The translations under genes and the position numbers were made by a program. This document shows positions 1 to 37,398 of a stretch of DNA of 37,398 nt, piece after piece. Location: assembly GCA_964433595.1 (NCBI GenBank), contig CAYSRF010000003.1, forward strand, positions 1 to 37,398. Reading direction: 5' to 3'. The notes under the pieces were generated by a model. The model did not search any database, was not told the DNA's origin, and saw nothing but the letters and a program-made list of their open reading frames with translations. How positions within the stretch are numbered: position 1 is the first letter of the stretch; every line of letters starts with the position of its first letter. Origin of the DNA: Candidatus Hadarchaeota archaeon. Its GTDB lineage: Archaea; Hadarchaeota; Hadarchaeia; Hadarchaeales; Hadarchaeaceae.

Positions 1-2
1 GG

Positions 3-545
3 CGTAAAAAAGTTACAGCCGTGCACAAAGCCAACATAATGAAATATTCGGATGGAATTTTTCTGGAGGCTGCCCGCAAGGTGGCGCAGGAGTTTCCCGA
101 TATAGCATTTGGGGACCGGATTGTTGACAACATGTGCATGCAACTTGTGCAGAAGCCGGAATTATACGACGTAATAGTGGCACCAAATTTGTACGGGGAT
201 ATAATTTCTGATCTCTGTGCTGGCTTGGTGGGTGGACTAGGTGTTGCACCCGGTGGGAACATCGGTGATAAAATCGCGGTTTTTGAACCGACGCATGGCA
301 GCGCCCCCAAATATGCTGGGCTAAACAAGGTGAACCCTACGGCCGCGATTCTCTCAGGGGTGATGATGCTGCGCTATTTAGAGGAAGAAGGCGCTGCACA
401 AAAATTGGAGGATGCTGTGGCCAAGGTAATCGCTGAGGGTAAGTACGTGACCTACGACATGAAAGAGGACCCCAATGATCCCTCAGCCGTAGGCACGAGG
501 GAGATGGCTGAGGCGATATCAGAAAGGATAGAGGACAAGTCCTGA
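3..545 (+). CDS. Isocitrate/isopropylmalate dehydrogenase family protein (5'-truncated by window edge)
   Basis: Frame is open from position 3 ([14 protein letters not shown]...); family motifs [30 protein letters not shown] and NPTAAILS are present. Confidence 0.9.
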
Positions 546-566
546 AAGATGGTTGACAATTCCGTT

Positions 567-1739
567 CTAGAGGGTGAGGAGCAATTTCATGAACTCCTCT
601 CCAACGATGAACCCCAGCGAGCCCATCTTAGCTGAAGATTCGTCAAATTTGAGTTTATCTCCACTTAAGTGAGGCGCATAAATCGCGAATGGAACGGGGT
701 CAGGGACGTGCATTCGGACTTTGATGGGAGTCGGATGGTCCGGCAATACAGCTATTTTGCATCCCTCTGCTCCATCCAAAATCTTGGCTACTAACCTCTT
801 ATCCAAATCTTCTATGGTCTTTATTTTCATCTCTAAATCTCCCACATGTCCGGCTTCATCAGGTGCCTCCACATGTAAGTAAACGAAGTCTTTGCTCTCT
901 AGTGCCTTGAGTGCATACTCTGCTTTTCCTTCATAATTTGTATCGTAATATCCAGTTGCGCCGGGCACGTTGATGATTTCCATCCCGGTGTAAACTCCGA
1001 TGCCTTTTATTAGAGGGACCGCAGAAATCATCGCTGCGCTGATTCCATATTTTTTCTTTATTTTTTCCATCTTGGGTTTTTTTCCATTGCTCCATAACCA
1101 AATCATATTTGCCGGATTTTTTCCCCGCTTAACTCTCGCGATGTTTATTGGATGCTTGGAAAGGATGTCCTTGGACGCCATCATGAACTGGTTAAGCTTT
1201 TGCGCTATTTCGTTATCTCGGGGTTTTATCAAATAATCTGAAATGAGCTCTCCAACGATGTTATGTGGGGGGGCAGTTTGGATGTTCGGGTCGCAGTTCC
1301 TCATAACAAATAGATGCCTGTAGCTAATGCCTGTGTAAAACTCCCCAATTTTAAATTTTTTCATTTCTTCGATCAATTTGCTGGCTTCCTCGGTAGAAAT
1401 GTGTCCAGAAGAATAATCGAAAACCTTTCCGTCTTTCTCGGTGATTAAATTACACCTAAAAGCGGTGTCCTCATCCCCTAGCTTAACTCCCATGCTACCT
1501 GCTTCCAGAGGTCCTCTCCCAGTGTGGTACCTCCTAGGATCGTGGCCCAAAATCGAGAGGTTCGCCACATCTGAGCCTGGAACCATACCATCGGGAACTG
1601 TTTTTAAAATTCCCATTTTTCCTTTGAATGCGATAGAATCCATGTTCGGCTTGTCGGCGACCTCTAAAGGCGTCTTACCACCCAGCTCTTTGAGGGGATA
1701 GTCTGCCATTCCGTCCCCGATTATAACGATGCACTTCAC
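567..1739 (-). CDS. apgM: 2,3-bisphosphoglycerate-independent phosphoglycerate mutase, archaeal type
   Basis: GDGMAD, GSDVANLSILG, GRGPLEA, HVEAPDEAGH and PDHPTP motifs. Confidence 0.92.
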   Translation of the reverse strand: MKCIVIIGDGMADYPLKELGGKTPLEVADKPNMDSIAFKGKMGILKTVPDGMVPGSDVANLSILGHDPRRYHTGRGPLEAGSMGVKLGDEDTAFRCNLITEKDGKVFDYSSGHISTEEASKLIEEMKKFKIGEFYTGISYRHLFVMRNCDPNIQTAPPHNIVGELISDYLIKPRDNEIAQKLNQFMMASKDILSKHPINIARVKRGKNPANMIWLWSNGKKPKMEKIKKKYGISAAMISAVPLIKGIGVYTGMEIINVPGATGYYDTNYEGKAEYALKALESKDFVYLHVEAPDEAGHVGDLEMKIKTIEDLDKRLVAKILDGAEGCKIAVLPDHPTPIKVRMHVPDPVPFAIYAPHLSGDKLKFDESSAKMGSLGFIVGEEFMKLLLTL

Positions 1740-1820
1740 TCTTCTCCCCTTAGAACTTTGTTATTCTAACTCTCTGCTGTCTTTTCAAGTTTTCCTTTGT
1801 TACTGCTCATAATTGAACGC

Positions 1821-2711
1821 TCAAACCAATAGATGGATCATCATAATTAAAAATAATACCACAAACATCAGAAGCGAAAGGTGAGTCGGCCGCCACTTGC
1901 GTTTGAACGCGAGTTTGATATTTTTATATACCATTCCGATATCCCTTTTCATCGCTTTTAGACCCCAAACAAAGATAGAGAAGTAAAGGAAGGCAATGAC
2001 TATCAGAAAAGCTATGGCTAGTGGTAACGCTCCGCGAAATGTTGCCATAATCGAGGGGGAAACGTAGGCCTCGATGGGCGCCGCGAGAAATATCAAAAAT
2101 GCCCCGAATGATGCGAGCACAAGAAAATCCACCAACAATTCTTTAATTTTGCATTTATGTTTTAGGATTTCCCGCCTTTCACCCTTCGAAAGTCCCCACG
2201 ACCACTTTTTCCTCTTTTCTGTTATCGTCATCATGTGCCCCATACCTTTCCAGAAGTTCCAAGCTACTCGCAGGGTAATCGCTACAACAATGAAGATCCC
2301 TGTGAGTTCAAGTATACCGTGAAAGAAGACGCCTGACAAAAATACCAAAAATGTTTCCGCGCCGTAAGCGTGATACCAATATGCGAAATTCATGCCGATC
2401 GCGTACTCGTTGAATGTCAGCGAATGGAAGCCGGAGTAAGTTGGGGTCCAGAGGATGTAGAAACCTGCTACCCTCAAGTTGTTTGACCAATAAAACTTCG
2501 TTCGCGCCCACTCATTCATCTGCGTGACATTCTCAACTGCGTTCTCATAATCCTGCGCCCCTGGTTGCTCTAGAAACTCAGATGACTCGTACGCAAAGAT
2601 GTGGTATCCCGTGCTCAGGGTCATCACAAGCAGACCCAAGGCGATGACGAGGGATATCGCCGAGGAACTCCGCCTGAAAGCCTCGAGCGTTCTTCTAGCT
2701 ATACTCATCAA
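1821..2711 (-). CDS. SpoIIM-like (stage II sporulation protein M family) membrane protein
   Basis: Several hydrophobic segments plus NNLRV, HGILEL and AAPIEAYVSP motifs typical of the SpoIIM family. Confidence 0.6.
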   Translation of the reverse strand: MMSIARRTLEAFRRSSSAISLVIALGLLVMTLSTGYHIFAYESSEFLEQPGAQDYENAVENVTQMNEWARTKFYWSNNLRVAGFYILWTPTYSGFHSLTFNEYAIGMNFAYWYHAYGAETFLVFLSGVFFHGILELTGIFIVVAITLRVAWNFWKGMGHMMTITEKRKKWSWGLSKGERREILKHKCKIKELLVDFLVLASFGAFLIFLAAPIEAYVSPSIMATFRGALPLAIAFLIVIAFLYFSIFVWGLKAMKRDIGMVYKNIKLAFKRKWRPTHLSLLMFVVLFLIMMIHLLV

Positions 2712-3040
2712 TTTGCCTGAAGTTTGTTTGTTTTAGTATCTTGCGCCCGCCCAATAGCTCCCCGAAGGCTCCTCAGAGATCGGCTCGTCACATAGATTCG
2801 TTCCGTAAAAAGTTTGGAAAGTTCTCGCTCGACGATTGAACTCGCCGCTGCATACGGCACCTCTCGCCTCTTCACAAAGATGATGTCATCAGTTTTGTGC
2901 ATCCCGATGAAATGCACGTTTTTGTTTTCAGCGCGTTTTAATGCCCTAAAGATTTTTTCTGCTTTTACCCGTCTAACTTTGAACATATTGAGCCCGCGGA
3001 CGAAGGCGACACCAACCTGCCACTTAGACATAGAGATCAT
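2708..3040 (-). CDS. Small hypothetical protein, DUF1697-like N-terminus
   Basis: VAFVRGLNM resembles the DUF1697 'VALLRGINV' motif; co-oriented and tightly packed behind hisI. Confidence 0.5.
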   Translation of the reverse strand: MISMSKWQVGVAFVRGLNMFKVRRVKAEKIFRALKRAENKNVHFIGMHKTDDIIFVKRREVPYAAASSIVERELSKLFTERIYVTSRSLRSLRGAIGRAQDTKTNKLQAN

Positions 3041-3054
3041 TCATCCGGCTCGGA

Positions 3055-3462
3055 TTAGTCATACACTTCCTCGGGCTTGAACTTTTGCTTGAGTACTCGC
3101 ACGAGCTTACCCCGTTTGAGCTTGCGGTAGAAGCATGAGTAATATCCCTTGTGGCATGCAGCGCCTATCTGCTCGACATCAAAAACCAAGGCATCATCAT
3201 CGCAATCGATCCATACATCACGAACTCGTTGATAGTGCTTCGATCGCTCGCCCTTCAACCATAATTTTCGCCTCGAGCGACTCCAGTAATGCATCAGGCC
3301 CGTCGTCAGAGTTTTCAGTACTGCCTGCCTGGTCTGCTGTGCTACCATGAGGACTTGTTTTGTTCGAAAATCTCGTGCCACAGCTGTGACAAAGCCATCT
3401 CTAAACTTGAGAACTTTTACAATCCCTCGTGCTCTGGCCGGAGTTAATTTCAAAATCATCAC
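3055..3462 (-). CDS. hisI: Phosphoribosyl-AMP cyclohydrolase
   Basis: YWSRSR-LWLKGERS, DCDDDAL and ACHKGYYSCFYR motifs. Confidence 0.95.
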   Translation of the reverse strand: MMILKLTPARARGIVKVLKFRDGFVTAVARDFRTKQVLMVAQQTRQAVLKTLTTGLMHYWSRSRRKLWLKGERSKHYQRVRDVWIDCDDDALVFDVEQIGAACHKGYYSCFYRKLKRGKLVRVLKQKFKPEEVYD

Positions 3463-3749
3463 CGCCGCCTTTGCCTGAGCTCTTCCATGACCTCATCTAG
3501 CCGCACGCCCTTCGCCGCTAGAAGCACCATCAAGTGGAACACTACATCAGCTGCCTCATGTATTATTTCTACTTTTTCATTACTCTTCGCTGCAACGCTG
3601 AATTCTCCGGCTTCCTCCTCGAACTTCCCGATCACTTTGACCTCACCCTTCGCCAGCAAGCTTGATACGTAGGATTCCTGCTTCGGGTTGTCTCGACGGT
3701 CTTCGATCACGGCGAAAACTTCATCCAAAACCTCAGTCCCCATCTTCAC
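3459..3749 (-). CDS. hisE: Phosphoribosyl-ATP pyrophosphohydrolase
   Basis: SYVSSLL, KFEEEAGE and HEAADVVFH motifs; lies in the his operon. Confidence 0.95.
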   Translation of the reverse strand: MKMGTEVLDEVFAVIEDRRDNPKQESYVSSLLAKGEVKVIGKFEEEAGEFSVAAKSNEKVEIIHEAADVVFHLMVLLAAKGVRLDEVMEELRQRRR

Positions 3750-5043
3750 CCTTCTTCAATCTCTTTTTGATGCTTTGAGCGTGCCCCGGGAGACCTTCCA
3801 CCTCTGCGAGCCATTCCGCAACTGCAGCTACTTGCTTTAGTCCACGTTTCGTGAGCTCCTGCACCGTGGGCAGCCTGATGAAGTCCAACACCGAGAGACC
3901 AGAGCATCTCCTAGCTACGCCACCGGTTGGTAGGATGTGATTGGGCCCCACAGCAAAATCGCCCGCTGCTACTGGCGAGTAAGGCCCGACAAAAATTGCG
4001 CCTGCGTTCCTCACCCGCTTCAGAGCCTGCTTTGGGTGCTTTACCATTAGCTCGAGGTGCTCAGGTGCGTAGTCGTTCGCGAACTCTATCGCCTGCTTAA
4101 GATTGGTTGTCACTATTGCCCGCCCATACTTGCTGAGGCCTCGTCGCGCGATTGCTACCCGTGGATTTTCTTTAAGCATTTCCTCAAGGGATTCACAAAC
4201 CCTAGATGCAAGCTCCGACGATGTCGTCACGAGCATCGCCGCTGCCGCTGGGTCATGTTCTGCTTGTGCCAGCATGTCCGCTGCGACGTACGCTGGATTA
4301 GCCGAAGCATCCGCGATGATCAAAATCTCGCTTGGACCTGCGGCAAAATCTACATCCACATTTGGCGCGACCACTTGCTTAGCTGCTACCACATAGACGT
4401 TTCCCGGCCCGACTATCTTATCGACCTTTGGAATCGTCGCAGTGCCATATGCCATCGCTGCTATCGCCTGAGCGCCGCCGACTTTGAAGACTGCACTGAC
4501 ACCTGCCATATCAGCAGCCACTAGTACGGCCGCGTTGACCTTGCCGTCTTTCCTAGGCGGAGTACATGCGATTATTTGCTTGGCCCCCGCAATTCGCGCT
4601 GGGATTGCAGCCATAAGCGCGCTTGAAGGGTAGCTCGCCAATCCACCCGGGATATAAATGCCCACTTTCGCCAAGGGGCGCACGAGTTGCCCGACCCTAA
4701 TGCCTGGCTGAAGCTCTGTTGACCACTCACGTGGAAGCTGCCTGCGGTGAAATTTTTCGATCGCCGACGCCGCGCGCTTGATCGCTTTCACTGTTTTCAC
4801 ATCGACCCGCCTGTAAGCGGCATCTATCTCTCGCCCACTAACAAGAAGTTGCTCTCGATCAAGCTTGACGCCGTCGAGGTTCTTCGTGTATTCGAGGAGG
4901 GCCTCATCCCCCCGCTTCCGCACGTCGGTCACGATTTTGGTCGCTTTAAGCATGACCGATGAGACATCAAGTTCAGAGCGCTTGAGTAACTCCCCCCGCT
5001 CCGCTTGCGAGCATTCCCAAAGGCGGACGATTTTCAGCATCAT
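3733..5043 (-). CDS. hisD: Histidinol dehydrogenase
   Basis: [37 protein letters not shown] and GPNHILPT motifs. Confidence 0.97.
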
Positions 5044-5052
5044 AATCCCCAG

Positions 5053-5808
5053 TTATACCTTTACCGCCAAGCCACGCTCTCGCAGGTAGCGCTTGACTTG
5101 TTCGACCGTGTAAATGCCAAAATGAAAAATGCTTGCTGCAAGAGCCGCATCAGCTCGACCGATAGTCAACACATCGTAAATGTGCTCAAGTTTACCTGCA
5201 CCACCGGAGGCGATGACTGGTATGTTAACTGCCTCGACTATCGCCCGCGTTCCATCGAGGTCGTAGCCCTCTCGCGTGCCATCAGTATTGATCCCTGTGT
5301 AAAGGATTTCGCCCGCGCCAAGTGACTCGACTTGCTTTGCCCACTCAATCATGTCAATACCTGTAGGTTCCGTCCCGCCACTAATGTAAACCTCCCACTT
5401 TTCTTTTTCGACGCATTTTCCATCGATTGCATTAACTACGCTTTTCTTTCCGAATTCTCGCGAAAGTTTTTGCAGGAGATTTGGATTTTTGACTGCAGCA
5501 GTATTTACGGATACTTTGCTTGCGCCCGCGTCCAAGATTGCCCTAGCGTCCTCAACGCTTCGTATTCCGCCCCCCACCGCTAGAGGAATCGAAATTTGCT
5601 CAGCCACTCTTCGAACCACTTCGATCAACGTCGGTTTGCCTTCCGGAGTCGCGGCGATGTCGAGAAACACGAGTTCGTCCGCGCCTTGTTCCTCATAGCG
5701 CTTCGCAAACTCTGCTGGGTCGCCCACGTTTTTTATATCTTTGAAGTGCACACCTTTGACGAGTTTGCCCCATCTTGTGTCGAGGCAGGACAGAATTCTT
5801 TTATACAC
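5053..5808 (-). CDS. hisF: Imidazole glycerol phosphate synthase cyclase subunit
   Basis: KRILSCLD, GADELVFLDI, VGGGIR, GAGEIL, DGTREGYD and ASGGAG motifs. Confidence 0.96.
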   Translation of the reverse strand: MYKRILSCLDTRWGKLVKGVHFKDIKNVGDPAEFAKRYEEQGADELVFLDIAATPEGKPTLIEVVRRVAEQISIPLAVGGGIRSVEDARAILDAGASKVSVNTAAVKNPNLLQKLSREFGKKSVVNAIDGKCVEKEKWEVYISGGTEPTGIDMIEWAKQVESLGAGEILYTGINTDGTREGYDLDGTRAIVEAVNIPVIASGGAGKLEHIYDVLTIGRADAALAASIFHFGIYTVEQVKRYLRERGLAVKV

Positions 5809-6383
5809 TATATGATCCCCTTCGTGCTCGGCACACCTTTCGCACGAGGCCGCTTACTCACGGCCTTTGCCATCGCTACTCCAAGCGCCTTGAAAATAGC
5901 CTCTGCCTTGTGGTGGTCGTTCTTGCCGCGCAGAACCTTCACGTGCAGGTTGAACCTTCCATTCGTCGCAAGCGTTTGCAACAGGTGGGCTACTAAATCA
6001 CTGCTAAGATCGTCCAACTTCCGCTTTGCGAACTTGGCTTCTATGTCGGGAAAGGCCCTTCCGCTCAAGTCCACCGCGACCATCACCAACGCGTCGTCCA
6101 TAGGCACTATCGCGTCCCCCATGCGCTTGATTCCGACCTTCCTGTCCAAGGCCCGTTCTATGGCCTCACCCAGCACGAGCATTGCATCCTCGGCGATGTG
6201 GTGTTCAAAGTCGCCACGAGCTTTTAGGTCGAGGTCGAAACAACCATGTTTGGCAAAGCTCGCGAGTAGGTGGTTAAAAAACTTGATGGTGGTGTCAACC
6301 CTCGCCTTGCCGCTCCCGTCGAGGTTGATCTTGGCACTAACTTTTGTCTCTTTCGTTTTTCTCTCAGCCTTTCCAACTCTCAT
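5808..6383 (-). CDS. hisB: Imidazoleglycerol-phosphate dehydratase (monofunctional)
   Basis: RKTKET, HHIAED, PMDDAL, NDHHKAEA and PSTKG motifs; no phosphatase domain. Confidence 0.96.
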   Translation of the reverse strand: MRVGKAERKTKETKVSAKINLDGSGKARVDTTIKFFNHLLASFAKHGCFDLDLKARGDFEHHIAEDAMLVLGEAIERALDRKVGIKRMGDAIVPMDDALVMVAVDLSGRAFPDIEAKFAKRKLDDLSSDLVAHLLQTLATNGRFNLHVKVLRGKNDHHKAEAIFKALGVAMAKAVSKRPRAKGVPSTKGII

Positions 6384-7092
6384 CTCCAGCTACCTCCATT
6401 GCTTCTTTTAACGTGAACTTACGCTCGTATAATGCCATCCCGACGACCAGCCCGGCTGCCCCCGTCTCCCGCGCGATGCGCACGTCATCAAGCGTCCCCA
6501 CGCCGCCGGAAGCGAATACTGGTATCTTGACGGCACTCACGAGCTCTCGGATTTCAGGCGCAACCACGCCACGCATGCTTCCCTCAACATCGACGCTCGT
6601 ATACAACAACGAGCCCACACCCATCCGTTCAAATTCTTTCGCCAGCTGGAGCGCCGTTTTTTCAGTCTGAGCGCGCCAGCCCTCGATGGTTACCTTGCCT
6701 GAGCGAGAGTCAAGCGCGATCATGACCCGTGCGCCGCCTGCTAGTTTGACGAGTTCTTTGACGAGTTCGGGACTCTTAATCGCGGCCGTGCCTAAAATCA
6801 CTTTGTTCGTCCCTATCCCCAAGAGTTCGTTCGCCCGCTCAAGTGTTCGAATACCGCCTCCTACTTCCACACCGACTTTAACGTTCGCGAGCACCTCTGC
6901 CACGCGCTTGAAGTTATCACCCACGCCCATCGCGGCATCGAGGTCGATCACATGCAGGTAACTTGCACCCTCCGCCACCCATCGCTGCGCTAGCTCGACC
7001 GGGTCGCCGTAAACCCGCTCAGTTTCGGGCTTGCCTCCAACTAACTGAACGCACCGCCCCTGCCTGATGTCGACGCTTGGTATCACGAGCAA
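6364..7092 (-). CDS. hisA: ProFAR isomerase
   Basis: IPSVDIRQGRCVQL, LHVIDLDAA, VGGGIR and ASGGV motifs. Confidence 0.95.
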   Translation of the reverse strand: MLVIPSVDIRQGRCVQLVGGKPETERVYGDPVELAQRWVAEGASYLHVIDLDAAMGVGDNFKRVAEVLANVKVGVEVGGGIRTLERANELLGIGTNKVILGTAAIKSPELVKELVKLAGGARVMIALDSRSGKVTIEGWRAQTEKTALQLAKEFERMGVGSLLYTSVDVEGSMRGVVAPEIRELVSAVKIPVFASGGVGTLDDVRIARETGAAGLVVGMALYERKFTLKEAMEVAGDESWKG

Positions 7093-7113
7093 CTTTTACA
7101 CCCCTGTAAATTT

Positions 7114-7974
7114 TCACGGCAGCACTCGTTCGATCGGTAGGACAAGGATATCTCTAGCCCCTGCTTGCTTGGCACGTTTCACGACATTGTAGACTTCAGC
7201 TTCATCAACCACCGCTTGAACCGCCAGCATCGCTTCTGCAGCCTCGACACGAGAGATGGTTGGTCCTGCCATCCCCGGCATCACCTGCCTGATTTCTTCA
7301 AGCTTGTCTTCAGGCACGTTCATCAATACTAACTTTTTCCCTCTTGCCTTGACCACGCTACTCATGGCTGTAACGATGTCGTCGATCTTAGCTTTCTTTT
7401 TCCCCAAACTTTGGCGGTTAGCTATCAATCGTGCTGAACTCTCTAGGATTGTATCGATGATCTTCAGCCCGTGTGCACGCAGAGTTGTGCCAGTGCTTGT
7501 TATGTCAACGATCAAATCCGCCAATCCTATTAATGGCGATATTTCAGCAGCTCCCGTGATGTCGACGAGTTCAACCTCAATTCCTTTTTCTGCAAAATAC
7601 CGTTTGGCGATCGTTGGAAATTCAGTTGCCACCCTTACTCCTGTTTTTATGTCGCGTACTGATCTGATGCCAGTTTTCTCACTCGCTGCCACCACCGTGC
7701 GAGTGAAACCATAAGACAGGTCCAGCAATTCGAAGACATCAACATTACTCTCGCACACTAAGTCGTAGCCAGTGATACCCAAGTCAGTCGATCCTCTAGC
7801 AACGAAATCTGGGATGTCTTCAGCTTGTACGAACACTAATTCGATCTCTGGATCGTTTGTTTTAGCGAAGAGCTGGCGTCCGTCTCTACCGATTACTCCA
7901 ATCCCCGCATCTTGGAGCAACTTGACGGTCGTTTCTTCTAGGTGTCCCTTCGGCACGGCAATTTTCACGCTCAT
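7114..7974 (-). CDS. hisG: ATP phosphoribosyltransferase (long form with C-terminal regulatory domain)
   Basis: IAVPKGHL, DLGITGYD, IVDITSTGTTL and C-terminal PGMAGPTI...GARDILVLPIE. Confidence 0.96.
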   Translation of the reverse strand: MSVKIAVPKGHLEETTVKLLQDAGIGVIGRDGRQLFAKTNDPEIELVFVQAEDIPDFVARGSTDLGITGYDLVCESNVDVFELLDLSYGFTRTVVAASEKTGIRSVRDIKTGVRVATEFPTIAKRYFAEKGIEVELVDITGAAEISPLIGLADLIVDITSTGTTLRAHGLKIIDTILESSARLIANRQSLGKKKAKIDDIVTAMSSVVKARGKKLVLMNVPEDKLEEIRQVMPGMAGPTISRVEAAEAMLAVQAVVDEAEVYNVVKRAKQAGARDILVLPIERVLP

Positions 7975-9047
7975 TTTCTCTCACCTTTAAATTTTTTAAG
8001 CATTTGTATGAGTTTCTCATTTTGCGGCCGGGTACCGACAGTTATCCTAACCCACCGCGTTCCGACCCCTCGAAAATTAGAGAGATCTCGTATTAGGATG
8101 TTACGTTTGGCTAGAAATTCACATATCTGCGATGCATCTGTTTTCAAAGGTGAGACATCAACCATGAGGAAGTTGGCATCCGATGGCAACACACGCATCC
8201 CAAGCTTTGATAGCTCACAGCACAAATAGGTGCGCTCCTTCCGCACTTCGGTGACCACTTTACGCAGATACCGCCTATCGCGCAGTGCCTCTATCGCCGC
8301 GACTTGTGCTAGAGTATTTATGTTAAAGGGTGCACGAATTTTCTCGAGTACTTCTATCAATTTTGAATTTCCTACAGCATACCCGACGCGCAGACCGGCA
8401 AGTCCAAACGCCTTAGAAAATGTCCGCAGCACCAGTAGATTCTCTTTTTTCGAGGCCTGTTTCGCTATAGAATAACCAGCAAATTCAGCGTATGCCTCGT
8501 CCACAACAACCAACTTTCCTGTCTTGACCAGCTCATTTAGCCCTTGAATGCTTATGCTGTTCCCAGTAGGATTATTTGGTCTGCCTATGAAAGCCAATTT
8601 TACGGCGGCCATCTCGCGTGCAAGTTCTACAACTCGCCATTCGAAATTTGATAGTTCAATGAACTTTGGCTTTCCGCCATTTATGCGACAAGCTATTTCA
8701 TAAATGCTGAAAGTCGGCAAGGGAATCAATGCCTTGTCTCCAAGGTCGAGAAAAGCTTTACAAATTAAATCGACGATCTCATCCGAACCATTTCCAACCG
8801 CCACGCATTCCCGCCCGACGCCGACGTAGCGGCTTATCGCCAGCTTAAGCTTTGAAGCCCGAGGGTCTGGGTAAGAGCCGATACGCGCTGACGATCGTTT
8901 AAGTGCCTGCAGTACGCGCGGCGAGGGGCCGTAGGGGCTCTCGTTGGAGGCGAGGTTAATGACCTTCCCCCTCTCGATGTCATATTTGCGGGCAAACGGA
9001 TAAGAAATCCGCGAGCGTAACATCTCGCTGACTCGTTTCGAGATCAT
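7971..9047 (-). CDS. hisC: Histidinol-phosphate aminotransferase (start probably ATG 9047 rather than 9104)
   Basis: LASNESPYGPS, GNGSDE, PNNPTG, VVDEAY and RTFSKAFGLAGLRVGY (PLP lysine) motifs. Confidence 0.95.
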   Translation of the reverse strand: MISKRVSEMLRSRISYPFARKYDIERGKVINLASNESPYGPSPRVLQALKRSSARIGSYPDPRASKLKLAISRYVGVGRECVAVGNGSDEIVDLICKAFLDLGDKALIPLPTFSIYEIACRINGGKPKFIELSNFEWRVVELAREMAAVKLAFIGRPNNPTGNSISIQGLNELVKTGKLVVVDEAYAEFAGYSIAKQASKKENLLVLRTFSKAFGLAGLRVGYAVGNSKLIEVLEKIRAPFNINTLAQVAAIEALRDRRYLRKVVTEVRKERTYLCCELSKLGMRVLPSDANFLMVDVSPLKTDASQICEFLAKRNILIRDLSNFRGVGTRWVRITVGTRPQNEKLIQMLKKFKGERK

Positions 9048-9172
9048 ATTTTGCCCCCATAGAGCTGTTTGCTCATGATATAGCATTTCCACGCGGAGTT
9101 CCATCTAAAGGTGAACTTACCTTGCGCGCCAAGTCGCTCAAGCGGCTTTTTTGCTTTAGGAAACTTCCCCAT
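9044..9172 (-). CDS. Putative 42-aa leader ORF (MGKFPKAKKPLERLGAQGKFTFRWNSAWKCYIMSKQLYGGKI) coupled to hisC
   Basis: ATG at 9172 lies about 30 nt downstream of a minus-strand TTTATATA box; its TGA overlaps the hisC ATG (ATGA). Below the ORF-track size cut-off. Confidence 0.45.
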   Translation of the reverse strand: MGKFPKAKKPLERLGAQGKFTFRWNSAWKCYIMSKQLYGGKI

Positions 9173-9203
9173 ACACTTTCCCGCTTAAACTGGCCTATTT
9201 TTG

Positions 9204-9271
9204 TATATAAATTTTACTAATTCAAGCTAAAAGGAAAAATTATTTCCAAAATACCGAAATATTTAAATATT
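9204..9271. promoter_or_regulatory. Divergent promoter region his operon / Lrp gene with putative operator
   Basis: Minus-strand TATA (TTTATATA, 9204-9211); inverted repeat GGAAA-AATTA-TTTCC (9233-9247); palindromic AATATTTAAATATT (9258-9271) containing a plus-strand TATA. Confidence 0.55.
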
Positions 9272-9315
9272 ATCCACCAAAGACCCTATACCGAGACTCT
9301 GCAAAGGCTGGAAAA

Positions 9316-9771
9316 GTGAAAATTATGGAACTCGACAAAACTGACCGAAAGCTACTCAACCTCCTGCAGGGCGATGCCAAGGTGCCCTACGCCAAGCTTG
9401 CCAAGCGGCTAGGCATAAGCTCTTCGGGGATCCACAAGCGGATGAAACGGTTGGTGGATGCAGGGGTTATTAAAAAATTCGTCGTCGTGGTTGATCCTCA
9501 GGCGGTCGGGAAAAAGTTGAAGGCTTTTATCGGCGTTTCCACTTCACCCGGCACCTGCGGGGAGGTAATTGCACAACTCAACCGAAGGCCCGAAGTACTT
9601 GAAGTCCATGAGGTGGTCGGGGAGCACGACCTCTTCCTCAAGCTGATCATCGACGACACGCTGGGACTAAACAAAGTCCTGCACGAAATCGACCGAATTC
9701 CCGGTGTCAGCAGCACGCGAACGCTGGTCGTGCTCAAGACGGAGAAAGAGACGAGTTTGATCCCGGTTTGA
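9316..9771 (+). CDS. Lrp/AsnC family transcriptional regulator
   Basis: LDKTDRKLLNLLQGDAK N-terminal HTH, RMKRLVDAGVIK, and C-terminal RAM domain (EVHEVVGEHD...STRTLVVLK). Confidence 0.93.
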   Translation: MKIMELDKTDRKLLNLLQGDAKVPYAKLAKRLGISSSGIHKRMKRLVDAGVIKKFVVVVDPQAVGKKLKAFIGVSTSPGTCGEVIAQLNRRPEVLEVHEVVGEHDLFLKLIIDDTLGLNKVLHEIDRIPGVSSTRTLVVLKTEKETSLIPV

Positions 9772-9821
9772 TATTTTTCGCTGAAAATTGTTGTATTTAA
9801 GTTGAACGACGATGGCCGAAC

Positions 9822-10009
9822 CGTACTGGGGAGTACGATTGGGTATGCAAATTAATTTGCCATTCGTACCGGGGAGTACGGACCCACTCGCCGATTACAA
9901 AATCGTACTGGGGGGTACGAATTTTAGAAGCATGATGATGTCCGTACCGGGGAGTACGATTTTTCCTCCTTAAAAATCACCTCCACGCAAATCCGTACCG
10001 GGGAGTACG
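9822..10009. repeat. Array of five 16-bp palindromic repeats CGTAC(Y)GGGG(R)GTACG with unique spacers
   Basis: Copies at 9822-9837, 9865-9880, 9904-9919, 9943-9958 and 9994-10009; spacers 27, 23, 23 and 35 nt; the arms CGTAC/GTACG are exact reverse complements. Confidence 0.95.
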
Positions 10010-10045
10010 AGACCTAACGGAGAATGGCACGAGATATGTGAGTAC

Positions 10046-10321
10046 TTGAGCAGGGGCGCCAGGACCAAACTCGTTAAGCTTTTGCTCGAAGAACTCGGCT
10101 CGACGGCAGAACTCGCGAGGAAAATTGGCATCACCGAAGGTGCTGTCCGCAAGTGGCTAAATTCAACACACCCCTCGAACTCGAACCTAGAACTTCTGCT
10201 GAGACTCGCCTTTGCGATTAACAAAGAACCATCACTGAAAATACTCAAGGAGGATCTCTGGACCCACCGGGATTCACTCGAGGCCCTCTTAGAATGGATC
10301 AATCACCGAACTCGCGCGTGA
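10046..10321 (+). CDS. Small Cro/XRE-type helix-turn-helix protein (true start uncertain)
   Basis: STAELARKIGITEGAVRKWLNSTHPS is an HTH signature; the reading frame is open upstream to TAA 9971-9973 without an ATG. Confidence 0.8.
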   Translation: MSRGARTKLVKLLLEELGSTAELARKIGITEGAVRKWLNSTHPSNSNLELLLRLAFAINKEPSLKILKEDLWTHRDSLEALLEWINHRTRA

Positions 10322-11501
10322 TCTGCTCGAGCGTCGCCGTGAAACGCTCGATTTCCTTTTCAAGATTGTAATAGTGAACCGAAGCGCGGACGGTTCCCTT
10401 AACACCTAGGTGGCGCATGGCCGGCTGAGAGCAGTGATGGCCCGATCGAACAGCTATCTGAGCGAGCTCGTCCAGCATCGATGCAACATCGTGGTGGCCT
10501 AAACCGCTGATGTTAAAACTCACGACACCTCCCCGTTGCTCGACGTTGCGGGGACCATAAATCTTGATGTGCTCGATATCCACGATTTTCAGCATTTGCG
10601 CGGTCAGCTTTCTCTCGCGTTCGGCAATTCGCTCGATACCTATCTCAAGCACGTACTCGCACGCACGACCCAGTCCAATGATGCCCGGTATGTTTGGGGT
10701 TCCGGCGTCGAAAATTTGAGGCGGTTTAACCAAATCATATTTGTGTTTCTCGACCTGCTCGACGATGCCCCCTCCGACCAAGAGCGGTTCGAGTTCAGCT
10801 AGACGATCTTCGCGCGCGTAGAGAAAGCCAGTACCTTGGGGCCCCAGTAGCCCCTTGTGCCCAGGGGCGGCCAGGAAATCACACCCTAACTTTCGAACGT
10901 CGAGTGGCATGTGTCCAACCGATTGGGCTGCATCGACGAGGAAAAGTACATCATGTTCTTGGGCAAGCTTGCATATCTCCTTCACCGGCTGGATGCTCCC
11001 GACCGCGTTGGAAACGTGATGGGTGGTTATAAGGCGAGTTTTGTCATCGATTGCCGCCTCGATTGCAGCTGGGTCGATCAAGCACTCGCGCGATACCGGG
11101 ACGAGCTCGAGCTTGACTCCCTGACGCTCAAGACGCTGCCAAGGAAGGAGATTTGAGTGGTGCTCGAGCACCGTTGTCACAACCTTGTCACCTTTTCGCA
11201 GCTTTAGTCTCTGAGCGACGATGTTTATCGCCTCGGTCGTGTTCTTTGTGTAGGCGATCTCCTCGGGCTTTGCGTTGATCACCTTGGCTATTTTCTCGCG
11301 AGTTGTTTCAAATTTCCCGGTTGCCCGCTTGGTCGCGCGGTATAAGCCCCTCCCAACGTTTGCGCTGTACTCGCAGAAGTACTCGAGCATTGCATCGAGA
11401 ACGGGTTTGGGTGTGGGTGTTGTTGCAGCGTTGTCCAAGTAGATAATGCCCGTGCGCAAGAACGGGATATCAGCGCGAACTTGATCGACGCTCTTGCCCA
11501 T
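10299..11501 (-). CDS. Cysteine desulfurase, SufS/Csd type (aminotransferase class V)
   Basis: YLDNAATT, EHHSNLLPW, DAAQS, PGHKGLLGP (PLP lysine) and VRSGHHC (catalytic Cys) motifs. Confidence 0.93.
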   Translation of the reverse strand: MGKSVDQVRADIPFLRTGIIYLDNAATTPTPKPVLDAMLEYFCEYSANVGRGLYRATKRATGKFETTREKIAKVINAKPEEIAYTKNTTEAINIVAQRLKLRKGDKVVTTVLEHHSNLLPWQRLERQGVKLELVPVSRECLIDPAAIEAAIDDKTRLITTHHVSNAVGSIQPVKEICKLAQEHDVLFLVDAAQSVGHMPLDVRKLGCDFLAAPGHKGLLGPQGTGFLYAREDRLAELEPLLVGGGIVEQVEKHKYDLVKPPQIFDAGTPNIPGIIGLGRACEYVLEIGIERIAERERKLTAQMLKIVDIEHIKIYGPRNVEQRGGVVSFNISGLGHHDVASMLDELAQIAVRSGHHCSQPAMRHLGVKGTVRASVHYYNLEKEIERFTATLEQITREFGD

Positions 11502-11517
11502 GTTTATCCCAGAGGAA

Positions 11518-11775
11518 CTAAAGCAGACGGGTAAGGTTTATCACCTGAACGTTGCCAACACCAGGGAGATTTGCGAGTTCCTGCTCTAGCGGATCGGTGC
11601 CACCCGCCGCATCCTGCACGACCGCAACGACGCGAAGCGCCTCCAGCCCAAAAGCTATCGGCTCGCGGGAAATCGAATGCACCTTGACACGCTCCTTTAT
11701 CGCGGCCTCGAGGCGATCTAAATCAACCTCCGGACTCTCCGGCATCAGCCTTATGGTGACCGCAACTTCTCCCAC
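11518..11775 (-). CDS. ef1b: Archaeal elongation factor 1-beta
   Basis: MGEVAVTIRLMPESPEVDL...EPIAFGL motif; GAGGTG SD upstream; follows the conserved zinc-finger gene. Confidence 0.93.
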   Translation of the reverse strand: MGEVAVTIRLMPESPEVDLDRLEAAIKERVKVHSISREPIAFGLEALRVVAVVQDAAGGTDPLEQELANLPGVGNVQVINLTRLL

Positions 11776-11784
11776 TCGAACACC

Positions 11785-11949
11785 TCAAGGTCCCGTGAAG
11801 CCACAGCTCGGGCAGCGGTAGGGGTTGCTTAAACGCCGGCACTTTGAGCAGCGCCAGATCTCGGTGGAGCCGCAGCTGGGGCACGGGAAACGAGTTGCCC
11901 GCTCGCCCTGGGCTATCTCGCGGTTGCATGAGGTGCATACGTTTGCCAT
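11785..11949 (-). CDS. Zinc-ribbon small protein, DUF1610/HVO_2753-like (54 aa)
   Basis: Manual translation [54 protein letters not shown]; four CxxC pairs; usual position upstream of aEF-1beta. Missing from the ORF track. Confidence 0.92.
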
Positions 11950-11996
11950 GGGTCTCGTCCTAACTTGGGTTTCAACTTTATAACAATCGTGGGGGC

Positions 11997-12977
11997 TTAG
12001 GGGAGTTCCTCCAAGGTGGTCTTGATATCAAGTTTTTCTTCATCGCGCAGTATCGTGATCTGCACCGAATCCCCGACCTTCCTAGACAGGACATTCTTAC
12101 GTAGCTCCTCGATCTTTTTCACGGGTTTTCCGCTGAATTCTAGGATGACATCGCCCGCAGAGATCCCCGCGTGATCAGCTGGACTTCCCTCCACCACCCC
12201 AACCACAAGTACTCCCGTAACACTTGGGATGTCGTAGCGCTGTGCGACCGCCTCGTTGATGCTTATCCCGTTGATTCCAAGCCACGGAAACAAGGCCTTT
12301 CCATGCTTGATTATGTCTTCAGAGTAGCGAATTGCAATGTTTATTGGGATGGCGAACCCGATTCCTTGGGCGAACGGAATTATCGCGGTATTGATTGCTA
12401 TCGCTTTACCGTTTTCTTCGATCAGGGGCCCACCGCTGTTTCCCGGATTTATCGCAGCGTCGGTCTGGATCAGGTCATCGAGTGTCCCAGACTCCGAACG
12501 GATAGTGCGGCCGAGGGCGCTTATGACCCCCGAGGTCACCGTGGGGCCTCCAGACAAGCCGAACGGGTTCCCTATCGCGAAAACTGGCTGCCCGACCTTG
12601 AGCTTGTCAGAGTCGCCGAACTCTACGGCAGGAAGTCCCTTGGCGTCGACTTTTATGACAGCGATATCAACACTAGGGCAGACCCCTACGAGTTCACCCT
12701 CAAGCATGTGCCCATCGGAAAATGTGACGGCGATACGCTCGGCCTCTCGGATCACGTGGCTGTTTGTTAGGATGTAACCATTAGGACTTATGACCGTCCC
12801 GGAGCCCATGCCTCTCACCGGGATCGGGCGGAAAAATATATCGCGGAAGCGTCTCAGAGTGTTCACGTTAACCACGCTCTTGCTCACTCGCTCGATCGCC
12901 TCGAGCACCGAGGGGCTACTTCCTGAACCCATGATAATCAGTGGACCTTTGTTCAACGTTGATAAAAAACTTCTCAC
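11997..12977 (-). CDS. HtrA/DegP-like trypsin serine protease with PDZ domain
   Basis: GSG, LTNSHV (His), DIAVIKV (Asp), [15 protein letters not shown] (Ser) and a C-terminal PDZ; no obvious signal peptide; start may be ATG 12932. Confidence 0.93.
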
Positions 12978-13014
12978 GCTATCAAATTAAATCCTCAGAA
13001 CAAGATTGATAGAT

Positions 13015-13108
13015 GGGCCCGTAGTCTAGCTTGGATAGCATTCGCGCCCAAAGAGGACACAAGCCTGCGGAGCTTGCGGCTCGGGTTCAAATCCCGACGG
13101 GCCCGCCA
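13015..13108 (+). tRNA. tRNA-Arg(GCG) with 17-nt non-canonical intron in the D-loop (13037-13053), CCA encoded
   Basis: Acceptor GGGCCCG/CGGGCCC; anticodon arm CAAGC-CT GCG GA-GCTTG; T-arm TCGGG-TTCAAAT-CCCGA; BHB motif TTGG/CCAA with ATA and AGA bulges. Confidence 0.9.
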
Positions 13109-13867
13109 TTAAACCTTCAGTATTTTCATTAAATGACGCGCGTTATCGTACATGAAATAATTGTTGAACATTATGTAGACCTCCCGATGTTTTTTTGCTA
13201 ACGTTTTAGCCTTTGTCGCCAGCCGTTTGAGTTCGGTGAACAAATACTTGTAGTTGTAATCATATTCGCGAGGGTTTAGCCCGTGCAACCGGATGTAAGC
13301 AATCGAATGCTTAGAGACCGGCTCGCGACGCATCAAATCAACTACGTACACGAGCTCGAGCCCTCCGCATAGCTTCGCGACCTCGTCTGGATGCTCCTTC
13401 CAGTCCCCGCGAGGTTCCCAAGCAAGTGCCAGCTTGCCTCGGTCGATTTTCGAGAAAAACTTGCGCATATTTTCGATATTTTCCGGTGTACATTTGAAGT
13501 TGGGTGGGCACTGGATTACACAAACTTTGGCGTCAAGAGCATCGGCAATTTCTTTGGTCCGCTCCCACGCTTTAAAATTATCTTTTGTTGGACGAAGCCA
13601 TCCGTATTGCCTCCTTTTGAGTTCCTCTAGCTTTAGGCCTGAGCGTCGCCAAGTAGGACTTGTTGGCAAATGAGTAATCGCCTGCCATGCTTTGATCGAA
13701 AACTCAAACCTCTCTGGCGCCTCTGCACGCCAGCGCTCAGCAGTTTTAACCATGGGCAATTTATAAAATGTCTGCTGTACTTCGACGAGCGAGAATTTTT
13801 TCATGTAAGTCTTGAGGCCGCCTTTGAAGAATCCCCACCCACAACAGCCGACTTTGATTTTTGACAT
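13109..13867 (-). CDS. DUF72 domain-containing protein
   Basis: KVGCCGW, VEVQQTFY, KAWQAITH, WEPRG, YIRLHG and FNN motifs. Confidence 0.9.
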   Translation of the reverse strand: MSKIKVGCCGWGFFKGGLKTYMKKFSLVEVQQTFYKLPMVKTAERWRAEAPERFEFSIKAWQAITHLPTSPTWRRSGLKLEELKRRQYGWLRPTKDNFKAWERTKEIADALDAKVCVIQCPPNFKCTPENIENMRKFFSKIDRGKLALAWEPRGDWKEHPDEVAKLCGGLELVYVVDLMRREPVSKHSIAYIRLHGLNPREYDYNYKYLFTELKRLATKAKTLAKKHREVYIMFNNYFMYDNARHLMKILKV

Positions 13868-13941
13868 CTTTCTCAGAGGAGATTGGTGAGTAAATACTTA
13901 ATTTTTTAGGCTTTGAGAGCGCTTCCAATTGCGGTGAGACA

Positions 13942-15474
13942 GTGCCCCAGAAGCACGAGGAGCTAATGGAGCTCGCTAAGCGGCGCGGGTTCATCTGGCC
14001 TTCCTTCGAGATCTATGGAGGTGTTGCAGGTTTTTATGATTTCGGACCGCTCGGGGCACTTTTGAAGAACAAGATCATCCAGAAGTGGCGTGAGTACTAC
14101 GTTATTAAGGAAGGGTTCTTCGAGATAGATTCCCCCAGCGTTGTGTCTGAGGAGGTTCTAAAGGCGAGCGGGCATGTCAATCACTTCGTTGATGCGATGG
14201 TTGATTGTCAGAAGTGTGGTGCTGCATTCAGGGTCGCAGATCTCACGCGCGAGCAAACAGGTAAGGATATCGAGGGTATGCCTAAGGAGGAGATGAATCA
14301 GTTCGTGAAGAAGCATCAGGTGCACTGCCCGGACTGTGGCGGCACGCTGGGAAAAATTTTCGATTTCAACGCGATGTTTCGAACGGCGATTGGGCCCGGG
14401 AGCCAGCGCGTGGGCTACCTGAGGCCGGAGACTGCGCAGGGAATTTTCATCGATTTCAAGCGACTCCAGCGCCACGCGCGGGGCAAGCTGCCGTTTGGGG
14501 TGGTGCAGATCGGCAAGGGCTACCGCAACGAGATCTCCCCACGTCAGGGAATCATAAGGCTGCGAGAGTTCACGATGGCAGAGGCCGAGGTCTTCTTCGA
14601 TCCCGAGGATTCTCATCACCCGAAGTTTTCCGAGTTGGCAGGAGAGCAGCTCAGATTTTGGCTGGCGAGCGATCAGCAGCAGGGCAAGGAAAAGCTAACT
14701 GAGGTAACGGCTGGAGGGGCTGTTAAACAAAAGCTCGTATGCAATGAACTCATGGCCTACTACCTCGCGCTCACCAAGCGCTTCCTGCTCGATCTGGGCA
14801 TCCCGGGCGAGGCGATTCGGTTCAGAGAACAAACTCCAGGGCAACGAGCTCATTACTCCAGCGAGACATGGGACGCCGAAGTATCTACCGAGCGGTTCGG
14901 CTGGGTCGAAGTCGCGGGACTGGCCTACCGTACGGATTACGACCTTTCCCGCCACGCTCAGTTCAGCAAAGAGGACATGACGATATTTTCAGCGGATAAA
15001 AAGCGGAAAGTGCTTTGTCACGTGGTGGAGCCTTCTTACGGCATCGATCGCCCACTTTATTGTATGCTTGAGCATTCGTATGTGTCGGAGAAGAAGCGCA
15101 AGTATCTTCGGCTTAAGAAGGAGTTGGCCCCCATCGAGGTCGGTGTCTTCCCGTTACTCAACCGCGATAAAATGCCCGAGAAAGCCCGTGAGGTGTATGA
15201 AGGTTTGAAGTCAAAGGGGTTCATGGCTGAATATGATGACGCAGGGTCCATTGGACGCCGCTACGCACGCGCGGATGAGGTTGGGACACCTTACTGCGTG
15301 ACCATCGATCATCAAACGCTCGAGGACGGTACTGCGACGATACGGAACCGTGACACAACAGACCAAATTAGAATCAACATCAAAGAGCTCCCCCTCATTC
15401 TACGCTCGTTGTTACATGATGAAGTCCTTTTTTCGGAAGCTGGTGCGCCCGTTAAAAAACCAGGTAAATCATGA
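13942..15474 (+). CDS. glyS: Glycine--tRNA ligase (archaeal/eukaryotic alpha2 type)
   Basis: KRRGFIWPSFEIYGG, LRPETAQG, RNEISPRQG, EPSYGIDR and SIGRRYARADEVGTPY motifs. Confidence 0.97.
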   Translation: MPQKHEELMELAKRRGFIWPSFEIYGGVAGFYDFGPLGALLKNKIIQKWREYYVIKEGFFEIDSPSVVSEEVLKASGHVNHFVDAMVDCQKCGAAFRVADLTREQTGKDIEGMPKEEMNQFVKKHQVHCPDCGGTLGKIFDFNAMFRTAIGPGSQRVGYLRPETAQGIFIDFKRLQRHARGKLPFGVVQIGKGYRNEISPRQGIIRLREFTMAEAEVFFDPEDSHHPKFSELAGEQLRFWLASDQQQGKEKLTEVTAGGAVKQKLVCNELMAYYLALTKRFLLDLGIPGEAIRFREQTPGQRAHYSSETWDAEVSTERFGWVEVAGLAYRTDYDLSRHAQFSKEDMTIFSADKKRKVLCHVVEPSYGIDRPLYCMLEHSYVSEKKRKYLRLKKELAPIEVGVFPLLNRDKMPEKAREVYEGLKSKGFMAEYDDAGSIGRRYARADEVGTPYCVTIDHQTLEDGTATIRNRDTTDQIRINIKELPLILRSLLHDEVLFSEAGAPVKKPGKS

Positions 15475-16417
15475 GGGGCAACGCCACGAAGAGAGATACA
15501 AAGGTCAAGTAGAACACCATCGCCCCGTAGAGCTTGAGGTCTAGCTTGAAATTGTAGGCGAGGAAGATGTTGAAGATGGCGGGCGGCATTATTGCTTGAA
15601 TGAGCGCGGGCTTGGGCGAGATATCGGTAGCTATACTCAACCCAGTGATCCCGATCAATGCAAAGGTCAGGATAGGACAGACGAGAAACCTTATTGCGCC
15701 CACAGTCACCAATTTCGACGCATACTTGCAGGGGTTGACCAGAGGCATCTGGTAACCGACGAAAATAAGCATTAAGGCGAAAAACGGCTTGGCGAGATAA
15801 ACGTCAAATGTTTCCCTTACCACATCGGGCAGGTGGGCATGAAAACCGACGAAGAGCATCGCCGTTATGAGCGCTATGGTCGCTGGGAAGACCAACACGT
15901 TTTCTACCACGAAGCGTGGACTTACATGTCGCTTGCCTGCGGAGGCTGCGAGCGCCACCCCCAAGACTAAGTGCGGGATCCCTATCGCCACTGCGTAGAG
16001 GCTTGCGGGCCCCAAACCCCCGATTCCGACCATGGCGTAAACGAGGGGCAAACCGAGGTGAGTGACGTTCATGAACGCGGAGTTCAAGGTGACTGCTATG
16101 GTCGTTTTTCGGTTGTAGTGCATAAGAGCTGAGAGTCCCACCGCCAACACAAAGCAAACGCCCAACCCTATGAAAGCAAAAACTGCAGCGCTGCTGAATC
16201 CCAAGATAGCGCGCAGAGTGTAGCGGGCTATCGAGACGAAGACTACAGTGGGGAGCATCACCCAGAGAATGAGCACTTTGAGGTAGTGAAATGCCGGCTT
16301 AGCGAGCAGCCCCAAAATTTTGATACGGCTTGCGATAACCCTTGCGACAACCCCAAGGATGATGAGCCCCATCACGTAGAGGGCGGGTGTTAGGTAATCT
16401 CCGGGCATGGGTTTCAC
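15452..16417 (-). CDS. AEC (auxin efflux carrier / malate permease-like) family transporter
   Basis: About ten hydrophobic helices; FMNVTHLGLP and AIMPPA motifs. Confidence 0.75.
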   Translation of the reverse strand: MKPMPGDYLTPALYVMGLIILGVVARVIASRIKILGLLAKPAFHYLKVLILWVMLPTVVFVSIARYTLRAILGFSSAAVFAFIGLGVCFVLAVGLSALMHYNRKTTIAVTLNSAFMNVTHLGLPLVYAMVGIGGLGPASLYAVAIGIPHLVLGVALAASAGKRHVSPRFVVENVLVFPATIALITAMLFVGFHAHLPDVVRETFDVYLAKPFFALMLIFVGYQMPLVNPCKYASKLVTVGAIRFLVCPILTFALIGITGLSIATDISPKPALIQAIMPPAIFNIFLAYNFKLDLKLYGAMVFYLTFVSLFVALPLMIYLVF

Positions 16418-16611
16418 CAGCTAGCCTTTACTTGCTTGGTTCGATCCCCCTCAAAGACTGCTCGATTATCCCCAGTGCGACATCGCGAAATCACCGCGCG
16501 GTCTCGCTCGATGAAAGCTCTAGCCTTCGGCTTCAGCGACGTCATTATTACCTTCGGTTTTTTAATCTCTCCCACTCCATCATCTTCTAATTTCATCGCG
16601 CGCTTTGCCAA
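16414..16611 (-). pseudogene. Probable N-terminal remnant of a class-III aminotransferase
   Basis: KKPKVIMTSLKPKARAFIERDRAVIS resembles the 'PKIVVxPPGPKAREIIERD..VIS' N-terminus of archaeal 4-aminobutyrate/ornithine aminotransferases; only 65 aa. Confidence 0.5.
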
Positions 16612-16717
16612 TCGTTTTTTAGATTGATAAATATTTTGTCTCCACTGTTAACTAAAAAATATCCTTTTAAGTATAGATAAATTTAAATAGATATAAAATA
16701 GTATACATTTTAGGGGG

Positions 16718-17233
16718 GTGTCGGTTATGGATGGTAACGTAAAGAGGAGTATAGAAAACTTGTTTTTACAAGAAAAGCCAGTAAAAATCCTAATTTTACT
16801 AAAAATGGAGAATAAACCGCTTTATACGGCGATAATATCAAAAAAAATCGATGGCACATATGCACACACTTTAAATGTACTAGCTGAACTAGAAAAGCTC
16901 AAATTAGTCAGTTTTAAGGAGACGGGCCGAATTAAACTGGTGAATTTGACAGAACTTGGCGAAGAAGCCGCCGGAGCCCTAGAAAACTTAATCGATCTAC
17001 TCAAGCTTGGGGAGGCAGAGGCAAGGGTCGATCAGATTTACGAGCGAGAGGTCAAAGGTCACTTGAGAGAGGAAATGAACAAAAAAGCGATATCTAAACA
17101 ATTAGAAAAACATAAGGAGAATTTAAAGCTATTAACAGAAGGGCGGCCCCAAAATGTTTCGCTTTTCGCAAGAAAGCTATTAAAAAAAGTGGACGAAGTC
17201 GCTGCAGAGGTGCTCGGGTACCCGCCTAGATAA
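16718..17233 (+). CDS. Winged-helix (MarR-like) transcriptional regulator with C-terminal extension
   Basis: LFLQEKPVKIL...TYAHTLNVLAELEKLKLVSF...GRIKLVNLTELGEE winged-HTH pattern. Confidence 0.75.
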   Translation: MSVMDGNVKRSIENLFLQEKPVKILILLKMENKPLYTAIISKKIDGTYAHTLNVLAELEKLKLVSFKETGRIKLVNLTELGEEAAGALENLIDLLKLGEAEARVDQIYEREVKGHLREEMNKKAISKQLEKHKENLKLLTEGRPQNVSLFARKLLKKVDEVAAEVLGYPPR

Positions 17234-17258
17234 GAGATCTCTTCAAAAAAAAGATCAA

Positions 17259-17488
17259 ATACCTCTTGCAGAGTAATTACCCGAAAGTAGGAATCTTCTC
17301 TCTTCGGATTTCATGTCCACTTCATCCCCATCGAGTGGGTCAGTTACCTTTTATAGAGTAATGTGGTAGGATTGGAAATCGGCCGTGGCGAGGCTAGATA
17401 ACTTTTGATGAGTTATTAAGTTACCCAAGATAAGGTTTAAATATCAGAATTACTCATCAAAGAGTGAAGATTACTTTGCAAAGGTGAT
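17259..17488. promoter_or_regulatory. Cluster of about six imperfect inverted repeats (RTTACY-N7/8-RGTRAT) around a TATA box
   Basis: Sites near 17259-17277, 17343-17362, 17398-17416, 17420-17439, 17449-17468 and 17470-17488; TTTAAATA at 17436-17443. Confidence 0.45.
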
Positions 17489-17491
17489 TAT

Positions 17492-17854
17492 ATGGAAGGA
17501 AGCGGTGTAGCAGATAGGATTTTGGCGCTGGCATACGGCAACCACCCAAAGAGCGCCTCCCTGAAACCGGAGGCATTGAAGGTGTTGAGGGCGTTGAGAG
17601 AGCAAAGCACTATGAGCATCGATCAGGTGATGAGGGTGCTAGGCTTGGACCAAAATTCCTCGGCTGGCCGTAAGCACTTCTACATCTTGATGAGACCCCT
17701 GCGGGAAACCGGGATGATCTCGACGAGGAGGATCGGCGGCAAGACAAGCTACTACTTGAGTTACGATGGCTTCAGCCAATTCCTGAGAGAGATCAGAAAG
17801 GAAGCTGAGTACTGGCTTACGCCTGAGGCGCAAGGAGAACCGGGCGTGAGATGA
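17492..17854 (+). CDS. Putative winged-HTH (ArsR-like) DNA-binding protein
   Basis: ALKVLRAL...MSIDQVMRVLGL...LMRPLRETGMISTRRIGGKTSYYLS pattern; AGGTGA SD upstream. Confidence 0.6.
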   Translation: MEGSGVADRILALAYGNHPKSASLKPEALKVLRALREQSTMSIDQVMRVLGLDQNSSAGRKHFYILMRPLRETGMISTRRIGGKTSYYLSYDGFSQFLREIRKEAEYWLTPEAQGEPGVR

Positions 17855-17867
17855 AGGAGGATTAGGC

Positions 17868-18266
17868 TTGGCCAAGAAAACTGGAAAAACAATCGTGAAA
17901 ATGAGGCAACAAATGCGTGCTGCGAAGCTGGCGAGGCACAAGCGCGAGCTAGTGGAAGCTGGGGTGAACCTGAGCATGCCTAAGCCGTCTGTAGAGGCGC
18001 GGAGGGAGAAGGAAGAAGAGCTGAAGCGGCTGTATGTGGAGCTTTTTCCGAAAGACGCAGAGGTCAGACGAGAAGAGCAGGCCGAGAAGCTCCTTGAGCA
18101 ACCGCCGGAGAAGCAACAGCCGGAGCGTAAGGAAGAAAAGCAGCTAGCTGAGAGTAAGCAACAGCCACAGCATGAGCAGCAGAAGCAAGCAGAGGAGCAG
18201 ACACAGGCAGAGGAAAAAGAACAGACGGAAAATGAGGAGCAGGCGGAAGAGTCCCAAGAGAAGTAA
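17868..18266 (+). CDS. Hypothetical protein, basic N-terminus and Glu/Gln-rich low-complexity tail
   Basis: GGAGG SD upstream of TTG; co-oriented 13 nt after the previous gene. Confidence 0.65.
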   Translation: MAKKTGKTIVKMRQQMRAAKLARHKRELVEAGVNLSMPKPSVEARREKEEELKRLYVELFPKDAEVRREEQAEKLLEQPPEKQQPERKEEKQLAESKQQPQHEQQKQAEEQTQAEEKEQTENEEQAEESQEK

Positions 18267-18308
18267 GGGGAACAGTCGGACTGAATACCCTGTGGGCTAA
18301 CCGGCGAG

Positions 18309-19037
18309 CTACCCTGAGATAGACACCTTGGGCACTCCCGGTATTTCCTCGCCTCCACTCGTGATGTTAAAAATTGGTGCTCCCAGCTCCTTGACGAGCC
18401 ACATCAGCAACTCTTTACAAATCTCGAATTTCATCAGCTTGCGCTCGATGTTTTTGCGGCCCGAGTATTTGCCAATTTTGGAACCTAAGTCCATGCCTGC
18501 CAAGTATATCTTGCTAGCCCTAAACTCGTGTGCCATGAAGGCAGCGCGATCCCCGTCCGTGAATCCCCCGAAGTTGAAGAGCTTGCCGAACGGCTCCACC
18601 TGAGTCGTGCTGATGACTCGCTTCTTCAGATTCGGCAAAATTTTGCGTACCTGTATAATATTATCGCCATGTGCATGAACGACAAGCCATGCGCCTCGAT
18701 TCCAGGCTTTGAACTGATCATCGACGTTGCCATCTAGGTCGGTGACGATGATTTTGGGGTCGCGATACTTGATGACCGCAGAAGTGGCACCATCTGCAGC
18801 AATCAGGACTTTGTCTAGATAGCCAGCTCGCTCCAACTTCTCGAGGTCAATATCGAGCGAAGGTCCTGCACCGAACACGATGCATTCGCGCCCACGAATG
18901 AGATTCATCAGCTCTTGAATGCTCAGGTCGGGTAGGAGGTCGTTGATTACCCTAGCGGCATCCTCATCTGCCTTTTTGTCCAAATTCAGTTGACGCACAG
19001 CCTTCTCATACCAAGGGCGCCAGAGTTCCCAACGCAT
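18309..19037 (-). CDS. mptE: 6-hydroxymethyl-7,8-dihydropterin pyrophosphokinase, archaeal type
   Basis: GAGPSL, AADGAT, VTDLDG, HAHGDN, NFGGFTDGDRA and GMDLG motifs; likely start ATG 19037 (MRWELW). Confidence 0.88.
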   Translation of the reverse strand: MRWELWRPWYEKAVRQLNLDKKADEDAARVINDLLPDLSIQELMNLIRGRECIVFGAGPSLDIDLEKLERAGYLDKVLIAADGATSAVIKYRDPKIIVTDLDGNVDDQFKAWNRGAWLVVHAHGDNIIQVRKILPNLKKRVISTTQVEPFGKLFNFGGFTDGDRAAFMAHEFRASKIYLAGMDLGSKIGKYSGRKNIERKLMKFEICKELLMWLVKELGAPIFNITSGGEEIPGVPKVSISG

Positions 19038-19042
19038 ATGTT

Positions 19043-19432
19043 TCAGCCCACGACTTTCAATGTGATCTCTTTCCCTCGATGGTTGTAAGCTTTCCAAGAA
19101 TGTTCATCGTATGGGAAAGCGGAGATGATGTGTATGTATCCGAACTTCGCGAACAGTGTTAGGTCATCCCCAGAAGGCGAGGCATTTGTAGAGGGGTGAC
19201 TGTGCACCGTGCCGCAGGCGCTCGGGTCGATCGGGAGCATGTGGAGCCTGAGCACTGCTGATTCGTCAGATGAAAGCGTTCCGGGTAGCAGGAGCACCTC
19301 CTTGACCACATCTCCAGCAGCGCGCAACACTCCTGCGAATTCATTAGGGTGACTGGAGCGAGAGGCCCCTAGAATGAACCTCAATGTTTCTCTGTCTATG
19401 CAGGAAATTCGCGTCATCCACTCAGCACTCAC
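19043..19432 (-). CDS. JAB1/MPN/Mov34 (JAMM) metalloprotease
   Basis: PNEF...VHSHPSTNASPSGDD JAMM motif. Confidence 0.88.
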   Translation of the reverse strand: MSAEWMTRISCIDRETLRFILGASRSSHPNEFAGVLRAAGDVVKEVLLLPGTLSSDESAVLRLHMLPIDPSACGTVHSHPSTNASPSGDDLTLFAKFGYIHIISAFPYDEHSWKAYNHRGKEITLKVVG

Positions 19433-21237
19433 AACATGCCATATGCACTTTCATATCCCGCGAGGGCATCCATCCAAGTCTGTTCTTGTTGCTGGTATAT
19501 GTCGTAGGGAACATTTTCAAAGTAACCCCATGTGGCGTCCGCGAACGTCCATCCCGCGTCTGGCAGATATACTTGGGCCCAAGCATGCGACCCAATTGTT
19601 CTCCCATCAGGTATTGTGCCTTTCGTGAAGGGCTCCAAGCCGGCGGGGGGGCTCCACTCACCGGTGATAACGATCCATCCGCCCATTCGCTTCACTGGTA
19701 TCTCAGCCGTTCGGAGCAATGCGAGGTAAGCGTTAGCGTAGTCTCTGCACTGCCCCTTCCTGCCTGTTAGCACTTGTTCAGAGGTTGGCGGGGAGATGAT
19801 AAGCGTGTAAGTGATGTTGACATTGAGCCAATCAGAGAGAGCGTTTGCGTATGCCCTGTTGTCATAATCGGGTTGATAAACATTATCCAGCACTTCGTTC
19901 ACCATTTGGGTACCTGTAATCACATAGTTGTCGGGGAGCAGGAAGTACGCGTAGTTTGCAGGCACCGAGGTGTTTCCCCACGACAGCTGACCTGAAGGTG
20001 AGGGCACCAACATAATCGAGCCCGGCAATGTCCCGCTATCCTCATAGGCGGACAAGATTCTGGTGAAAGTCAACAGAGCGTCTCTAAATCTGATTTGCCC
20101 TCGTGGAGTGGTGATCACGCCGGGCGCTATTCCAGTGGATGCTATATCCCAGCAGACATCATCTGCTAGCATCATATATTCGGCTTGGGATAGCAACCCC
20201 AAAAAGGCCTCTAGATCTCCATCCTCGCTGCTCGGGCCAGTGACAGAAATTGTTGGTGGTTGTGAGGCAGGGCCCGGCAGGGTCAAGCTAACAATGGCAT
20301 CAGCGGTGTAATACAACAATTGGGCGGGGGAGAAGGAATACTCCGACTGTCCGACAAATATCGAATATTGCTCATCAAGCTCGCGTCCATACTTTAAATC
20401 TAGGCGGAGGTGCCCGAGGGAGCTAATGAATGACCAATCGTCCGTCGGGAAAGCGCCGTCATACTCTATTGTTTGAAACTGGATATTTTCAAGCAGTTGT
20501 TCAGCGGTCAGCGTTATCTCATTCTTCGTTGAGAACAGGTCTATGCCGTTTTCAACAATAGCGGGCCTCCCCTCGATTTGTTCGGTGCAAAAAGAGGCTT
20601 CCCCGTAGGATCCGCCACCATAATCGACTATATACGAGGTGTTGATTTGTGGACTAACAACGTTTTCTGCGCCCTCTGGCAAGACGACGATGGTTTTTGT
20701 GTAGAAATAAGAGTGGGCATTTTTAGAGATATTTTGGTATACTATCCAAGAGGAATAAAGGTCGGCGATTATGTCTTGGGCAACGCTCTGATTGTCAACC
20801 CAGTCAAAAGATATTGTCCAATGGTTGTCTCTTCTCCGAGCGATGTCAGGTATTTTCCACGTCATAGTAATTTTGAAGTTCTCTTCTGCAGCGAGTCCAG
20901 TTACCGTGCAAGTAATATTTTCTACATCTAATCCAACTTTAGCCCAGCCGCTCCTTATGGACTCTGAATAAGATTGTTCAATAACACTTGTACCAATCTG
21001 TATAACCGCGAGTTTCAGAGCATCGGCTAATTTTGAGGGTAGCAATTGCGCTGTAAATTGGCACGTAGCATCCCCTTGTTCATCGACATAAACGTATGTT
21101 TCATGGACTTCCTCAAATTTTTCGAAACTCTCGTCCTCTCCTTCCGGCAAACCATACAAATAGAGGAAAGCGATGGACAGGGACGCTATTAGAACGATCA
21201 ATATGGTAGCCAAGATAAATTTCCTATTTAGTGTCAA
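19429..21237 (-). CDS. Membrane-anchored transglutaminase-like protein with putative pseudomurein-binding repeats
   Basis: N-terminal TM helix; central SPAQLLYY and LSQAEY...GIAPG...GQIRFRDALLTFTRIL..Y...GTLP segments; C-terminal Cys-His-Asp triad (GQCRDYA, HAWAQV, ADAT). Confidence 0.75.
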   Translation of the reverse strand: MTLNRKFILATILIVLIASLSIAFLYLYGLPEGEDESFEKFEEVHETYVYVDEQGDATCQFTAQLLPSKLADALKLAVIQIGTSVIEQSYSESIRSGWAKVGLDVENITCTVTGLAAEENFKITMTWKIPDIARRRDNHWTISFDWVDNQSVAQDIIADLYSSWIVYQNISKNAHSYFYTKTIVVLPEGAENVVSPQINTSYIVDYGGGSYGEASFCTEQIEGRPAIVENGIDLFSTKNEITLTAEQLLENIQFQTIEYDGAFPTDDWSFISSLGHLRLDLKYGRELDEQYSIFVGQSEYSFSPAQLLYYTADAIVSLTLPGPASQPPTISVTGPSSEDGDLEAFLGLLSQAEYMMLADDVCWDIASTGIAPGVITTPRGQIRFRDALLTFTRILSAYEDSGTLPGSIMLVPSPSGQLSWGNTSVPANYAYFLLPDNYVITGTQMVNEVLDNVYQPDYDNRAYANALSDWLNVNITYTLIISPPTSEQVLTGRKGQCRDYANAYLALLRTAEIPVKRMGGWIVITGEWSPPAGLEPFTKGTIPDGRTIGSHAWAQVYLPDAGWTFADATWGYFENVPYDIYQQQEQTWMDALAGYESAYGML

Positions 21238-21238
21238 C

Positions 21239-22264
21239 TTATTGCCTTCCGCCAGAATTATTTTTCAAATCGTTTCTAACTTTTCGGGTTGCCTCAACCA
21301 TAGCTTTGAGCTTATTCACAGCTTCTTCTTGTGTCCGCGTCTTAAGCCCACAGTCAGGGTCGATCCAGAGCTGCTTGGGTTTCAAAACCTCAAGGGCCCG
21401 CCGAATGCGCTGCTCCACCGTTGCTGTGTTTTCAACTACATGCGAATGTACGTCTACCACACCGAAAGAGAGATCTTTGTTGAAGGAGTGTTTGTGGAAT
21501 AGCTCAACCAAGTCGAGATCTGAGTTCGACATCTCAAGGTCGAAGTTGTCAACAGGAAGTTCCAGCATCTCTGGGTAGATGAACTCAAATGCTCCATAGC
21601 AGATGTGGTTGATGAAATAGGCATCAACACCTTTTGTGACCACCTGCATCGCTTCAATCGCGAACTCCGGTAGCTCCTCTGGGCGGGCCGAGATCGCTGG
21701 CTCATCAACCTGGATTATCTTCGCTCCTGCCTTCGCCAGTGCTTTGACCTCCTCGTGTAAAGCTTTCGCCAGCGCCAAGCAGGCTTCTCGGCGACTTGGG
21801 TAGTACTCGTTGAACGACCAGTCCATCATCGTGTAAGGCCCAGTGACCATTCCCTTGACAGGTTTGCTTGTCAGTCCTTGGGTAAATCGCCACCAATCCA
21901 CGGTGATCGGCTCCCGCCACTTTACCTCGCCCGTGATGATCGGTTTTCGGTAGTAGCGGTTGCCATAGCTCCTAACGAGCCCGCTTATCTTGAAGCCATC
22001 TAAGTTGTTCGCGAAGTACGTTGCCATGTCGCCTCGGTACATCTCCCCGTCAACCAGCACGTCCAATCCTACCTTTTCCTGGAGCTCCATCCACTCGCGC
22101 GTGGCCCGCTCTTCAAGCTTTTTGAGTTCTTCAGCGGTTAATTTCTTGGCAGCGAATTTTCGTCTGGCCTCGAGTAAATAAGGTGGCTTAGGGAAACTCC
22201 CAACGGTCGTGGTCGGCAAGAGAGGCAGCTTCAGGCCAAGACGTTCCAACTTCTCTCGCATCAT
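21239..22264 (-). CDS. metE: Cobalamin-independent methionine synthase, catalytic (C-terminal) half of split MetE
   Basis: TTVGSFPKP, DGEMYR, VTGPYT, IQVDEPA and Zn ligands HICYG / E / PDCGLK; ATG 22264 overlaps the upstream stop. Confidence 0.88.
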   Translation of the reverse strand: MMREKLERLGLKLPLLPTTTVGSFPKPPYLLEARRKFAAKKLTAEELKKLEERATREWMELQEKVGLDVLVDGEMYRGDMATYFANNLDGFKISGLVRSYGNRYYRKPIITGEVKWREPITVDWWRFTQGLTSKPVKGMVTGPYTMMDWSFNEYYPSRREACLALAKALHEEVKALAKAGAKIIQVDEPAISARPEELPEFAIEAMQVVTKGVDAYFINHICYGAFEFIYPEMLELPVDNFDLEMSNSDLDLVELFHKHSFNKDLSFGVVDVHSHVVENTATVEQRIRRALEVLKPKQLWIDPDCGLKTRTQEEAVNKLKAMVEATRKVRNDLKNNSGGRQ

Positions 22265-23241
22265 ATCAGCTTCCTTGCTTTTTCGGCAATTGACACCATG
22301 TTTTGAAGTTTCTTGAAGGCGATCACCCGGGGCAAGTAGTCCCCCAACCCGCATGAAGGATTGAGATAAACACGCTCACTTTTGACGGCTGGCAGAATTA
22401 ACTTCAGAACATCTATTACTTCATTTTCTCTCTCAAGTCTAGTGTTCCGTCCGTCGATGAGCCCCACCCCAAGTTCCTTTTCGCAGCCAAAACTGGCAAT
22501 CGCTTCAGGCAGCTTCGGGCTGTATGTACAGTCGAGGCCGAGCACGTCCACCGGGAGTTTAAGGAGTTTTTGATAAAGGGGCACCACATCACCAAAATAC
22601 GTGTAGAGAGCAACTCTTGATTTTCCTTTTTCAGCCACGACTTTCTGGACAGCTTTTTCGAAAACTTGGAAATCGGCCGGGTTTTTCAGGATAGCGGGTT
22701 CATCAATCTGGATGAGTTCGGCCCCTGCCTCAGCGAGTTCTCGAACTTCTTGAGAGATCACCGAAGCGAATTCATCCACGAGCGGCTGGAACCCATCGCC
22801 GCGACGGTTGATAGACAGCCTCGCAAGTGTATATGGTCCTGTCACCACGGGCTTCACGGATTTTGAAATCCCTCTTGCGAAAGTAAATTCACGTTTTAAA
22901 ATAGATTCACGCCTCACAAGCTTACCCCTGATGACCGGCTGACGGAAGTAAAAGTTCGTGTCGAAAAACCTGAGTAAACCGTTGATCTCGCACCCATCGA
23001 GCTTGCGGGCGAAGTGAGAGATTGGGTCGTGCCACCGTACCTGCCCGTCGGTCACCACATCGAGCCCAGCTTGCACTTGCTCTTCGATAACCTCCCGCGT
23101 CACCTCATCTTGAATGCGCTCGAACTCCCCGCTCGAGATCTCGCCCCGCTCCAACTGCGCGTAGGCTTGGCGATGCCGTTGGTGTTCAGGGCGGTCGCCT
23201 ATTCGGGGATAACTCCCTGTGCTTGTGGTGAGCAATTCCAT
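22261..23241 (-). CDS. MetE N-terminal-half-like protein (split MetE partner)
   Basis: GSYPR, TDGQVRW, RFFDTNFYFRQP, TGPYTLA, IQIDEP and GLIDGRNTRLE motifs; lacks the HxC zinc motif (YTYFG). Confidence 0.85.
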   Translation of the reverse strand: MELLTTSTGSYPRIGDRPEHQRHRQAYAQLERGEISSGEFERIQDEVTREVIEEQVQAGLDVVTDGQVRWHDPISHFARKLDGCEINGLLRFFDTNFYFRQPVIRGKLVRRESILKREFTFARGISKSVKPVVTGPYTLARLSINRRGDGFQPLVDEFASVISQEVRELAEAGAELIQIDEPAILKNPADFQVFEKAVQKVVAEKGKSRVALYTYFGDVVPLYQKLLKLPVDVLGLDCTYSPKLPEAIASFGCEKELGVGLIDGRNTRLERENEVIDVLKLILPAVKSERVYLNPSCGLGDYLPRVIAFKKLQNMVSIAEKARKLI

Positions 23242-23347
23242 TTGATCCCATGCGATATTTGTTCGAAAGTTAAATATGTCTCACTCCCATCGCTCTAAGT
23301 TCCTGTGTGTCATAGATAATTTTTTAATGGCATGATGTCCTGTCTAA

Positions 23348-23968
23348 GTGGGATTAAAGTTGAAAGTTGGTAGAAAATTTGTCCCCCATCCGAACTTGAA
23401 AAGAGTCTACTACACTTACCTTGCTATTTTAGCGATTCCGTTGCTCATCGGGACTCTGCTACCGATCTGGTCCGTATACACTTTTGCTCCGGATGCGTGG
23501 CAAGTAGGTTGGGCTTACCTTTTCATACCGCTAATCGTAGTGCTAGTGATTTTGAGTTTCATAGCTTACTGGATTTCAAAGTATTACGGCTCGATTTCCT
23601 ATGCGCTCAAAGAAGATGAGGTAATGGTGGAGCGAGGAGTATGGTGGAAGATGAGGCATGTTGTTCCGTATGCGCGCGTGATGTCGGTCGATATCGTCCA
23701 AGGACCGATTTCTAGGCGCTTTGGTGTTGGCTCCGTGCAGGTGCATACAGCCGGCTATACCGGCAGGAGGGGCGGAACTGCGGGCCCCGGCGCTAGGGGT
23801 GCCGAGGCAGCCATCTGGGGCGTGCCCAATTTTGTGGAGATAAGGGATGCAATAATCGGGCTCGTGAGGGGAAGACCCCTTTTTGGAATGCCTAGGGTTG
23901 CGGCTCCTGACATAGGCTCGGAGATGCTGAAAGAGCTGAAGAAGATAAGAAAAGCTGTTGAGAAGTAA
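23348..23968 (+). CDS. Membrane protein with bacterial PH domain (bPH_2, YdbS-like)
   Basis: Two TM helices followed by RGVWW...VPYARVMSVDIVQGPISRRFGVGSVQVHTAG. Confidence 0.8.
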   Translation: MGLKLKVGRKFVPHPNLKRVYYTYLAILAIPLLIGTLLPIWSVYTFAPDAWQVGWAYLFIPLIVVLVILSFIAYWISKYYGSISYALKEDEVMVERGVWWKMRHVVPYARVMSVDIVQGPISRRFGVGSVQVHTAGYTGRRGGTAGPGARGAEAAIWGVPNFVEIRDAIIGLVRGRPLFGMPRVAAPDIGSEMLKELKKIRKAVEK

Positions 23969-23983
23969 TTCGGAGGGGCGACG

Positions 23984-24907
23984 ATGGGGGAAGGCAGCGG
24001 ATATGGAAAGGTAATCATGTTTAACGAACATTTTGTCGTCTATAATGTGCCCTCAATCGTCTCTGCAATTGATAAAGCGACAACCGCCACTGTTGAGCGT
24101 TCAGGGGAATCGGGCTGGACCTTGGACGATTGCAGACTAGCCACTCCCGGTTACAAGGAGGAAAAATTCGAACAGCAAAAGGAATCGATCGAACGAATAC
24201 TAAAAGCCGCGGGGATTGATTCCTCAGAAAACATCAAAATCACACTTGGCGGAGATTTGGTCGCGGCTAGTGGGATAGGGGCGAGCGCGGCCTCCTGCAC
24301 CGCAATCGCTCGAGCGTTGTCAGACGAGTTCAACTTGGGGCTCTCAGATGAGCGGATAAATGAGCTAGCCTACGAGGGCGAGAAGGGATATCATGGAACC
24401 CCCTCGGGAATTGACAATACCGCGGCGACCTATGGGGGATTGATCTGGTTTGTGCGGGGGGAGCCGAATGTGATGGAGAGGATAAAAATCAAGCTTCCAG
24501 TCGAGGTGGTGATGGGAAACACAGGGCTAGTCGCCAACACAAAAGCGGCGGTCGCGGGGGTTCGCGAGCGGAAGGAAAAATATCCGGAAAAATATGGTAA
24601 GATATTTAAAGAGACGGAGGGGTTGGCATACAAAGCTCGAAAAGCACTTGAGAGTTATGATTTGGAGACGGTTGGGAAATGCATGGATGAAAATCATAAG
24701 CAGCTGCAAGCGATCGAGATCTCGTGCAAGGAGCTCGACTTTTTGGTTGATTTGGCGCGGAAGCAAGGCGCCTTCGGGGCAAAAATGACCGGAGGGGGCC
24801 TCGGGGGAAACATGGTCGCGCTTACTCCGGGAAAAGAGTTACAGGAGAAGGTAGCGCGAGCGATGGAAAAGAAGGGCTTCGAGGCCCTGAGGACGAGGAT
24901 AGGGTGA
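23984..24907 (+). CDS. mvk: Mevalonate kinase
   Basis: GKVIMFNEHFVVY, ASGIGASAA (GHMP motif), HGTPSGID and GAKMTGGGLGG; precedes mevalonate-pathway genes. Confidence 0.9.
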   Translation: MGEGSGYGKVIMFNEHFVVYNVPSIVSAIDKATTATVERSGESGWTLDDCRLATPGYKEEKFEQQKESIERILKAAGIDSSENIKITLGGDLVAASGIGASAASCTAIARALSDEFNLGLSDERINELAYEGEKGYHGTPSGIDNTAATYGGLIWFVRGEPNVMERIKIKLPVEVVMGNTGLVANTKAAVAGVRERKEKYPEKYGKIFKETEGLAYKARKALESYDLETVGKCMDENHKQLQAIEISCKELDFLVDLARKQGAFGAKMTGGGLGGNMVALTPGKELQEKVARAMEKKGFEALRTRIG

Positions 24908-24911
24908 TTTC

Positions 24912-26186
24912 GTGAACTTGCGGGAGTTCATCGATATTTTAGATGGGAAGGGGCTTTTGGTGAAAATTGAGAAGCTTGTAGACACCAAATACGAGATGGC
25001 AACTGTAATGAAGATGCTTGATGGGAAACCGATCCTTTTCAAACAGGCCAAAGGATTCTCGATGCCCGTGGTGGCGAACATCTGCTCCTCAAGGGAGTTG
25101 ATCACACTGGGATTGGGCATCAAGGAGAACGAAATTATAAGTAAGCTGACGGAAGCCGTTGATCACCCGAAAGAGCCGAAGGTTGTAAAGGCGGAGGGTT
25201 ACAAAGAGGTCGAGGTAGATCTCACGAAGCTCCCGATCCTGACTCACTACGCTTTGGACGGGGGACCATACATATCTTCAGGCGTCGTCGTGGTGAACGA
25301 CCCCGAACTCGGTCTCAACGCCTCATATCACCGGATGATGGTCATAGAAAAGGACAAGCTCGTAATTCGAATACTCCCACGACACTTCGACGAATTCCTG
25401 AAACGCGGGGACCGAGAGTTCGCTATTTGCATAGGAAATTCCATGCCGGTTCTGGTAGCCTCCGCGGTCTCGGCAGAGCTCGGAAAGAGCGAGCTAAGCA
25501 TCGCGAATGCTCTAGCGGAAACGAATATAATTGAGCTAGCAGGCCATAAGGTTCCTGAGTCTGAAATAATCATTATTGCCGAGATGACGGGCGAGGAGCA
25601 CGATGAGGGGCCTTTCCTTGACCTGACCGAGACCCCCGACATCGTGCGCAAGCAGCGGGTGGCGCGGATCAAGCAAATATTCACGAAAGAGAACCCACTC
25701 TACCACGCGCTGCTTCCCGGGGGCCTTGAGCACAAGTCCCTGATGGGTATGCCACGCGAGCCGACGATATTCAGGGAGGTCAATAAAGTCTGCGAGTGCA
25801 AGGATGTCTTGATAACCCCTGGGGGCTGCTCTTGGTTGCACGCGGTCGCGAGCATAAGGAAGAAAAATCCGGATGACGGGAAGAAGGCGATAGAAGCAGC
25901 TTTTCGCGGACACAAATCGCTGAAGCACGTGTGGGTGGTGGACGAGGACATCAACATCCACAATCCGAACGAAATAGAGTGGGCGATGGCCACACGGTTC
26001 CAAGGTGATCGAGATATCGTCACTAAAAAGGAGAAAGGATCCTCCCTCGATCCCTCTTCAGAACTTGAAACGCGCATGACGACCAAGATGGGCTTCGACC
26101 TGACCATACCCGCGGGGAGAGACCCGAAGGATTTCAAGAAGCCGGAACTTCCTCTAAAATTAGATGTTAAGGATTACTTGACGTGA
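24912..26186 (+). CDS. UbiD family decarboxylase, probable trans-anhydromevalonate 5-phosphate decarboxylase
   Basis: DGGPYISSG, NASYHR, EGPFLD, GGCSWLH and VDEDINIH...WAMATR motifs; sits between mvk and AcnX genes. Confidence 0.88.
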   Translation: MNLREFIDILDGKGLLVKIEKLVDTKYEMATVMKMLDGKPILFKQAKGFSMPVVANICSSRELITLGLGIKENEIISKLTEAVDHPKEPKVVKAEGYKEVEVDLTKLPILTHYALDGGPYISSGVVVVNDPELGLNASYHRMMVIEKDKLVIRILPRHFDEFLKRGDREFAICIGNSMPVLVASAVSAELGKSELSIANALAETNIIELAGHKVPESEIIIIAEMTGEEHDEGPFLDLTETPDIVRKQRVARIKQIFTKENPLYHALLPGGLEHKSLMGMPREPTIFREVNKVCECKDVLITPGGCSWLHAVASIRKKNPDDGKKAIEAAFRGHKSLKHVWVVDEDINIHNPNEIEWAMATRFQGDRDIVTKKEKGSSLDPSSELETRMTTKMGFDLTIPAGRDPKDFKKPELPLKLDVKDYLT

Positions 26187-26190
26187 TCGC

Positions 26191-27378
26191 GTGAACCTGA
26201 CAAAAGAACAGGAAAGGATGCTGAGCGGGGAACACGGGGAAGTCATCGAGCGAATGTTCAGGCTTCTCGTGCGCTTGGGCGACATCTACGGCGCTGACCG
26301 CATGATTCCCGTGGGGTCAGTCCAAGTCGCGGGTGTTTCCTACAAGTCGATAGGCGACCCTGGACTGGAATTTCTTGAAGATATCGCGAGGAAGGGGGCT
26401 AAGGTTCAGGTGCCGACAACCCTGAACCCGCCCGGCATGGACTTGGTGAACTGGAAGGAGTTGGGTTTCCCAGAAGATTTTGCAAAAAAGCAATTGAAGA
26501 TAATGGATGCTTTTCGGAAGATGGGGATAATGATGACCGCTACTTGCACTCCATACTTGGTTGGCAACCTGCCGCGCTTCGGGGAGCACATCGCATGGTC
26601 TGAGTCATCCGCTGTTTCCTTCGCTAACTCGGTGATAGGGGCACGCACTAACCGCGAGGGTGGACCATCTGCACTTGCGGCGGCGCTCTGTGGGGTGACG
26701 CCAAACTATGGGTTGCATTTGGATGAAAAACGGAAACCGACCGTTGTTGTTAAAGTCAACGCCGAGCTCAACGACAACTCGGATTTCGGCGCCTTGGGCT
26801 ACCACGTCGGGAAGCTCGTCAAGAAAGGAATCCCGTATTTCAAGGGGATCAAGGACGCAGATGTCGACCGACTAAAGGCGCTAGGGGCCGCGATGGCAGC
26901 GTCGGGTGCGGTCGCTCTGTATCATGTAGAGGGGTTGACACCTGAGGCTGGTTTCATGGACACAAAGGGGCTCGAAACTATAGAAGTGGGAGAAAAGGAA
27001 CTGAAGGAAACCTACAAGACACTCAACACTGGGAAGGATCCAGATATCGTGATTCTTGGCTGTCCCCATGCCTCGCTGAAGGAGATCGCGACGCTCGCCT
27101 GCAAGCTTGAGGGGAAACGCCTCCGAAAACCGCTCTGGATCTGCACCTCGCGCGTTACCAAGGAGGCCGTGACTCGCATGGGCTTCACCGAAATTATAGA
27201 AAAAGCCGGGGGGGAGGTGGTGGCCGACACCTGTACCGTGGTCTCCCCCATCGAACGCATGGGGTTTAAGACCACGGGTGTCAATTCTGGGAAAGCGGCG
27301 AACTACCTTCCTGGGTTCTGCAAGCAACAGGTCGTGTTTAAGAGCATCGACGATTTGCTGGAGGGACAAACTGCATGA
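26191..27378 (+). CDS. Aconitase X catalytic subunit, probable phosphomevalonate dehydratase large subunit
   Basis: GVSYKSIGD, TCTPY, WSESSA, GARTNREGGP, GCPHAS, DTC and NSGKAANY motifs. Confidence 0.9.
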   Translation: MNLTKEQERMLSGEHGEVIERMFRLLVRLGDIYGADRMIPVGSVQVAGVSYKSIGDPGLEFLEDIARKGAKVQVPTTLNPPGMDLVNWKELGFPEDFAKKQLKIMDAFRKMGIMMTATCTPYLVGNLPRFGEHIAWSESSAVSFANSVIGARTNREGGPSALAAALCGVTPNYGLHLDEKRKPTVVVKVNAELNDNSDFGALGYHVGKLVKKGIPYFKGIKDADVDRLKALGAAMAASGAVALYHVEGLTPEAGFMDTKGLETIEVGEKELKETYKTLNTGKDPDIVILGCPHASLKEIATLACKLEGKRLRKPLWICTSRVTKEAVTRMGFTEIIEKAGGEVVADTCTVVSPIERMGFKTTGVNSGKAANYLPGFCKQQVVFKSIDDLLEGQTA

Positions 27379-27758
27379 AGGGTCGGACGATTAGCCCAGG
27401 GAAGGCTCGAGGCGAGGCTATAGTTTCGAAGGAGCCGATAGGTTTCTACGGCGGGATAGACCCGAAAACTGGCGTGGTCATCGAGAAAGGACACGAGCTC
27501 GAGGGCAAATCTGTGAAGGATAAAATCTTGGTATTTCCTCAGGGAAAGGGCTCCACGGTCGGTTCATACGTTATTTATGGTATGAAAAAGAATGAGGTGG
27601 CGCCAGCCGCGATAGTTAACAAGGATACGGAAACGATTGTGGCGACGGGGGTCATCCTAGCGGGGATACCTTGCGTCGATGGAATTGACATCGACAAAAT
27701 CAAGACTGGGGATAAGTTGAAAATCGATGCGGACGAGGCGACGGTTGAAGTTGAGTAA
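27375..27758 (+). CDS. Aconitase X swivel subunit (DUF126), probable phosphomevalonate dehydratase small subunit
   Basis: GGIDPKTG and GKGSTVGSY motifs; ATGA-coupled to the large subunit. Confidence 0.9.
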   Translation: MKGRTISPGKARGEAIVSKEPIGFYGGIDPKTGVVIEKGHELEGKSVKDKILVFPQGKGSTVGSYVIYGMKKNEVAPAAIVNKDTETIVATGVILAGIPCVDGIDIDKIKTGDKLKIDADEATVEVE

Positions 27759-27759
27759 A

Positions 27760-27996
27760 ATGACCGGACCAGCTAAAAGTAAAATTGAAATCAAGGCAAA
27801 AATTTACATCCACAAGCGTGACCCACTCACACGTTCTAAAATCCCTCACATTGACATCGAATCGCCGATACTGAACGAGATCATCAAGCCGAACGAGGCA
27901 ACATTTGTCAGTGGCAAGCATGGAGGCGTGTTCATCGGGCTGAAGCGGGAGATGTTGGCGCGGCTTGATAAAGTTCTGAAGGAGTTAGAAAGGTAG
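27760..27996 (+). CDS. Small hypothetical protein (78 aa), last gene of the mevalonate operon
   Basis: ATG 1 nt after the DUF126 stop; MTGPAKSKIEIKAKIYIHKRDP...; followed by a terminator-like hairpin. Confidence 0.65.
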   Translation: MTGPAKSKIEIKAKIYIHKRDPLTRSKIPHIDIESPILNEIIKPNEATFVSGKHGGVFIGLKREMLARLDKVLKELER

Positions 27997-28030
27997 GTTG
28001 GGGAGTTGCTTTAATTTCCCCAACCTTTTT
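27995..28030 (+). terminator. Hairpin + oligo-T terminator after mevalonate operon
   Basis: AGGTTGGGGA ... TCCCCAACCT perfect 10-bp inverted repeat followed by a T run. Confidence 0.6.
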
Positions 28031-28057
28031 GACTTCAGAGTCCATCCGAGATAAAAA

Positions 28058-28128
28058 GATATACCCACCGACAACCCAGAAAGCTCAAGCGGTTCTATGA
28101 AAATGTATTTGGATGGAAAACCAAGAAA
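28058..28128 (+). pseudogene. Frameshifted remnant of a VOC/glyoxalase family gene
   Basis: Reads DIPTDNPE / frameshift / LKRFYENVFGWKTKK, matching the VOC N-terminal pattern '[22 protein letters not shown]'. Confidence 0.55.
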
Positions 28129-28199
28129 TCCCAAGTATTAATTGGGGTTTGGCCGTCCTTTTTGAACTGATGTAGCTTATTAAAGCGACCCGCAGGTTC

Positions 28200-29162
28200 T
28201 TACAGTAGTAAAAATGGCAGCGATAACAATATGAGTATTATAATGTAAACTGCAAATGTCGAGACGATTTCCTTTCCGTTCTTCGGCAAGTTACTCTTGA
28301 ATAGAATTCTGATAGGGGCCGTAATCGCTGAGGAAATAAACTTGGGGAGAGGCAGCATGAAAGGAGAACTCTCTCGATACCTTGAATAACTTTTACCATA
28401 TAATTTAACCATTTTAATTTCCTCTCTCAATGCGACACAAATTACTGCTAGGGATGTAATCAACCATGGAAAGCTCGCTCCCGGATTTATGCCTCCAAAA
28501 GGTACTGGGGAAAGGGATGCAAGCAACATGACTCCGTAACTCCATATGAGGAAGCCTAAGTACTGAGGATGCCTTGAATACTTGTAGATCCAGAAATCAA
28601 ATATTTTTCTTCTTTCGAATTTCCCGTAGAACCAAGTAATCGTGCCCAAAATGAAAACAAAAATACCTAACCCTATAGCCAAAGTTGATATGGGCACTCC
28701 GATCTCTACTCCTATTAGTCTAAACGGGTACGCTATGACCATATACGGAAGGTAGACGACATCTCCCAGCTTCAAGAGGTCTATAGAAGAATCCAAAAAA
28801 GGCATCCATAGGGCCCTCAGTACCCCAGAGCCAGCGAGAAAGAACATTGATGCGGCAAAGTAACCGAAGGTTGGTATGAAAAAGGCAATTGACCCCATGG
28901 AGGACAGACCTCTTTTACCTTTTATGAAACCCACAACTATCAAGGATAAAACAACCCCAAGGCAAGCATAGCCTATTGGCCTTACATTTCTCAGAAACTC
29001 CTCTGCACGCTCAGGTTCTGCCCATTGACTAATATCTGGAAAATGAGCCCTTAGTACGTTGTTAATTACATAGGGAATCTCCAAAGTAACAAAAGTCAAA
29101 GCTAGGGTGAACACAACCGCCAAAAGGATTAAAATGAGGAGTTTTGAATTCATTCTAATCAT
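28200..29162 (-). CDS. Membrane methyltransferase-like protein (ICMT/PEMT/DUF1295 family)
   Basis: Multiple TM helices; IYKYSRHPQYLG and REEIKMVKLYGKSYSRY motifs. Confidence 0.75.
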   Translation of the reverse strand: MIRMNSKLLILILLAVVFTLALTFVTLEIPYVINNVLRAHFPDISQWAEPERAEEFLRNVRPIGYACLGVVLSLIVVGFIKGKRGLSSMGSIAFFIPTFGYFAASMFFLAGSGVLRALWMPFLDSSIDLLKLGDVVYLPYMVIAYPFRLIGVEIGVPISTLAIGLGIFVFILGTITWFYGKFERRKIFDFWIYKYSRHPQYLGFLIWSYGVMLLASLSPVPFGGINPGASFPWLITSLAVICVALREEIKMVKLYGKSYSRYRESSPFMLPLPKFISSAITAPIRILFKSNLPKNGKEIVSTFAVYIIILILLSLPFLLL

Positions 29163-29363
29163 CTTGACTCCTCACTCTTGTTTAATCAGACGCATTTAAA
29201 TTTTGTTTCACGAAAGTAACATATAAAAAATAAAAAAACCTATTTTTCATGTCCAAATCGTTTTTTGAACGCATGGACTTAGTTTTAAGTCTTTCTGATG
29301 TTTGCCCAACTCTCTGACTCATCAAATTAAAGGGTTCTGAACCAAAATAAAAGTGGGGAGAAA

Positions 29364-29567
29364 TTGGGCGTAGTTTTCAAACCCGAGGACGTGCTTAAGG
29401 GACGAAGGCACATGCTCAAGAAGGCTGCCAGAGATTTGGCCCCCGGGCAAGTAGAGCGGGTAGAGGGCATCCTACAAAGATGGGATGAAAAATCCAAGCA
29501 GGAACTTGTAAAACTCCTAGGCGAGGAGCGAGCGAGGCGCTTACTGGCCGATTTGGGCATATTCTAG
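29364..29567 (+). CDS. Small hypothetical protein (67 aa)
   Basis: GGGGAG SD-like element before TTG; protein-like helical composition. Confidence 0.5.
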   Translation: MGVVFKPEDVLKGRRHMLKKAARDLAPGQVERVEGILQRWDEKSKQELVKLLGEERARRLLADLGIF

Positions 29568-29622
29568 TTGTGTTCAAAAGTTCAATTCTAAAAGTTTAAT
29601 ATCGAGCTACCAAATTTTACTC

Positions 29623-29697
29623 GGGCCCGTGGTCCAGTGGTTAAGACATCACCCTCACACGGTGGAAACCGGGGTTCGAATCCCCGCGGGCCCACCA
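29623..29697 (+). tRNA. tRNA-Val(CAC), CCA encoded
   Basis: Acceptor GGGCCCG/CGGGCCC; anticodon arm TCACC-CT CAC AC-GGTGG; T-arm CGGGG-TTCGAAT-CCCCG; TATA TTTAATAT at 29595-29602. Confidence 0.95.
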
Positions 29698-29798
29698 CTT
29701 TTTGAATGTGAGTCCTTTACGGGAAAGGTATACACAATGTATCAACTAGTTACCGAAGAAGAGCAAAAACGATTTATTAAACAACTGTGGAGTAGGCC

Positions 29799-30908
29799 AT
29801 GGTGATGCAAATTTTTAATGAATTAGAAGAGAAGGAGAAAAGGATACGAGGTCTGCTTGAAAGGGAGAAATTGGACGCCGTAGCGCTGTTCAATCTGAAC
29901 AACTTTTTCTGGATAACTGGAGGCGCGGACTGCCATGTGGTCAACGCCACCGACAAAGGCTCCACAGCAATTGTAATAACCAAGGACGAAAAGCACGCGG
30001 TCACCTCAAACATAGAGGCAAACCGAATCATGGCCGAGGAATTGGAGGGGAAAGGTTATCAAATGACCTCCTTCAACTGGCATGAAAAAAATCTCACTCA
30101 AGCCGTCCAGCAACTAACGGAAGGAATGTCAGTGGGATCTGATGTGACTGTTCCGGGATTGAAACTCATTGAGGATAAACTATGCAACTTGCGACTAACA
30201 CTCATGCCCGGGGAAGTGGCTCGGCTCAGAAAGCTAGCCAAGGAAGCCTCAAAGTGCATGGAAATTACATGTTTGGAGATTAAACAGGGGGACACGGAAC
30301 ACCTCATCGCATCAAGACTCAGCTCTGAACTATTGCAACGCGGCATCACACCTTCGGTAGTCCTCGTTGGCACGGATGAACGCATCTTCAAGTACCGGCA
30401 CCCCATACCCACACATAAGCAAGTGAAGAAGTATGCGATGGTAGTTGTGGTGGCCCAAAGATGGGGACTTCATGCCGCCCTTACTCGGTGTGTATACTTT
30501 GGGTCCCTGCCCCAAGAAATTCGGCGAAAACAGAAGGCTGTAACGAAAGTTGACGCTGCATTTATTCTCAATACTAAGCCTGGGGTTGAAGACTCCCAAG
30601 TGTTGAGAAAGGGAATACAAGCTTACGCTGAAGTGGGTTTTCCCGATGAGTGGAGGCTGCATCACCAAGGCGGCGTGATTGGTTACCAGCCTCGGGAGTA
30701 TGTGGCCACATTAGACACCCACCAGATCATTAAGGTCAATCAGGCAGTAGCTTGGAACCCCTCAATCACGGGCACAAAATCAGAGGACACAATTCTCGTG
30801 ATTGGGGATAAACCAGAAATTTTAACTGAAAGCATTGATTGGCCAACGATGACAGTAACTATCGAGGACCAAGAAATACTTCGCCCCGACATCTTGACTA
30901 GAAAGTAA
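29799..30908 (+). CDS. M24 family (Xaa-Pro) metallopeptidase-like protein
   Basis: Creatinase-like N-domain (NFFWITGG); YRHPIPT, HHQGG..GY..RE and WNPSITGTKSEDT motifs. Confidence 0.85.
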   Translation: MVMQIFNELEEKEKRIRGLLEREKLDAVALFNLNNFFWITGGADCHVVNATDKGSTAIVITKDEKHAVTSNIEANRIMAEELEGKGYQMTSFNWHEKNLTQAVQQLTEGMSVGSDVTVPGLKLIEDKLCNLRLTLMPGEVARLRKLAKEASKCMEITCLEIKQGDTEHLIASRLSSELLQRGITPSVVLVGTDERIFKYRHPIPTHKQVKKYAMVVVVAQRWGLHAALTRCVYFGSLPQEIRRKQKAVTKVDAAFILNTKPGVEDSQVLRKGIQAYAEVGFPDEWRLHHQGGVIGYQPREYVATLDTHQIIKVNQAVAWNPSITGTKSEDTILVIGDKPEILTESIDWPTMTVTIEDQEILRPDILTRK

Positions 30909-31019
30909 CCTCCCCTGTGTATCCGAACGATTTGAGGCTTGCGAGGGAACAATTGGGGAACAACGCAATTAGGCTGTCCATGGATTGGAGTATAGATTAG
31001 TATTTTCTAGTATCCACTG

Positions 31020-31781
31020 CTAAGATTTCTTCGAAAGCTTCAGCATATCAGAATAAATGCACCGCTTGAGCGAAATCTTCGGTGAGCGCTTCGGCTTTTC
31101 GACGAGTTCGACCCCAGCTCCCCTTATGACGACAACGGGCACTCCCTCAGCGGCTTCCCCCATCACGACCTGAGCCGCCGTGGCAAGCTGGTCCGCGAGC
31201 GCCCGAAATGTTATGCGGAGCGGCTTGCCGTAGAGGTCGTGCTGTCCACGGCAGTCTACGACAGGTTCCAATCCCGCCACCCCTATCGCTTGACCAACGG
31301 TCCCCAGGCGAAGGGGCTTGACGTTGCTGTCGGCGATGATCACGCCAATCCTAGCGTTCGTCCTCCGTGCGATCGTTCGCTGCAGTTCCCTCGCGGCGCG
31401 GTTTGGGTTTGTGGGCATGAGCACGACATGGCCGGGTGGGGCATTTGAGCTATCCACCCCCGCGTTCGCGCAAATCACTCCGCTCTTCAATGTTAGGATA
31501 ACGTCCTTCGAAATGTTAAGCACACGGCTCGCCTCGCGCAGCACGATCTCGACAAACTCTGGGTCCTGACCGCTCTTCGCCGCAATTTTCCTAGCGCGCG
31601 CCGATGGACGGACCCTCACGAGTTCTCGCATCCGCCCCTGCGCAGTCGCGACAACCTTCGAGGAGATCACGATGATATCTCCATCCCGAAGGCCGCCAAC
31701 CTGCTCAGCCGCTCTCGCTATCATCGCCGGCAGGTCGTCGCCGGACTTGATCAGCGGCATTTTCAAACCTAGAACTCTCAT
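31020..31781 (-). CDS. cofE: CofE family gamma-glutamyl ligase, paralogue 1 (coupled to folP)
   Basis: PLIKSGDDL, SSKVVA, CANAGVDSSN, DLYG and VMGEAAEGVP motifs; ATGA overlap with folP. Confidence 0.85.
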   Translation of the reverse strand: MRVLGLKMPLIKSGDDLPAMIARAAEQVGGLRDGDIIVISSKVVATAQGRMRELVRVRPSARARKIAAKSGQDPEFVEIVLREASRVLNISKDVILTLKSGVICANAGVDSSNAPPGHVVLMPTNPNRAARELQRTIARRTNARIGVIIADSNVKPLRLGTVGQAIGVAGLEPVVDCRGQHDLYGKPLRITFRALADQLATAAQVVMGEAAEGVPVVVIRGAGVELVEKPKRSPKISLKRCIYSDMLKLSKKS

Positions 31782-32671
31782 CCCATCCCTTCTGCATCTC
31801 GAATCGCTTCGGCCAACCGAACGGCTTGAAGTGTTTCTTTCACATCATGAGTCCGAACTACGCTGGCGCCGTTGAGCACAGCTATCGCAGTCGCGGCGAG
31901 CGAGCCTACGAGACGATCGGCTGGGTTGGGCAAGTTAAGCACTTTGCCGATGAAAGTTTTCCTTGATATCCCGACGCAGATTGGGCGTTTCAATCCCTTC
32001 AGCCTCCCGAGTTCAGCTATGATTTGTAAATCAAAAAAAGTTGCGGCAGGGTAAGCCCATTTCCCGTGCGGCTCGTTCGCGCGTTCACCTAGCCTTTTGA
32101 GTCTAGCTGGCCAATATCCAATCGCTGGGTCGAGGACGACTTTTTTGAGTGGAATGCCATGCTCGCGGCATATGTGCAGACTTTCCCCGAGGACTTGGCG
32201 GATCTCATCGATTTTGTAGACATCTCCAGGGGCGCGCTTTGTCGCCATCAGCACAGCTGAGCAACCAGCGCCAGTGATGACCTCAGCCATCTTGGGATCC
32301 GACTTGAGCCCGCTGATGTCGTTGATCACGGTCGCCCCGGCACTGATGGCCGCCTCTGCAATTTCTGCTCGTTGAGTGTCGGCCGAGATGGGGGCATCGA
32401 ACTCGCGAGCCATAGCTCTGATTATCGGGATTAACTCACGCATTTCTCGTTCAGCCGAGATCAGTTTCGACCTAGGCCCAGTGCCCATCGCCCCTACATC
32501 GATGATGCGGGCGCCCTCCTTGATCGCTTTCGAAACTCTTCCAACGGCTTCTCGCTCACCTCGTACGATTGAACCCTTGTAGAAGGAGTCAGGACTCAGG
32601 TTGAGAGCATAAATTATTGCCACGGGCTCGCAGTCACCGACTTCCACCTTGCCCAGCATCGCTTCTGCCAC
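31778..32671 (-). CDS. folP: Dihydropteroate synthase
   Basis: LNLSPDSF, IIDVGA, ISADT, INDISG, LDPAIG, GISRKTF and VRTHDV motifs. Confidence 0.92.
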   Translation of the reverse strand: MAEAMLGKVEVGDCEPVAIIYALNLSPDSFYKGSIVRGEREAVGRVSKAIKEGARIIDVGAMGTGPRSKLISAEREMRELIPIIRAMAREFDAPISADTQRAEIAEAAISAGATVINDISGLKSDPKMAEVITGAGCSAVLMATKRAPGDVYKIDEIRQVLGESLHICREHGIPLKKVVLDPAIGYWPARLKRLGERANEPHGKWAYPAATFFDLQIIAELGRLKGLKRPICVGISRKTFIGKVLNLPNPADRLVGSLAATAIAVLNGASVVRTHDVKETLQAVRLAEAIRDAEGMG

Positions 32672-32875
32672 GTGTCCACGCTCGGCTAGAACTTATGCAG
32701 TATGAATAAAGCTTTGATGTAAAAGGGCGCAATAAAAATTCGTTTTCTTTCTTCATATAAAATAAATATCTGGTGGCAAGGGATCTGCGGTGAAGTATCC
32801 ACACAAAAACTTCACAAACTTTTAAACCTGACATTTACAATCGCTAACTGGGTTCAGGATGAAGCTTCACTCAAG

Positions 32876-34030
32876 GTGATGAGGATGGTCAAAGTATTCA
32901 ATGATCTCATAAAGGAAGTGACAACCCCAGGTTACTGCCTCGCCTGCGGGGCATGCGTCGCCTCCTGCCCATATGAGTGTCTTGCGATGGAAGGGGAAAC
33001 GCCAGCTTTAAAGAAGGCGTGCTTGAACTGCGGCATATGCTACGAGGAGTGCCCGCAGGTGATTGACCCGAAGCAGCTCGAGCGAAAAATTTTCGGACGG
33101 AGGTCGTCGGACGAGGAGGTGCTCGGCATCTATCGACAAGCGCTTTCGGTCGAGACGAGGTCTCCCGACATCAAGACGCGCGCCCAAGATGGCGGGGCGG
33201 TTACCACACTTTTGGCATCGCTCCTCGAAGATGGGTTCATCGATGGCGCCATCGTGATGGGTGTGGGGTCCCTGCCGTGGCAGCCCACCCCGAGGGTTGC
33301 GACGATCCGCAAGGAGCTCATCGAGTGCGCGGGTACGAAGTATGCAATGGGACCGCTCTTCTTGGGGCTGCGGGATGCCGTCGACCTGTACTACTGCTCG
33401 CGAGTGGCAGTCGTTGGCACGCCTTGTCAGATCGCCGCCTCGCGCCGGATGCAGCTATCGAAGCTAACCAACCGCCGCTTGAGTGGGACGATCGTGCTCC
33501 ACTTGGGGTTATTCTGCGAGCGCGCCTATGAGTACGAAAAATTTTTTAGAGGCATCGTCCAGAAGCAGCTCCGCACCCCCCTTCCTGAAGTCGTGAAGTT
33601 CGACATTAAACGGGGGCGGTTCATCATCTATCGCAGGCACAAACCAAGGCGCGAGCTGGTTCTAGAAGCGGTGGAACGATACGCTTGTCAGCCATGCAAA
33701 GTGTGCATGGACTTCGCGGCTGAACTTGCGGACATCTCGGTGGGTTCGGCCGGGTCGCCCCTCAGCAGGTCTACGGTGCTCATCCGGACGCAAACTGGCT
33801 CCGAGGCTTTCGATATTGCTCGAAGGTTCAGGGGACTTGACGTGCTCGAGCTTGAGAAGGTCAAGCCCGGTATCGATGCAATCAGAAAGACCTCGAAGGA
33901 GAAGAAGCTCAAGGCTGCGAGGGAACTCCATCGGATCAAGCTGCAGGGGAAACCCCTACCGACATGGACGCAGAAACAACCGCCAGCTCCTAAAGAAGAA
34001 GAACTTTTGCAATTGATTGCACAGCTTTAG
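32876..34030 (+). CDS. Coenzyme F420 hydrogenase/dehydrogenase beta subunit family (FrhB/FpoF-like) with N-terminal 2x[4Fe-4S]
   Basis: CLACGACVASCP, CLNCGICYEECP, AQDGGAVT, GTPCQ, GLFC and CKVCMDFAAELADISVG motifs. Confidence 0.9.
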   Translation: MMRMVKVFNDLIKEVTTPGYCLACGACVASCPYECLAMEGETPALKKACLNCGICYEECPQVIDPKQLERKIFGRRSSDEEVLGIYRQALSVETRSPDIKTRAQDGGAVTTLLASLLEDGFIDGAIVMGVGSLPWQPTPRVATIRKELIECAGTKYAMGPLFLGLRDAVDLYYCSRVAVVGTPCQIAASRRMQLSKLTNRRLSGTIVLHLGLFCERAYEYEKFFRGIVQKQLRTPLPEVVKFDIKRGRFIIYRRHKPRRELVLEAVERYACQPCKVCMDFAAELADISVGSAGSPLSRSTVLIRTQTGSEAFDIARRFRGLDVLELEKVKPGIDAIRKTSKEKKLKAARELHRIKLQGKPLPTWTQKQPPAPKEEELLQLIAQL

Positions 34031-35000
34031 CCGGCTCGGGCCCCATCGGTGACCCTATCACCGTGCGGGTTATGCCAAAGCGTTTCAATTCCTCGATGCG
34101 CGCGGCGAGTTCATCGACTGTACCGCAGACCGAAAATGCATCTATCATGCGTTCGGTTACCGCCGCGCGGGCCTTTTTCAGTTCTCCAGCCTTGAGCAGG
34201 CGGCGGATCGACTCAACCTCCTCGACTTCGATGCCGTGACGTTCGAGCGATGTGCGGGGGGCTGACGAAGTCACGAACGAAACAACCCCGCGAGTTGCGT
34301 CCCTCGCTTTCTTCACATCACCCCCAACCGACACAACTAGATACGCAACGAAATCGAATGTTTTAGAGGCCTTCCCGCTCGAGCGCAGTCCCCTCTTGAT
34401 GTACCCGATGCACTCTAGGATGTCATCGGGGTGTGAGGCGTTAATGAGGGCTCCATCGGCGACCGAGCCCGCGAGTTCAAGCATGCGCTGCCGCCGTCCG
34501 CCGATGTAGATGGGAATCTTGCTTACTGGCTTGAACCTGAGTCCCGCACCCTTGCACGAGAAGAGCTCCCCCTCGAAGCTCACGCGTTTCCCGGCGAGGA
34601 ATTCGCGCACGATGTGGATGGCCTCCCGTACCGCCGTGACGGGCTTCCTTTGCTCTATCCCAACCGTCGCGAGGAAGAACGGATCCCCCGCAGAAATCCC
34701 CAGCAGCGTTCGCCCGCGTGAAATTTCGTTGAGGGTCGCGACGGCAGCTGCGGTTACGGTAGGGTGAACTAAGTAAGGGTTCGTCACGCCCGGGCCCAGC
34801 CTCACTCGGCGTGTCTCGAGCGCGAGTTGGGTGAGCACGGGGTAAACGTAGCGGTTGTGATAGTGATCGCAGACCCAAATCTGCTCGAAGCCGGAGCGCT
34901 CGACTAATCGGGCCAGCTTGACTAGGGTGTCCAGCTTCATGTAAGGGACGAATTCGACACCAAATTTCAATTTCAACCCTCTCGGATTTAAGGTGGACAT
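33990..35000 (-). CDS. mer: F420-dependent methylene-tetrahydromethanopterin reductase (Mer) family
   Basis: KFGVEFVP, WVCDHYHNR, LGPGVTNPY, GDP, DGALINASHP and IGSPMGP motifs; start at ATG 35000 or slightly downstream, not 35111. Confidence 0.88.
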   Translation of the reverse strand: MSTLNPRGLKLKFGVEFVPYMKLDTLVKLARLVERSGFEQIWVCDHYHNRYVYPVLTQLALETRRVRLGPGVTNPYLVHPTVTAAAVATLNEISRGRTLLGISAGDPFFLATVGIEQRKPVTAVREAIHIVREFLAGKRVSFEGELFSCKGAGLRFKPVSKIPIYIGGRRQRMLELAGSVADGALINASHPDDILECIGYIKRGLRSSGKASKTFDFVAYLVVSVGGDVKKARDATRGVVSFVTSSAPRTSLERHGIEVEEVESIRRLLKAGELKKARAAVTERMIDAFSVCGTVDELAARIEELKRFGITRTVIGSPMGPEPAKAVQSIAKVLLL

Positions 35001-35021
35001 GCTAAAATACTCCTCGGTGCT

Positions 35022-35765
35022 TTGGTGCAAATCATCGCGCTCCAAGGATTGCCACTCGTAAAAAAAGGCGACGATGTTGGAGAACTCATTGTTGATGCAG
35101 CACAAAAACAAGGGTTACACCTCGAGAATGGGGATGTCATCGTCATTGCGCAGACGATAGTTTCAAAGGCGGAGGGAAATGTTATCGATCTGCGCGAGGT
35201 GAAGCCGAGCAAACTGGCCGAACAAATAGCGGCACGACTTGACAAGGATCCCCGCGAGGTCGAGGTAATTTTACAGCAATCTAGTGAAATTGTGAGGCTG
35301 AGGCACGTAATCATTTCGCGCACCAAGCACGGGTTCGTCTGCGCGAATGCCGGAGTCGACCACTCGAATGTCGAACCGGAGCATGTTACGATTCTACCTG
35401 ATGACCCTGATGCAAGCGCTACCAGAATTCGGGATCTCATCAAACGCAAACTTGGCACGGAGGTCTCGGCAATCATCACCGATACTCAAGGGCGAGCCTT
35501 CAGACAGGGCTGTGTCGGCGTTGCGGTTGGTGTCGCCAGGATGAGCCCGCTGCTTGACCTCCGGGGCAAGCGAGACCTCCATGGGAAGGAACTCCGCGTG
35601 ACGATAACCTCCCCCGCCGATGCTTTGGCTGCAGCAGCGGTCTCGGTCATGGGGGAGGCAAGCGAGGGAACTCCTGTGGTCGTGGTTAAGGGGGCAATCT
35701 ACGAGCGAGAAAACGGAAATGCGAGGGAACTCGTGATGCCGCCGGAGCGGGATCTCTTCAGGTAA
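35022..35765 (+). CDS. cofE: Coenzyme F420-0:L-glutamate ligase, paralogue 2
   Basis: IVSKAEG, CANAGVDHSN, DTQGRAFRQG, VMGEASEGTP and C-terminal RDLFR, i.e. the canonical CofE motif set. Confidence 0.92.
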   Translation: MVQIIALQGLPLVKKGDDVGELIVDAAQKQGLHLENGDVIVIAQTIVSKAEGNVIDLREVKPSKLAEQIAARLDKDPREVEVILQQSSEIVRLRHVIISRTKHGFVCANAGVDHSNVEPEHVTILPDDPDASATRIRDLIKRKLGTEVSAIITDTQGRAFRQGCVGVAVGVARMSPLLDLRGKRDLHGKELRVTITSPADALAAAAVSVMGEASEGTPVVVVKGAIYERENGNARELVMPPERDLFR

Positions 35766-35857
35766 CCATAACTGTCATGCTTTTTCACTACTACACTAAT
35801 AATCAGCTTTTCCTTACAAATTTGGTATGGGTTTAAATACGGGGGACAAAAAAGAAT

Positions 35858-35921
35858 GTGGGTTCTTCAGCCACAACGGCGTGGGGTTCGGCAAGAATTC
35901 AGCACGTCATTACACACCCAT
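35858..35921 (+). ncRNA. Candidate small structured RNA
   Basis: Orphan TATA (TTTAAATA, 35832-35839) between convergent genes; complementary ends GTGGGT/ACCCAT and internal hairpin potential. Confidence 0.25.
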
Positions 35922-35923
35922 AT

Positions 35924-37126
35924 TTACTCAAAATCCACCTTGATGCCATAAATAAACCGAAGGGCCGCGTAGTGATCCCCCAGTTCTAGTGACCGAACTC
36001 TACTCAAAATAGCTTCAGATCTGTAACTGCGTGAAATTTCCTTCATATCCACATATGCGCTAGTGCCATTTTTAGACCCACATTTCGGAATGATAACTTT
36101 TCCATCGGGGTAGAGGATAACTTTAGCAACACCATCTACTTCGTTTAACTTGTGACCCCCGCCATGAGGGAGTATATTCGCCCTTCTTAACTTCTCATAC
36201 GCCCATCCTTCAATCGGTCCTGATACGATCTCTCTAATTTTTTCTGGGGAAATGTTCATTTTGCCTTTAACGAGATACGCTGACAGGCTATCGCTCAGCG
36301 TTGCCACGAAAACTTCCCCCTCTTTACTGATAATATTACATCCGATAATCGCTTCATTGGGCCCAGTTAATTCATAATGGTTATGATTTGCTATTATCTC
36401 GTTGCTTCCGAAAATCTCTTCAAAAAGAAGTTTTCGCTTTTTTCTAGAAAAATCACTTGCATACTTACAACGTCTCTCATATTCTCTTGCATCGTCGCCT
36501 TGTAAAATGAATGATTTACCGAAGGGAGTTTGCATCTCTTCGGCTCTTTCACGAACAAAGTTGGTTAGTGGGTCACGCATTTTGTCTGAAGAAGTGTGCA
36601 AAACTGCGACCACTTTGGGTAAATCTAGAACTTGATTTTCAACCTCATATAAATTCAAAAAGTGGCTGCCCGGGCTAAAATTTCTTAACCCTATTTTTCT
36701 ACCATCAATTTCAAGATTTTTTTCTTTCATTTTGTGTAAAGTGTCTAATATTCCCTCGAGATCGGGGTCGTTTTTTACCGCGCCAACCAACATGCCACAA
36801 AAGTCAAATTCCATCTCTCCAGGGATGAGGTCATACGAGCCATCCCCCCATATGATTTTACCCCCCTCAGGAACTGACGCATAAAATTTGTGGGGGGATG
36901 TTTGAAACGTGAAGTCTGGCGCACCGATAAACATGCCTCGTGGTCTATATCCCAACTTTTCCTGAATGTAATGCATCTTTGCTATATACAAGATTGCATT
37001 TATCCTGCCAACCTCTTCAGCGGGGTCGCCCATCCCTAAGCTAAAAAGATATTTTTCTGCATTCTTCATTCTTCCATCAAATTCTTCCTTTTTTAGTGAG
37101 TAGCCTCCTCTTAGTTCGTATTCCAT
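35924..37126 (-). CDS. Divergent RtcB-fold protein (about 400 aa, start ATG 37126)
   Basis: Ordered motifs PD, DFCGM, GSHF, LHTSS, NHNH and PHGGG parallel RtcB's PD, DIGCG, GNHF, HSGSRG, HN and HGAGR. Confidence 0.6.
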   Translation of the reverse strand: MEYELRGGYSLKKEEFDGRMKNAEKYLFSLGMGDPAEEVGRINAILYIAKMHYIQEKLGYRPRGMFIGAPDFTFQTSPHKFYASVPEGGKIIWGDGSYDLIPGEMEFDFCGMLVGAVKNDPDLEGILDTLHKMKEKNLEIDGRKIGLRNFSPGSHFLNLYEVENQVLDLPKVVAVLHTSSDKMRDPLTNFVRERAEEMQTPFGKSFILQGDDAREYERRCKYASDFSRKKRKLLFEEIFGSNEIIANHNHYELTGPNEAIIGCNIISKEGEVFVATLSDSLSAYLVKGKMNISPEKIREIVSGPIEGWAYEKLRRANILPHGGGHKLNEVDGVAKVILYPDGKVIIPKCGSKNGTSAYVDMKEISRSYRSEAILSRVRSLELGDHYAALRFIYGIKVDFE

Positions 37127-37239
37127 TAAACCGCCCCAAATAATAATGACAATCTCCACGATAACTTTTGCGGATGCCGCCTCGCTCGCGATATTTGGCC
37201 GAACCGAAAGTAGCAAGGTAGGGTATGTAAGTTCATTAT

Positions 37240-37398
37240 ATGGTTAATATGCCTGTGAAAACCAGAATCCAGAATATAGTAGTATCTGTCACCTACGCGG
37301 ATGTCGAGTTCAATCTCGAAAAACTGGCAAGATGCTTAGACAGCACTCGTTATGATCCCGAAATTTTTCCTGGTATAGCTTATAGATCGGAGGTTCCC
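37240..37398 (+). CDS. tbp: TATA-box-binding protein family, divergent (3'-truncated by window edge)
   Basis: Manual translation MVNMPVKTRIQNIVVSVTYADVEFNLEKLARCLDSTRYDPEIFPGIAYRSEVP matches TBP motifs IQNIVAS and YEPEQFPGLVYR. Confidence 0.8.
   Translation, partial: MVNMPVKTRIQNIVVSVTYADVEFNLEKLARCLDSTRYDPEIFPGIAYRSEVP

Follow-up and report, generated by a model that had tools for sequence, protein, structure and literature searches.

The locus considered here raises a simple question: what is the function of five near-identical palindromes, set apart by dissimilar spacers, which stand beside the gene of a small helix-turn-helix (HTH) protein in an archaeon of the Hadarchaeota? This is a phylum of uncultivated subsurface archaea, and to our knowledge almost nothing is known of gene regulation within it. 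The whole stretch of DNA that was analysed, referred to below as the window, is 37,398 nt long and lies on contig C3 of its genome (G000); it was compared with G010, a genome of the same genus, and with other Hadarchaeota. The original prediction took the array to be an undescribed system in which an HTH dimer binds many sites, either as an autoregulatory switch or as a centromere-like (parS) or chromosome-organising site, and offered a transcribed and processed mini-array as the alternative. The comparisons favour the autoregulatory part: it is probable that the five palindromes are operator sites by which the adjacent HTH protein controls its own gene, and that the locus is one of a number of such protein/site pairs in Hadarchaeota. 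The features that enter into the argument are collected in Table 1.

Table 1. Coordinates of the array, the adjacent HTH gene and the features around them in the window
Feature	Position	Strand	Basis and remarks
Lrp/AsnC-type regulator gene	9316..9771	+	Pfam AsnC_trans_reg 1.5e-17, HTH_24 3.4e-17; context, outside the module
Block directly upstream of R1	9783..9821	+	39 nt, 100% identical in G010; contains TATTTAAG (9794-9801)
Repeat R1, CGTAC-TGGGGA-GTACG	9822..9837	+	Exact match, identical in G010; most distal predicted operator site
Repeat R2, CGTAC-CGGGGA-GTACG	9865..9880	+	Exact match, identical in G010; predicted operator site
Repeat R3, CGTAC-TGGGGG-GTACG	9904..9919	+	Exact match, identical in G010; predicted operator site
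Repeat R4, CGTAC-CGGGGA-GTACG	9943..9958	+	Exact match, identical in G010; predicted operator site
TATA-like box TTAAAAAT	9970..9977	+	Read from sequence; predicted promoter of the HTH gene
16-nt box caCCTCCACgCAAAtc	9978..9993	+	Between the TATA-like box and R5; seen by eye
Repeat R5, predicted proximal operator	9994..10009	+	Exact match; last three bases are an in-frame ACG
Small XRE-type HTH gene	10007..10321	+	104 codons if ACG 10007 is the start

A pattern scan of the window for CGTAC-N6-GTACG returned exactly five matches, always with the G-run on the + strand, against a mean of 0.01 in shuffled sequence, where none of 100 shuffles reached five. The positions and common orientation first reported for the repeats were thereby confirmed, together with their periods of 43, 39, 39 and 51 nt and spacers of 27, 23, 23 and 35 nt. 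The rest of the window holds no further copy, again as predicted, and neither does the remainder of the 857,674-base assembly (78% complete), so that the motif is confined to this single locus. The repeat consensus is CGTAC-YGGGGR-GTACG; the conserved unit extends slightly beyond 16 nt, to about 19 nt, the palindrome being preceded by a pyrimidine-rich base and followed by A or G. The array starts 50 nt beyond the end of the Lrp/AsnC-type gene, and R4 ends 11 nt before the TATA-like box. The module's other neighbours in the window are hisC and a cysteine desulfurase; the latter, a class-V aminotransferase, is the downstream neighbour, is convergent with the HTH gene and overlaps its 3' end. 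An open reading frame (9812-9973) reads through the array, and a coding repeat was considered for this reason and rejected, since the spacers in G010 differ by 1-nt and 23-nt indels and the frame is not conserved as protein.

Conservation separates repeats from spacers. G000 and G010 are 83% identical over 2362 nt; in the pairwise alignment all 80 repeat positions are identical, as opposed to 84 of 106 spacer positions, with a further 26 gap columns, and the G010 array has one repeat unit more. The spacers have thus drifted by point changes from a common ancestor and are orthologous between species; the first description of them as unrelated and unique does not hold in the sense that it would have for CRISPR. 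Strain contigs from four runs gave five variable positions in the array, three in spacers and two at the degenerate positions of the repeat (G>A at 9914 in R3, which yields the consensus TGGGGA, and C>T at 9948 in R4), with no change in the arms or in GGGG and no indels listed. The comparison of spacers between strains which the original prediction had proposed therefore found point differences only and no turnover. Taken together, the alignments suggest that the repeats are under selection whilst the spacers drift. The invariant block that adjoins R1 on its upstream side might contain a second promoter, or might be a further site.

The adjacent gene had been described as encoding a Cro/XRE-type HTH protein, and this assignment is borne out by Pfam HTH_3 (PF01381), which matches residues 11-53 of the 91-aa ORF with 27.6 bits against a cut-off of 23 (E 3e-6); the YdaS_toxin, P22_Cro and HTH_26 models fall below their own cut-offs (P22_Cro 1.4e-4). 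A profile built for the family, in which the N-terminal extension is a conserved feature, matches 10016-10294 with an E-value of 1.2e-32. The dN/dS ratio against G010 is 0.23, which indicates that the gene is functional and under purifying selection. An AF2 model of the protein (pLDDT 94.3) has six helices, of which 32-39 and 43-51 form the HTH, and the top Foldseek matches to it are all of XRE type (SinR, ClgR, HigA, C.Esp1396I and Cro), with TM values of 0.4-0.5 and none at E <= 0.001. The protein is predicted to be a symmetric homodimer, the prediction score being 0.50 (median of three runs) compared with 0.01 for the best control; of the solved homodimers 20 of 30 reach the mark that it passes, and of the single chains 1 of 23. 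Since XRE dimers have already been solved, this result may owe something to resemblance to known structures. The predicted runs share at least 30% of contacts, with a partner pLDDT of at least 83.

Searches of wider databases gave little by which the protein could be named. NCBIfam returned sub-threshold matches only, and a sequence search of the PDB found nothing below E 0.006, the profile matches including Cro and c2. A full HMMER search gave 1605 matches at E <= 0.001, many of the best 150 being long multi-HTH repeat proteins which are not family members, and a homologue search with the family profile gave 14 proteins, none informatively named; a scan for related loci with the single protein found three. 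The leads from a protein-cluster atlas were confined to viral clusters without names and to clusters of HTH or CII-like type. In those parts of the literature that a full-text search opened, nothing was found on this HTH family or on the palindrome motif. Most likely, as judged from these searches, the proteins constitute an undescribed and unnamed XRE-type family of Hadarchaeota.

The arrangement of the promoter region places the last repeat where a repressor might be expected to act. An A/T box occupies the place of the TATA-like box in G010 (TTATAAAC), lies 17 nt before the proximal site in another genome, G065 (TAAAAAT), and is found in the corresponding place in paralog promoters; we infer that the box at 9970..9977 is the promoter element of the HTH gene. 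R5 begins 16 nt downstream of it, and the G-run of R5 begins 23 nt past its end, at the predicted transcription start. The intervening 16-nt box, as judged by eye from upstream sequences, is homologous to a CCTCCACCCAAAG box in the promoters of paralogs. G000, G010 and G065 share one order, namely TATA-like box, 16-17 nt, proximal site and start codon, and paralogs whose arms differ repeat it; at 13 such paralog loci a site stands at a matching distance from the coding sequence (offsets -51 to -56). The HTH gene does not simply follow the array as was first thought: its conserved reading frame extends back to an in-frame ACG (10007-10009) inside R5, the first canonical in-frame start being the TTG at 10046. 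ACG stands at the family's start position, with no canonical start there, in G000, G010, G023 and G065 (the G023 copy of the gene has two in-frame stops), which counts against the operator reading; from the conservation of the frame the ACG within R5 is nevertheless likely to be the start codon. A start of this kind inside an operator, along with the invariant and asymmetric G-run, poses small questions on archaeal initiation.

Evidence for the pairing of protein and palindrome also comes from its recurrence. Searched with the family profile, 23 of the 66 Hadarchaeota genomes yield a total of 39 loci; 6 of the 13 genomes in the window's own genus are among the 23, and a genome has up to four paralogs. 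In 35 of the 39 loci (28 of 31 in the first set and seven of eight held out) the HTH gene has one or more perfect GGGG-centred palindromes with 5-bp arms within -700 to +1000 nt, where a background of about 0.03 per locus window would be expected from the approximately 13 perfect sites that occur outside recurring families in the 858 kb of G000, both strands counted. The other four loci have only sites with one mismatch, which recur three to six times in three of them; all 39 thus carry sites of the kind that homologues were predicted to have. The findings which the original prediction had named as its refutation, among them homologues that lack palindrome arrays and a motif dispersed through the genome, did not come about. 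In a search with arms only, the centre was GGGG or CCCC in 110 of 119 sites, the arms for this search, as for the comparisons of arm with helix and of mismatches, having initially been chosen from GGGG-centred matches. A single orientation of the G-run is kept within most arrays. In G000 itself the paralogs have different arms (CGTAC, ACAAC and TTGAC), the other motif types having about 3 to 11 copies each; some paralog pairs also have sites at other genes, whereas the pair in the window has them only at its own promoter in the assembled genome. The predicted covariation of recognition helix and palindrome was also found. Covariation with the arms is highest for three protein columns, residues 45, 43 and 44 (mean z 4.7, 4.0 and 3.7), which open the predicted recognition helix 43-51; this covariation rests on related sequences, and the internal control over all columns reduces phylogenetic confounding and does not remove it. 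In four genomes, drawn from two genera, the helix TEGAVRKW is paired with CGTAC; TERAVRKW occurs with CGGAC arms and TEMA[IV]RKW with TAAAC arms.

If the operator reading is correct, the protein, of about 104 residues, would pair with itself symmetrically, by way of the N-terminal helix and the long helix at the C-terminus, and the two recognition helices of the homodimer would read the 5-6-bp arms CGTAC and GTACG, whose centres are separated by roughly one turn of the double helix. The GGGG core, constant throughout the family, would probably be read by its shape or by a conserved H-P-x-N loop after the recognition helix. As R5 begins so shortly downstream of the TATA-like box, it would cover both the predicted transcription start and the likely ACG, and a dimer bound there would block recruitment of RNA polymerase and give negative autoregulation. 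The distal sites R1-R4, upstream of the TATA-like box at intervals of approximately 3.7 to 4.9 helical turns, would serve to increase occupancy nearby or to strengthen cooperativity, or else to activate when little of the protein is present. The module would be one of several paralogous and mutually distinct protein/operator pairs in Hadarchaeota. Against this reading stands the lack of a second CGTAC site in the assembled 78% of the genome, for the protein would then regulate only itself. The parS, centromere or chromosome-organising role is not supported, since there are several paralogs per genome, each with its own sites, at ordinary promoters and between genes.

A symmetric dimer does not account for the strand-asymmetric GGGG core common to all paralogs. 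Because this core is constant, asymmetric, mostly sense and, in proximal sites, at the predicted transcription start and 7-10 nt ahead of the start codon, the sites might be portable cassettes (distal sites, TATA box, CCTCCACCCAAAG box, site and start codon) which spread between genes and rewire these to paralog-specific HTH proteins, the G-run being an initiator, a 5' leader, a ribosome-binding element or the target of a second shared factor. We regard this as doubtful; were it true, it would provide a natural set of orthogonal, self-contained regulatory parts with a recognition code of one residue to one base. A different protein could also bind the palindromes, either the Lrp/AsnC regulator, whose gene ends so close to R1, or a common factor that recognises GGGG, as the uniform core and the shared CCTCCACCCAAAG box of the paralog promoters would predict, the HTH gene then being merely a regulated neighbour. 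This seems unlikely, as the arm sequence follows the HTH recognition helix and not the neighbours, which are diverse among the paralogs; in genus g11 the orthologous HTH module and its CGTAC sites adjoin a tRNA gene instead, and no Lrp-type neighbour was noted. A GGGG-binding co-factor common to the paralogs may act jointly with the HTH protein. Alternatively the repeats might act as RNA, on a transcript from upstream of R1 whose five 5-6-bp hairpins with G-rich loops form a structured leader, a protein-binding RNA or a small-RNA precursor. The G-run is wholly or mainly sense to the HTH gene in 34 of the 39 loci, stands 7-10 nt before start codons at several sites in the manner of a ribosome-binding site, and the conserved block with TATTTAAG could be the promoter. 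However, only 3 of the 36 arm mismatches in 130 sites are G.T or T.G, as against 19 purine-purine; an A.G mismatch is kept in all ten sites of two loci and a G.A in three sites of two genomes, a pattern which fits recognition of half-sites and not base pairing. In five loci the G-run is mainly antisense, and on contigs C38 and C39 of G000 there are sites that run antisense to the genes on either side. Three loci have tandem 14-nt arrays before the TATA box, and Rfam at its gathering threshold found only two tRNAs in the window and none at the array. The orthologous, stable spacers are likewise unlike processed guide units, and we consider an RNA function quite improbable, so that the transcribed and processed mini-array is not upheld.

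Slighter still is the chance that the array belongs, whether as a remnant or as a working part, to a mobile or selfish cassette and is not a switch of the host; the cassette might be a promoter-operator-HTH unit that moves as a whole, or the array might mark where an integrated element ends. The distribution is patchy and the paralogs several, as noted above; the contexts of orthologs differ (Lrp and cysteine desulfurase here, a tRNA gene in g11), sites lie on both sides of the HTH gene at many loci, and one paralog adjoins a TnpB-like gene. Composite units of about 95 nt, made up of two tandem sites, a spacer and a third site, occur in three copies on contigs C36 and C39, with a TATA-like box in the spacer of two of the three and a degenerate third site in one. 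Against this, no integrase, transposase or replication gene adjoins the module in the window, no terminal repeats or target duplications were identified, and in the two species compared the module keeps its synteny and shows purifying selection. Such a reading concerns origin and is compatible with function as an operator. Even less credible, and in our view next to negligible, is a CRISPR-like mini-array or a replication origin with ORB-type repeats. The array does resemble CRISPR in its short direct repeats with internal dyad symmetry and in its regularly placed, dissimilar spacers of similar length, and the G-run is loosely reminiscent of the G-string in archaeal origin boxes. CRISPR repeats are about 23-50 nt long and their spacers are acquired independently, whereas the repeat here is 16-19 nt, shorter as the original prediction had said, and its spacers have orthologues in the other species and do not turn over from strain to strain; several arrays with different arms occur per genome, each tracking an HTH paralog. 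A CRISPR array was rejected on these grounds and on the lack of any match to Cas1 (PF01867) in the G000 assembly (78% complete), and an origin on the multiple arrays and on the two Orc1/Cdc6 (Cdc6_C) matches, which lie on contigs C75 and C10 and not on C3.

The operator reading, which we prefer, yields more than a single locus. The array and its gene are a concrete candidate for a regulator and its operators, and comparison yields approximately 20 further pairs of different specificity. Among near-identical helices, the presence of G, R or M at residue 44 corresponds to the arms CGTAC, CGGAC and TAAAC, one to three bases apart; this series amounts to a small ready-made experiment in how an HTH recognises DNA, and it might supply orthogonal archaeal repressors.

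Several known systems resemble the one proposed. The C proteins of restriction-modification systems, such as C.Esp1396I and C.BclI, are also small XRE-type homodimers with autoregulation and with tandem palindromic operators inside their own promoters, and are matched by fold (3g5g_N, probability 0.98, TM 0.52/0.68; 3ufd_F, probability 0.97), although with E-values of 0.4-0.5 these matches are not significant. The protein described here differs in lacking membership at sequence level, in an additional helix at its N-terminus and in the long helix at its C-terminus. Neither a restriction nor a methylase gene flanks its own within about 2 kb, and its sites number five in place of two, with a constant GGGG centre and an archaeal TATA-box promoter. 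Transcripts of C proteins have very short leaders or none. Lambdoid Cro and CI (OR1-3, OL1-3), P22 Cro and c2 and N15 Cro are of the same HTH class, Cro and c2 being matched by profile and fold below significance. The lambdoid proteins Cro and CI bind cooperatively to several 16-17-bp pseudo-palindromic sites along the promoter region and regulate their own synthesis. Here, by contrast, the locus is chromosomal and archaeal, no phage genes were seen around it, and the sites are near-identical and not graded, with an asymmetric core. The XRE-type antitoxins HigA, HipB and GraA share the fold class (7csw_A, 3trb_B and 6f8h_C, probability 0.80-0.87) and autorepression through palindromes in their own promoters, but the HTH gene here has no toxin partner; a toxin-antitoxin pair was rejected in view of the Lrp/AsnC and cysteine desulfurase neighbours and of the genes downstream of nine paralogs, which belong to seven unrelated families or, in two cases, have no Pfam match, with no conserved partner. 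REP elements with a RAYT transposase were rejected as well, as the CGTAC motif occurs at a single locus and the gene it flanks encodes an HTH protein of 100 aa with no match to a nuclease-domain family.

The closest archaeal parallel in organisation is perhaps Ss-LrpB of Sulfolobus, an autoregulator with several regularly spaced palindromic boxes in its own control region; in regulators of this type the place of a site relative to the TATA box and the transcription start decides between repression and activation. Ss-LrpB has a winged HTH and a RAM domain, as opposed to the all-helical XRE type found here, and the motifs differ too. The claim of an undescribed system thus holds for the protein family, which is new, and not for the kind of system, since autoregulated XRE-type repressors that have several operators are familiar; it is for this reason that the finding is useful rather than surprising.

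The five palindromic repeats R1 to R5 (CGTAC-YGGGGR-GTACG, R5 being nearest to the small XRE-type HTH gene that follows) were confirmed, with their starts and shared orientation, by a pattern search and by shuffling. The window contains five matches to CGTAC-N6-GTACG, each with the G-run on the plus strand, compared with a mean of 0.01 matches in shuffled sequence, where none of 100 shuffles contained five. The conserved repeat unit is about 19 nt long. A scan of the complete assembly (G000; 93 contigs, 857,674 bases, completeness 78%) places the motif at this single locus. The surrounding features are collected in the table. Just 5' of R1, a 39-nt block that includes TATTTAAG is 100% identical in a same-genus genome (G010), in which the spacers next to it are only 79% identical; this block could be a second promoter or the site of another protein. 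Further along the window, an Rfam tRNA match of only 62 nt just passes the threshold (30.4 bits against 29) and is possibly an atypical or incomplete tRNA.

Features of the array and its setting in the window
Feature	Position	Strand	Remark
his genes			farther upstream of array
Perfect palindrome TTTACA-GGGG-TGTAAA	7095-7110	-	fills 21-nt gap between hisG stop (7114) and TTG start of next his gene (7092)
Lrp/AsnC-type gene	9316-9771	+	array neighbour, 5' side
Block conserved in G010	9783-9821		TATTTAAG at 9794-9801
R1 to R5	starts 9822, 9865, 9904, 9943, 9994	+ (G-run)	predicted operator sites
TATA-like box TTAAAAAT	9970-9977		16 nt before R5; read from sequence
Counterpart of paralog box CCTCCACCCAAAG	9978-9993		reads CACCTCCA / CACCTCCAcgCAAA
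ACG, probable start codon	10007-10009		last three bases of R5
Small HTH ORF	ends 10321	+	3' of array
Class-V aminotransferase/cysteine desulfurase	10299-11501	-	convergent with HTH ORF
Rfam tRNA match	13044-13105	+	62 nt

Read from TTG 10046, the HTH ORF scores 27.6 bits against Pfam HTH_3 (cut-off 23). Comparison with homologs sets the family N-terminus about 13 codons 5' of this TTG; the pattern conserved there, [KR][WF][DH]G-x-x-E-x-x-SR-x-x-R, has an in-frame, conserved counterpart in G000 (…GEWHEICEY-LSRGAR). No in-frame ATG, GTG or TTG lies between the stop at 9971 and position 10046 in G000, and the codon aligned with TTG 10046 is CTA in G010 and CTG in G023 and G065, two genomes of genus g11. 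The ACG that ends R5 aligns with the starts of close paralogs (such as the TTG of loci L031 and L044) and is found at the same position in the orthologs of G010, G023 and G065 and in one paralog (G016:C27); from these alignments it is a probable near-cognate start within a predicted operator. The gene is under purifying selection, with a dN/dS of 0.23 against G010 over 100 codons (Lrp 0.07, desulfurase 0.06). In G023 the gene is interrupted by two in-frame stops, which makes this copy a probable pseudogene. The orthologous HTH gene and CGTAC sites of genus g11 (L019, G023:C1; L071, G065:C59) have as their neighbour not Lrp but a tRNA gene on the minus strand, about 200-250 nt away and apparently intron-containing; L019 has two sites only, one of them degenerate.

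A family profile found 39 loci in 23 of 66 phylum genomes, with a maximum of four per genome; these include 6/13 genomes of the window's own genus, and three loci in G000 (contigs C3, which is the window's own, C36 and C53). At all 39, the interval -700 to +1000 nt relative to the HTH gene was inspected for sites consisting of a 5-bp arm, N, GGGG, N and a 5-bp arm. The association of gene and palindromes, originally proposed from one locus, extended to the homologs: at least one perfect site was present at 28/31 loci of a first set, the remaining three having instead sites that recur 3 to 6 times and mismatch at one arm position, and perfect sites were present at 7/8 held-out loci absent from pattern finding, the eighth having 1-mismatch matches only, which may be due to chance. 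The background is approximately 13 perfect GGGG sites outside recurring families in 858 kb of G000. Several loci carry arrays of 5 to 6 copies (G028:C9, G034:C3, G025:C3, G010:C60). Spacings over the family range from 14-nt tight tandems right before the TATA box up to 40-120 nt, and at many loci sites are also found shortly past the 3' end of the HTH gene. When searches used the arms only, the centre was GGGG or CCCC at 110 of 119 sites, the arms having originally been chosen from GGGG-centred matches.

The arms differ between paralogs: CGTAC, ACAAC and TTGAC in G000, and CGGAC, TAAAC, GGACA and TCAAC in G024. The predicted recognition helix TEGAVRKW accompanies CGTAC arms in four genomes of two genera, the held-out G065 included, whilst TERAVRKW is found with CGGAC and TEMA[IV]RKW with TAAAC. 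In line with the expected co-variation of helix and palindrome, mutual information between each variable alignment column and the arm bases (35 sequences, less than 90% identical) ranked residues 45, 43 and 44, which make up the first turn of this helix, as the best three; as one phylogeny lies behind all columns, this ranking acts as a partial internal control.

In a family alignment of 27 sequences E11, S14, R15, R18, W49 and P55 are invariant and H54 and N57 nearly so. No curated family covers the protein, all NCBIfam matches being sub-threshold; a PDB sequence search returned nothing below E 0.006, and the sole relative with a name, from an MSBL1 archaeon, is annotated 'hypothetical protein'. 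The AF2 model (pLDDT 94.3) has six helices, with the helix-turn-helix formed by helices 32-39 and 43-51 and a long C-terminal helix at 72-102. Its best Foldseek matches are of XRE type (SinR, ClgR, HigA, C.Esp1396I, Cro), none at E <= 0.001. A symmetric homodimer is predicted, with a score of 0.50 (best control 0.01), at least 30% of contacts in common between runs and a partner pLDDT of at least 83; the mark applied was reached by 20/30 solved homodimers and 1/23 single chains, and the score may owe part to resemblance to known structures, XRE dimers being solved. The predicted interface involves helix 72-97 and residues 5-15, which would explain the invariance of E11, S14 and R15. A symmetric dimer does not by itself account for the GGGG core, which is strand-asymmetric and never GGCC or CCGG.

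The first G of the R5 run, at 10000, lies 23 nt past the TATA-like box and follows a pyrimidine. With a TATA box centred near -26/-27, archaeal transcription is expected to begin at this G, which would leave a leader of about 7 nt before the ACG. The order of TATA-like box, 16-17 nt, site and start codon recurs in G010 and G065, and in 13 paralog loci whose arms differ, the site there being placed at -51 to -56 relative to the start of the match. Since R5 is at the predicted start and this order is recurrent, a dimer bound to R5 would keep polymerase from being recruited. R4 ends 11 nt before the box, and the site-to-site distances of 43, 39, 39 and 51 nt correspond to about 4.1, 3.7, 3.7 and 4.9 helical turns, which puts the sites on approximately the same face of the DNA, a spacing compatible with, and weakly suggestive of, cooperative loading. 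Many paralogs of different genera (L020, L031, L038, L044 and others) have a conserved box CCTCCACCCAAAG, often followed by CTCGGCGGGAG, between TATA box and start codon; the counterpart in the window reads CACCTCCA and resembles the 3' end of 16S rRNA.

It had also been proposed that the repeats act as RNA, in a transcribed mini-array that is processed. This is disfavoured: among 36 arm mismatches in 130 sites, 19 are purine-purine and only 3 are G.T or T.G, and at some loci an identical A.G or G.A mismatch is retained in every copy, so that the mismatches do not look like those of RNA pairing. The orientation of the G-run is variable, mainly antisense to the HTH gene at five loci of one subclade and antisense to both flanking genes at the C38 and C39 sites of G000, and the arms are paralog-specific and track the recognition helix. 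No Rfam family matches at the array.

A CRISPR-like array was rejected on the grounds of its spacers, its constant repeats and the failure to find Cas1 in the assembly (0 matches in G000, 78% complete). The spacers, originally read as unrelated, are instead orthologous and drifting whilst the repeats are held constant: G010, 83% identical across 2362 nt, keeps the Lrp-array-HTH order with six repeats, and in the pairwise alignment 80/80 repeat positions are identical, as opposed to 84/106 spacer positions with 26 gap columns, one gap being the 23-nt insertion that gave rise to the extra unit. Contigs of four other sequencing runs, three of which span the array, show five point differences within it, three in spacers (9920, 9929, 9942) and two at degenerate Y/R positions (9914 G>A, 9948 C>T), with none in arms or GGGG and no indels listed; single differences in two of these contigs may be errors because depth is under 5. 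A replication origin was likewise rejected, both Orc1/Cdc6 matches in G000 being on other contigs.

The genes 3' of nine paralogs are mutually unrelated (DEAD helicase, TnpB-like, aminotransferase, TFB, T2SSF, response regulator, DUF1614 and two unknowns), and for this reason the family proteins appear to be transcription factors that act locally and control small regulons, with no one second gene as a constant partner. Within the assembled 78% of the genome, the CGTAC sites of the window's protein are confined to its own promoter. Sites of the TTGAC/TTTAC type are found in G000 at the C53 paralog and also elsewhere: past a putative CofD-like gene (C39, intergenic) and at a junction 5' of a putative type I dehydroquinase-like gene (C70), both named by translation only, between PilB-like ATPase and PilC-like genes (C4), and, in the window, between hisG and the next his gene (7095-7110), a palindrome of the same class as R1 to R5 with different arms. 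The 16-mer in the his cluster recurs at C38:5922, with near-copies on C4 and C7; G010 (C31) has the cognate TTTACA-type HTH paralog, which the G000 assembly lacks. A composite unit of about 95 nt, in which two abutting ACAAC-type sites, a spacer (with a TATA-like box in 2/3 copies) and a third site (degenerate in one copy) follow each other, occurs three times in G000: C36:4140-4234 and C36:4603-4695 lie on either side of the C36 HTH paralog and run opposite to it, and C39:7450-7545 is at a contig end, directly 5' of a gene fragment resembling the CofG C-terminus. At L041 (G024:C18), where the HTH paralog promoter has six 14-nt tandem sites, a 464-aa ORF about 60 nt 3' of the paralog encodes a TnpB-like protein with a Cas12f1-like TNB domain (Pfam 5.6e-11).

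The main reading of the original prediction, an HTH dimer acting on a multi-site autoregulatory array, is the best supported, and from the sequence comparisons and models we consider it likely. Autoregulated systems of this kind are already well known; what appears undescribed, as far as a literature search at the level of listings extends, is the family and its operator layout.
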